A DNA stretch of 64,000 nt from Eledone cirrhosa. Taxonomy: Eukaryota. The notes under the pieces are model-generated. The model was given only the letters and a program-made list of their open reading frames with translations, did no database searches and was not told the DNA's origin. The stretch spans positions 355,694,001-355,758,000 of the forward strand of contig OZ024740.1 of NCBI GenBank assembly GCA_964016885.1. Reading direction: 5' to 3'. Both the position numbers and the translations under genes were made by a program. Below are positions 1-64,000 of the stretch, in pieces; within the stretch, counting starts at the first letter, position 1; every line of letters starts with the position of its first letter.

Positions 1-3000
1 TAACTAAATATATATGCATATATAGTCCCTGAACTCCAGGTGAGGTTGTAGGGACACTTGTGACATTTATCTTGGGCATTAAAACCTGGTGGAGTCCATC
101 CCTCTCCAAGTACAGCCAACTTCTGCCAGAGAAAGAGTGAGATAAAGAAGAATCAACCTCAGAATTGAATTGGTACTTCATTCATTAACCTTGAAAAGAT
201 GGATAGCAAAGCTGGCTTCAGTGGGATTTAAACTTAGAATGCAAAAGGGTGGAATGAATATTGTGAAGCAATCTCTCCAACGTTCATTTGACTCCTCCAA
301 TACATTGCATTAAATACATAAGTAGGTTATAAAAATCCTGAATTTCAAAATAAAAGCTATTTTTTCTATATTGTTTTAAACCATTTTGAGACTGTTTCTA
401 ATGAAATACACTATTTCAATTAGGTAATGAAATAATTGATAATTTTTAATAATCTCTCAAAATTTTGCATTTCTAAAATAGAAACTAAACATAGTTCTTA
501 TATGTTGAAAGATATTAATTTATATAGAAACTCTTTAATATGAGTGGCTTTGTTTCATAGAACCAGAAGCAGTTTTGCCCAGGTTATTAAGAAAGTTAAT
601 GAGAAATATAATCTGAACGAATAAAGAAAACGGGATGCACACGTCTGTATGGCTGTAAACTGTTCAACATAATCTATCGCCAGTGATAAAGAGCTAGTGG
701 ATGTGTTTTAATTATTTTCCAGTCAAGTTGTGTAATGCTGTCAAGTTTACAAGAAACATGCTCCTTTCCAGGTGAATTACTATATTACACAATACAAAGC
801 GTTAACACAACAGTTGTTACATAAGATTTCTTGTAATCATGATATATTGGCAGTTATCCTAAAGGGCACAATATCAGAAACAGGAAAGCCTCTACATGGT
901 TTTTGTCCTGCTAGAAATAGCAATTAAACCCCCTCCTCTTAAATCACACTCTTCTGTCTTTAACCCTTTCGTTGATGAAATATAAATATGCTGCCAATGT
1001 GTTTCAATTAATTTTTAAAATAATCAAGAATTTGGAAAATTTGGTATTACAACTAACTTACTCGTTATGTTGATGTTTGAAACATTACTTAAAGGTTCTT
1101 ATATAAAATTATGAACCCTTTAAATCAGGCAATTTTGTATTTTAGAACTAGGAGCAGTTTTATAAGGTTTAATATCAAAGAAGTTAAAAAATATAAAACA
1201 TGCTACACTGTATAACGTAACCTTAGATATGCTGTTTTGATAAAAGATAGGATGTTCAAAGCTAGAATTGGTCATAAGTCTGCCTGATCAGTGTTGACCT
1301 GGGATTTTATAAAAACAACAACCACCTTCCAGCAAAGTTAAATGTCTACACACACACAGACATATATTTATATACACATACAAACAGAGCTAACTAAGGA
1401 AATTTCCGGACTGAATTTGACTGTTCTATTTACGTGTTCTACTTAATATGTTCTATTTACATTTGTTATAATGAAAAAAAATTTGTTTTCATAATTTTCA
1501 ACTGGAATGTTAACACTCCATTCTGGGATTCCATACAGATGGAATAGCAAAAATTAGCTGCAATTAATTTTGTTTTTTCTTTTCTATTTTGCAACATGTT
1601 TCTGTGTCAATATGGTTTGTTTGTAAATTTGAACAAGTGAATAGAGTTGGTGCATTTCTAAGTATTGTTGCTGTTATTGAGTAGCTTCAGTTAGGTTTTG
1701 TTAAGGCCTATCGTCAAGGGTTAGCTAATTGAGGAAATATTCCATTGTTATCCTAGCTATGGATATCCATTCTTTATCATGGAATACAATGTTTAAAAAT
1801 AACAGGAGGTCCTCATTATTTCAAAGCAGAAAACTACTTACTGAAAGATATTTAACTGCTTAAAGTCCTCTACTGCATGAAGCCATATTAATGAAACATT
1901 GTTGAAAAGCATAAAACAGCACTATGGCTACATCACATTAAAATTAACTCTTTACAGTAAATTTTCACTACAATCTGTTGTCTAGTAAAGATACTATAAA
2001 CATTTGAATTAAAGCATTACAAGATGTTAAAAGTTAAAACTAATATCTAATGAGGCTGTTGTTTTGAAGTGCCTTTAATCTGTTTTTAAAGTATTAAAGG
2101 CAGACAGGATTTACAACATATTCTATGTGGTCACTCAACCTGCTAGAAATAGCAACCAAATCTATCACAAATTTTACAATATCATCTATAAAACTATGAT
2201 ATATTGGGTAATTTAGTTCTGTTTATTATGTCAAAATAAAACATGAGATGATCACAGCTGGAATGCTGCTGATCATAGTTTTGTGCTGCTCAATCAAAGA
2301 TGACCTGGGGCTACTCAAGTGTCCAGCCTAGGCCAACATGCAGAAAATGCCAAATTTAAAATAATGAGAATGGTGGTAGTTGATTTACTCGTCTATTGAC
2401 CTGTAATCAATATACTTATAATCTTTTACTTGTTTCAGTTATTAGACTGCAGCTATACTGGGGCACAACCCTAATTTAGTTGATCGTATCAACCCTTATC
2501 GGTTGCTTTTTTACTGAACTGGTAAGTTACAGGATATATATACAGACAGACACAAATAGACATACACACACTGCACTGGGTAATTGCTGGCCGTGAGCCA
2601 AAAGTAGAAACAATTATATATTCATTTAATTTATTAATTAATTATTTGTGTGACCCGAATTTTCCCGGTCGTTTTTTCGGCTGTGCGAATGATTTTAAGC
2701 ATTGTCTCTATGTGTTGGTATTTTAACGATAGTTATAGCTCTGGTTTACCCAAACTATTGAGCCCTCTGCCACACATTTCGAAGATGGTGTTTCGTGATT
2801 TCGTGGGCTGAGATTTCGATTCTCGATTATTTATTTGTACACACACACACACACACACACAATAAAAAGTCAGAACTAGCTGTTGAAATGGCAAGAGCTC
2901 AGCCGTTGAGTCAAGACTCTTCATAATATACCCATACTCTACTACCACAAGTATTAAGTTCTCTGTTGAGTAATGGTCTAAACAGTTTTAAACAAGTTCT

Positions 3001-3129
3001 ATCCTGATATATATATATATTATATATATTAGTCCAAACCTTACAAGCAAGAAAGCAAACATTAAAACGATGAAGATATTTATATACACACACACACATA
3101 TGCGAAAAGTAAATGGAAAACAACACCAA

Positions 3130-3250
3130 ATGATACAGAAAATGGAGATACATATTAGTTTAACTTTTGATATTGTAGGCAAAGTCTTAATGTTTTGGAT
3201 GCTAGTCCTTCACCAAAAGGATAGAATGAGAAATAAAAGAATAGAAAGAT
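3130..3250 (-). mobile_element. Relic of the 6.7-kb hammerhead-bearing repeat family
   Basis: Reverse complement ...ttttggtgaaggactagcatccaaaacattaagac...aactaatatgtatc aligns with 6660-6765. Confidence 0.6.
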
Positions 3251-4057
3251 AAAGGAGAGTGAGAAGGGGAAGGGGAAGGGGAAGAAACAAAAAAAATTGG
3301 CCGGTGGGTAACAGCATGTGTATTCAGTCAGCCATTTTGGGAAAGGGCTGGTCAGAAAGTATCTTAAATATTAGAGAGGTTTGGAAAGAGAGATAATTCT
3401 TGTAAATTTTGAGAGGACAGGCATGTGTGTGTATATGTGTAATTGAGCATGTGCTTGTTTGTCTGTCTGTGCAAAGATATGAATGTATGTACATTAGAAT
3501 GTAACAAAACTGGTTGCTGTTGGGATTGTAGAAGTATGCGCATGGACATGAGCTGATCAATGCAGGGAGGTACACCTATCCATGTGAAATTCTGCGTACA
3601 CATACAGACACACACAAGTTCAATCAATGGAACAGCCTGCTTATGAAATTAACATATAAGTGACTAAGCATTCCAGAGACATGTATAACTTAAATATAAT
3701 TCTCAGGGAGATTCAGCATGTCATAATGTATGACAAGGCTGGCCATATGAAATATATGTATAGTCTATCTGATAGACTTCCCAAAAGTTTCTGTCTACCA
3801 AATTTCACTGACAAAGTATGGGTCGACCTAAGGTTATGGTAAATGACACTTCCTCAAGATGCTCTGCATTAGGATCGAACCTAAGACCCAGTGATTGTAA
3901 ATTGAAGATTTAAATCATTCGACCATATTGCATCCTCATAATATGGCTATATAAACTAACAGCCATCTAAATTCAAAAATATATAATAGTATAACGAAAA
4001 ACAAAACATGTTTGTTAAAACACTAAAAGCAGAAATAATGCCCATGTGAAATACACA

Positions 4058-4250
4058 CATATGTATCTATACACACACACATATATATATATGTATATAG
4101 GTATATGTATGTATGTGCATGTATGTGCATGTATGTGTATGTATGTACGTGTATGTATGTATGTGCATGTACGTGTATGTATGTACATATGTATGTACGT
4201 GTGTATGTATGTGTGTATGTATGTATATGTATGTATTATGTGTATGTATT
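4058..4250. repeat. (ATGT)n/(AT)n microsatellite
   Basis: Seen directly. Confidence 0.95.
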
Positions 4251-4253
4251 TAT

Positions 4254-4860
4254 GTCAGGTCACCAGTTGGTGCTACTGGTAACATGTATCCCAGTACAAC
4301 CTGTCTCATGGTCGGGTCGTTGGCGACTAAACTGGCAACCCCACCAAGGTTTCTTGGTGAGGAGGGTGACTTTGGACATCCTGCAGGACTAAAAACAAAA
4401 CCTGTCAAAGGGCAAAGGAGCTCTTAAGAGTCAATGGCCATCCAAAATCACCGGGAGAGATGACCCCTTAGCCTTTGTCAAGGCAGAATTCTAGAAGGAA
4501 AACTCTGATATAACACCTGCAACCCTGATGGTATCCAATGATGTTGACTTGTTCTTCTTTTTGGTAAATATCATCTTGGTTAAGAGAGTGGGACTGGCTT
4601 TGTGCAGTGCCTTTGCTCACTATAAAAGCTTCACGGCACAGGCATTGCTTTATCTCTGGAGATCTCTCTGCACTTGTCCTCACATGGTACCATGGGCCCA
4701 GCACTATGTGTCAATAATTGTCACAAGTGTAGTGTTTGTACCAGAGTTTTCAAGTCGCTGGCTGGACTCAAAAGTCACACTCGTTCAGCGCATCGCTAGG
4801 GGTTCTCCTGCATGTATATAAAGTAGTGGCCGTACTCGAAAACGAGTTGGCAGCCACCAT
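4254..4860 (+). mobile_element. Internally deleted RTE/BovB-like element ending in a C2H2 zinc finger
   Basis: GC-richer island between (ATGT)n arrays. 4722-4799 translates HKCSVCTRVFKSLAGLKSHTRSAHR* (C-x2-C-x12-H-x4-H), followed by a short 3' UTR with a hairpin and an (ATGT)n tail. Confidence 0.6.
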
Positions 4861-4863
4861 ATG

Positions 4864-4909
<46 letters not shown>

Positions 4910-5239
4910 TATATATGTATGTGTGTATATGTATGTATGTGTGTATGTATGTGTGTATGTATGTATGTGTATGTGCGTGTATGTATGTGTGTATGTATGT
5001 ATATGTATGTATATGTATGTATATGTATGTATGTATATATGTATATATGTATGCATGTATGTGCATGTATGTATGTGTGTATGTGTGCATGTGTGTGTGC
5101 ATGTATGTATGTGTGTGTGTGCATGTATGTATGTGTGTGGATAAATGTATGTGGTGTGCATGTATGTATGTATGTATGTGTGTGCATGCATGTATGTATG
5201 TGTGCATGTGCGTATATATATATATATATATATATATAT
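4860..5239. repeat. (ATGT)n/(AT)n microsatellite
   Basis: Seen directly. Confidence 0.95.
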
Positions 5240-5682
5240 TTTCATGTATCCTTTTAATACAGGAAAGATAACTAATTTATAAAACAGACACAAATACAGG
5301 ATATTAAAATTCAAACAAGTTTGTCAACACTCCTATTACATATAGCAACATGCTATACCATTTGGCATCTTAGTAATGATAAATAAAATTTTTTCATACA
5401 TTAGATCATAAACTTTTAACAGCAGAAAACAAACAGACTTCTATATATCTCATCAGCAACAGGGTTAAAAAAAAAAAAAAAAAAAAAAAATAACTACCAT
5501 CAAACTATAGCTAAAATCTGGATAAGAAAGGTATTCTTTGTTTCTTCTATATAAAACAAAATATGCTCAATAAAATGAAGTTATGTTCTCGAAAATTCTG
5601 AACATCAAAAAAGGCCACCATTGTTTAGTTTCGCCAATTTTGAAGTCTTTTATCAAAATTTTTGTACATGAAAGCCAGTTAC

Positions 5683-5686
<4 letters not shown>

Positions 5687-5742
<56 letters not shown>

Positions 5743-5856
5743 GTATATATATGTATATATATGTATATATATATGTATATATGTGTATATATGTGTATAT
5801 ATGTGTGTGTGTGTGTGTGTGCGTGCGTGTGCGTGTGCGTGCGCGTGTGCGTGTGT
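5687..5856. repeat. (AT)n-(GT)n-(GCGT)n compound microsatellite
   Basis: Seen directly. Confidence 0.95.
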
Positions 5857-6637
5857 TTATTCGTTTAATGGGAGACTGAGTCGCTAAGTAGAATATAAAT
5901 AGAATATATAAAAATAACTTCACCTACTGTCAAATCAAAGGTTGACCTTCCACCATTTAGTAATACATATTTCGTTCCAACACTTACTCTTGTGTGAATT
6001 TCTTATTGGTTTGTAGTGTTTACTATGACATAAGAATTCATTTGAGTGGCTACAGTTTTTTCCTACCAAGTTCAATAATCATTCAACATAAACTGGAAAA
6101 AAATACTTTATTACATCATAGCATAGAGTATTTTGTTTAACCTCTGTTGGTTCTGACGGTGAGTGTCCCAGTTGTTCAAAGAATGAAACAGCTTGCACAT
6201 GAAATTAACGTGTAAGTGGCTGAGCACTCCACATACACGTACTTTTAATGTAGTTTTCAAGGAGATTCAGTATGACAGTGTGTGGCAATGTACAACCAAT
6301 TTTTGCCAGCTGAATAAACTGAAGCAACAAGAAATATAGTGTCTTGCACATGGGCACAGCATGCCATCATGTTTATAGTATGATATATTATTCATCATAT
6401 AAATTAACATATCATGGTTACTTAGTGAATGACGATAGCATGAACAGTTAAAGTGTCAAACTATCAATCAAATATGGTTCATATCCTGTTACTGCCACTG
6501 TACAATATCCATAGAAAGGGCATGTTGTAAGCTAAATACATGGTGCAATTAAGGAATTATTAAATTAAATATTTTTTTTTTTTACTAGAAGACCCAGCAT
6601 TATTGACAAGTACTATGCCAATGTGTATATAATTTCT

Positions 6638-6834
6638 TCCTGAGAAAAAAAAAAAAAATTCTATTTTGTCTTTTATCTCACATTCTTATCTTCTGATGAA
6701 GGACTAGCCTCTGAAACGTTATGAATCTTTTCCAACTATATCAAGAATTAAGCTAATATGTATCATCATTGTACTGTATTGTACTCCCATGTTTTATCAC
6801 GCCTGCACGTGTGCGCGTGTGCGCGCGTGCGCGC

Positions 6835-6876
<42 letters not shown>

Positions 6877-7399
6877 ATATATATATATATACACATATTT
6901 ACATATAAGGGTTAAGATCAATATCCAGTGATTGTGTACACACACACACACACACACACGTGTATACACACATCCAAAATTAGAGACATCATACACAATT
7001 GAGAATGATTTGGCAGTATGGATTCAAGTGGAACATTAGGATATGACAGGTGGACTGAGAGATGGTTGCACCTTTACTGGGCGGGTGCGTTTTGTTGTGT
7101 CACAGCGTAACCACCTTGCACAGTGGATTGAGAGCTGCCTCTTGTCATGTTACCAGTCAATTGTGTATGACGTCTCTAATTTTGGATGTGTACACAATCA
7201 CTAGATATTGATCTTAACCCACACACACAGAGTCAACAAGATAAAACAACATGGGAGTACAATACAATACAATACAATACAATGATGATACATATTAGCT
7301 TAATTCTTGATATTGTTGGAAAAGAGTCATAACGTTTCAGAAGATAAGAATGTGAGATAAAAGACAAAATAGAAATTTTTTTTTTTTTTTTTCTCAGGA
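6638..7399. mobile_element. Fold-back element, probable Penelope-like inverted pseudo-LTRs
   Basis: Arms 6638-7002 and 7157-7399 are reverse complements apart from microsatellite expansions. The left arm carries a hammerhead motif. Confidence 0.7.
6689..6724 (+). ncRNA. Minimal type-I hammerhead ribozyme motif, slightly degenerate
   Basis: TCTT-CTGATGA-A-GGACTAGCCTCT-GAAA-CGTT-ATGA: conserved core CUGAUGA and GAAA, palindromic ACGT stem III, one mismatch in stem I. Confidence 0.6.
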
Positions 7400-7829
7400 T
7401 GGATTGTGTGTTTTGGTTGTTGTGGCACCAGATTGCCATACAGGGTGGGGGTTTTTTTTTTTTTTGAGGCAGCAACATTATGGAAAGGAGGAGAACAGAT
7501 ATAGAGCATGTCTAGCTTTCCATGCTTATGTGCCCGAGTTGCACAGGGCAAGAGAGGTACCTTGAGCATGTGGACTGTGGGGAGGGAAGAAGTATGCAAG
7601 TTGGACATGGATGAGGTGAGTGGGGTATTTAGTTGGTGGGGGTGGGATATTAAGCCTGGGAACATTGAATGGGAGAGGGGTAGGGAGATTGGTGCAGACA
7701 AGTGTCCTCTACATGTTTGCTTCATCCTGTGTATATGGGAAGGAAGGTTTTCTGCAGTACATCATAACACCAGTGATCTCAATCCTGTATCATTTCTCCT
7801 GAGAGGTTTAATTGTTCAAGGCTATCTTT

Positions 7830-8317
7830 GATCACTTCATGCCAATCTTTCCTAGGTCTTCCTCTTCCATAGCTTCCACCAGCCTTGAGTAACATGCAGC
7901 TTTTAATACAGCTGTCATTCTCCATGCGATTCACATGTCCATACTCCTACAATCTCCTTTCTTACACATTGCATCTGACCCCTCTTATGCTGTTTTTCTC
8001 TCAGTTCATTGACACTTGACCGTTCATGCAAACCACTATTACACAGCTATTGAAGTATGCAAGCTTCATTTCTTGCCAATCTTCTGCAGTGCTCAGATCT
8101 CACTTTATGCAGCATTTCTGTTTGTACACAAGCATCATACAATCTGGTTTTCATTTTGATGAATAAACCCGTTGTAGTTAGCTGAGGTAGTAGCTCCCTG
8201 AACTTTCTCCACCTCATCCTCGCTCTGATTACTGTATTTTCAGAACACACCTACACAGCTAATTTGGCCACCCAGGTAACAGAAGCTATCAACTACTACT
8301 ACGGAGCCGCCTGAGCC
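7830..8317 (-). mobile_element. RTE LINE 3' fragment
   Basis: CSENTVIRARMRWRKFRELLPQL...RLYDACV...RRLARNEACIL matches the C-terminal part of the intact ORF. Confidence 0.88.
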
Positions 8318-9114
8318 TTTTATAGAGTGATGTGCTGCTGGTTGTCGAACTTGGTGGTGAATTGTTGACCCCCCCCCCCCCACACACACACACCTTGTTT
8401 TTTCTTTCTCTCGCTCTGGTCGTTATATTTTCCTACCAATAGATAATTGTATTTATTATATGTCTTTATAGTTTCATTCGGAAAGAATTGTGAACAATGT
8501 GTAATGTTAATTTTACAACTGTGAATAAAATATACTGTCAATGTTTATGCTGGAAGATTTTAGAATGATTGGCTTTGTTTCATAGAACCAGAAGCAGTTT
8601 TAGGTGAGTTGGTATGAAAACAATAGGATTCAGAAACAGAAATATAGGATTGGTATCAAAAGAATTACGCCAAAACAAAAACATCAATTATATCTAGAAC
8701 TAATATAATGGTACAATAAGAACTAAAGCAGTCAGTCACATGACCTAATTTAGTCATATTGGTGAGTTTAAGATCTAATGACCTTATTTCTAACTAAAGT
8801 GTGAGAAATTAGTAAGCCAAGTGTTGGTAAAGTGCTTCATCATTTAGTTTAGTTTAATGTAAAGCAACAGAAATTAAATAATATATAATGTGGAAAGTGA
8901 TATATGTAATAATAATAATAATGGTTTCTGATTTAAGCACAAGGCCAGCAATTTCGGGGAAGGGTAAAGTTGATTACATTGATCCCCAGTTTGTGACAAT
9001 TTCATTACTTTATTGAAGGATGTAAGGAGGAGGAGAAAAACAACAACACAAGTGGTTGTTTCCTCTACGATTTATGGTTTGCATTACTGATAACCTATGA
9101 AAAGATGAAGAGAA

Positions 9115-11104
9115 ACAATAGGGCCATTAGAGACAAAAGACTAGCATGGAATGCTTGGAAAAATGGTGGGAGTAGAGAAGGATACACAGCCGCTAAGAGA
9201 GAAGCTAGACGTCAGGTGTACTTAGCACGCAGGGAGGCTGAGATTAGGAGGTTTGCCAATGTTCTGCGTCGGGAAGATCAGAGACGTGCGGTGTTCTGCA
9301 TTGCAAGGCAGTGTGTCAGTGCAAATTAGGATGTTGTTGGAGATAAATGTGTCCGGAATGATGCCGGTGTACTTAGTGTCACGAATGATCAGAAAAAGGA
9401 GGCCTGGAAATGTCATTATGAGAGACTGACGAATGTGGAGAACGAATGAGAGAGAGAGAAATTACCCCCAGTAGATCCGACAGAGAGACCAGCTATTGAG
9501 ATTGATGAATATAGGGTCCAAGAGGCGATTAAGGAAATGAAAAATGGTAAGGCCGCTGGACCGTCAGGGATAGTTGCTGAGATGTTGAAGGCATCAGGGG
9601 ACATAGGCACTAAACTGGTTGCACGCATCATCAATCAGGCTATATATGGTGGTGTCATACCCAAAGACTGGTGCAGCAGTATTCTCAAATTGCTACAAAG
9701 GTAGAGAGGAGCAATTATAAGGGCATAAAACTGATGGCTCATGAAAGTGGCAGAAAGGATATTAGCGCAACTAATTAAAGAACGGGTCAAACTAGATGAG
9801 ATGCAGTTTGGTTTTGTGCCTGGGAAAAGTACAATGGATGCCCTCTTCTTAGTAAGAAGTTCTTAGAGAAGAATAAGCCACTATACTTAGCTTTTGTTGA
9901 CCTAGAGAAGGCCTTTGATAGGGTACCCTGATCTGCCATCTAGTGGTCCCTAAGGATGCTGGGTGTTGATGAATGGCTTGTGAGGACAGTGCAAACTTTG
10001 TACAGAGGTGCTGTCAGTAAAGTGAGGGTAGGAATGGAGGAATTCCAGATACAAGTAGGAGTACATCAGGGATCAGTCCTCAGTCCGCTCTTGTTCATTA
10101 TAGTCCTCCAAGCCATAACTGAGGAGTTTAAGACTGGCTGTCCATGGGAACTTCTCTATGCTGACGATCTGGTTCTTATAGCAGAATCAGTAGAAGAGCT
10201 AGAGAATAAATTCTGGCTATGGAAACAGCAGTTGGAAGCAAGAGGACTGAGAGTGAACCTAGCTAAGACAAAAGTGTTGAGTAGAAAAGAGGACAAAACT
10301 CTGATTCCGTCAGGGAAATGGCCATGTTCGATATGCAGAAAAGTAACTGGCATAAATCCTATAAAATGCACATAGTGCAGATCTTGGGTACACAAGAGAT
10401 GTAGTGGGATAGCAGGCAAACTAACAGGTAGGGAGAAATACGTATGAAGCAGATGTACAGGGAAATTTGACAGTAGAAGTCGCATTGATAGACACATTTT
10501 TCAAATGCAGGTGGGTGCTATAGAAGTGGTTGATAGCTTCCGGTACCTAGGTGATCAGATTAGCATGGGAGAGGAGTGTTCCGAGGCCATAGTATCTAGA
10601 ATAAGGATGGGTTGGAAGAAGTTTAGGGAGCTGCTTCCTCTGCTGACGAATAAGGGTTTCTCCCTGTGTACGAAAGGCCATTTATATGATGCCTGTGTGA
10701 GGTGCGCGATGCTGCATGGTAGTGAGACATGGGCAGCAACTGCAGAGGATATGCGACGGCTGGAGAGAAATGCTCCATTGGTTGTGCAATGCCAATATGC
10801 GTAAACGGCCAAGCATGGATGTGTTGAAAGAGAAACTGTGTCTGAGAGGCATAAATTGTTATGTGTGGGAGAGGAGACTGCGATGGTATGGACATGTGAT
10901 GTGTATGGACGTGATGCAGTTGAAGGAAGACGTAGTAGTGGAAGACCACAAAAAACATGGGCGGAGGTGGTGAGAGCAGACCTCAGATCACTGAAGCTCA
11001 CGGTGGAGATGACAAAGGACGGTGACAAGTGGAGAGATGCTGTGCTGAATAGGACCCATCCCACCCTTGCAAGCAGGGAAAAGAGGACGTAAAATGATGA
11101 TGAT
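9115..11104 (+). mobile_element. 5'-truncated, decayed RTE LINE (related subfamily)
   Basis: Fragments AKREARRQVYLARRE, GVHQGSVLSPLLF, ELLYADDL, PSGKWPCSICRK, FRYLGD, RLRWYGHV with many stops and frameshifts. Short 3' end with (GAT)n tail. Confidence 0.93.
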
Positions 11105-11107
11105 TAT

Positions 11108-11138
<31 letters not shown>

Positions 11139-11488
11139 GGGAGAGAGGTACAAGTAAAATATTTCTATATCTACTCAACCCTGAAGCATGTAGTGAGCTC
11201 TATCCTAATGTATCGTCTTCTAGGCCCTAAAACATGAACACACACACACACATGGGTGTGTATGTGTAACTATGAATAAGTATATGTACGTCTATATATA
11301 CACAGTTCGGTTCACATGTCAACACAAGAGCAAGAATGAAGGGTTCATTCCACTGACATGGTTATAAAAGTGAGGCTTGTTTGCATAATTGCAAACGAAT
11401 TGAATGTTATTAATATTCGAAAAACTCAGATTACATTTATTGTATTCAGCCATGTAGAGCGAAAATTTTCTTTTTTATATATACACAC

Positions 11489-11523
<35 letters not shown>

Positions 11524-11680
11524 ACTAGTTTAGCTTCAAAACATGACCACCCTTTTAACACATGCAAGCATGAAATTCCTTCCTCCTTGCCCTTGTTTAT
11601 TTAAATAACAACAGTTAAAATTTGAATAACTTTCAGACTGACTTATATTTAGAATTAAGTCAATAATACTTTCTTTACCA

Positions 11681-12748
11681 TCTATCTATATATTACTAAA
11701 AGTCTGTGATTGCTTGCTTGTCTGTAATGTAATACAGCCAAAAGGGTGCATAGTGGGAAATGGGAATACAAATGGAATAAAACAAGTTTTGCATAAATCA
11801 AAGCACGGATTCCCAAGATATGGGGTTTTTCCAGGTACCTTCATAAATAGCCAAAATGGTGCATAATGGAAATATACTCCGAAAGTAGCATAACCCTGCA
11901 AACCTTCATAAATAGCTAAAATGGTGCATAATGGGAAAATACTCTGAAAGTAAAATAACCCTGAAATGGGAATACAAACAGAATAAAACAAGTTTGGCGT
12001 AAGTTGGGCATAAAATTATTTTTGAATAATGAAAATATTGTCTAAGTGAATAGGATTTAAAAAATTCATTAAACATTTTTTTTCAGTGATTTGTCAGTGA
12101 ATATGATTTCAAGAATACAAGTTGTTTGTACTTTAAGTATCTATATTTCAGCTCTCTTTAAACAGACGACTAAAGAGACAATATTTTAATTATTAAAGAA
12201 AAAAATGTTTTTCAGTGAATATGACAGAAAAATATGAGTTGTTTTACAGTGGAGTGACTGAACAGCTATTAGTGAAAAATAGCTTGATATTTTCTTTGTG
12301 AAAATACTTGTGAATAATACTGTGAAAAGACAAGTTTCGCATAAATCGGACCACGAGTTCCCGTGATACAAGTTTTTTTTGGGTATCTTTATATATAGCC
12401 AAACTGCTGCATAACGGGAAAATACTTTGAAAGTAAAGTACCATAGAAATGTGAATACAAACGGAATAAAACAAGTTTTGCATAAATCAGAGCACAGGTT
12501 ACCCGAGATATGGGGTTTTTCTGGGTACCTTCATAAATAGAGAGAGAGAAGGATAGAGAGAAAGAGATAGTGGTTGTGAGAGAGAGTAGGTTGAAAGAGA
12601 AACAGAGAGAGAAAGAAAATGGAAAAAGAGACAGAACTGGTGGTGGTGTTGAATGAAATTACAACTGGTGATTTCAAGGAAACAAATACAGCATTACGTG
12701 AGTGAGTGTGTGTGACCGGTGTATATAGGTCACAGACACCTGCATATA

Positions 12749-12800
<52 letters not shown>

Positions 12801-12912
12801 AATATAGGGGCCTTCCAATTTCATTTTACATTATATACATGTCTGTGCATATTTTAATTATTTAAAAATTATTTTTAAGCTAACGTAACCCAACGGGTCA
12901 CAGGTGGTCTAG
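11681..12912 (+). mobile_element. Non-autonomous Helitron
   Basis: 5' TC, 3' hairpin GTAACCC-AAC-GGGTCAC, then CTAG (12909-12912). Inserted between A and T with no target duplication. Internal imperfect tandem repeats. Confidence 0.8.
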
Positions 12913-13276
12913 TATTTATAATGAAATTCACTGTCATTGAATTAACTACTGTGGGAATTTGGGGTGATTTAATAAATATATTATTTCACTATAAACATAG
13001 TATTTGTAATATAATTTAACCAAATATTGAAGCATAAATTGATATAAAAATTTTTTATTTAAAAAAAAAACTTTAAAAATTGGTGGCTTTATTTCACTGA
13101 ACCAGTGGTCGTGTGCTATCAAAAGGTTAATTACTTCATGAAACTATTTGGACAAGCCCAGGATAAATGGATAAATGATTTTTAACTTTTATTTTCACCA
13201 TGTTAGTGAAAGTCAGCATTAATACCAGTCATTTTCAACAGTCGTTTTTACAATGATTCACTGACACAACCAAATC

Positions 13277-14982
13277 ATATGTACGCACACATCTATATAT
13301 ATATATATATACATACGCACACATCTATATATATATATATACATACGCACACATCTATATATATATATACATACATACGCACACATCTATATATATATAT
13401 ACATACATACGCACACATCTATATATATATATACATACACACGCACACATCTATATATATATATACATACACACGCACACATCTATATATATATATACAT
13501 ACACACGCACACATCTATATATATATATACATACATACACACGCACACATATATATATATATACATACATACACACACACATATATATATATACATACAT
13601 ACACACACATATATATATATATATATACATACACATATATATATATACATACACACATATATATATATATATATACATACATACATACATACACACACAC
13701 ATATATATATACATACACACACATATATATATATACATACATACATACATACACACACACATATATATATATACATACATACATACACACACACATATAT
13801 ATACATACATACACACATATATATATACATACATACACACACATATATATACATACATACACACACATATATATACATACATACACACACATATATATAT
13901 ACATACATACACACATATATATACATACATACACACACATATATATACATACATACACACACATATATATACATACATACACACACATATATATATACAT
14001 ACATACACACACATATATATACATACATACATACACACACATATATATACATACATACATACATATATATATATATACATACATACACACATATATATAT
14101 ATATACATACATACACACATATATATATATATACATACATACACATATATATATATACATACATACACACATATATATATATATACATACATACACACAT
14201 ATATATATATACATACATACACACATATATATATATATACATACATACACACATATATATATATATACATACATACACATACACATATATATATACACAT
14301 ACACATATATATATATACATACACATATATATATACATACATACACACACACATATATATACATACATACACACATATATATACATACATACACACACAC
14401 ACACATATATATACATACACACACACACACATATATATACATACACACACACACACATATATATACATACACACACACACACATACATATACATACACAC
14501 ACACACATATATACATACATACACACACACACACATATATATACATACATACACACACATATATATACATACATACACACACACACACACACATATATAT
14601 ACATACATACACACACACATATATATATACATACACACATATACATACACACACATACATATATATATATATACATACACACACATACATATATACATAT
14701 ATATACATACACACACATACATATATACATATATATACATACACACACATACATATACATATATATACATACACACACATACATATACATATATATACAT
14801 ACACACACATATATATACATATATATACATACACACACATATATATACATATATATACATACACACACATATATATACATATATATACACATACACACAT
14901 ACATATATATATATATATATACACATACACACATACATATATATATATATATATACACATATACATATATATATATATATAT

Positions 14983-15015
<33 letters not shown>

Positions 15016-16290
15016 CATACACACATACATATATATATATATATACATACACACATACATATATATATATATATACATACACACATACATATATATATAT
15101 ATATACATACACACATACATATATATATATATATACATACACACATACATATATATATATATATATACATACACACATACATATATATATATATATATAC
15201 ATACACACATACATATATATATATATATATACATACACACATACATATATATATATATATATACACATACACACATACATATATATATATATACACATAC
15301 ACACATACATATATATATATATACATACACACATACATATATATATATACATACACACATACATATATATATATACATACACACATACATATATATATAT
15401 ATACATACACACATACATATATATATATATACATACACACATACATATATATATATATACATACACACATACATATATATATATATACATACACACATAC
15501 ATATATATATATACATACACACATACATATATATATATATACATACACACATACATATATATATATATACATACATACATATATATATATATACATACAC
15601 ACATACATATATATATATATACATACACACATACATATATATATATATACATACACACATACATATATATATATATACATACACACATACATATATATAT
15701 ATATACATACACACATACATATATATATATATACATACACACATACATATATATATATATACATACACACATACATATATATATATATACATACACACAT
15801 ACATATATATATATATACATACACACATACATATATATATATATACATACACACATACATATATATATATATACATACACACATACATATATATATATAT
15901 ACATACACACATACATATATATATATATACATACACACATACATATATATATATATACATACACACATACATATATATATATATACATACACACATACAT
16001 ATATATATATATACATACACACATACATATATATATATATACATACACACATACATATATATATATATACATACACACATATATATATATATACATACAC
16101 ACATATATATATATATACATACACACATATATATATATATACATACACACATATATATATATATACATACACACATATATATATATATACATACACACAT
16201 ATATATATATATACATACACATATATATATATATATACATACACACATATATATATATATATACATACACACATATATATATATATACAT

Positions 16291-16321
<31 letters not shown>

Positions 16322-16324
16322 CAT

Positions 16325-16355
<31 letters not shown>

Positions 16356-16822
16356 CATACACACACATACATATATATATATATATACATACACACACAT
16401 ACATATATATATATATATACATACACACACATACATATATATATATATACATACACACACATACATATATATATATATATACATACACACACATATATAT
16501 ATATATATATACATACACACACATACATATATATATATATATACATACACACACATATATATATATATATACATACACACACATATATATGTATGTGTGT
16601 ATGTATATATATACATATATATACACACACACATATATATACATACATACACACATATATATACATACATACACACATACACACATACATACACACATAC
16701 ATATATATATACATACACACATACATATACATATATACATACATACATACACACACATATATACATACATACATACACACACATATATACATACATACAC
16801 ACACACACACATATATATATAT
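13277..16822. repeat. Giant compound (AT)n/(AC)n microsatellite, about 3.5 kb
   Basis: Almost continuous alternating purine/pyrimidine with blocks of higher-order 22-30-bp units such as ACATACACACATACATATATATATATAT. Confidence 0.98.
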
Positions 16823-16860
16823 TACCTTCTTGCTAGCTACCCAACACCCCTCCCTCCCAC

Positions 16861-16956
16861 CCCCCACGCACCACCATTGCTATTACGTGGACCAATCATA
16901 AAACAGAGCCCCCACGCATCACCAGTATTATTACGCGGACCAATCAGAAACCAGAG
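16861..16956 (+). promoter_or_regulatory. Tandem 48-bp duplication in the LINE leader, each unit with a CCAAT box
   Basis: cccccacgca...ggaccaatcataaaacagag and cccccacgca...ggaccaatcagaaaccagag; CCAAT at 16892 and 16940. Promoter function is inferred. Confidence 0.5.
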
Positions 16957-17065
16957 GCCTATACTATCGCTTGCCTGGTTGCCTTTCGATATATGATGGA
17001 TGGATGGACTGCGGAATCCTGGAGAGTGGAGGTGAGAGAGAGAAAAATCTGGACGCTCAGCGACA

Positions 17066-20000
17066 ATGCCAAAGATAAAGACAAATTCACCTCTTGGACG
17101 AGAATGCGAGCACTCCTCATTGTTTCGACCGCGGACGGCTAACATAACCCCATCGCCCCCCGCCCCTCACCACCCCCAACCCCCAAACGCAATCCAAAAC
17201 TTCAGAGTTGGTACCATAAATGTAGGCACCCTAAAGGGTCGCGCTAACGAGGTTGTAGAAATGCTTGAACGTAAGGAGGTCGATGTTTGTTGTATTCAAG
17301 AGACCAGGTGGAGGGGTGGGTCTGCTAGTTTCATTGAGGGTAAAAAACGATGTTATAAGCTTTTCTGGGTGGGAAACGACGATGGGCTGGGTGGAGTAGG
17401 AATCATGGTAGCAGAAAAGTGGGCAGATAAGATAATAGACGTAAATAGAGTGAACGACAGAATAATTAAAATACGACTTGTCCTCAATAGAACTACGGTG
17501 ACAGTAATATCTGCGTACGCACCCCAATCGGGACTGCCCGGCACTATAAAAGACAGATTCTATGAGACACTGATGCTAACTACCTCCCAAATATCCGACA
17601 GTGACTATATAATTATCGCAGGCGACCTAAATGGTCACGTTGGACAACATTGTGACGGCTACGACGAAATCCATGGAGGCTATGGGTTTGGTACTAGAAA
17701 TGAGGAAGGCTCCAGAATCCTGGAATTCTGTGATGCAAATAACCTAACTATCTGTAACACTAACTTCAAAAAACGTGACAATCACCTGATCACCTATAGA
17801 TCCGGGGAACACACAAGCCAGGTAGATTATATCCTTACCAGAAGACGTGACAGAGTGTCTGTTGTAAACACTAAATCCCTCCCCCATGAAGAATGCACCT
17901 CCCAACATAGACTGATAATTAGCGACCTCATAGTCAGGACGAGACGTACTCGACAACAGAAGAGGACTATCCTCAGGAGGAAAATATGGAAGCTAAAGGA
18001 CCCCACAGCCAGGAATAAATTTCAAAGCATATTACTTGATGCTTTCGACAGTAAGGAAGAACATTTAGAGTCGGACAATATAGAGGGAGAGTGGGAATTT
18101 CTGAAAGCAAACCTGCTGTTGGCGACAGACGAAGTCTGTGGCTGGAGCAGGCCTGTAGGCAGGAGGAGAGTAACATGGTGGTGGAACAGTAAGGTGGAGG
18201 GGTCAATTAAGGCCAAAAAGCAGGCTTGGAAAGTATGGCGGGATGGGGGAAGTAGAGAGGACTATCAAGTGGCCAGGAGGGAAGCTAGGAGACAAGTGTA
18301 CTTAGCAAGAAGGGAAGCTGAGGAAAGAAAGTTCAAGCATGTTCTACAACGCGATGACCAAAAACGTGAGGTGTTCAGGATTGCTAGGCAATGCGGCAAG
18401 GAAAACCGTGATATTGTCGGGGAGAAGTGTGTACTAAACGACGATGGCACACTTGCCATCACCGACGCTGATAAGAAGGTAGCTTGGAAGTGTCACTATG
18501 AAAGGCTACTAAATGAGGAGAATAAATGGGAGAAAGGCAGTCTCCCCCATATCGACCCAATAGAGGGACCAGCAGTGTTAGTCGAGGGGAGTATAATAAG
18601 TAAGGCAATCAAGGATATGAAGACGGGTAAGGCGGCTGGGCCTTCGGAAATAGTTGCTGAGATGCTGAAGGCATCTGGCACGGTGGGACACACCATGGTC
18701 ACCCGCATAGTTAACCAAGTCGTACAGAATGGGGTTGTTCCGAAGGACTGGCATAGCAGCATCATCGTTAACTGTTATAAGGGTAAAGGAGACGCCCTAG
18801 ATAGGAGTAACTATAGAGGCATTAAATTAATCGACCAGGTCATGAAGGTCACGGAAAAAGTAATAGCGCAACTAATCAGAGAGAGAATTGACCTAGATGA
18901 AATGCAGTTCGGGTTTGTGTCAGGCAAAAGTACCACAGACGCTCTTTTCATAGTACGACAACTACAGGAGAAGTACCTAGCTAAAGGTAAACCCCTCTAC
19001 TTAGCTTTTGTCGACTTGGAGAAAGCCTTCGACAGAGTCCCCCGCTCCATTATCTGGTGGGCTCTTAGAAAACTAGGCGTTGACGAATGGCTTGTGAGGG
19101 CTATACAAGCCATGTATAAAGAAACAGTCAGCAAGGTTAGAATTAACAACGAATATAGTGAAGAGTTTAGCGTAAAAGTTGGCGTCCATCAGGGCTCTGT
19201 TCTCAGCCCACTACTATTTATTATTGCCCTTCAGGCTATAACAGAGGAGTTCAAGACAGGCTGCCCATGGGAACTCCTATACGCAGACGACCTGACACTC
19301 ATAGCGGAATCAATGGCCGAGCTAGAGAAGAAATTCCAAACATGGAAGCACGGCCTAGAGTCAAAAGGACTTAAAATTAACCTGGCTAAGACCAAAGTAC
19401 TAGTTTGTAGGAAAGAAAACAAGGCGGCGGTCCCTTCTGGGAAATGGTCGTGCTCGGTGTGTAGGAAAGGCGTAGGTAGAAACTCCATTTTATGTCCTAA
19501 ATGCAAAGTATGGGTGCATAAAAGATGTAGTGGGATCACAGGTAAGCTAACTAAGAACATAGATTTTACATGTGGCCGGTGCTCTGGTGCAATAAGTAGC
19601 AGCAAGTGCCCACAAACTACTAGCTCTTTCAATTGCGCAGAGGGTTCTATAGAAATAGTGGACAGCTTCCGTTACCTGGGCGATAAAATCAGCAGTGGAG
19701 GAGGGTGCTCTGAAAGTACTGTAGCTAGAGTCAGAACTGGTTGGAAAAAGTTCAGAGAGCTTATACCACTATTAGCTGCTAAAGGGTTCTCACTAAAAAT
19801 GAAAGGCAGGTTGTACGATGCCTGCATACGAACAGCAATGCTGCATGGCAGTGAGACCTGGGCATTGTGTGCAGAGGATATACGCAGACTAGAGAGGAAC
19901 GAAGCTTGCATGCTCCGCTGGATGTGTAACAGTAATATACGTGAACGGCAAAGCATAAACGAACTAAGGAAAAAATTAGAGATAAGAGGGATCAGATGTT

Positions 20001-20236
20001 GTTTACTCGAGAGAAGGCTACGTTGGTACGGTCACGTGATGCGCATGAAAGTCGATAGCTGTATAACAAAGTGCAGGGCAATAAAGATAGACGGTAGCCA
20101 CGGAATAGGCAGACCTAGAAAAACCTGGGACGAGCTGATAAACTCCGACATCACACACTTACACCTCTCCAAGACAATGTCACTGGACCGAGACCTTTGG
20201 CGGTACTCAGTAACAGAGAAGACCCGCCTTACCTAA
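17066..20236 (+). CDS. LINE polyprotein: AP-like endonuclease plus reverse transcriptase with embedded PHD-type zinc finger (1056 aa)
   Basis: Endonuclease motifs GTINVGTL, CIQETRW, SAYAPQ, GDLNGHVG, QVDYIL, SQHR. RT motifs NYRGIKL, QFGF, FVDLEKAFDRV, GVHQGSVLSPLLF, YADD (19280-19291), FRYLG. RTE-type C-terminus RLRWYGHVMR...GRPRKTW. No stops or frameshifts. Confidence 0.96.
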   Translation: MPKIKTNSPLGRECEHSSLFRPRTANITPSPPAPHHPQPPNAIQNFRVGTINVGTLKGRANEVVEMLERKEVDVCCIQETRWRGGSASFIEGKKRCYKLFWVGNDDGLGGVGIMVAEKWADKIIDVNRVNDRIIKIRLVLNRTTVTVISAYAPQSGLPGTIKDRFYETLMLTTSQISDSDYIIIAGDLNGHVGQHCDGYDEIHGGYGFGTRNEEGSRILEFCDANNLTICNTNFKKRDNHLITYRSGEHTSQVDYILTRRRDRVSVVNTKSLPHEECTSQHRLIISDLIVRTRRTRQQKRTILRRKIWKLKDPTARNKFQSILLDAFDSKEEHLESDNIEGEWEFLKANLLLATDEVCGWSRPVGRRRVTWWWNSKVEGSIKAKKQAWKVWRDGGSREDYQVARREARRQVYLARREAEERKFKHVLQRDDQKREVFRIARQCGKENRDIVGEKCVLNDDGTLAITDADKKVAWKCHYERLLNEENKWEKGSLPHIDPIEGPAVLVEGSIISKAIKDMKTGKAAGPSEIVAEMLKASGTVGHTMVTRIVNQVVQNGVVPKDWHSSIIVNCYKGKGDALDRSNYRGIKLIDQVMKVTEKVIAQLIRERIDLDEMQFGFVSGKSTTDALFIVRQLQEKYLAKGKPLYLAFVDLEKAFDRVPRSIIWWALRKLGVDEWLVRAIQAMYKETVSKVRINNEYSEEFSVKVGVHQGSVLSPLLFIIALQAITEEFKTGCPWELLYADDLTLIAESMAELEKKFQTWKHGLESKGLKINLAKTKVLVCRKENKAAVPSGKWSCSVCRKGVGRNSILCPKCKVWVHKRCSGITGKLTKNIDFTCGRCSGAISSSKCPQTTSSFNCAEGSIEIVDSFRYLGDKISSGGGCSESTVARVRTGWKKFRELIPLLAAKGFSLKMKGRLYDACIRTAMLHGSETWALCAEDIRRLERNEACMLRWMCNSNIRERQSINELRKKLEIRGIRCCLLERRLRWYGHVMRMKVDSCITKCRAIKIDGSHGIGRPRKTWDELINSDITHLHLSKTMSLDRDLWRYSVTEKTRLT

Positions 20237-20631
20237 ATATATAGTAAAACCTACTACAGTCAGTAGGCATCTCTAACAAAATACACCCCGTCCCACCACC
20301 ACCACCCCCACCCCATCCACACCACCCCGTCCTATGTAAAGTTATGTTGGTGCCGCGCCATCCAGGCTGAAACAAATGAGATCGTGTAGGTGTCACGACA
20401 AAAAAACACACAGTCCACGCTGTAATGTGGCCGTGTAGGCAACACGGTAAAAACCTCCCAGCCCCACACTGTAAATGTGGTTGGTGTTAGGAAGGGCATC
20501 CAACTGTAGAAAACCCGCCAGACAGTCCTATGCGAGCAAGACAATCACTCTTGCCTCAAGTGGGAATACCCCGGTCTAAACCCATGCAAGCGTGGAACAC
20601 GGACGTTAAACGTTGATGATGATGATGATGA

Positions 20632-20750
20632 TATATACACATATATATATACACATACATATACACATACACATATATATATACACATACATATACACAT
20701 ATATATACATATACACACATATACATACGTATATATACATATATATATAT
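20632..20750. repeat. (AT/AC) microsatellite, right flank of the LINE
   Basis: Same composition and polarity as the 13277-16822 array. Confidence 0.9.
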
Positions 20751-23039
20751 GACACACCTAGTCAATTTTCTTTTTGAACTTTTCAAGTGTGTATTTTCAT
20801 TTCATTATCAATGTAGCAAGTCTAAAGGGAGTTATGTTGAAATGTTGATGATTATCTTCTTGCAGCCCTAAACAGCGTAGCTGGTGGCACTACTATGTAC
20901 TGTAGCATCTTGGTTGAAAAAACACTGATCTATGTTGTTGCTCTTTTAATCATCTTAATCAGTAGCAAAACCATCATCGTCATTAAAATGATCAAAACCA
21001 TCATTCTTATCATCAGGCGACTACACAAACATAATGTTGATTTTAATATACTGGAATAGAAGCCCCCATTGCCTACTTCCAATTACCTCTATTCCAGCAA
21101 GTAAAAATCACACTCAACATCATAATCAAAAGAATAACAATATTAACTTAAGCTGTAGTATGAAGAAATTAGCTACATGTAACTTATTCAGAGACCTACT
21201 TTAAAGTAAGCTTGCAAAGGAGCTTCGAAGCAACTGCTTGATTGAAATCAGTATTGAAATCAATTTTTTTCAAAATGCAGACCATACATCCTAAATTTTA
21301 AAACAATACACCACAATAACAAGCTAAACGTATCTAGATGGCCAATTAACTCTTGATATATTTATCTAAAAAAGTATTCCATCATAATTTTATGTAAGAC
21401 CTTTCAATTAAGTTATGATTCAAACACTAGCTTAATAATGAGAATGTTATATTACTAAATCCCTTTGCTCACTTATTTCTGAGAGCGTTGTGTGAGCAGA
21501 ATCCTCAAATACTCCTAGCAGGTCTTGTCAGAAGCAACCAACTCCAATTGATCTGGCTAGATCCCAAGCAAGACCAGCCAGGCTCAGGGATATAATGCAA
21601 CTAACTTACTCAGGGTCTACCCCTGGGTCACCTGCCAGTTGGTTTTGCCCATAAAATCTGTCCAGTCATTCTAACCACATGCCCATAATATTGGAGCTAC
21701 AATCTCTCAGTTTGGAGAAGTAGCAACTTTGCCTAGAGAGACTCTGAACTACACATTTTAAGAATTCCTATTTAAATTAAAATCTTCCTACATAATTTCA
21801 TATAACCCAGCAATTTTGTGGAGGAGAAAATCGATTAAATCGACCCCTGTAAGGATGAAAAGCAAAGCTAATCTCAGCGGGCTTTGAACTCAGAACATAA
21901 AGGGACATAACTATATGCTGCGAAGCATGGAGTCTGATACTTTACCGATACTGCCAATCCACCGCCCTGTTATGAAGTTAATGAAATAATAAATTTAGTA
22001 AATCCTAAATTCTTGATTAATTGATTCAAATAGTGTATTTCATTGGAAATATGGTAAAAAAGGGTTAAATCCCATCAAGTAAACTATATAATGTAATATG
22101 CTCTATCAAATAGCATACATTTTTAAATTCTTTGAAATAAACAAGGTATCCATCCATTCACACTAAACTACAATAATCTGTTATAAAGAAATATGGTATA
22201 ATTCTAAAGATGCTTTGTTTGCAATTTTAAAACAATGACATTTCCCAGGTAAATCTTTGAGCATAAAAATCCAGTAGACAAATAGAAGAAATTTCAAGCT
22301 TTATTTATAAACAATAACACTATTGAGTGAAGATGTAATAAAATCTAATTGTTAGGGTTTAACATTTAGGTTTGTATTGCGTATCATCTATTATGTTAAC
22401 ATCAAGATGATAGAAAGCTTGGTGGATGTTTAGCAATATTTAGCAAATGATGTCCTTTCATCATTTTAGGTTCTATAAAATAAGTAACATTCAAGTACTG
22501 GTGTGATGGTGGTGATATATGCATTTGTACTAACTACACAATTTTGTTAAAATTCAATACCATAGCTAATAAAGAAATATGAAGAATTATTCATTTAACT
22601 CTTTCATTATTATATTCCTAATGAAAGACACTGCCCATGATTTTCAAATCCTTTGGAGAGATTACATGATATAATTTACTTTCTCATTATTAAGTTGTTG
22701 CTTGCGGTTTTTACATAGCATTATGATGGAAGGATTTTAAATAAATATAAACACCTAAAATAAACAACTTTGTACCACAGAACCAGGGGTGGTTTTAGGT
22801 GGTTTAATATCAAAATTTAAAATGGAATATACCTTTACTGGACATTAACATGGCATTGTATACAGCTGTATCATGGCAGCCATATTAGATACATACATTG
22901 ATAAATATGATAAAACAAAAAGAAATATAGCAGAGTATGAAATATAAAATTCTTCCATACCTTTATGATCTAGATTTGATGTGACATTGTATGCAGTTGT
23001 ATCATTGCAGCTATATTATACATTTGAGTACATTGCATA

Positions 23040-23420
23040 TAGTTGCTAAGTTCACTTTGAGGCCTTTCAATTCCAGATTTTGTTGAGTCTACTTAGGGTA
23101 ATCCCTCTTTTTCCTCATTCAAAAATATCCCATAATTTCTATGCTTCTTATTTTTCAGCATCAGTAAGGGCAAGTACACCACTTTCTGAATACACTTCTC
23201 CCCAATGATATTGTAATATTTTCAAGCACACTTTTTTGCTATTTAGAACACTTTACACCTCTTATCTGCACATTGCAGAACATATGCATCTTCTTAATTT
23301 CTGCTTCTCCACCCAGCTAAGTCTAGCTGATGCCTAACATCTTTACCAGTTATCTGGTATGGCTCTCTGCCTCCCCCATTCTTCCAGTCTTTCCAGACCT
23401 ACCTCATAGTTTTAACTCTT
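23040..23420 (-). mobile_element. Old RTE LINE fragments
   Basis: Minus strand reads QNLELKGLKVNLA and IIGEKCI...GVLALTDAEK, matching the intact ORF. Confidence 0.7.
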
Positions 23421-24061
23421 AACATCTGTTCATGCTCAGAGTTGCTGAAGCAGAGAACAAACTACCTGCATCAGTTGTTAGCTGTCAGGACATTGCATCC
23501 TTCAAAATTTCCATGCTTCCCAAAATTCGCCAACACTGCACCTGATATTCTCCCTCCATACACACACATGCATGTGTGCATGTGCATATCATGACCCATA
23601 CACTGTTCACTTTCCTGACATTTTGTACATTATATTATGTACTACACATGCACCTTTGATAAATTGTAGTGCACCTGAGCACTGTACACAATTTCCATTA
23701 TTATGTACCACATTAAACTGTATTAGCAGGACATTCTATAACAGAATCACATAAAAAATATTAAAGACTTTACTTTAGTTTACTGCAAATTTTCACGATG
23801 ATCTGTTCACTAGTAAAAATACTATAAACAATTGAATTAAACATAATTTTAGATATCTTCTATCAAATCATAACAAGATGTTAAGAATTAATCACTTTAT
23901 CTACACAATTATTCCACTACCAAGCCTCCTACCATCTCCCAGCAGGATTGCTAGGACACTTCCATCAACCAAATATCTTGTTTGCAACCCAAACACTGAT
24001 AAGAGAACCACCTATAATCATTCCAGGAACCAACATTCCACTATGATCCATTATATATATA

Positions 24062-25118
24062 TCTATATATATAAAACTGTGGTTGTCTGTCTGTCTATCG
24101 ATTTTTGGCACACATCTCCTCTTAGAATCTCTCACGGAATTGCACCGAAATTGCTATACTTGTACATTGAGCCCTAGCGAAGACATCGGAAAAAAAATAT
24201 TTCAAATTGACCCGCCCTATCTGACGAAATCGAATATAATGTATCGATTTTTGAGCGTAAGTGATCAGTTATTTCCCTTTGTTCTGTTTACATTGAGCGT
24301 CTGCGTGCAAAAATTAAAAAAATTACGCTGGCTTTCTCAGCGTTTAAAATGACATTAACACACTGCAAAATTCATCAGTTCGAACACTAAGCTTCCGTTT
24401 TGATTCATTTCCATTTAAAAGCCTTTTAAAATTTCCATTTAAAAGCCTTTTAAAACAATATTTTTACTTGAAAACAAGTCTATTTAAAGACTACGTAAAA
24501 CAAGTAAATATTTCGTAAAAAAAAAAAGCAAAAATTATATAAGTTTATTTAAAATATATGTATCTGTAAATTTCGTTAGGCGTGCAGACAGACTTTAAGC
24601 CAAAAAAGAAACTTAACATTGTAACTTTAACACAGCTACTGAGCGACCCCGAGCAACGCCGGGCTGTATCTGTAAATTTCGTTAGGCGTGCAGACAGTCG
24701 TGCAGACAGATAGTCGTGCAGAGAGGTGATATACGCGTGCAGACAGATAGTCGTGCAGAGAGGTGATATACGCGTGCAGACAGATAGTCGTGCAGAGAGG
24801 TGATATAGGCGTGCAGACAGACGTAACTGATAATTTGGTTACGCTAATGTTTTTCTCTGCGTTGCAGTGTTTACATTTTCGATCTTTGTTAATAAATAAC
24901 CAGTGCAGTTTTTATCCCCAGCATCCTCTTTTGTTATAACATTCGGGTTATCGTTATGTTTTCTTAACTTCATAAGGCATATTGTTGGTTGAGGGAATAT
25001 TAATCAAAAACACCACATGCAAGTCTGCACAGTAGACATTACAGTTTTTAAGCCAAAAAAGAAACTTAACATTGTAACTTTAACACAGCTACTGAGCGAC
25101 CCCGAGCTTTACTGCTAG
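24062..25118 (+). mobile_element. Non-autonomous Helitron, copy 1 of a tandem pair
   Basis: 5' TCTATATATATAAAAC, 3' CTAG (25115-25118), internal 37-bp minisatellite. Near-identical to the next copy. Confidence 0.85.
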
Positions 25119-25122
25119 TATA

Positions 25123-26249
25123 TCTATATATATAAAACTGAGGTTGTCTGTCTGTCTATCGATTTTTGGCACACATCTCCTCTTAGAATCTCTCACGGAA
25201 TTGCACCGAAATTGCTATACTTGTACATTGAGCCCTAGCGAAGACATCGGAAAAAAATATTTCAAATTGACCCGCCCTATCTGACGAAATCGAATATAAT
25301 GTATCGATTTTTGAGCGTAAGTGATCAGTTATTTCCCTTTGTTCTGTTTACATTCAGCGTAGCGTCTTACGTTCTCTTTACATTTTCTGCGTGCAAAAAT
25401 TAAAAAAATGATTTCCCTTTGTTCTGTTTACATTCAGCGTAGCGTCTTACGTTCTGTTTACATTTTCTGCGTGCAAAAATTAAAAAAATTACGCTGGCTT
25501 TCTCAGCGTTTAAAATGACATTAACACAATACGCGAACAGTTGTCGAGCCAGCAAAATTCATCAGTTCGAACACTAAGCTTCCGTTTTGCTTTCATTTCC
25601 ATTTAAAAGCCTTTTAAAACAATATTTTTACTTGAAAACAAGTCTATTTAAAGACTACGTAAAACAAGCAAATATTTCGTAAAAAAAAAAAGCAAAAATT
25701 ATATAAGTTTATTTAAAATATATGTATCTGTAAATTTCGTTAGGCGTGCAGACAGACAGTCGTGCAGAGAGGTGATATAGGCGTGCAGACAGACAGTCGT
25801 GCAGAGAGGTGATATAAGCGTGCAGACAGACAGTCGTGCAGAGAGGTGATATAGGCGTGCAGACAGACAGTCGTGCAGAGAGGTGATATAGGCGTGCAGA
25901 CAGACAGTCGTGCAGAGAGGTGATATAGGCGTGCAGACAGACATAACTGATAATTTGGTTACGCTAATGTTTTTCTCTGCGTTGCAGTGTTTACATTTTC
26001 GATCTTTGTTAATAAATAACCAGTGCAGTTTTTATCCCCAGCATCCTCTTTTGTTATAACATTCGGGTTATCGTTATGTTTTCTTAACTTCATAAGGCAT
26101 ATTGTTGGTTGAGGGAATATTAATCAAAAACACCACATGCAAGTCTGCACAGTAGACACTACAGTTTTTAAGCCAAAAAAGAAAGTTAACATTGTAACTT
26201 TAACACAGCTACTGAGCGACCCCGAGCAACGCCGGGGCTTTACTGCTAG
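25123..26249 (+). mobile_element. Non-autonomous Helitron, copy 2 of a tandem pair
   Basis: 5' TCTATATATATAAAAC, 3' hairpin CCCCG-AGCAACGC-CGGGG (26220-26237), then CTAG (26246-26249) and T. Flanked by (TA)n. Confidence 0.88.
25744..25942 (+). repeat. 37-bp minisatellite inside the Helitron (5 units plus a partial)
   Basis: Unit GCGTGCAGACAGACAGTCGTGCAGAGAGGTGATATAG. About 3.5 units also at 24685-24822. Confidence 0.95.
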
Positions 26250-27408
26250 TATATATATATAATTATTCCCCTAAAGATATTGTTAAAAGGAAAACAACAA
26301 AAACAAAAACTACTGTAGTGTAGTTCTAATTTACTATTAAATCATAGTCTAGCAGAATATCTTATTAGTTTTGTTCAGTATGGTATGAAATTACTCAATT
26401 ATATTTTTGTACTTATGATGAAATACATCATTGGACATTGAGTTTATGGCAGCTGTTAGTCTTTAATTTAATTATGCTTTTATCTTTAAAGACAAAACAA
26501 TCTACAAAATAATGATTTCTACTATAGGCACAAGGTCAGCAATTTGGGGGGAGTGGAGAATTGATTAAATCGACATCAGTGCATTACTGGTACTTTATTT
26601 TATCAACACTAAGGATGAAAGGCAAAGCTAACCTCAACAGGATTTGATCTCAGAACGTAAAGGGCCATAACTATGCTGCAAAGCATGGTATCTGAGACTC
26701 GACCGTTCTGCCAACTCACCGCCCTCATAATAGCAACAATAATAATAGTTTCTTACATTGGTACACAGCCAGAAATTTGGAAGAGGGGTGTAGTCAATTC
26801 TACTGACACCATGAAATATCAACAGCAACAACAATCATAATATAAAAAAGGGAGGAGTGCGGGACTGCATCCTGAATATATTTTTTTTATCCCGTTTGTA
26901 AAATAAGTTGGATTACTTTGAATAAATAATTGTTTCTACTTTTGGCACAAGGCCAGCAATTACCCAGTGCATTACTGGTACTTTATTTTATCGACTCCGT
27001 AAGGATGAAAAGCAAAGTTAACCTCAGCGGGATTTGAACTCAGAATGGCAAGGGCCGTAACTCTATGCGTCCGACCTTCTACCGATACTGCCAATGAATA
27101 TTACATAATTTATCTACTAAATTTCGTAACTCTTGATTAAATATAAATACTTTTATTGCTTATTTCAAGATTCACTTTTAAAATTTTCAAATGTCAATAC
27201 TTCTAGTTATGATATAATTGTTTCTACTTTTGGTACAAGGCCAGAAATTACCCAGTACATTACTGGTACTTTTATTTTATCGACCTCGTAAGGATGAAAA
27301 GCAAAGTTAACGTCGGCAGGATTTGAACTCAGACCGTAAAGGGACGTAACTATGCTGGAAAGCATGGCGTCCGACTCTACTGCCAATCCTCCAATGGAAT
27401 ATATTATA

Positions 27409-27733
27409 TCGCTTATATAAATGTTCATATATTTGCATTGTTATATAACGTTTATATTTCCATCACTGATTTTCTCCTTTTTCGTTTACATAAAATTTTG
27501 CTGTAATGCACGATAGTCTTTTAATGCATGTATGATAGTCTTTTTTAAATGTATCATGGATTACTTTACCGTTTACAGAAGAGAGAGTGACACAGTCTCT
27601 TCAATTTCTGTGCATATTGTCAATTACAATTTTATTTGACATATCATTACATGCATATATATTTGCGTATAATATCAATATGCACACTACACATGCTAGC
27701 AGAAAACCACCCTTCAGGTGATTTTTCTGCTAG
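27409..27733 (+). mobile_element. Possible miniature Helitron
   Basis: A|TC-GCTTATATAAA start and a long terminal hairpin (27694-27734) containing CTAG|T. Confidence 0.4.
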
Positions 27734-28206
27734 TATTAATAATTTTTAATTTAGCCAAAAGCTAGCAATTGTAAGGGAGGGAAAGTCAATTACATTGACC
27801 CCAATACTTGACTGGTACTTTATTGTACCCGGAAGGATAAAAGGCAAAGTTGATGTCAGTGGGATTTGAATTCAGAATGTAGAAGCTGTAATTAAATACT
27901 GCAAAGCATTTTTTCTGATGTGCTAATGATTCTGTCTTTAAATGGGTATATGTTTGTAAAAAGAAAGTATAAGCTGAAATTCTCTATTTGGCTTATATGT
28001 ATCTGTAAATATTGTATATAAACGTTTTCAGTCTATGAATAATCAGTGTGTGTCTGTGCATGCATATATATGTATAAGATGTATTATTGATGTAATGTAC
28101 AAATTCTCAATAAAATATAGTGCTGAGAAAAATGCATCATAACAAACCATCACCCACCCTAGGCTTCTGGTTGAAACCCAGTGTCAATGTATAGATATCC
28201 AAGGAA

Positions 28207-28398
28207 AATAATTGTTTCTACTTTAGGCACAAGGCCAGCAATTACCCAGTGCATTACTGGTACTTTATTTTATCGACCCCGTAAGGATGAAAGGCAAAGT
28301 CAACCTCGGCAGGATTTGAACTCAGATCGTAAAGGGACGTAACTATGCTGGAAAGCATGGCGTCCGACCCTCTACCGATACTGCCAATCCACCGCCCC
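28207..28398 (-). mobile_element. tRNA-derived SINE, well-preserved short-tail copy
   Basis: Minus-strand A box TGGCAGTATCGG, B box GAGTTCAAATCC, conserved body GCCTTTCATCCTTACGGGGTCGATAAAATAAAGTACCAG, ATT-rich tail. Confidence 0.88.
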
Positions 28399-30614
28399 TA
28401 TCAGAAACCATTATATCCAAGGAAAATAATGGTTTCTGATCAAGGAAAACAATTGTTTCTACATTTAGCACAAGGCAAACAATTTGTAAAGGAAGGGGAA
28501 ATTCAATTAAATCAACCCCGAGAAGATGACATGAGATTTGAATTCAGAGCATAAATGCCCAGCAGTATTTGTTCTAACAATTCTGCAAAAAACAAAATAT
28601 TTTATGGGATTCTAATTGACACTAATGATTCTGCCAGTCCCCTCCACACAATAACAACAACAATAATGACAATGACAATAATAATAATGATTTTTAATTT
28701 AGTCAGAAGATCAGCAAATTCTGAAGAAAGGACAAAGTTGATTAAAATAAATCCTTGTTCTTGACTGGTACCTTATTTTATCAACCCCGAAAGGGTGAAA
28801 ACCAAAGTTGAACTTGGCTGGATTTGAACTCAGAAGAAAACTACAATGGAATTTTATCTGACGGCCTAACAATTCTGCCAATAATTATTGTTTCTACTTT
28901 TGGCACATGGCCAGCAATTATCCCAGTGCATTACTGGTGTATTATTTTAACGACCCTAATAAGGATGAAAGGCAAAGTTAACCTCGGGAGGATTTGAACT
29001 AAAAGGCAATCAACACATTTGATAGTTGATCAGCTCTAGTATGTCATAGACATAGAAAGCAAAGACAAAATCAGCAGGATTTAAACTCAGAAAATAAACA
29101 ACTATATACATAAGGATTCTCTCCAATTCTCTATCAATTTTACCAATGACTGCTATAATGGTTTCTGATTTAGGCACAAGGCCAGAATTTTAGAGAAGAG
29201 AAAAGTCGATTAAATTGACCCCAGTGCATTACTGGTACCTTATTTTATCAACCCCGTAAGGATGAAAAACAAAGCTAACCTCAACGGTATTTTAACTCAG
29301 TGTAATAATAATAATAATAGTATCTAAAATTGGAACAGTAATTTGTGGAGAAAGATGTAGTTTGGTTTTTATTTCATCGGCCTAGGAAAGTGGAAGGGCA
29401 AAATGAATAACATGAACTCAGAATACAAATAATTTCGCCAATCCCTCTATTGCTATAACAACAACAAATCACTCCAAAAATAGTAAACATAAATTTCAAA
29501 ATGTTGAAAGCTCTTACCGTTCTTTAGATGGTTCAACTGTTAATGCCATAAAGTTATTCAGAACAAGACAGAAAAATAAAAGAGTAGTTCCAGCACGGAT
29601 ATATAAGAAATAGTGGCTTAACTAACAGAGAGAGCAAGTGAGACAGAGGAAGAAGCTTTTTACCAATTAGCAGGTCTAAAGGAGAAATGATGTGCAGAGA
29701 GAAAGAGAAAAGAGACAGTGGATATATCAGCATAATGGTTTGAAGAACATATGAAAGTGTGTAATTTTTTTTTTTTTTTTTTTTTTTTTTAAAGCTACAA
29801 GAGGAGGCCAACAGGCACGAATGAATCACTTACTTTGTCATGGCAGTATAATATTGGTTGTGACAAAGTGGAAGTCTCATCATTACCAACATACATAACT
29901 TTGAGATGTTTGAGTTTAAAAGTTATTGACTCCAGTTAAGTGGTTAAGTACTAATGAACACAGAGCTGTGAATGCTTGCCAAGACTGCTATGAGTTTTGC
30001 CACCATCATACTTGAAACCATTTCATACATATCTGATGTAATACACACATTCAAACTTCATTGCTAAGCTTATTTTAATGATACTATCTAATATGCTGAC
30101 AGCTTGTCTGAGATAAATAACTAGAAATGATTTTGCTGTGCTGCAAGTTAATTTCTGACCTATTCTTTCTTGGATCAAATATTTGTTTTATTTTGTTCTT
30201 ATATTTGATTTTTAAATCAACATCACTAATTGGAGATACCTGAGTTCATGAAATTTAAGGACAATATTTAGGATTTTGTTATTAATTTAGTCACAAGTCA
30301 GAACAATGATATCTTTAACATGTATTGTTATCCCCTTGAGAAAGACATCGTTTTTACAGCTGCAGCAAGAGCAACCTGTTGTCTAGAAATCAGAAGGGAT
30401 TCAAAGTCAAGCAGGACAAGTTTTTTAACGATAGTGCTAGGATAAAACACCATGGTTCTTTTGTCATTGTCAGTAAATATAGTAGGTGCTCTTAGGTGCT
30501 TTTAACATAATTCACCCAGGATATAATTTCAAAAATGGAAACTAATTCAGAGCAGGATATCATATTTTAAAAAAAATGGATGCTAATTCAGAGTAGGATA
30601 TCCTGTGTTGTTCT

Positions 30615-30812
30615 TATGAGGGTCAGCTGAAAAGTTCCTAGGCTGACTATGAAGGAATGATGCTAGAGCTTTGAAATCTGTGACATTAATTTCACCTTTT
30701 CACATTAATAACTGCACTGTGTATTTCCACAGACTATGTTGAAAAATAAACCTCATTTGGTCATTCCATGAGAATATTTTGGTAAGCCTATGAACTTTAC
30801 AGCCCATTTTTG
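30615..30812. mobile_element. mariner-type MITE (partial paralogue at 56984-57140)
   Basis: TA-TGAGGGTCAGCTGAAAAGTTCCTAGGCT with inverted AGCCTATGAACTTTACAGC. Confidence 0.6.
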
Positions 30813-31036
30813 ATATTATCCTGCTTCAAATTAGTTTCTTAAATTCTTCTTTCGATGAAGAAATCTTATCCAAAAATATAAGAAATCTTAGGCAACTCCA
30901 AGGTAACATTTCAATATCTTTGTTATCATTTTCAACATTTAATGTTATATTTGCATTGCTGTAACTTGCTAACAGACTATTTTCTACATAATACTCTAAC
31001 CCTCAACTAACTTTATTTTTTTTTTTAATTAATCAG

Positions 31037-31065
<29 letters not shown>

Positions 31066-31068
<3 letters not shown>

Positions 31069-31497
31069 TGTGTGTATCTATCTGACTGATAAAATGACAA
31101 GTCAATCAATCATATCGGTGGCCTCCCCACAGCCCCGGTGGACAGAATGGAGAAGGCATTTCCCCGGAGGATGGCAAGGGAGACACGCTGGAAAAGCCAT
31201 TCCATCTTACGAGGCTCATACCTGTGGCTGGCCAGCTCAGCACCCATGGTGGTGAGTAGGGAGGTAGCCCTAGGGCCGAGGAGGCCAGAAGTCTCCACCG
31301 CCAAGGGTACAAGTGCAAACCTGTCGGAGAGCGACCAGTATTTGAAGAGTTTGGCCTCCTCAGCCCAACGTGTAGCAGAACCAGGGTTAGTCACAGACTG
31401 CACCAGGTTGCGGCTGGAGAAAGTGTCGGTGCAAGTGGCATCCCAGATAAGGGGCTGCCACCGCGGAACGGGAAGATGGTCATGCCATCTGGCCTTT
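31066..31497 (-). mobile_element. 3' fragment of a CRE-like non-LTR retrotransposon (restriction-like endonuclease domain)
   Basis: KRPDGMTIFPF..., one frameshift, then PLIWDATCTDT...AEEAKLFKY...VPLAVETSG...LFQRVSLAILRGNA. GC-rich island ending at (TA)n. Confidence 0.85.
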
Positions 31498-32254
31498 TAA
31501 CATTTACATTACTCTGTTTACTATTATATTTTCATGGTAAAGGCTTTACCTCACACAATTATCTCACACAATATCAAATCTACGAGATTTTGATATTATT
31601 TACTTTGAGTAAATACCACAGTATGAGTGGCTGGTTACAACCAATTTGAACAGAAAGAGCTGAGAGTATTCTGGCCGGATACAGCCAGTTTAAATGCTAA
31701 AGGGTTAAGCAAACTACATACAAAACTATGTAAATATAAATATCAATCAATCAATATTTATTATTTCAAATGAAATAATAGAACACAGAGAAATATGTAC
31801 ACATACATAAACCATATTAAAATAATTGTTCCTACTTTTGGCACAAGACCAGCAATTACCCAGTGCATTACTGGTACTTTATTTTATCGACCCCGTAAGG
31901 ATGAAAGGCAAAGTTAACCTCGGCGGGATTTAAACTCAGAATGGCAAAAGCCATATTAAAACCATATAAAAATAATGTCATAATGTCATGAGGGAGATAA
32001 AATAAGAGCTACCCAAGAGTTTCTATCATTGGTCTTTTGCTGAATTGCAGAGACTTTTGCATTCAGTTCTTTTGTGACCATTCTTTGGAATGTGGTCTTC
32101 GGTCATCGTCTCTTGCAGTGACCTCCTGGTAGTTGATGTAGTAGAAGACACTCAGCATGGAAGGTACTAATTGGATGTTGGATTTGATGACCAGTCAATG
32201 TTTATCACAGGTTTTGAATATTCTATATAGAATTTCCTATATATATATATATAT

Positions 32255-32520
32255 ATATAAGAAACAGAAGTTGAAAATGCAATTGGAGTCTTTAAGAAGG
32301 TTTATTTACTATAACTTATAACTTTACTGGTATCACAAGTTTCATGATTTTCAAAAGTTAACTTCTTAAAGACTCCAATCTCATTTTCAACTGCCTACTA
32401 TTTGATTTTCACTTCAGCTTTATTACGAGTTATTAGTTTGTTAAAGCTCTTTCAACACATTCTGTGACCTCCTCAATGATATTTGTTCTTTTTCTCTGTA
32501 ACAAAAGAACTTTAATGAAT
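32255..32520 (-). mobile_element. Relic of a Penelope-like pseudo-LTR related to the 63-kb element
   Basis: Minus strand TTGAGGA-GGTCACAGAATGTGTT-GAAAGAGCTT (32441-32478) is a decayed version of the same hammerhead. Internal inverted repeat 32270-32300 / 32361-32391; adjacent (TA)n. Confidence 0.55.
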
Positions 32521-32605
32521 TAATAATCAATAATAAAGCTAAAGTTAACATTGAATAGTGCATGTGTTTTTATTGTCAAAATGACCATCCCCCAATATAA
32601 CACTA

Positions 32606-32639
<34 letters not shown>

Positions 32640-33419
32640 GATATCACTGTAAATGAGGTTGACACTAGCTGTAGAAACCAAGCCTAAATCAGTTCTGTAT
32701 GACCTAGCATTGCTTACAACAGGATAATTTGTTTAACCACCATAGAAAAATGGATGTTAAATGATGATGATGATGATATAATTTAATTTTAATTTCTTTA
32801 GATTTAAATTATATATTTTTCTCTCCCACCACATCCCACGTATGTATGTTTCAGTGACAACTATTACTATTATCCAACATTTCAAACTATAACAGGAGTC
32901 AAACTCAACTATACCATAACAACTTTACATTTCAAAAAAGAAGTTAAAACTACAAGCAAAATCCTTTACTTTAAAAAAAACAAATAAAAAAAAAACATTC
33001 ATAACCAACCTCTGATCAGCTGATAGACATATCAGAAATATTAATCATTTGTAGTGTTACTAAGATATCAAACAAACTCTTACTTTATAATTCATGAAAT
33101 CCTATCTCATACTTATTACAAACATGTTTATGGAGCTATGATATATTGAGACTTGACAACTGTGAAATATTGATGTTACAAAAAATATACATGTTTGTCG
33201 ATTTTGGATAATGAAGACTATGCTTTGAAACAAAAGTGATCATAATATACATATTAAAATTATTGTTCCAAAGTGTAATGTGTTGAGTAATTCCAAATAC
33301 TGCCATGCTCTAAGTAACTATTAGCAACCTATTCTGATATTCTAATATTTTTATATAACCAGATTGGTCCTACAACACTCGCTTCAACTTGTTCAAAGAA
33401 AGATAGTAAAGTTGCTACG

Positions 33420-33680
33420 GTTGACCCTTTCATTACCATATTTCTAATGAAAGACACTGCTTATGATTTTCAAGTCATTTAGAAAATTATCAAGAATTTG
33501 AAGGGATTTATCAATATAATTACCTTTTTCATTATTAAACTGGTGTTTGGAACATACATAAAGGTTCCTTCAAAAAATTATATTGGAAGCTTGATAGATA
33601 AATATAATTAGCTTAAAATGTAATGTTTTGTGTTGTGGAACCAAGGAGAGTTTCAGGCGGTTTAGTATCAAAAAGTTTAA
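33420..33680. mobile_element. Abundant TTAACCCTTT-ended MITE family (representative copy)
   Basis: Similar 220-260-bp copies near 960, 12913, 22595, 33870, 35150, 37195, 40806 and 41536-42074. Confidence 0.65.
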
Positions 33681-35734
33681 AGCAATAAAAAATAATCTTT
33701 GTGGCTAATTAGAGAACAAATAAACATCTTCATGACTACTTTATTCAATAATTCCAAATACAGGAATTAGTCCCATCAGAGCAAATCCTAGCAGATAAAA
33801 CAACTAATTAATATCGACACATCATAAGAGATTATTCTAAAATATAATCTGTTCCAGAATAAAGACAATCTTAATTCTTATCTATTTTTATACCAAACCA
33901 CCTCCCACCTAAAACTGCTTCTGGTTCTACAGAACAAAACCACACATTGTTAAGGGTTCTTATTTTAATCAAAATCTTCCAACATAATTGCATATAAGAA
34001 ACCTTTGTTATAAATGCTATCTTAGTAATGAAATAAACAATTTTATTAAATCCTTCAAAATTTTTCATTAATTAATTGATATAGAGTGTATTTCATCAGA
34101 TATACAGATATGAAAGGGCTAACATCCTGTAATGGCTTGTTAATGCAAATCTAAATCTATGTGGTACAGGACGTTGAGTAAGTGAAAATTGTTTATTCCA
34201 GAATTGTTTTCTAGCTATGTGTTTTTTTTTATCTCATTGATATCAGTAGAGAGAAACGAAAACCTACATACAAAGAAAAAGATATTTTTTTTAATATTGT
34301 AAACAGATTTGATAAAGGAAGAGTTAGCCAAACACTAATTTATTGGCATCATAAACACTATAAACAAACGAAAATTATAATATTAACAGGTTTATATGAG
34401 ATTATGCAAATCTGAACTCAACGTTGAGAGCTGGAAAAATACTGTAACATATTTTATCGGATGTTCTAAAGGCTCTTCCAATGTGTCGCCTAAACATTAT
34501 AAACAAATTCAAATTATGATAATGACAGGTTTACATGAGATTATGTAAATTTGAATCAGAATATACAAAACTGAAAGTGTTATTCTACAGGAATTAGGCA
34601 AGAAGAAAGGGTCACTTTTAGAACCAAATGAAATATGAGACAAAGGAGCTTCTATGTGGTCACTTGACTAGCTAGAAATACTAGTCATATTTCTCTCAAA
34701 TCAATTCCTAACATTTTGAAATAGAAAGGACACATTGGATATTGTAGCCCTAGATATCCTTAACCCTTTAGAATTTACATTACTCTATATTTACTATTGT
34801 ATTTTCACAGTAAATACTTTATCTCAAATAATTATTTCACATAATATCAAATCTGAGATTTTGATAACAATACCTTAACATAAGTAATAGGGGCTGGTTA
34901 TTGCTGATTTGAACAGAAAGAGGTGAAAGAATTCTAGCCGGATGTGGCAAGATGTTCACAACTGGAATGAATATAAGTCTGCAATAAACTATTCAAATTT
35001 AGAAACATTACCATAAATAAAAATCATAGAACTTGATTTTATACAATGTTTATTAATAGAGGAGAATAGAAAGCTATTAAAGAAGCTGAGCTAATTTAGA
35101 ATGACTAAATTATTTTACAAAGCAGCTCCGAGAACATTTCACATGGCTTTAAAATTGTTGACACTTGATACTAAACTACCTAAAACCCATTCAGGTTCAT
35201 AATCATAACTGTTTGTTTTGAAGTGTTTATATTTATTTAAAATCTTTCCATCATAATTTTATGTAAGCACCTTTGTTAAGTTATCTCTCAAACACCATAT
35301 TATGAGAAAATTAGATGCGTTATTAAATTCCTCCAAATTCGCAATTATTTACAAGATTATCTGAAAACCACAGGTAGTGTCTTTTGTTAGAAATATGCTA
35401 ATGAAAAGATTAATGAGTTAAATCAACTTCTCTATGGTCATCTATTGGTTGTCAATGCAGATTTCTTTGTGTTTGTAGATGGCTGGTCAGTCTGATTCTG
35501 GTATAAATATAATGACCACATTTAAAATAAAGTCCATGGCTAACCAGGCTTTGCAAAGATCATTTGATAGATTTCCACAGCATTGATTTTATGTGTGTCT
35601 CTTGCAAAGATGTTGCCCCTTTGTTGATGAAGGTGGTTTCTGAGTAATCTTTTTTCAGGATATGTTACTTTCAGGGCTTTTTTATAGCTGCCAAATGTTT
35701 TCTTCCCAGTAGTGAACTCACCATTATACTGACA

Positions 35735-35996
35735 GAAAACTTGGGTATAAGAGTAATCAGATGTAAGGTGCAAGTGAGAAAACTGTTGGTATGGGTGATA
35801 ATCACTGGGTGAAAAAGTGCCAAGAAATGCCAGTTGAAGACCCAGGAAGTCCTGGGTGGAAGTGGCAATAACTGATCTCAAATTACAGAAGCTCACAAAG
35901 GAGATAACAAAGGACTGTGATAAATAGAAGTATGCTACACTGGAAAAGACCCACCCAAGCCATGCAAGCATGGAAAAGTGGATGTATGATGATGAT
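35735..35996 (+). mobile_element. RTE LINE 3' end fragment
   Basis: LGIRVIRC...WYG...RPRKSW, then ccatgcaagcatggaaaagtggatg and a (GAT)n tail. Confidence 0.75.
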
Positions 35997-36007
35997 ATAC
36001 ATGAATA

Positions 36008-36105
36008 TACAGGGTGTCCCAAAAAATGTATACACACTTCAACAACATTATAATAAATATTGCCTGTACAGGTAATCAAAGTATGTATACATTTTTTTGG
36101 ACTCT
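36008..36105. mobile_element. Tiny Tc1-like MITE (hairpin)
   Basis: TA-CAGGGTGTCCCAAAAAATGTATACA with inverted TGTATACATTTTTTTGGAC. Confidence 0.55.
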
Positions 36106-39100
36106 TTCTCATATATACATACATACATACACACACACACACATACATACACACAAACGTATGTGTGCATCTGTGTTGATTCTTCAGATGAAATAGAAAC
36201 TTTAAAAATACTGTTAATGGTTTACAACTTTTACTTTAGTAAAAGAGAATGGAGGGAATGACTAAAGAAAAACAAAAAGACAGATAAAGAGATAAATTAT
36301 ATGCTAAACGCCTACTTCTTACTAATGGTGCTCAGTATACAAACATGATAAAAACAATAATACATTTTATATGTAGAATATCACAGAATGATATTCTATT
36401 CTATTTTCTGTTATAACTATTTGACGGGGAAATAGAACTATATAAAGTAACCGTAATCTTGTTTCTCTCAATTATAAACCAGAAATCTTGTATGTAAGTA
36501 AACAGACTTCAATGTTATTATTCCCTAATGTCCTCGAGAAATTTATGAATGCCAAACAATTATATTTCCTATCACTTATAAACTATGCTAGGAATTTCCT
36601 CTTCATCATTATTATTCTCATCATTATCATCATTTTTATTAGTTTTATTTATTCACCTCCTCAAGAACACATGAATATCAAACAAGATTGTTTCTTGTCC
36701 CCTGCAAGTCTCAAGAGTTGTGCCTGTCAAAGAAATTGATAAAAATATTGGCAAGAAAACCAATATTTACAGTAACTATTATTACGAACAGTGTTGGCGC
36801 CAACAAGGGGTACTGGCGATCTGATCTCTTGTATATAAACAATATAAGCAGCAAATTGGTAAAGCCGTTAGACCATCGGATAGAATGTTTCATGGTATTT
36901 TTTCAAACACTCTGTTCTGAGTTCAAATTCCACCAAACTCAACTTTGCCTTTCATCCTTTCAAGGTTAATAAATAAAATACCAGTTCATTGATTCTTCCT
37001 CTATCTTTCTCACAATCTCTCTTCCTCTGAAAAAAAGATCAACTGTGTTCAGGCATGGAGAAGGATATTAATCCTAGATACCTATTACTGGTAGCTAAAA
37101 AATAAAAAAATAAAAAAAAGGCAGCAGGATCATGGCTAGAGTCCTTTAAATATAGATCTGCTTGATCAGGGTTGTATTAGAACTCAACAACACATTAACC
37201 CTTTTGATACCAACCTGTCTTAATTTTATTATACAAAATTGCACATAATATAAAAATCTTCCATCATAATTTCATTTAAACATTTTTTGTTAAATAATGC
37301 TCCAAACATCATCATACTTATGAAAAAGTTAGTTATTTTTATTAAATTCCACCCAATAAAATGAAACATAGAAAGTATATTTAAGTAGAAATGTAGTAAT
37401 GAAAGGTTTCAAGCAAAAGGAACATGAAAGCTTTATCTGTTAAAACAGACAGCTGCTAGAAAATAGATGTATCATTTTCTGTCAAGATCTTTGACAGTAA
37501 TATTAGTAACCCGTGTATCAATATAGCAATATCTGTAACTGGTGTATCAATTTAGCAACAAGATTCAGAGAGGGAAGTTCAGAAGGTGGTGTTTGAGAGA
37601 GGAGGGACAGGGTGTAATGTCTAGTGCAGGGTTTGGGAGAGAAAGGACAGGGTATAATGGCTAGTGTAGTATTTGGAAAGTGAATGCAATGTAGGTAAGG
37701 AGAGGAGGAAAGAAAAGTGAGTCATGAGTACTTGAATGGAGGTAGTACGAGAGCAGCTATCTCTGGAGAATGTTGACCACTGTAGTTAGCAGGAAGAGAG
37801 ACAGAATGACAAGACAATATGACAAATTTGTCAAATTTGGAGGGTGAGTATGGTTTAGTTTGGCAGGATTTATGGGTACAGGTTGGCATTTGGTTTAGGG
37901 TGTTTGCTGAGGGCTAGTAGAGTGATTGGAGCAATAATGTCTTTACATATATATATATATATATCAACATTCTTTATTGTTGTCGTTTTTCATTATTTTC
38001 ATTTATCTGTATTCTGAATATTAAGAATTTCTTTAAAAGATATCTCAAATAAGTCTGTTCAAAAAACAAAAACAAAAAAAAGCTAACAATATCTTCATGT
38101 TAAAACTTGTATCTTTTGAAAGATTTATAGATATTGTGATAAAGATTATTGAATAATATCATACTGGAGTATTTGTGAATTGGAAAAATGGACATTAAGT
38201 GATGATGATGATGATGAATATCGCTCATAAAGTTTTGTATGTTTTATGTGCATATAAAATATAGTACATGTATTATATGCATGTAACACAGTAGAAATAA
38301 ATGTTTTGAAAAATAATAAATTTTCTCTTACACGAATTAAATAATTACTTCAAAAAATATGTAATTTTTCCCTTAAGAAAGTCTCTTGAAAAGGCAATGC
38401 CATTTATACCCTGGGGTATCTTAAGAGAACAGAATGGAGAGCAAAAAGAGAAGAAGGACTGAAGTGTGAGATGAAGGTAGAAGAAGAAGGGTAGTAGAGA
38501 GAAAGCAGAGAAAGAAGGAAGGAGAAAAAAAAAATTAAAGATAAATAGAACAGTGAGAGTGAGAAAAGAAACTGAGGCTGAGAAATGAGGCTGAGAAGAA
38601 TCAAAATTCCCGAAATCAAGGAAAAAAAAAAATCAAAAATTTTGAGAAAAGAAAAAGGAGAACACAAGAGGAAATGAAGACATGAAGCAAATAATAGAAA
38701 AAATAGAAAGTGGCATAGAAGAAACAGAAGTGGATATAGAAACCAATGAGAAATAGCAGAGAGTGAAAAATACAGAATAAACTGAAAAGACAAAGAAATA
38801 CCATTAAAAAAAAATCCTCCAAAACAAAACAAATTTAGACTATGTTTGAAAACAAGAGGAAAATAATCTTGAAGCAGATCCCAGAACATTGAGGCATGTA
38901 TAGAAGCTGCATGACAGACTGTATAACATTGTAATAGTATTTTGAAATGAAATCATTAATCACAATTCACATTCAAAAGCCATAGGCTTATCCATTACTT
39001 CCACTAGAACAGCATGAAATACAAATAAAATAAAAGACAATCGTATAAATATATTTTCTCTCCCACCCCTCCCTACCTTCTGCAAAGTAACAGAGTTAAT

Positions 39101-41689
39101 TCCAACTAAAATTTAAAATACGTGTACAAAATTATACGAAACTTAATTTTCACATGTTCATCTATTTTCACATATACTTTTTTCCTTTTAGGATTTAAAA
39201 TCATGGAGTATTAATGTTGATTCTAATAAATATCATATGGAAAAAGCATTTGTGTTTTCCTACAGGCTACCACTACTAAAGTATAAAATGAATAATAGAA
39301 AGAAAAAAAAGTGTTACATGATGTTTAAATGTTAGCTAGGTGATTTATCTTGTTCTAATGCTTCTGACATTAGAAATATCAAGACAAAACGTAGAATTTT
39401 GTTTTTTGAGAAAAAAAAAATATGAAATTTAAATATATTTAAAAAAAAAACTATTTCAAACATTTGAAAATATAAAGACACTAAACAAGATGAATTACAT
39501 GTGAAGTATAAAATTAGCATATTCTATATTAAAGAAAGTTGTTATAAATTTATTTTACCGTTCCTTCTAATAATTGTTTCTATTTTTGGCACAAGGCCAG
39601 CAATTATCCCAGTGTATTTCTGGTACTTTATTTTATCGACCCCGTAAGGATGAAAGGCAAAGTTAACCTCGGCGGGATTTGAACTCAGAATGGCAAGGGC
39701 CGTAACTCAATGCATCAATAATGTTCCTTCTAATGTGGATAAAAGTTATTCATTCTTTCAACTTTGCAGATGCTGATATGAGACTTAGTTTTTACTAACT
39801 TCAAGACAAATCAATTGAAACTGACTCAGCTGGCACTTATATTATCGACTCAGCACATGCCAGAAGAGTTACGAGATAGAGTTGACCCCAATGAGACTTA
39901 AACACAAAATCTAGGGCAAATGCTCCTAACTCTTTGGATTACTTGCCCCTTAGTGCTCCTCCACTGTAAAGTTGATAAAAAAATTATACATTGGGAATTT
40001 ACAATTTAATTATTTCTAAATTTTATTTAAGAATTTATTTTCATGTCCTATGTGTTAATAAAATCAATTCAAATATTAGCCCCGAACTATAATTATTGGT
40101 GGTGGTGATGGTTTTTGTCAGATCTACTCCTGCAGACATATAACATGAAGGTATCTAGATATAAGAATCACTGAATTAGAGTTCGTAAGTTCTTAGGATG
40201 AGTTACCCTGTCTTTATTGTAGACATGCCATTCTAATATTTAATTTTAGGTCTTTAACTAGCCAAATTTGTTGTCAAATCCAGCAGCAATTAAAAATTAC
40301 TATATGCATAAACCAAGAAAGGAGTTGCTATGCAGTTGCTTCAAGTTACAATCACTTATCTTTCTTCATAATGTTTTTGGTTTACCATCTGATCCCAGAA
40401 ACATTAAGAAAAGAGACTGGACAGTCATAGCTGAAAAGTCTTTGACCATAGGTCTGCTTGATCAAGATTGACCTGAAGCTAAACAGTAACAACATCAATT
40501 AAAAGGACTGAGCTTCTCTTCCTCCTTAGCTAACCAAATACAGATGTAAAGAATTGGGAAAAGGCATTATTTCTAAATTCGTGTTGTAGCATGTAGAAAG
40601 CAGAGAAATAAAGACAAAGAAAAATCAAATTATTCATTACAGTTATTTCCATGGTTAAATTAGACACATCCAAAAGCATTAAATCACAAGAAGCAAGAAA
40701 AACAATTGACTTTAAACTGATGTGATGAATAATGATGCTGCAGTAATAGTGAAATGCTCTCATCCTGATCATGACAAACCAGCTGATTATACAGTTTTAA
40801 TAATTTTAACCCTTTCGTTATAGTATTTCTAATTAAATATACTGCCTATGCATTTTAATTAATTTTGAAAATAAATTTTGGAGGAATTTGATAAAATAAC
40901 TAACTTCATTAGTAAACTGATATATAGAACAATACTTGATAAATATTTCTTAAATAAAATGTGTCTACTTTTGGCACAAGGCCAGCAATTACCCAGTGCA
41001 TTACTGGTGCTTTATTTCATCGACCCTGAAAGGATGAAAGGCAAAGTTAACCTCAGCAGGATTTGAACTCAGACCGTAAACTCTATGCTGCTGACCCTCT
41101 ACCGACACTGCCAACCTGCCGACGGACGGTTTTAAGAATAAACTTAATATAAAGAATGGTGAGCTTCTTTTTAAAGGCCTTCATCCTATTTTATAAACTA
41201 TTTTATAGCATCTCCATTCTTTATATTAACTTTATTCCCTCAACACATTGTAAAAGTCCAAGGGATTGACTTCATATACATGATAAATGTTAAAAAATGA
41301 GCAGGTTTGTGTCAAGTCATTTTTTAAATAATCAACAATTTGGAGAGATTTAGTAATACAACTTTCTCATTATTAAGCTGTTTCAGGCAGTTTTATATAA
41401 AAAGAGTTAAATAGCATTGTTGGCATGTTGGTAGATAACCAAACAAATCTCTTGAGATCACCAGCAGTGGTTACTTTGTCTTTATTGTATGGCATGATAT
41501 ACTAAAATTTAGGCCTTAAATACAATCTTTTCATTTTAACCCATCTGATACCAATCCATCCAAAACTGCTCCTAGTTCTATGATATACAGCTGCTTATTT
41601 TAAAGTGTTTATATTTATTTAAAAACCTTCCATCATATTTCTATGTAAAAACCTTTATTATGTTCTAAACCTCAGCTTAATAACGAGGG

Positions 41690-41966
41690 CTTTGTGATTA
41701 GGGAATTCAGCTCATGATCGTAAGGTTGTAATTTTCGATTCCTGGTGGCGCACTGTGTCCTTGAGCAAGACACTTTATTGCAAAAATGAGTTGTACCTGT
41801 AATTCGAAGGCCCAGCTTGTCACATTCTGTTTCATGCCAAATCTCTGAGAATTACGTTAAGAGTACATGTGTTTCTGGAATGCTCAGTCACTTGTACATT
41901 AATTTCATGAGCAGGCTTTTCAGTTGATCAGATCAACTGGAACACTCGTAACCAACAGAGTGCCTT
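41690..41966 (+). mobile_element. Second tRNA-derived SINE family (minus-strand copies at about 3620-3930 and 6140-6360)
   Basis: B-box-like ttcgattcc, gtgtccttgagcaagacactt, and a 3' part shared with the minus-strand copies. Inserted into a TTAA MITE. Confidence 0.7.
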
Positions 41967-42954
41967 CCATTCTAGATATATTACTAACTCCCTCAAAATT
42001 CTTAATAATTTCCAAAATGATTTGAAAATTATAGGCAATATCTTCCATTAGAAATATAGTAATGAAACAGTTAATATTGCTTGAAAGTTTTCTGATTTGT
42101 TATTGGAACTTATTTTATTCATCTGAGATAAAAAAAAAAATGTTGAGTCAATTTCAGCATGATTAATCACAAGTTTAGGCAATAAACAACATATTCTAAT
42201 ACATCTGTTTAACCATGTCACCTATACCATATTCATTTGCTAAAAGCGTGAGATACTGAATATTAAAATAAGAATACAAAACCAATAATGGATCTAGAGA
42301 TACTGAGAAAATTATAAAATACCCAAATCCTAACAAATGTTGAATTGTTAATTCATAATTCATATGGAAGAATTTAGAGATACAAATGAAGAATTAATGA
42401 CAGTTTCATCCTGATTGATTTAATATCCAATTTTACCTCAAATGATGTATTATAAAACAAGTTAAAGGACTGTGTCTTCGTGTCTATTTGTTAAGTGTTG
42501 AAATAAAACACAAAGAGAAGGAGAGTAGAACCAAGAGAGAGAGAGATAAGAGAACACAAGAAATATTGTTTTGCATAGGCAAAATCATGGCTTATAGTTA
42601 AGGAGTTCGCTTAACAACCATGTGGTTTTGGGTTCAGTTTCATTGTGTAGAACCTTTGGAAAGTGACTATTACAATAGTCTCGGGTTGACCAATGCTTTG
42701 TGAGTAGAATTTAGTAGATAGAAACTGTGTCCATAAATTAGTGGCTTAACAAAAGAGGTCAATAAAATAAGTACCAGGCTTGAAAAAACTAAGTTCTGGG
42801 GTAGATATGATCAAGTAAATCTCAAGTAAATCAAGGCAATGCCTCAGCATGGCCATAGCCTGGTAACCGAAACCAATAAAAGTATACATGCTATTATTTC
42901 TTATATTGTCTTTCATTTCAGGATAGCTCATATTTGCTATTTCATTTTCATAAG

Positions 42955-43282
42955 TTTTAGTACACAGCTCACCCTGAAAAGTGTAAGTGGCACTACCACT
43001 TTTCACAGTGAGCACTACTGCAGTGCTACTGCCATGACAGATATCCCCCAGTCCACCAAGTAAGGTTGTAGTGCTGGTGCCATGACAAAAGTACCCAATC
43101 TACCTTGTAAGGTGATAGTACTGGAGGCAAAACAAAATTCTCCCAGTACATGATGTAAAGTGGTTAGGAAGGGCATCCAGCCAACAATAAAGCATAGAAG
43201 CAAGACAGCTAGGCTTGTTTCAATACATGATGACCTGTCTAACCCGTGCAAGGATGGAAACTAAACATTAAACAATGTTGAA
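42955..43282 (+). mobile_element. SINE-like 3' region sharing its tail with the intact RTE LINE
   Basis: gtaaagtggttaggaagggcatccagcc...ctaacccgtgcaaggatggaaa matches LINE 3' UTR 20471-20610. Confidence 0.6.
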
Positions 43283-43794
43283 TTTACTATGTGAAATAAT
43301 GAAAATAGAGCGGTCAGAAAGTTTTAGCAAGTTTACTTTAAAGTTTTTGTTTTTAGTTTTATGATTGCTAAGTAGTTAAAACATCTCAAGCACCAACCAA
43401 AAGTTAAAAAAATGATATAGTTCAGTCAAAGTAGTTTGCTGAAGTTGCAAAATTGTACTTGCAAAGCATGACTATTTCTAGGTATCAAGTTTACATGCCA
43501 TGAGATGTGATTTCTGGTGTTTCAAGTAAAGTCATTCTCTGGGAAGAGAAATTCAAGGTCTTTTGAAAAGCACAGATCAAACAAATTTCTCTCTTTGAAG
43601 AACGGCTTCATTTTGAACATCAGAATACACATTCCTCCACAGCAGACAATCCTTGTCAAATTTTAAAACTTTATAAATGATTTTTGCTGATGCAAACTAT
43701 CAATAGTGCACTTGAGTACTGTACACAATAATTTCATTATTTTAATACTTTTTCTAAACTCTGTAATTGTTATTTCTAGATATATCTTCAGTTC

Positions 43795-43973
43795 ATAATT
43801 GTTTCTACTTTAGGCACAAGGCCAGCAATTATCCCAGTGTATTACTGGTACTTTATTTTATCGATGAAAGGCAAAGTTAACCTCAGCGGGATTTGAACTC
43901 AGACCTCAAAGGGCCATAACTCTTTGCTGCAAAGCATGGCGTCTGACCCTCTACCGATACTGCCAATCCACCA
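43795..43973 (-). mobile_element. SINE copy
   Basis: Same family. Further minus-strand copies near 150, 8918, 21812, 31822, 39570, 40960, 47710, 55325 and 57975. Confidence 0.85.
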
Positions 43974-44191
43974 AGAATTTTAGGACAGTTAAAATTTATA
44001 CCTTACCCATAAGTTTGAACAGTGAAATAAGTAACATCTAAGAATCAAAACAATAGCTCTTATTCATCACAAACACTTTCTTTCATGCACAAGTTGAAAA
44101 ATGGATATTGTTTAGTTGGTATTTTGAAAGTAAATTTTATTTAACTCTTAACATCTTTATGAAACAGCATTAGTAAGACATTCTTGGAAAG

Positions 44192-44224
<33 letters not shown>

Positions 44225-47200
44225 CACCATGACTATCATGTAAACAATTATAGTCTTTACCATACATAATACAAAATCTTTTCACAATAACCAGTTCACT
44301 AATAAAGATACTAAAAACATTTGAATAAACATGCCCATCTCTGAATATTTTCAACTAAATCATTACAGGATGTTTAGAGTTAAACTTTAAAAATTTATTT
44401 CAAAGCAAGTTGTTTGCGTATATAAAATGTATATTTTTTTATCGTAAGCATTTTGCAAACACAGTTTCAAGAATTAACTATATATCCTTATTTATAATGA
44501 TGATCAGGTTACAGGATCCCACCTCTTATGTTACATATAACAAAAACATTGAAGACAAATATAATCTGGGTTTATAAAAGTTTAGTTTGAGAGTAAGGTT
44601 TGTTTTCTGAGTTCTAAAAGCCTTTTCAGCAGTCAAACAACTTGTCTTACTATTCCTTCTAGTAAATTTTATATCCTGTTTGTATTGCTCCCTTAATCAA
44701 ATTCGAGCATTGATGTTTCAGAACCCTGCTACGAAAAAAAAAAAAAAAAAAAAAAAATCCATACAAATCATCGTCATTATTATCATGATATATATTTTCC
44801 TTGCTAGCAGGAGTTGTATGGGTCCTCATAGACCACGTCAGTATGTAGCCAAAAACACAGACCTCTCAGACCGGCTGCAAGGTGGGGGGGCATCTTGATT
44901 ACATGCATTCTCTTACTTCATAGAGTGTACAGGGTGTGTTTTATCATGACACTAGCACTAGAGAGGTTGTTATGTCTTTGACACGAGTGAAGAGAATACG
45001 AAAATCTGTTCATTAATTTTTCTTCAATTCAAATAAATATCTGAAAACAGCAGCAAAGAAATATTCTCTTATTAGTGACTTTTTCACAAGCAATTCTTTA
45101 ATAACATGTAGCAAGATTAAAATTTATAAAATCTTTGCCTTTTTCTTAATTCTAGAATACCATCATTTTAGCAATTTTATTCTACTCTCACTACAATTTG
45201 GTTAAACTGAAATATCTATCTCCATATTGGTTATTATTAGTGTCTATGTCTGTCAGAAACTCTGGTAAGTTCAGTTCAAACAAAGTTACAGCAAGGAAAC
45301 AGCTGGTCAAACAGTGATCTCATCAAAGCCATCAAAATAATATTGTGAATAATCTGTCTTAACAATTACTGCCAATTTAATGATGGTAAGAACTTCAACT
45401 AAAATCCACCTAATTTATAAATAGGTACTGCAAGGTCATGTAACATACTGTTCTAAGCATCTGCTGCACTATCAAATTATTACATTATTGTGGCTGTTGT
45501 TTATTCCCAGTTCAACACTGATTGAAGCCATTCCTGTCATGGACATCTTATCTTTTGCCAAACATAATATATATAGGACTACATTAGCCTTTTTTTTAAA
45601 TGGTAGGTTATGATTTAAGAAATATTTGACTTCCAACCTGATTCCTCATCATTTAAGGTGCACTTTCCATACTGGTGTGAGTTGAACAAGTTGTCACAAT
45701 CTGAGTCAAAGAGACCTCATCTTGCTTATATGTTTCATATTTTAGTATGGTTTCTACAGCTGGATGCCTTTCCTAATACAGGGTGTATTAGCATTATCAT
45801 CATCACTTTATAGAAAGTTCTGGGAAAATTTTATTGTGGCACCAGCACTAGAGAGATTGTCATGCACTCAGTAAGTCTGAAAAGTGCTCTCTACCCAATA
45901 TTGTTTCTATTCTAATGCTAACCTCTTGACAGAGTTTATGAGGTGCAGTTTAACATAGCACCAAAACTAGAAAGGTTGTGAAGTTCTTGACAGGACAAAG
46001 AATTCCCTCCACCCTACTACTGAAATTAACCCTTTTGATATCAAACTGCCTCAAATTACCTCTGGTTCCATGATCACCCATTTTAAAGGATTCCTATTTA
46101 ATTTAAAATCTTCGAACAACGTTTTCAGAGGAAAAGTTATCTATGAGAAACTGGCATCTTATCTAGGATGAGATCTTTTGCTTATCTGTTTAATGGCAGA
46201 GAAACAGTGCACTGTGGAATTTGTTGATAGAACTAGAGAGAGTGGTGTATGATACAAAGTAGGATGTAATCTTCCTATGAATAAAATCTACAAACCAAGT
46301 TTGATTTCCATTTAGTAGTAGATCTGATGGGACCTTCTGAGATGTAATAGACATGAAAATTCCCATTCATTCATTTCTTTTCTAATGTCGATAAGTTTGA
46401 TAACTAGGAGATATAAAGATAATCCTGAAAATGTAATTCTTGGTTTATTTACAGTTGGATGGTCAAAAGCAATAGATAATTGACTTTGATGCCTTCAGCT
46501 TGTAGCCAGAACCCTTAGCTAGCCATTCAGGCTCTCATTCTCTCAAATACAACTTTTCTTTTTCTGTTACACCCACTTACTCCTGGAAAGGTTGTTGGGG
46601 GAGGGGGCATGGATACGCCTACCAGAGGGTCCTAGCAAAAGCAACCATTTCCAAATAATCCAGCTGGATCCCCAAGTGAGACCAACTGAGTTTGTGGGTG
46701 TTATCCAACCCTCTTGCTTATGGCCACCTAGCAATTCTTTCCTTAGAGATTCTAACCACATGTCTGTAGTACCAGAGCTGTAATCTCTATGCAGAGACAC
46801 AGCAGCTCTACCTAGAGTAACTCTCTGATCTCCGAGCTATGCACCCTATCGAATAATGTTACTCCAAATAATCTTTGGAGGAACCTTATTTTGGCCACTT
46901 GTATTTATGATTGTATTCTTGGACCAAGTACAAGTTCAAATTCTAAATGACTGTTCTCAACTCCCACCCTACCTCACTCCTCCTCATGAGCAACTTCTGT
47001 TCCACTCACTCCGCCAGACCTATATTCAATTCCAGTCCACTAATTTGTTCTAGTTCCACCACCACCACTACCACTAGTTCTGCTCCCCACTTCTCTCCCC
47101 TCACTATATTAAATTTCCAAACACCACCTCCTCTGCTTTCCAACTGAAATCTTTACATTTACTGTGATCTTCAATTCTTAGGCAGCAGTTTTCTCTTTCA

Positions 47201-47984
47201 CCCTTACTGTTCTTTCTCTTTAATAAATACACTTCCGAAATAAATTAAAAGAAAAAAATAAATAATAAATAAACAAACAAAACAAAATAATAATCATATT
47301 GCAATTAATCCAGATTAACATAGAGGCTGAAACATTCTTCCTGAAATTTGAAACCACTTGATAAACTGTACATAATTACTGAATCTCAAGCATTCAATCA
47401 TTTCATTAGTTTTTGCCATAAGAGATGCTACTAAGTCATAATCTTCTTGAAAGTGGATTTGGCAGTCCTGAACTATGGAAGAATTGCAATCATTTAATAA
47501 CCCTAGAAAGATGCATATTATTAACAGCCGTCATAGCTGAGAAAGATACAATCTTTGTCCAGATTAAAAAATGAAACAAAACACTTTTTAAAAAATTAGC
47601 CTTAATTGCAGTAATTTCTCTGTCTAACAGCATCTTTTAATTGAAGTTGAATAATGTGTTGCCAAACATTTGAACTTCTTTGAAGAGAGAAAGTAAATGG
47701 TCCATATATAATATTGGTTTCTAATTTAGGCACAAAGCCAGCAATTTGGTGGGAGGGGAAAATTGTCAAAATCAAATCTAATACTTAACTAGTACTCTAT
47801 TTTATTGACCCTGGAAGCATGAAAGGCAAAGTTGATTTCGGCAAGATTTGAATTCTGAATGTAAAGAGTTGGAACAGGTATTGTAAAGCATTTGGTTCAA
47901 TGGTCCAACAATTCTGCCAAGAACCTCCACATATTTTCAAAAATACTATGGAACTTTGGCTTATACAAACCAAGATCATGTTCC

Positions 47985-48240
47985 ATAATCATCATCTTCA
48001 TCCACTTATTCCTGAGAGGGTCATGGGGGCAGAGTCCTCAAACATTCCTTCCAGTGGGTCCTGTCAGAAGCAGCCGTCCCCAACTAATCTGGCTGGATGC
48101 CCAAGCGAGACCAGCCAAGCTCATGGATGTTATTCAACCATTTTGCTTGGGGTTTACCCCCGGGTCTCCTCCAAGTTGGTTTTGCCCATAAAAACAGTCC
48201 AGTTATTCTTTCCTGAGACATTCTAAACACATGCCCATAA
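47985..48240 (-). mobile_element. Rex3/Expander-like RTE 3' end (paralogues at about 21470-21750 and 46570-46930)
   Basis: Minus strand ...KWLNNIHELGWSRLGIQP...DRTHWKECLRTLPP followed by a GAT-rich tail. Three mutually similar copies. Confidence 0.65.
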
Positions 48241-48432
48241 TAAAAATGAAAATAGTGCACATTAGCACGTTAATCTTCAATAAAACAATATAAAATAAGT
48301 AGAAAGTTGTGTAAAAGCCAGCTGAAAAGCTAAGAAATTACATCACTTAAGCTACCAAATAAAATACATTATGGCAGGTAGTGAGTCCATCCATCATCCT
48401 ATTTGTAATTGGTTCAACCAAAATGATACACA

Positions 48433-51400
48433 ATCATCATCATCATTTAACGTCTATCTTCCATGCTTGCATGGGTTTAGACAGGAATTGTCCCGCGTGA
48501 GGCAAGATTGGTTGCCTTGCTCATATAGGACTGTCTGGTGGGTTTTCTAGGGCTGGATGCCCTTCCTAACACCAACCACGTTTACAGTGAGGACTGGGAG
48601 GCTTTTACCTACATGGCCACATTACAGCATATAGTTTTTTTTTTTGTTTTTTTTTGTCGTGACACCTACACGACCTCATTTATTTAGGACTGGGTGTTGT
48701 GGCCCCAACATAACTTTACGAAGAAAGGGGTGGTGTAGATGGGGGTGGGGGTAGAGAGATGGGGGTGTATTTTTGGTTAGGAGGTGCCTACTGACTGTAG
48801 GTTTCACTTTGTACTTAGGCAAGGCGGGTCTTCTGTATTGCTGTATAGCGCCAAAGATCTTGGTCCAGTGACATTGTCTTGGAGAGGTGTAAGTGTGTAA
48901 GGTCGGAATTTATCAAATCGTCCCAGGTTTTTCTGGGTCTGCCTACTCTGTAGCTTCCATCAATTTGATCGCCCTTCACTTTTTTATATAGCTGTTGTCT
49001 TTCATGCGCATCACGTGACCGTACCAACGTAGTCTTCTCTTGAGTAAACAGCATCTGATCCCTCTTATTCCTAATTTCTCAGTTTATTTATGCTTTGCCG
49101 TTTACGTATATTACTATTACACATCCAACGGAGCATGCAAGCTTCGTTCCTCTCCAGTCTGCGCAGATCCTCTGCACACAATGCCCATGTCTCACTGCCA
49201 TGTAACATTGCTGTTCGTATGCAGGCATCATACAGTCTGCCTTTCATTTTTAGAGAGAAATCTTTAGCGGCCAATAGTGGTATAAGCTCTCTGAACTTTT
49301 TCCATCCCGTTCTGACTCTAGCTACTGTACTTTCAGAGTACCCTCCACCACTGCCGATTTTGTCACCCAGGTAACGGAAGCTGTCCACTATTTCTATAGA
49401 ACCATCTGGGCAATGGAAGGAGCTAGTATACTGTGGGCACTTGCTACTACTTATTGCACCCGCCACATATAAAATCTATGTTCTTAGTTAGCTTACCTGT
49501 GATCCCACTACATCTTTTATGTACCCATACTTTGCATTTGGGACATAAAATGGAGTTTCTGCCTACTCCTTTCCTACACACTGATCATGGCCATTTCCCA
49601 GAGGGGACCAGTGCCCTATTTTCCTTCCTACATACTAGAACTTTAGTTTTAGACAAGTTAAATTTAAGGCTTTTGATTCTAGGCCATGCTTCCAAGTTTG
49701 GAATTTCTTCTCTAGTTCAGCCATTGATTCAGCTATGTGCATTAGATCATCTGCGTATAGAAGTTCCCATGGGCGGCCGGTCTTGAACTCCTCTGTTATA
49801 GCCTGAAGGGCAATAATAAATAGGAAGGGGCTAAGGACAGAGCCCTGATAAACACCAACTTTTACGCTAAATTCTTCATTATATTCGTTGTTAATTGCTG
49901 ACTGTTTCTTTATACATGGCTTGTATAGCTCACACAAGCCATTCATCAACACCTAGTTTTCTAAGAACCCACCAGATAATCGAGCGAGGTACTCTGTCAA
50001 AGGCTAAGTGTAGGGGTTTACTTTTAGCTAGGTACTTCTGTAGTTGTCGTACAATGAAAAGAGCGTCTGTTGTACTTTTACCTGACACAAACCCAAACTG
50101 CATTTCATTTAGATCAATTCGCTCTCTGATTAGTTGCACTATAACTTTTTCTGTGACCTTCATGATATGGTCAATTAATTTAATGCCTCTATAGTTTCCC
50201 CTATCTCGGGCATCTCCTTTACCCTTGTAGCAGTTAATGATGAGGTTGCTATGCCAGTCATTTGGTATAACCCCGTTCTGTATGACTTTCCGGGAGACCA
50301 TAGTGTGTCCCACCGATCCAGATGCTTTCAGCATTTCAGCAACTATCTCCAAAGGCTCAGCTGCTTTGCCCGTCTTCATATCTTTGATTGCCTTATTATA
50401 CTACCTTCAACTTGCACTGCTGGTCCCTCTATTGGATCGATTTGGGGCAGATTATCTTTTTCACACTTATTCTCCTCATTTAGTAGCCTCTCGTAGTGAC
50501 ACTTCCAAGCTATCTTCGTATCAGTGATGGCAAGTATGCCATCATCATTACGGACACACTTCTCCCTGACAATATCACAGTTTTCCTTGACACATTGTCT
50601 AGCAATCCTGAACACCTCACGTTTTTGGTCCTCGCATTGTAGAACATGCTTGAACTTTCTTTCCGCTGCTTCCTTTCTTGCAAGGTACACTTGTCTCCTA
50701 GCTTCCCTCCTGGCCACTTAATAATCTTCTCTACTTCCCCCATCCCGCCATACTTTCCAAGCTTGCTTTTTGGCCTTGATTGACTCCTCCACCACACTGT
50801 TCCACCACCATGTTACTCTCCTCCTGCCAATAAGTCTGCTCCAACCACAGATTTCATCTGTTGCCTTCAGCAGGTTAACTTTCAGGAATTCCAACTGTTC
50901 CTCTATGCTGCACGTCTCTAATTGCTCTTCCTTACTGTCAAAAGCATCAAGTAGTATGCTTTTAAATTTGTTACTGGCTGTGGGGTCCTTTAATTTCCAT
51001 ATTCTTCTTCTCAGGGTAGTCCTCCTCTGTTGTCAAGTATGTCTCGTCCTGACTATGAGGTCACTAACTATGAGGCTATGTTGGGAGGTGCATTCTCTGC
51101 GGGGGAGGGATTTAGTGTTTACAACAGACACTTTGTCACGTCTTCTGGTAAGGATATAATCTATCTGACTGGCGTGTTCCCAGTCTATAGATGATCAAGT
51201 GATTGTCTCGTTTTTTGAAGTTTGTGTTACAGATAGTTAGGTTATTTGCGTCACAGAATTCCAGAATTCTGAAGCCTTTCTTATTTCTAGTACCAAACAC
51301 GTAGCCTCCATGGATTCCGTCATAGCGGTCACAATGTTGTCCAACATGACCATTTAGGTCGCCAGCAATAATTATGTAGTCACTGTCAGTTATTTGGGAG

Positions 51401-52143
51401 GTAGTGAGCATTAGCGACTCATAGAATCTGTCTTTTATAACGCCAGGCAGTCCAGATTAGGGTGCGTAAGCGAATATTATTGTCACAGTAGTTCTATTTA
51501 GGACATGTCTTATTTTGATTATTCTGTCGTTCACTATTTATGTCAATTACCTTACCCATTTTTCTGCTAACATAAATCCTACTCCACCCAGCCCATTTTT
51601 ATTTCCCACCCAGAAAAGTTTATAGCATCATTTTTTACCCACAATGAATCTAGCAGACCCACCCCTCCACCTAGTCTCTTGGACGCAACAAGCATCAACT
51701 TCCTTACATTCAAGCATCTCTACAACCTCGTTAGGGCGACCTTTTAAAGTGCCTACATTCATGGTACCAACTCTGAAGATTTGGATTTCGTTTGGTGGGT
51801 GGAAGGGATGGGTTGGAGGTGTAGGGATGGGTGAGGGAGACGGGTTATGTTTGCCATCCGTGTCTGAAATAAAGAGGAATCCGTGCATTTTCGTCCGGTC
51901 ACACGAGGTGAATTTATCTTTATCTTTGTCATTTGAGTGTCCAAATTCTTCGTACTCTCCAGAATCCCACAGTCCATCTAGCATATCAAAGGCAACCAGG
52001 TTTAAACTTAAGGAGTGAATAGCCAAGACGGTGGTTTTGTGTAAGAGATTGGTAAGAGAGACGTATAAGCTGCTGAATTATGATTGGACCATCTAATAAT
52101 GGTGGCGAGTGGGGGGGATATGGGGAAGTTAACAAGAAGGTTA
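48433..52143 (-). mobile_element. Near full-length decayed copy of the intact RTE LINE, inverted
   Basis: Minus-strand ORF pieces match the 1056-aa protein end to end (FRVGTMNVGTLKGR, GDLNGHVG, ELLYADDL, FRYLGD, QKTRL). Homologous long 3' UTR, (ATC)n at 48433, homologous leader. Confidence 0.95.
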
Positions 52144-52739
52144 TTTTTTTTTTTTTAATCTAAACCTACAAACGAACGTATAACAGTAATCAGTGTTTAA
52201 ATACGAGAAGATTGTTTTTGAGGGTCTGATAGAATTATCGAATAAAATTGAAACCTTGGATTCTAAGTAAATGGACCGTGTAAAACAGAGACAAGAAAAT
52301 GGCGTAAATACAATTTACATTTCTCAAACGTCCCTTTGGCAGGGATGAAGATTCGAAGAATTCTGAAATTTTTGACGACCGACAGGTTCATTTTATACTT
52401 GCTAAGAGAGAGAGAGGGAAGCTTGTAGGCTTATAGACAATGCATTGGGGGACAGAGTAGAGGAGGAGAAGAAGCAGAATGTTCCCGAAAAAGTTATAAC
52501 TGGAAGGTTATTTTTTTTTTTTATCTAAACCTACAAATGAACGTATAACAGTAATCAGTGTTTAAATACGAGAAGGTTATTAAACAAACGTATAACAGTA
52601 ATCAGAGTTTAAATACAAGAAAATTGTTTATGAGGGTCTGATAGAATTATCGAATAAAATTGAAACCTTGGATTCTAAGTAAATGGACAGCGTAAAACAG
52701 AGAGACAAGAAAATGGCGTAAATACATTACATTTCTCAA
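52136..52739 (-). repeat. Direct duplication of a 190-235-bp unit abutting the 5' end of the inverted LINE
   Basis: 52136-52327 and 52503-52739 are highly similar (gaaggttattttt...gaaaatggcgtaaatac...atttctcaa). Confidence 0.85.
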
Positions 52740-52919
52740 TCACTTCTGTAAATATGTTGAAAGATTACCAATAAGAAGAATGAAAGGAATGTTCCAGATA
52801 ATAGCAATACTAGGGTATATAAATATAGTTAGAGCCGCCTTATTATTTTGTTGACCTTGAACATTTGTATGCATGTTTTCTAAGATGTACCTAATTCTTT
52901 TTGAAAAACAGAAACTCTT

Positions 52920-53160
52920 CATCATCCATATATGTCACATGCCCCATACCAGTGTAGTCGTCTCTCTTGCACACTATAGCTGATTTTTCATATACTCAAT
53001 TTTTCTCTCCATTTATACCTGCTTTGTTGTGCAAGCACATTACACATCCAACAGAGCATGCTCACTTTATTTTATCACTCCATATATCTTCTGCATCCAC
53101 CACCTGTCTCACTGCCATGCAACATTGCACTTCATACAATGGCATCATACAATCTACCCT
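52920..53160 (-). mobile_element. RTE LINE 3' fragment
   Basis: Minus strand RLYDAI...MLHGSET...VQERRLHWYG-like remnants. Confidence 0.7.
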
Positions 53161-53179
53161 TTGCTAGTGTGTCAAGATA

Positions 53180-53432
53180 GTATTGATAATTGTTGGAGTA
53201 ATTGGGAACGGTGATAAAAGATTTTGAAAGACACCTATAGAAAATTGGCATTATACGTCCAGTTAAATTCTTGCAGAAAGGATGCCTTCTTCAAACAGCC
53301 AAGATAGTAAGAAAAGTACAGCTGAATGGTACATATATAGCATGTTACTGTATGCTGCAGCCAGCAAGGCCATTAGTCAAATTAAAACCAGGATTTCCAT
53401 CTAAGCCCGAGAAAAAACAAAATAATAATAAT
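53180..53432 (+). mobile_element. R4/Dong-like retrotransposon 3' end
   Basis: IIVGVIG...LQKGCLLQTAKIVRKV resembles the R4/Dong C-terminus, followed by a short UTR and (AAT)n. Confidence 0.65.
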
Positions 53433-53868
53433 TGTTTCTACTTTAGGCACAAGGCCAGCAATCACCCAGTGCATTACTGGTACTTTATTTTATCGACCCC
53501 GTAAGGATGAAAGGCAAAGTCAACCTCGGCGGGATTTGAACTCAGATCGTAAAGGGACGTAACTATGCTGGAAAGCATGGCGTCCGACCCTCTACCGATA
53601 CTGCCAATCCACTGCCCCTAAGCCTGAGAAAAACCAAAATAATAATAATAATGGTTTCTTATATAGGCACAAGGCCAGCAATTTTGGGGGAGGGGAAAGT
53701 CGATTAAATCGACCCCAGTGCATGACTGGTGCTTTATTTTATCGACCCTGTAAGGATGAAAGGCTAAGTTAACCTTGGCAGGATTTGAACTCAGATCATG
53801 AAGGGCCATAGCTCTATGCTGCAAAGCATGGTGTCTGACGCTCTAATGATACTGCCAATCCACTGCCC
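53428..53868 (-). mobile_element. Two tandem SINE copies (short-tail 53428-53618, long-tail 53645-53868)
   Basis: Same A/B boxes and body as 28207-28398; both sit in (AAT)n. Confidence 0.88.
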
Positions 53869-53889
53869 TTAATAATAATAATAATAATA

Positions 53890-54240
53890 GGCTCAATACC
53901 ACACAAACTGAGATGATCTCTTTAGCAAATACATACTACTTAAGACAGAATTAAATGCATAGAATAAGGTAATAGGCATTAATACTCCTAATAAGATACA
54001 GTTGTAACATTCTCAACTGGACGCTAAAAGAACTAGCAGGACTAGACAGATAAACAAGAAAACTAATGACTGCATTTAGAATATAGCACCAAAAATCAGA
54101 TGTAGAAAGATTACACATAGCACAAATGCAGGTAGGAAGGGGGCTTATGCAAATAGAAAACTATTATAAATTAACCACTGTATGACTGCATAAATATCTA
54201 ATGAAGAGTAACAGAAGGTTAATACAAATAGCCATGAAAC
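53890..54240 (+). mobile_element. R4/Dong-like retrotransposon internal fragment
   Basis: ILNWTLKELAGLDR*TRKLMT...HQKSDVERLHI...GRGLMQIE matches the post-RT region of R4/Dong elements. Confidence 0.7.
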
Positions 54241-54894
54241 ACGCCATTTGTTCAATGCCTATGTATTGAAACAAACTGATTTAGCAATATGTGGTTGTTT
54301 CAATAGCATATAATAGATTACTAGATAAGGCAGTGAATTGGCAGTCATGTGGATGGCAGAATAAAAATGTCTCAGTATTTGTTCTGGCTCACAGCACTGA
54401 GTTCAAATCCTGCTGAGGTCAACTTTGTCTTATCCTTTTAAGGTTGAAATACTAGTCTAGTACAGGAGTTGATTCTTCCTCTACTTCTGTCACTTTTTCT
54501 CTAACAGAAATTGACTGTGTTTTGACAAGGAGAGGAATGGGCTCAAACAGGTTTAAAATACCCAAGATATCAGGATGGTGCCTCTATGACTCCATTATAA
54601 ATTAAGGGAAATGAAAATGAAGATATTACACAGCATTTTGTCTGTTGTTCTAACAACTTTGCCAATCAACCACCCTTCAAGAATGATTAAATAATAAACA
54701 ATTTTTTTTTGCCACAGGGACACTGAAAAGCGATATTACAAGGTTAAAACAAAGATAAAAAGTTTCTTTTTTTTTTAATTCCTACAAAGATCAAATATAA
54801 AAAGTAAATGATATAATATGAAAACACTAAGTAAATAAATACAAGTGTTTTAAGTCCATCTCCTCTGCTAAAGGAGGGAGTAACATTGTGACAC

Positions 54895-55290
54895 CATGAC
54901 AAGCAAGCTTCTCCATTTCCCCCTTCATCTGCATCCTCTTCCAGCATCTTTAACCACATCTTTCTTGATCTCTTTCCTCTACTTCCTTCTACATTCGTTT
55001 CCATTATTCCCCTTACTCAGTCACTTTCATCTTTCCTCAACACGACATGACTATCTCATTCCATTTCTTGTCACAACATTCATCACTGGCTCTATTACCA
55101 TCATCTTCTGCAATTCATTGTTTGTCTTCTACTCTCTCAGTGATACTCCACTCATTCATCAGATCATTCTCATTTCCATTCTTACCAGCATTCTCTGCTG
55201 CATCACATACATTCATCAGGCATGTCTTGCTCTCATCAATCATGGAACTTCTCACATATGCAGCACACACCTTTAACTTCAGTTTCAGTG
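54895..55290 (-). mobile_element. Old RTE-type LINE 3' fragment
   Basis: RGMSLKLKLKVCAAYVRSSM and METNVEGSRGKRSRKMW resemble the RTE C-terminus. Confidence 0.65.
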
Positions 55291-55897
55291 ACATTCCCCG
55301 TCTCATTAAATATAAAAGACAAATAAGGGTTTCTGATTTAGGCACAAGGCCAACAATTATGGTTGAAGGGGCAAATCGATTAAATCGACCCCAATGCATT
55401 ACTGGTGCTTTATTTTATCGACCCCGTAAGGATGAAAAGCAAAGCTAACCTCAGTGGGATTTGAACTCAGAACTTAAAGGGCAATAACCATGCCTCTAAG
55501 CATTTTGTCCAAAAATAATACCATGTGAGAATGCTAAGTAAAAAAATCTGGACAAATCTAAAAAAATTGAAAACCACAACAATCCTCCAATTGATCAATT
55601 AAGTTCCAGTAACTGATGCAGCCAGTCATGGAGGTGCCACATTAGGCATTTAACTGTGTTCATCATGGCATTTCAATGAGCCATATAACTGTATGGCAGT
55701 GCCCATCTCCTTTCCAAGTGTCCAGTCTCTCACTATGTTTAGCTTGTCAGCAGAAGCTGTCACTGGAGTGTGGCTGAAAAATATCCTGGAGCCAAAAGAG
55801 TTAGGTAAGAGCCAATGTACTCATTTGTCCTTGATGATGCTGTTACTAGATATCAAAGTATTCTCCCCACTTAAACACCCCAGTTTTTAGATAATGC

Positions 55898-56296
55898 TTC
55901 TTTAAATTCTTGATAACAGTACCTCTGGTATAGCAATAATATTTCAAATCACTTCATTCTTTTTTTAAAGGAATATTAGATAACTCTATGTACATTACTG
56001 AAATAAGGTTTCTTTAACTCTTTTCATTCTACTTTCAAAGATACAAAGAGCAATGGTATGTCCAATTTTGAAATAATATTTCTTTAAATCCCAGATTACG
56101 GTACACCTGGTATTGCAATAACATTTCTCCAAATCACTTCATTCTATTTTCAAAGGAACATTAGATAACTCTAAGACAAGTATTGAAATAAGATTTCTTT
56201 AAATCATTTCACTCTACTTTCAAAGAGACAGTGGCTAATGGTGTATCCAGTATCAGAATAAAGTTTCTTCAAACCACCTTTTCACTCTATTTTCAA
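55898..56296. repeat. Diverged tandem repeat, about 183-bp unit built from shorter subunits
   Basis: 55898-56079 aligns with 56080-56265; recurring tttctttaaatc...ttcattctattttcaaag subunit. Confidence 0.75.
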
Positions 56297-57151
56297 CAAC
56301 CCTCAACTCAAAACTAATACCTTCTCTTACCTGCAAGCAAAATGGCTGAGCTATTCTTTCAGAAATATGTCATGGTTTTGTTATTCACCTTCATATTTTG
56401 CTTCATGTCATACTCTAAGTTTAGGAAATTTAATTCAATTAGAAAACAAATCAAAACAAAAGTTGACTTTAATGATTTCCACCTTCAACATTTACATTGC
56501 ATGAGCTGTTTAGCTATTATAGCCATAATCATTATCACCAAGGAGAAAAAGAAAGAGAGGGATGAGAAAGGGAGGAAGAGGAGGGGGCATTAAACACTAC
56601 TTGCAAATATTCTCAAAGTTTAATGAAATGGTCAATTTGAAGATATGCACTACACACACTGCCTAATGTCTTTTGGATAAGAATTAACAAAAACCTCAAC
56701 ATTTGCTATTCTTATCAAGCTGTCATAAAATATTGCTGTCACATTCTTCATTACATTTCTGCCAATGGAGTTTCAATGTATTCTAAATTGACTCTCATAA
56801 TACTCCCTATCCAATTCAATCACACAGTTTCGACAGCTTCCTGTATAATGTTTTCATTATGTATTCCAGTTTACTTATATTTTATAGTTTTTCTTGTAAG
56901 TTCAACAAGAGTACCATGCATATTTGTGAAAGTAATTTCTAAAGTTGCAGAAAACTTACACAATAGGAAACACTGCTATAATATATGAGGGTAGGCTGAA
57001 ACGTTCATATGCTGACTATGAAGAAGTGCTGCTAGACCTGTTAAATCTTACATGCTTTAATTTCAACTCTTATCAACTGAATTGTTTCTTTCCAGAGGCT
57101 ATATTGAAAAATAAACCTCATTTGATCATTCCCTGAGAGAATGCCAACTTC

Positions 57152-57472
57152 TTGTTTCTACTTTTGGCACAAGGCCAGTAATTACCCGTACATTGCTGGT
57201 ACTTTATTTTATCGACTCTGTAAGGATGAAAGGCAAAGTTAACTCGGCAGGATTTGAACTCAGTCCGTAAAGGGACGTAACTATGCTGGAAAGCATGGCG
57301 TCTGACCCTCTACCGATACTGCCAATCCACCACTTAATAATCGTTTATACTTTTGGCACAAGGCCAGCAATTATCCCAGTGCATTACTGGTACTTTATTT
57401 TATCGACCCCGTAAGGATGAAAGGCAAAGTTAACCTCGGCGGGATTTGAACTCAGAATGGCAATCCACCACT
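57152..57472 (-). mobile_element. Two tandem SINE copies
   Basis: Same family body and B box. Confidence 0.85.
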
Positions 57473-57804
57473 TAATAATGAAAGTTATTTCTCAAAGTTT
57501 TGATTATTTGAAAAACAAATGAAAATCATAAACAGTGTTTTCATGAAAAATATGGTAATGAAAGGGCTAAATGTTTACAGATTGAGTATACAAGGTGATA
57601 ATGGTATAATTAACAAGTGTTTCAATAGCTACTATGCTGTATTGAAGTCTTTTTATATGGGTTTGGAGAAGACAACTGGAAGTTGCTGTAGTCTTCAGTC
57701 TAAAACCCAAATCCAACTCACTTCTGTTAATATGCTGGTTTCTCCTATAACTACTGCCATCACTTGCAATTGGGTTTGGCTCAATAGTATGTACCCTACC
57801 TTCC

Positions 57805-57856
57805 CTAAGGGCTGACATACAGCATTCCTAAGGGCTGACATACAGCATTTCTAAGG
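57805..57856. repeat. 23-bp tandem repeat (2.3 copies)
   Basis: CTAAGGGCTGACATACAGCATTC twice, then CTAAGG. Confidence 0.9.
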
Positions 57857-59256
57857 CACTTTTAAACCTGGCAGAGCCCATTTCCTCTCCAGATCTGAAT
57901 ACTGCAGATTTCTTTCTGAGAAGGATAGAGAGAGTTAGAGAATGGAAGTCAGAAAGAGATATAGACTAAGAATCAATCCCAGTACTAAACTGGTGCTTTT
58001 TTAGTGACCTTGAATGGATGAAAGGCAAAATTGACCTCAGCAGGATGTGAACTCAGAAAGCAGAGAGACAAAATGATTACCACAAAGTATTCTGTCCGAT
58101 GGTCTATCATTACTGCCAAATCACCCACCTTCAATGCTCTAATAGAAGTTCAATATTGCAATTTGAGCTAAAGCCTTCTCTTTTTCCTGGGGCTGTTCCA
58201 CAGATCAAGTATATTTAGCTTAGTAATATTAGCTGTGCAACCTACTTGACATTTCTATCAAACTAGCTATTGGATAAGATCTGTTTTCCATTATGGGTTA
58301 CATGAAACAACAAATGTATGCCCCACCCCATCTAACCTTGAACCCAACAATATCCACAACTGGGGGATACCTTAATAAATCAAGCAGACAATAACTCATG
58401 TAATTTAACTCAATGTCATGTAATGATTTATTACAAAATATCTAATAACAAGTGTGTTAATTCAAATGTTTACAGCGTCTTTACTAGTGGACAGATTGTT
58501 GTCAAAATTTGCAGTAAACTAAAGACTTTAAATTTTTTAATGTGATGTGATGTCAGAGTTTTTTTTTTTTTGTACATTTCAAGAATGCATTACTAGTGCG
58601 GTTCCATGCAGTACAGGGCATTAAGAGTTAAGAACAGTTTCTGAGTAGCTTGATTCAATATCTCAAAGCTAATACTCCTTTCTTTCTTTGTAGCACATAT
58701 TTATAAGCATAGCCTAACAGTTTCTTACACAGTCAATCACAGATTAAAGTCAAATTTCTATTTTGATTGATCTAACAATATATTAACATTTTAAACATGT
58801 CTGCTCATGTCTTTGATTCCTTTCACTGAAAATAGAAAATTGAATTAAAGAATTTATATCATTGTATTCTTTCTTTTGCCCTTCTCTCACTCCTCTCTCT
58901 CTCCCTCCCTCTCAGAGAAAGAGATAAAAGTGTAATTACCAAGGAACTGTCAGTACTGGTTGATGTTCACAGACAGTCACTTTTATGACACAAAAAAAGG
59001 ACTGGGGCCTTCCTGAACATGATATATAACTTCCCAAATCTTCTAAGATATTTCTAAATCAGTTGTTGATATATAAACTTAAGACAAATACTTATTTTAT
59101 ATCAAACAAACCTATAAACAACCCTGTTATGTTATAACCTCAAATAAGTATCAGCTGGCAGCAGCCAGATAATGGATAATTTTATAGTGTACTTTGAATG
59201 TGAAAGATCTGAGAAGGCTGGAGAGAAACGAGGTGGGAATGTAGATGTCCACTTTG

Positions 59257-59293
<37 letters not shown>

Positions 59294-59666
59294 AGAGAGA
59301 GAGAGAGAAAGGGGCTAGAGATCAAAGTCGTAAGCCAATATAAGCAACAGAGAACTGTACTGGTTTGGGTATGTGAAGCCAATGTGCACTAAATGTAACG
59401 TGATGGAGTTCTATGTGCTGTCACTGAAAAGAGGAGAAATAGTATGATGAGATTAGGCCTCTCAGACAAAAATGGATAAATTATCAAAAAGCTAGCATGG
59501 AAAACAAATGTTTGTTTCATTTATCGCAGGCACTGAGGAATAAAATTCCAATATCAATTTAAAAGAGGAACAATTAGAAAGTGGATTATCTTTTTACATC
59601 CTGAACCACATGAAATCATATTAGCAAGACATTCTTGAAAGTACCACGACTTCATCACATTATAAT

Positions 59667-59865
59667 TTAACCCATTAGCATTTAAACTGGCTGTATCCAG
59701 CCAGAATTCTCTCACCTCTTTCTGTTCAAACTGATCATACTGACAATGTAATGTTCTCATAATAAATAGCATCAAAATCTTGTAGATTTGATATTATGTG
59801 AGATAAAACCATTACCACAATACTACAATAGTATATATCGAGTAATGCAAATGCTAACGGGTTAA
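59667..59865. mobile_element. piggyBac-type MITE (TTAA target, CCC...GGG ends)
   Basis: TTAA-CCCATTAGCATTT ... AAATGCTAACGGG-TTAA. Relatives at about 31495-31708 and 34760-34950. Confidence 0.75.
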
Positions 59866-60364
59866 AGTTAGTTAGGATTTAAAGAAATATATCAAAACTA
59901 GGGTATTCAGATAGAGAAAATACCTTGAAGTCCAGCAGCAGCATCTTTAGGGACAGATGGATACACTGATTCTCATATGACTTTCACTTATAGCTTCAGG
60001 ACATTTTTCAGCCACACCCTGGTAACTGGTTCAGCAGGCAGGCTAAACTTAGTGAAGGACTGGATGCTTGGAGAAGAGATGGGCACCACTAAGTATTTCC
60101 ACTGAAATGCCATGATAGCTACCCAATGAAACACCTAGAATGGCACCTCCATCATCATCCTCATCGTTTAACATTTATCTTCCACGCTAGCATGGGTTAA
60201 GGTAACTTCATTGATTGACTTTACTACAAATTTTTACAATGATTTCTCCACTAGTAAATATCCTACAAACATTTGAATTAACAGACCTGCTTTTAGATAT
60301 TTGCTGTTAAATCATTACTGGCTGTTAAGGATCAATTAACAACCATGTATACTGAACATTATTT

Positions 60365-60546
60365 TGGATTGGCAGTATCAGTAGAGAGTCGGGTGCCATG
60401 CTTTGCAGCATAGAGTTATGGCCCTTTATGATCTGAGTTCAAATCCTGCCAAAGTTAACTTTGCCTTTCATCCTTACAGGGTCAATAACAATACCAGTAA
60501 TACACTTGGGTTATTGCTGGCCTTCTGCTAAAAGTAGAAACAATTA
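60365..60546 (+). mobile_element. SINE copy in the minority orientation
   Basis: tggattggcagtatcagtagag...gagttcaaatcc...gcctttcatcctt...agtagaaacaatt. Other plus-strand copies near 2572, 22450, 36850 and 54328. Confidence 0.85.
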
Positions 60547-60947
60547 CTTTTAACATAACTAACATTACTGCATTAGAATTAATCTTTACTCTAAAACTGC
60601 AAATTTTCACAATGATTTGTCTACTATGAAGGGCAGTGCCCCAGCATGGCCTCAGCCAGATGGTTGGAACAGGTAAAAGAGTAGTAAAGATACTATAAAT
60701 ATCTGTTTTCAGATACTTTCTACCAAATCATTAGAAGATGTTAAGATTTAAGCTACAAACTTTAGCTCCAAATTATTAATTAATTTGTAATATGCTATGA
60801 AGATTGGTTTCTGTAGCTGAATAATAGAGTAAATCATTTAATATTGAGACAAAAGAGGTATGAAGAATCCTAGTTGAGTGACTACACCATTGACCCTTTT
60901 CCTATAGAATCTGATAGCTATTTCTCTGCCAACACGGAGAACCAAAC

Positions 60948-61215
60948 ATGGTGATAGTGGTGTTATTTATGGTGGTGGTGATGATAGTGGTAATGATGGT
61001 GGTGATGATGATAATGTTTGTGATGATGGTGGTGTAATTTGCCGTCCTGAAAATCGTGGTGATGAGGAGGGTAGCTCTGATGGTGGTACTGATGGTGGTG
61101 GTTGTGGTAGTATTGGTGGTAGTTGTGGTAGTATTGGTGGTAGTTGTGGTAGTATTGGTGGTAGTGATAGTGGTGGTGGTTATGATAGTAGTCATGGTTG
61201 TGATAATGATGATGA
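60948..61215. repeat. Degenerate (GGT/GAT/AGT)n trinucleotide tract with a 21-bp higher-order unit
   Basis: GGTAGTATTGGTGGTAGTTGT repeated about three times within a trinucleotide mosaic. Confidence 0.85.
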
Positions 61216-62833
61216 AGGAGTAGAAATGATCTGAACATCTGTACAAGATCCTGCCTCCAAATAGACATCCCCATAAGTTGAAGATACACAAGAAATAGAA
61301 ATATTTTTTGACATTAAAAATTTTTCAATCAAGAAGCCATAATGGTTTACTGCACATGCACATTAAAATCCTGTAATGATTTAACAGAAAATATTTTTAA
61401 ACAGGTCTGATAATTCTAAAGTTTACAGTATCTTTACTTTCTCCACTCCTTGCTAGCATGGAAAACAGACATTAAATGATGATCCTGTAATGATCTGTCA
61501 GAAAATGTCTAAAATTAGGTTTGTTAATTCAAATGTTTACAACATCTTTACTACTAGACAGAACATTGTGAGAAATTGCAGTATTAGAGTAAAGACTTCG
61601 ATTTTTAATGTAATGCAGTTATAGTGATGCTTTATACATCTTCAAAAATGTCTTGCTAATGTAATTTGTTAATTCAAATGTTTATCTTTACTAACAGAAA
61701 GATCCTTGTGATAATTTTAAGTATGAGAGTAAAGACTTCAATATTTAAAGTGATGCAGTCAGAGATGTTTTGTACTTTACAGGAATGTCTCACTAATGTG
61801 GTTTCATATAATGCAGGATGTTACGAGTTAATGAACACTCATCAAAAATTTGCAAAATGAATACAATGTAGTTTTAAAATTGATATTATTAGTTAGTAGA
61901 TTCTATTTAAATAGAAGAGAGTGATAGAAAAGAATAGAATTTGCAGAGAAGGAAATGGAACAATTTTTTTCAGTGCGATATCACTAGTGTTCTGGGTAAA
62001 ACAAACAAAGCAACAGACAGATAGAAATAGAGATTTAGGCTATTGGAAAATTGTGCAGAATATATAAGAATATGATAAGATCTAAATGTGAAGTGCAATT
62101 TGTAAAGTGGATAGACTCTGCTGAATGACAACTTTGGCAAATACAGTTCCTCTTAACTTAATCAGAAAAATTCTGTGAGCAAGTGAAGTACTTGCAGAAA
62201 GTTAAGATAACAATAACCATACTAAGAGAATAAAAGACCAAAACAAAACTAGTGGGAATTGGTGAAACAAAGCAGATGCTGATAAAACTGAAGTCCAATT
62301 TTAAACATTTTTTTTTTTCATACCACCAGGAAAAGGACCTATTTTAAACTACACTTTGGAAAGAAAATACTTTATTTAGAAGATACATTCATAAACAAAT
62401 ATATACTAATGCATATATTCATGCCCACTAGACTATGTTAACCTTTTGGAAATGAAGTCTAAAGACATTTCTACACTAAAGAAGATGGGGCCATTTTTTA
62501 TAAAACAAAAGAATAAGGATGTTATTTAAAATTCTATAAAATAATTTCTCAAATGTCAAAACAAAAATGTATTCATCATCATTTAATGTGTTTTCCCAGC
62601 TAGCAGAGGCTGCACATATATTGTATTTTAGATTTTCTTTTTTATAAGTTTCAATCACTGAACTAAGGCCATGCTGGAGCACTGTGTTGAAAGGTTTTTA
62701 GTCAATTATATCGATTCCATGCATATATTTCATCAAAATCTATTTGTCAAACAACTAATTTACATGACTTATAAATAAAAAGTTATGTAAATACAAGCAC
62801 AGGGAACACACACATAAATATGATGATGATGAT

Positions 62834-62865
<32 letters not shown>

Positions 62866-62993
62866 TACTTTGGGAGGGTCATGTTGCCAATAAGAAACAC
62901 ACGCACTAGTTGCTTTCACTCCAATTTATTATAAATTAAATTTATAAATTTCTGGTTGGTTGGTTGGTTCCACAACCAGACAGTTCATATATT

Positions 62994-63036
62994 GTCAAAG
63001 TTCTTTCGACACACATTCTGTGACCTCTTCAGTGAC
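62994..63036 (-). ncRNA. Second copy of the hammerhead motif (left arm)
   Basis: Reverse complement reads GTCA-CTGAAGA-G-GTCACAGAATGTGTGTC-GAAA-GAACTT-TGAC, with one substitution in stem II. Confidence 0.65.
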
Positions 63037-63453
63037 TGGGATTCTTTTCTTTGTTTTGTGCCTCTCCTTTGTTCTGTCCTACGCCATCTTGTTTCTGTGT
63101 GTGTTGTGTGCTTAGTTTGTGCATGTGTTACATCCGGGTGTCTGTGTGTGTTTTTATTTGTTTATTTGTTTATTTACATGTTACTGGTTGGTTGTTTGTT
63201 CTGTGTGTGTTTTCATTTTGTCCTTAATTGTAAGTTGTGATGTTGCTATTCCATTCATGTTTTCTATTTAATTTTGGTTGGAGTTCATTTATGTTTATTG
63301 CCTCTGTGATTTGTCTAAACATTGCGTCTTTTCTGTGCGTAGATTCTATTTTTATTTCTAGAGAACATAAAAATAGAAATAGAAATAAAAACAAAAACAA
63401 GAAGGCGTAGGACAGAACAAAGGAGAGGCACAAAACAAAGAAAAGAATCCCCA

Positions 63454-63496
63454 GTCACTGAAGAGGTCACAGAATGTGTGACGAAAGAACTTTGAC
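63454..63496 (+). ncRNA. Minimal type-I hammerhead ribozyme motif
   Basis: GTCA-CTGAAGA-G-GTCACA(GAATG)TGTGAC-GAAA-G(AA)CT-T-TGAC: stem I GTCA/TGAC, perfect 6-bp stem II, intact core, predicted cleavage after CUU (63492). Confidence 0.75.
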
Positions 63497-64000
63497 AATA
63501 TATGAACAACCGTCTGGTTGTGGAACCAACAAACCGGAAATTTATAAATTCTTAAATTTATAAATTTAATTTATAATAAATTGGAGTGAAAGCAACTGGT
63601 GCGTTGTTTCTTATTGGCAACATGACCCTCCCAAAGTATAACTATATCGGTTTCAACACACGTTTTCAGATAAAGAATCTTGCTGAACAAATTCAGAAAC
63701 GAAATATATATATATATATATAATTTCAGGAGGATTTGGTTACTATTACTAGCTAGTTAAGCAAAACACAGGCCATACACTTTTGAAAATCTGCAATCAG
63801 TCATACATGTTTTGAGACCACTTTGCCCTATCTTCTACATCACCCCACGTTAAATCCATAGCTTTCATTTTCTCTTCCGTTAACTTTGGCCATGTCTTTC
63901 TTGGTCTTCCCTTTCTACATTAATTTCTAACACTCCTCTCACCTAAGCAATTTCATCCTTCCTCAATACATGACACAAGAAACTCATTCTATTTCTCTTC

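Follow-up and report, generated by a model that had tools for sequence, protein, structure and literature searches.

How APE-type LINEs choose the region of the genome into which they insert is largely an open question. The locus described here raises it in a particular form, in that it holds a LINE with a predicted PHD finger inside its reverse transcriptase (RT), and it may be asked what such a finger does within a polymerase. Translation of the window (the whole 64,000-nucleotide stretch of Eledone cirrhosa DNA that was analysed) gives a stop-free frame of 1056 aa at 17066..20236 on the forward strand, which bears out the uninterrupted endonuclease-RT frame reported in a preliminary description of this DNA. 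Pfam places Exo_endo_phos at aa 50-267, RVT_1 at aa 580-780 and PHD (PF00628) at aa 796-839 (Table 1). A model of aa 301-1056 superposes on L1 residues 248-1061 (Z 34.5, rmsd 3.9, 589 aligned), and the last residue of the modelled protein corresponds to residue 1061 of the 1275 in L1. There is no second long frame in the 245-nt UTR remnant, nor was one reported upstream. A search for a host gene around the copy gave zero Pfam matches for 154 of the longer window frames (from 305 candidates of at least 45 aa). Contigs from four runs were placed on the frame during an expression check, and are neither assignable to the 17066..20236 locus nor informative about splicing.

Table 1. Features of the window (positions counted from its first letter; aa numbering refers to the 1056-aa frame)
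Feature	Position	Strand	Remarks
3' fragment of related copy	7740..8341	-	
Decayed copy, second finger-bearing family (50-59% aa)	9123..11065	+	7/8 finger ligands
Alternating TA/CA microsatellite, target tract	13287..16815	.	resumes downstream at 20632-20762
5' UTR remnant, 245 nt	16821..17065	+	other family copies extend upstream of 16821
Open frame, 1056 aa	17066..20236	+	AP endonuclease, RT, predicted PHD finger, thumb and wrist
AP-type endonuclease domain	17213..17866	+	aa 50-267 (Pfam); aa ~43-291 (structure model)
RT core to motif 6, RVT_1 aa 580-780	18803..19405	+	YADD at 19280-19291
RT motif 6-7 loop, aa 780-859	19403..19642	+	variable linker, finger, variable linker
C4HC3 PHD finger (predicted), aa 796-839	19451..19582	+	conserved W794/V803/S807/I808/W816, basic surface
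RT motif 7 hairpin (YLG)	19667..19681	+	polymerase fold resumes
Thumb and wrist-like helical region	19691..20233	+	stops at equivalent of L1 ORF2p residue 1061
3' UTR common to family, ~380 nt	20237..20613	+	
3' tail, six TGA units	20614..20631	+	other copies: 4-9
Older decayed copy, 84% nt identity	48433..52000	-	6/8 finger ligands

The element is a young RTE-type LINE with a finger-bearing RT. It has one frame with AP endonuclease and RT (cf. PMC2887409), its 3' end is a short tandem repeat, and 5'-truncated copies occur. A very short 3' UTR, as described for lepidopteran RTEs (PMC2887409), was not found in the family, where this region is ~380 nt. The 3' UTR is also long in the finger-less RTE of the same genome and in RTE-2_OV (~600 nt; PMC9115989), and a very short one is therefore not taken as a clade-wide criterion. 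In a 31-row tree without named reference elements, finger-bearing rows form one group (83/96), which is united with the local finger-less RTE-like family (93/92) as against two other LINE types.

Mean divergence of the family is 0.22%, and frames of 1055-1058 aa are present in 21 of the 24 other frame-spanning copies, which were chosen for long frames. Staggered 5' ends and TGA tails of 4-9 units are found across 70 loci. Eighteen other copies with the 16821 boundary extend upstream, several by 290-785 nt, across tandem monomers of ~510 nt, which likely hold the promoter of the family. The window copy has none of these upstream monomers and is 5'-truncated within the UTR. The element had been called potentially active; this holds for the family, given its divergence and its long frames, and not for the window copy, from which the 5' monomers and a complete 5' end are missing. 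Both flanks of the window copy are microsatellite, in which a target-site duplication cannot be told from the tract itself; duplicated stretches, candidate target-site duplications, are visible in some copies (L012, L063).

The putative zinc ligands of the finger (C796, C799, C810, C813, H818, C821, C836 and C839; 19451-19582) lie downstream of the post-YADD motif (aa 768-779) and ahead of the YLG hairpin (aa 868-872), and the C4HC3 spacing first noted there was recovered. YADD and YLG are 131 aa apart, whereas two LINE families of this genome that have no finger show 69 and 72 aa. Canonical RTs have only a short linker at this site. PF00628 is matched along its full length at 28.1 bits, the cut-off being 24. 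C1 and RING identities were rejected, their scores being under the respective Pfam cut-offs. The predicted finger has a pLDDT of 79 alone and 85-93 within the full protein model, and 42 of its 50 best structural matches are titled PHD, plant homeodomain or PZP; the Z of 6.5 for the top match is middling, as expected at 58 residues. A direct PDB search with a finger-less linker gave no match. Two of the checks suggested at the outset, profile search and structure prediction, returned a PHD, and residues 796-839 are a predicted PHD finger on which fold class and C4HC3 spacing agree.

None of the eight ligands varies in any of the 119 aligned homologues (41-57% identity), and the C4HC3 pattern is therefore not due to chance; position 834, the aromatic two before the last ligand pair, is F/Y in all 119 as well. 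When the 120 best matches were collected with the RT core alone as query, 107 had the strict pattern, eight an altered spacing and four a partial finger, while one (P0420, a short frame) had none. The conservation score of the finger (0.66) is close to that of the surrounding RT (0.67-0.71), against 0.32 for the linkers. Between the two local finger families synonymous sites are saturated, yet 8/8 ligands are kept, six of them by different codons. Conservation holds across hundreds of clusters, for ligands and non-ligand residues alike, and the same finger residues are kept from cnidarians to fish. The 150 scored copies were chosen by identity over the finger. Judged from the alignments, the finger is under purifying selection, and the decayed copies of the window, with seven (9123-11065) and six (48433-52000) of the eight ligands, agree with its earlier reading as a family trait. 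It could be supposed that the finger is an old, tolerated insertion with no part in transposition, since many RTE families function without one and a single RT-core match of the 120 best lacks the loop. The invariant ligands and the conserved non-ligand residues over hundreds of clusters, between linkers that vary on both sides and against saturated synonymous sites, make this very improbable.

The finger-in-RT architecture belongs to a wide animal lineage and is not special to the E. cirrhosa genome. BfRTE-a02 (Branchiostoma floridae) and NvRTE-a01 (Nematostella vectensis), which the authors of PMC2887409 file under the RTE clade (additional file 2), each encode one APE-RT frame in which this C4HC3 finger recurs at the same place, their closeness being judged by reading the sequences, outside the tree. 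The main text of that paper has no match for zinc, PHD or cysteine, and the finger is in print there as a sequence, unremarked. It had been guessed that similar insertions may already be catalogued, and both databases and this 2010 supplement do contain finger-bearing RTEs. A description of an RT-internal PHD was not found in the literature covered, outside which lie Repbase, Repbase Reports, Dfam and most subscription journals.

A profile aligns R2Bm residue 672 ten positions past the motif-6 lysine, and by this alignment the finger sits where R2 has insertion 6a, in the stretch of the RT that separates motifs 6 and 7. According to PMC10499050, insertion 6a recognises target DNA on the upstream side, and nicking is blocked when it is deleted. 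The two elements are alike in having an insertion at this site, which in R2Bm contacts target DNA upstream of the nick. They differ in that 6a is a short loop, called R2-specific, which reads the bases of one rDNA site in an RLE-type element, whereas the LINE studied here is an APE-type element with no fixed site, and its insertion is a 44-residue putative zinc finger.

A finger that shares its loop with the DNA-binding 6a of R2 may be a plain nucleic-acid clamp, holding target DNA or template RNA for priming or processivity, with any regional bias coming from the endonuclease, open chromatin or selection. Its net charge of +10 (median +8 over 120 rows) is in keeping with this, as is the lack of the acidic pocket residues discussed below. 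The finger would perhaps substitute for a missing C-terminal zinc domain: the protein ends level with L1 residue 1061 of 1275, and the finger-less local RTE has C-terminal C2H2-type fingers instead. We regard a clamp as possible, if somewhat doubtful, in view of pocket residues that a generic clamp would not need. W794, V803, S807, I808 and W816 align with Y, V, A, I and W of Pygo, which are K4me cage and T3 residues in PMC2726290. W816 is near-invariant (98%). In the strict-pattern rows it is kept in 104/107, S/A at 807 in 104/107, V803 in 90/107 and Y/F/W at 794 in 83/107. The invariant tryptophan and further cage residues of an H3K4me2/3-reading PHD (as defined in PMC3241642 and PMC2726290) are thus present.

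Four of the five Pygo methyl-lysine cage positions are kept, and the acidic ones are missing. Known histone pockets are ringed by acidic residues. Where Pygo has D352 and E360, the finger shows no conserved D/E, and because of this absence it was not filed as an H3K4me reader; E360 is required for H3 binding in Pygo (PMC2726290). The signature of H3K4me0 readers is absent too, K793 and an aromatic 794 preceding C796 and the cage tryptophan being present. A complex predicted for the finger and the first 30 residues of the histone H3 encoded by this genome scored 0.01, in a model that used no alignment and cannot represent methylation, and it speaks neither for nor against binding. The Pygopus PHD (PMC2726290; PDB 3zpv, 4up0, 2xb1) is the best fold match (Z 6.5, rmsd 2.6, 53 aligned), and ATXR5, ORC1b and PHF23 tie with it within 1. 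The Pygopus finger is acidic, with D352 and E360, whereas that of the LINE is basic, lacks both and has shorter loops.

The missing acidic residues would also suit a ligand other than a basic tail, and the fold matches include the non-histone binders MLL4-TET3, MLL4-ASXL2, PHF2-VRK1 and Pygo-BCL9. The finger might then bind a non-histone host protein (a chromatin or transcription factor, or a DNA-methylation partner), or else a second copy of the RT, as a tether or to assemble a complex, and the site bias described next would be equally explained. This is improbable in our judgement: residues constant from cnidarians to fish are a better fit to an invariant ligand, such as histone or DNA, and no partner of this kind was indicated by any analysis.

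Insertion sites were compared at equal GC in repeat-masked flanks of 5 kb, a CpG o/e <0.4 being scored as low; flanks with <800 unmasked bases were left out (7/40 for family 1, 3/20 for family 2, 8/40 for the finger-less RTE and 14/80 for random sites). Low-CpG flanks were found in 19/33 copies of family 1 and 10/17 of family 2, or 29/50 (58%) when pooled, against 4/32 in the finger-less RTE (Fisher p 6e-5), a contrast that comes in part from a deficit of low-CpG flanks in the control itself. Random sites were low in 23/66 cases (35%; p 0.015 against the pooled finger families), and this modest excess is not significant against the second random set alone (17/37 low; p 0.29); about 40% of finger-family copies are in DNA that is not low in CpG. 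The flank contained a further copy of the lineage at 23/40 and 11/20 finger loci, 3/40 control loci and 10/80 random sites. The ratio of CpG to other C/G mutation is 3.5x and 4.6x in the finger families, against 1.5x, 2.0x and 1.4x in three finger-less LINE families. Counted on singletons, however, the CpG ratio is 1.0 for family 2, which is attributed to recurrent mutation, 80% of its CpG sites being already mutated.

In octopus, 5mC lies on the bodies of broadly expressed genes, with none on transposons (PMC9476566); the methylated state of the present sites is deduced from CpG loss. The search of the window frames, which gave no gene around the copy, counts against a gene-body setting. The link of finger and bias is a correlation, in which two related finger families are set beside a single RTE control for the flanks and three controls for CpG loss; the families are unlike also in their endonuclease, their tail and their age, and selection after insertion is another possible source. 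A CpG bias in both finger families and in none of the three finger-less ones nonetheless argues against a plain clamp, and the CpG-poor flanks and fast CpG loss lend indirect support to the targeting role put forward in the preliminary description. Purine/pyrimidine-alternating 3' flanks were found in 36/59 and 24/38 finger-family copies; at random positions their frequency is 8.4% (21.8% after AT). Microsatellite targeting by the finger was rejected, such flanks occurring also in 24/29 copies of the finger-less RTE. Among random regions, those with low CpG have fewer TA tracts (108/706 tracts), and the microsatellite preference therefore opposes the CpG bias.

We give about an even chance to the reading in which the finger tethers the RT to target chromatin and so biases insertion to CpG-depleted, likely methylated gene-body domains. 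As in established LINE biology, the endonuclease would nick the target, and the TGA-repeat tail, through its last AT, would pair with a TA-type tract and prime reverse transcription. The finger would face upstream target DNA, like R2 loop 6a; its basic surface could hold nucleosomal DNA, and its Pygo-like half cage could take the methyl-lysine of some histone tail. Promoter H3K4me3 fits methylated domains poorly, and a gene-body mark is therefore the better guess. Tail and endonuclease would then choose the local site, a TA tract, and the finger the region. More tentatively, an ancient RTE lineage of cnidarians, molluscs, amphioxus and fish may have grafted a Pygo-like methyl-lysine reader into loop 6a, with the finger reading a gene-body mark on nucleosomes and steering target-primed reverse transcription into methylated, constitutively expressed genes. 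On this bolder view a LINE polymerase would read chromatin directly, and loop 6a would be a general, exchangeable targeting socket of non-LTR RTs.

If the tethering reading is correct, the pile-up of these elements in methylated domains of a large genome would be explained. A reader inside the polymerase, at the place that serves R2 in recognising its target, would be a small and well-bounded module in an abundant and very young family. That the motif 6-7 loop of an RT appears to tolerate a folded domain bears also on the retargeting of retrotransposon-based gene-insertion tools.

PHD fingers are encoded by other LINEs, CR1 and L2, for which a targeting role has been proposed. Theirs sits outside the polymerase domain, either within ORF1 or at the N-terminal end of the frame, and as of PMC4120745, which cites Kapitonov and Jurka 2003, there was no functional study of LINE-encoded PHD fingers. 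CopiaMBD and the chromoviruses (PMC6673714) are likewise retrotransposons with a captured epigenome reader, and spider CopiaMBD accumulates in methylated gene bodies. These are LTR elements, in contrast, with an MBD or chromodomain beside the integrase, and MBD binding has been shown, whereas the LINE finger is known from sequence and a model. Two further relatives for comparison are octopus RTE-2_OV and a polymorphic RTE of O. bimaculoides (PMC9115989), both intact, likely active RTE LINEs with microsatellite-associated ends. Unlike the present element, RTE-2_OV has a C2H2 finger and a microsatellite 3' UTR, which match the finger-less control family; identity with it is unlikely, and on the description in PMC9115989 it is probably another family. 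For the RTE of O. bimaculoides, named RTE8BF6ALB in the VCF, membership of the finger-bearing lineage is possible.

The 1056-aa endonuclease-RT frame of the RTE-type element (17066–20236) translates without a stop, and the C4HC3 finger at 19451–19582 has its ligands placed with the spacing claimed in the preliminary description. On this frame a full-length PHD match (aa 796–839) lies above the Pfam curated cut-off, with the endonuclease at aa 50–267 and RVT_1 at aa 580–780; C1 and RING identities were rejected, as both models score under their own Pfam cut-offs. The RT linker is indeed longer than usual: YADD to YLG spans 131 aa, and 69 and 72 in two LINE families of the same genome that lack the finger, indicating that about 60 residues have been inserted. 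Just before YLG, aa 869 (19670–19672) is Cys in 95% of homologues and Arg in this octopus lineage.

The full-length structural model (mean pLDDT 88; finger 85–93) matches L1 ORF2p residues 248–1061 with Z 34.5; no residues remain for the C-terminal domain present in L1, and the protein ends without a counterpart. The expected PHD fold was recovered: the isolated finger (pLDDT 79) matches PHD entries, with fly Pygo on top (Z 6.5, level with three other structures). In a profile alignment, R2Bm residue 672 falls ten positions past the motif-6 lysine, in the linker of the insertion. R2 carries a DNA-binding insertion at this same RT site, between motifs 6 and 7; this insertion 6a, which has been termed R2-specific, reads upstream target DNA through His673 and Lys675, and nicking is blocked without it (PMC10499050). 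By analogy, the finger may face target DNA as 6a does.

PHD fingers of LINEs are already known from CR1 and L2 (PMC4120745), but there they lie in ORF1 or at the N-terminus, whereas that of the element lies inside the RT. Reader-guided integration is likewise known, for chromoviruses and CopiaMBD (PMC6673714), as is the R2 insertion. The RT-internal PHD finger is real; no description of one was found in the literature outside Repbase, Dfam and subscription journals, although sequences and automatic domain calls are already public.

The finger is a family trait, as had been proposed. Seven of the eight ligands can be traced in the decayed copy at 9123–11065 and six in that at 48433–52000. A search with aa 700–1000 returned 746 proteins; with the window protein added to its 120 best hits, the finger was recognized by pattern in 120 sequences and by eye in the remaining one. 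In the alignment, made without the fused gene model P0002, the ligands are invariant in 119/119 rows, and conservation of the finger (0.66) equals that of the flanking RT (0.67 and 0.71), which the linkers (0.32) do not reach. Because the query for this set included the finger, a second search used the RT core alone: of its best 120, 107 have the strict pattern, eight altered spacing and four partial or frameshifted fingers, and one short protein (P0420) lacks the loop, motif 6 running straight into YLG. Four homologues (P0416, P0438, P0444 and P0474) have additional residues between the His and the following Cys. Between family 1, that of the element, and family 2, a second local finger-bearing family, synonymous sites are saturated and the finger is 64% identical, yet all eight ligands are kept, six by different codons. 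That the finger is a passenger, which has to be weighed against this constraint, is very improbable. Matches at E 1e-10 or better number 852 (50%-identity representatives, rows not individually checked). The proteins from the aa 700–1000 search include carriers from Octopus bimaculoides and from a catfish, Neoarius; the finger is also borne by BfRTE-a02 of amphioxus and NvRTE-a01 of Nematostella (supplement of PMC2887409). One ESM Atlas cluster is automatically named PHD/RT, with Mollusca its commonest taxon.

A search of the genome with aa 739–895 scored 150 places, all 100% identical and on the first two contigs only, from 75,834 first-look candidates, which is not a copy number. The 70 family 1 loci fetched (63 distinct) are 96.6–99.5% identical to the window copy, with staggered 5' ends and mostly 4–9 TGA units at the 3' end. 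Copies differ from the site majority by 0.22% on average, and 21 of 24 other frame-spanning copies, chosen for long open frames, retain a frame of 1055–1058 aa; this indicates a very young family. Eighteen other copies extend upstream of 16821, where the window copy starts, into tandem monomers of about 510 nt; in the seven loci noted (L033, L034, L035, L050, L058, L059 and L067) every monomer contains a (CT)n(AT)n tract. Rodent L1 promoters are likewise 5' tandem monomers, and the family 1 promoter may by analogy sit in these units. The element had been called potentially active; this stands for the family, but the window copy, coding-intact and without upstream monomers, is likely not self-transcribing.

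TA-type tracts occur at 36/59 and 24/38 copies of the two finger-bearing families (background 8.4%). They also occur at 24/29 copies of the finger-less RTE with a CAT tail, mostly (TATG)n, so the preference is not the work of the finger, and microsatellite targeting by it was rejected. This control family resembles the published description of RTE-2_OV (PMC9115989). At several copies (L006, L030) the TA tract is long on the 5' side and short or missing on the 3' side, an asymmetry that may reflect expansion during or after insertion. Some lie tail-to-tail, in or beside the repeat tail of an opposite-strand copy (L018/L046, L040, L139, L178), and L004/L043 and L005 are independent insertions 2 Mb apart in one 18-nt minisatellite family.

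Features of the window and of the control locus
Feature	Location	Strand	Remarks
TA/CA microsatellite	window 13287–16815		3.5 kb, 32-nt higher-order period; directly upstream of element
Old lineage fragment	window 23087–23443	−	
Old lineage fragment	window 52943–53161	−	
Finger-less RTE control	L087 4700–8056	−	C-terminal C2H2-type fingers, microsatellite-rich 3' UTR, CAT tail

Regional preference was assessed in 5 kb flanks with simple and interspersed repeats masked (low, CpG o/e < 0.4), after loci with little unique DNA were dropped (family 1, 7; family 2, 3; control, 8; random, 14). Low-CpG flanks were found at 19/33 family 1, 10/17 family 2, 4/32 control and 23/66 random loci, with equal GC; for the pooled finger families p is 6e-5 against control and 0.015 against random. 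The two random sets disagree (6/29 and 17/37), the second alone being indistinguishable from the finger families (p 0.29). Only 108/706 TA tracts of the random regions fall in low-CpG ones, so a TA-seeker without regional preference is expected near 15%, as is the control. Within the copies, the hit rate of CpG relative to other C/G is 3.5 and 4.6 for the finger families and 1.5, 2.0 and 1.4 for three families without the finger. Counting singletons alone, the ratios become 3.4 and 1.0, versus 1.3, 1.6 and 1.3; the 1.0 of family 2 accompanies repeated hits at 80% of its CpG sites. Lineage copies are also clustered, with another one, old or young, in the flank of 23/40 and 11/20 finger-family loci, 3/40 control and 10/80 random loci. 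The window agrees with both patterns, with CpG o/e of 0.17–0.49 in 14/16 bins and five further lineage pieces besides the element. In octopus, genes with broad expression are methylated along their bodies and transposons are not (PMC9476566); on this pattern the CpG-poor flanks, older than such young insertions, are likely gene bodies, although no host gene was identified in the window. Selection after insertion is a possible cause of the bias.

LINE integration involves an AP endonuclease nick, priming by tail-target microhomology and 5' truncation. Here the endonuclease would nick the target and microhomology prime reverse transcription, while the finger would hold the RT on the chromatin that makes up methylated domains, by contacts with DNA and perhaps with a methyl-lysine. 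We give such tethering about an even chance; the link from finger to bias compares two related finger-bearing families with few controls, its main weakness. The finger has a net charge of +10 (median +8 across homologues), and it could be a plain nucleic-acid clamp, the CpG bias having another origin, which we consider rather unlikely. Binding of a non-histone partner is less probable still.

The Pygo K4me cage comprises W366, Y341, D352, V350 and A356; I357 and E360 are required as well (PMC2726290). On alignment to Pygo2, W794, V803, S807, I808 and W816 correspond to Y, V, A, I and W; within the RT-core-only set (n=107) the pocket residues are W at 816 in 104, V at 803 in 90, S/A at 807 in 104 and I at 808 in 98. 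Methyl-K4 readers combine a cage tryptophan with an acidic site, and K4me0 readers are defined alongside them (PMC3241642). By those criteria the finger has the tryptophan without the acidic site, and it is therefore not classed as an H3K4me reader, nor does it qualify as a K4me0 reader; no conserved equivalents of Pygo D352/E360 were seen in aligned homologues, and no acidic cluster ahead of the first Cys of the finger. A methyl-lysine pocket next to a DNA-binding face is a reading of the sequence that would use both cage residues and charge. The proposed chromatin or targeting module has the RT-internal PHD, purifying selection and site bias in its favour, and is assigned to neither H3K4 reader class.

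Among three database models (P0002, P0072 and P0405), P0002 of O. bimaculoides fuses the RT-PHD to a LETM1 domain and a catfish model is named slc22a21, both likely intronic copies absorbed into gene models; one of the three is filed in a bacterial symbiont bin, likely as host contamination.
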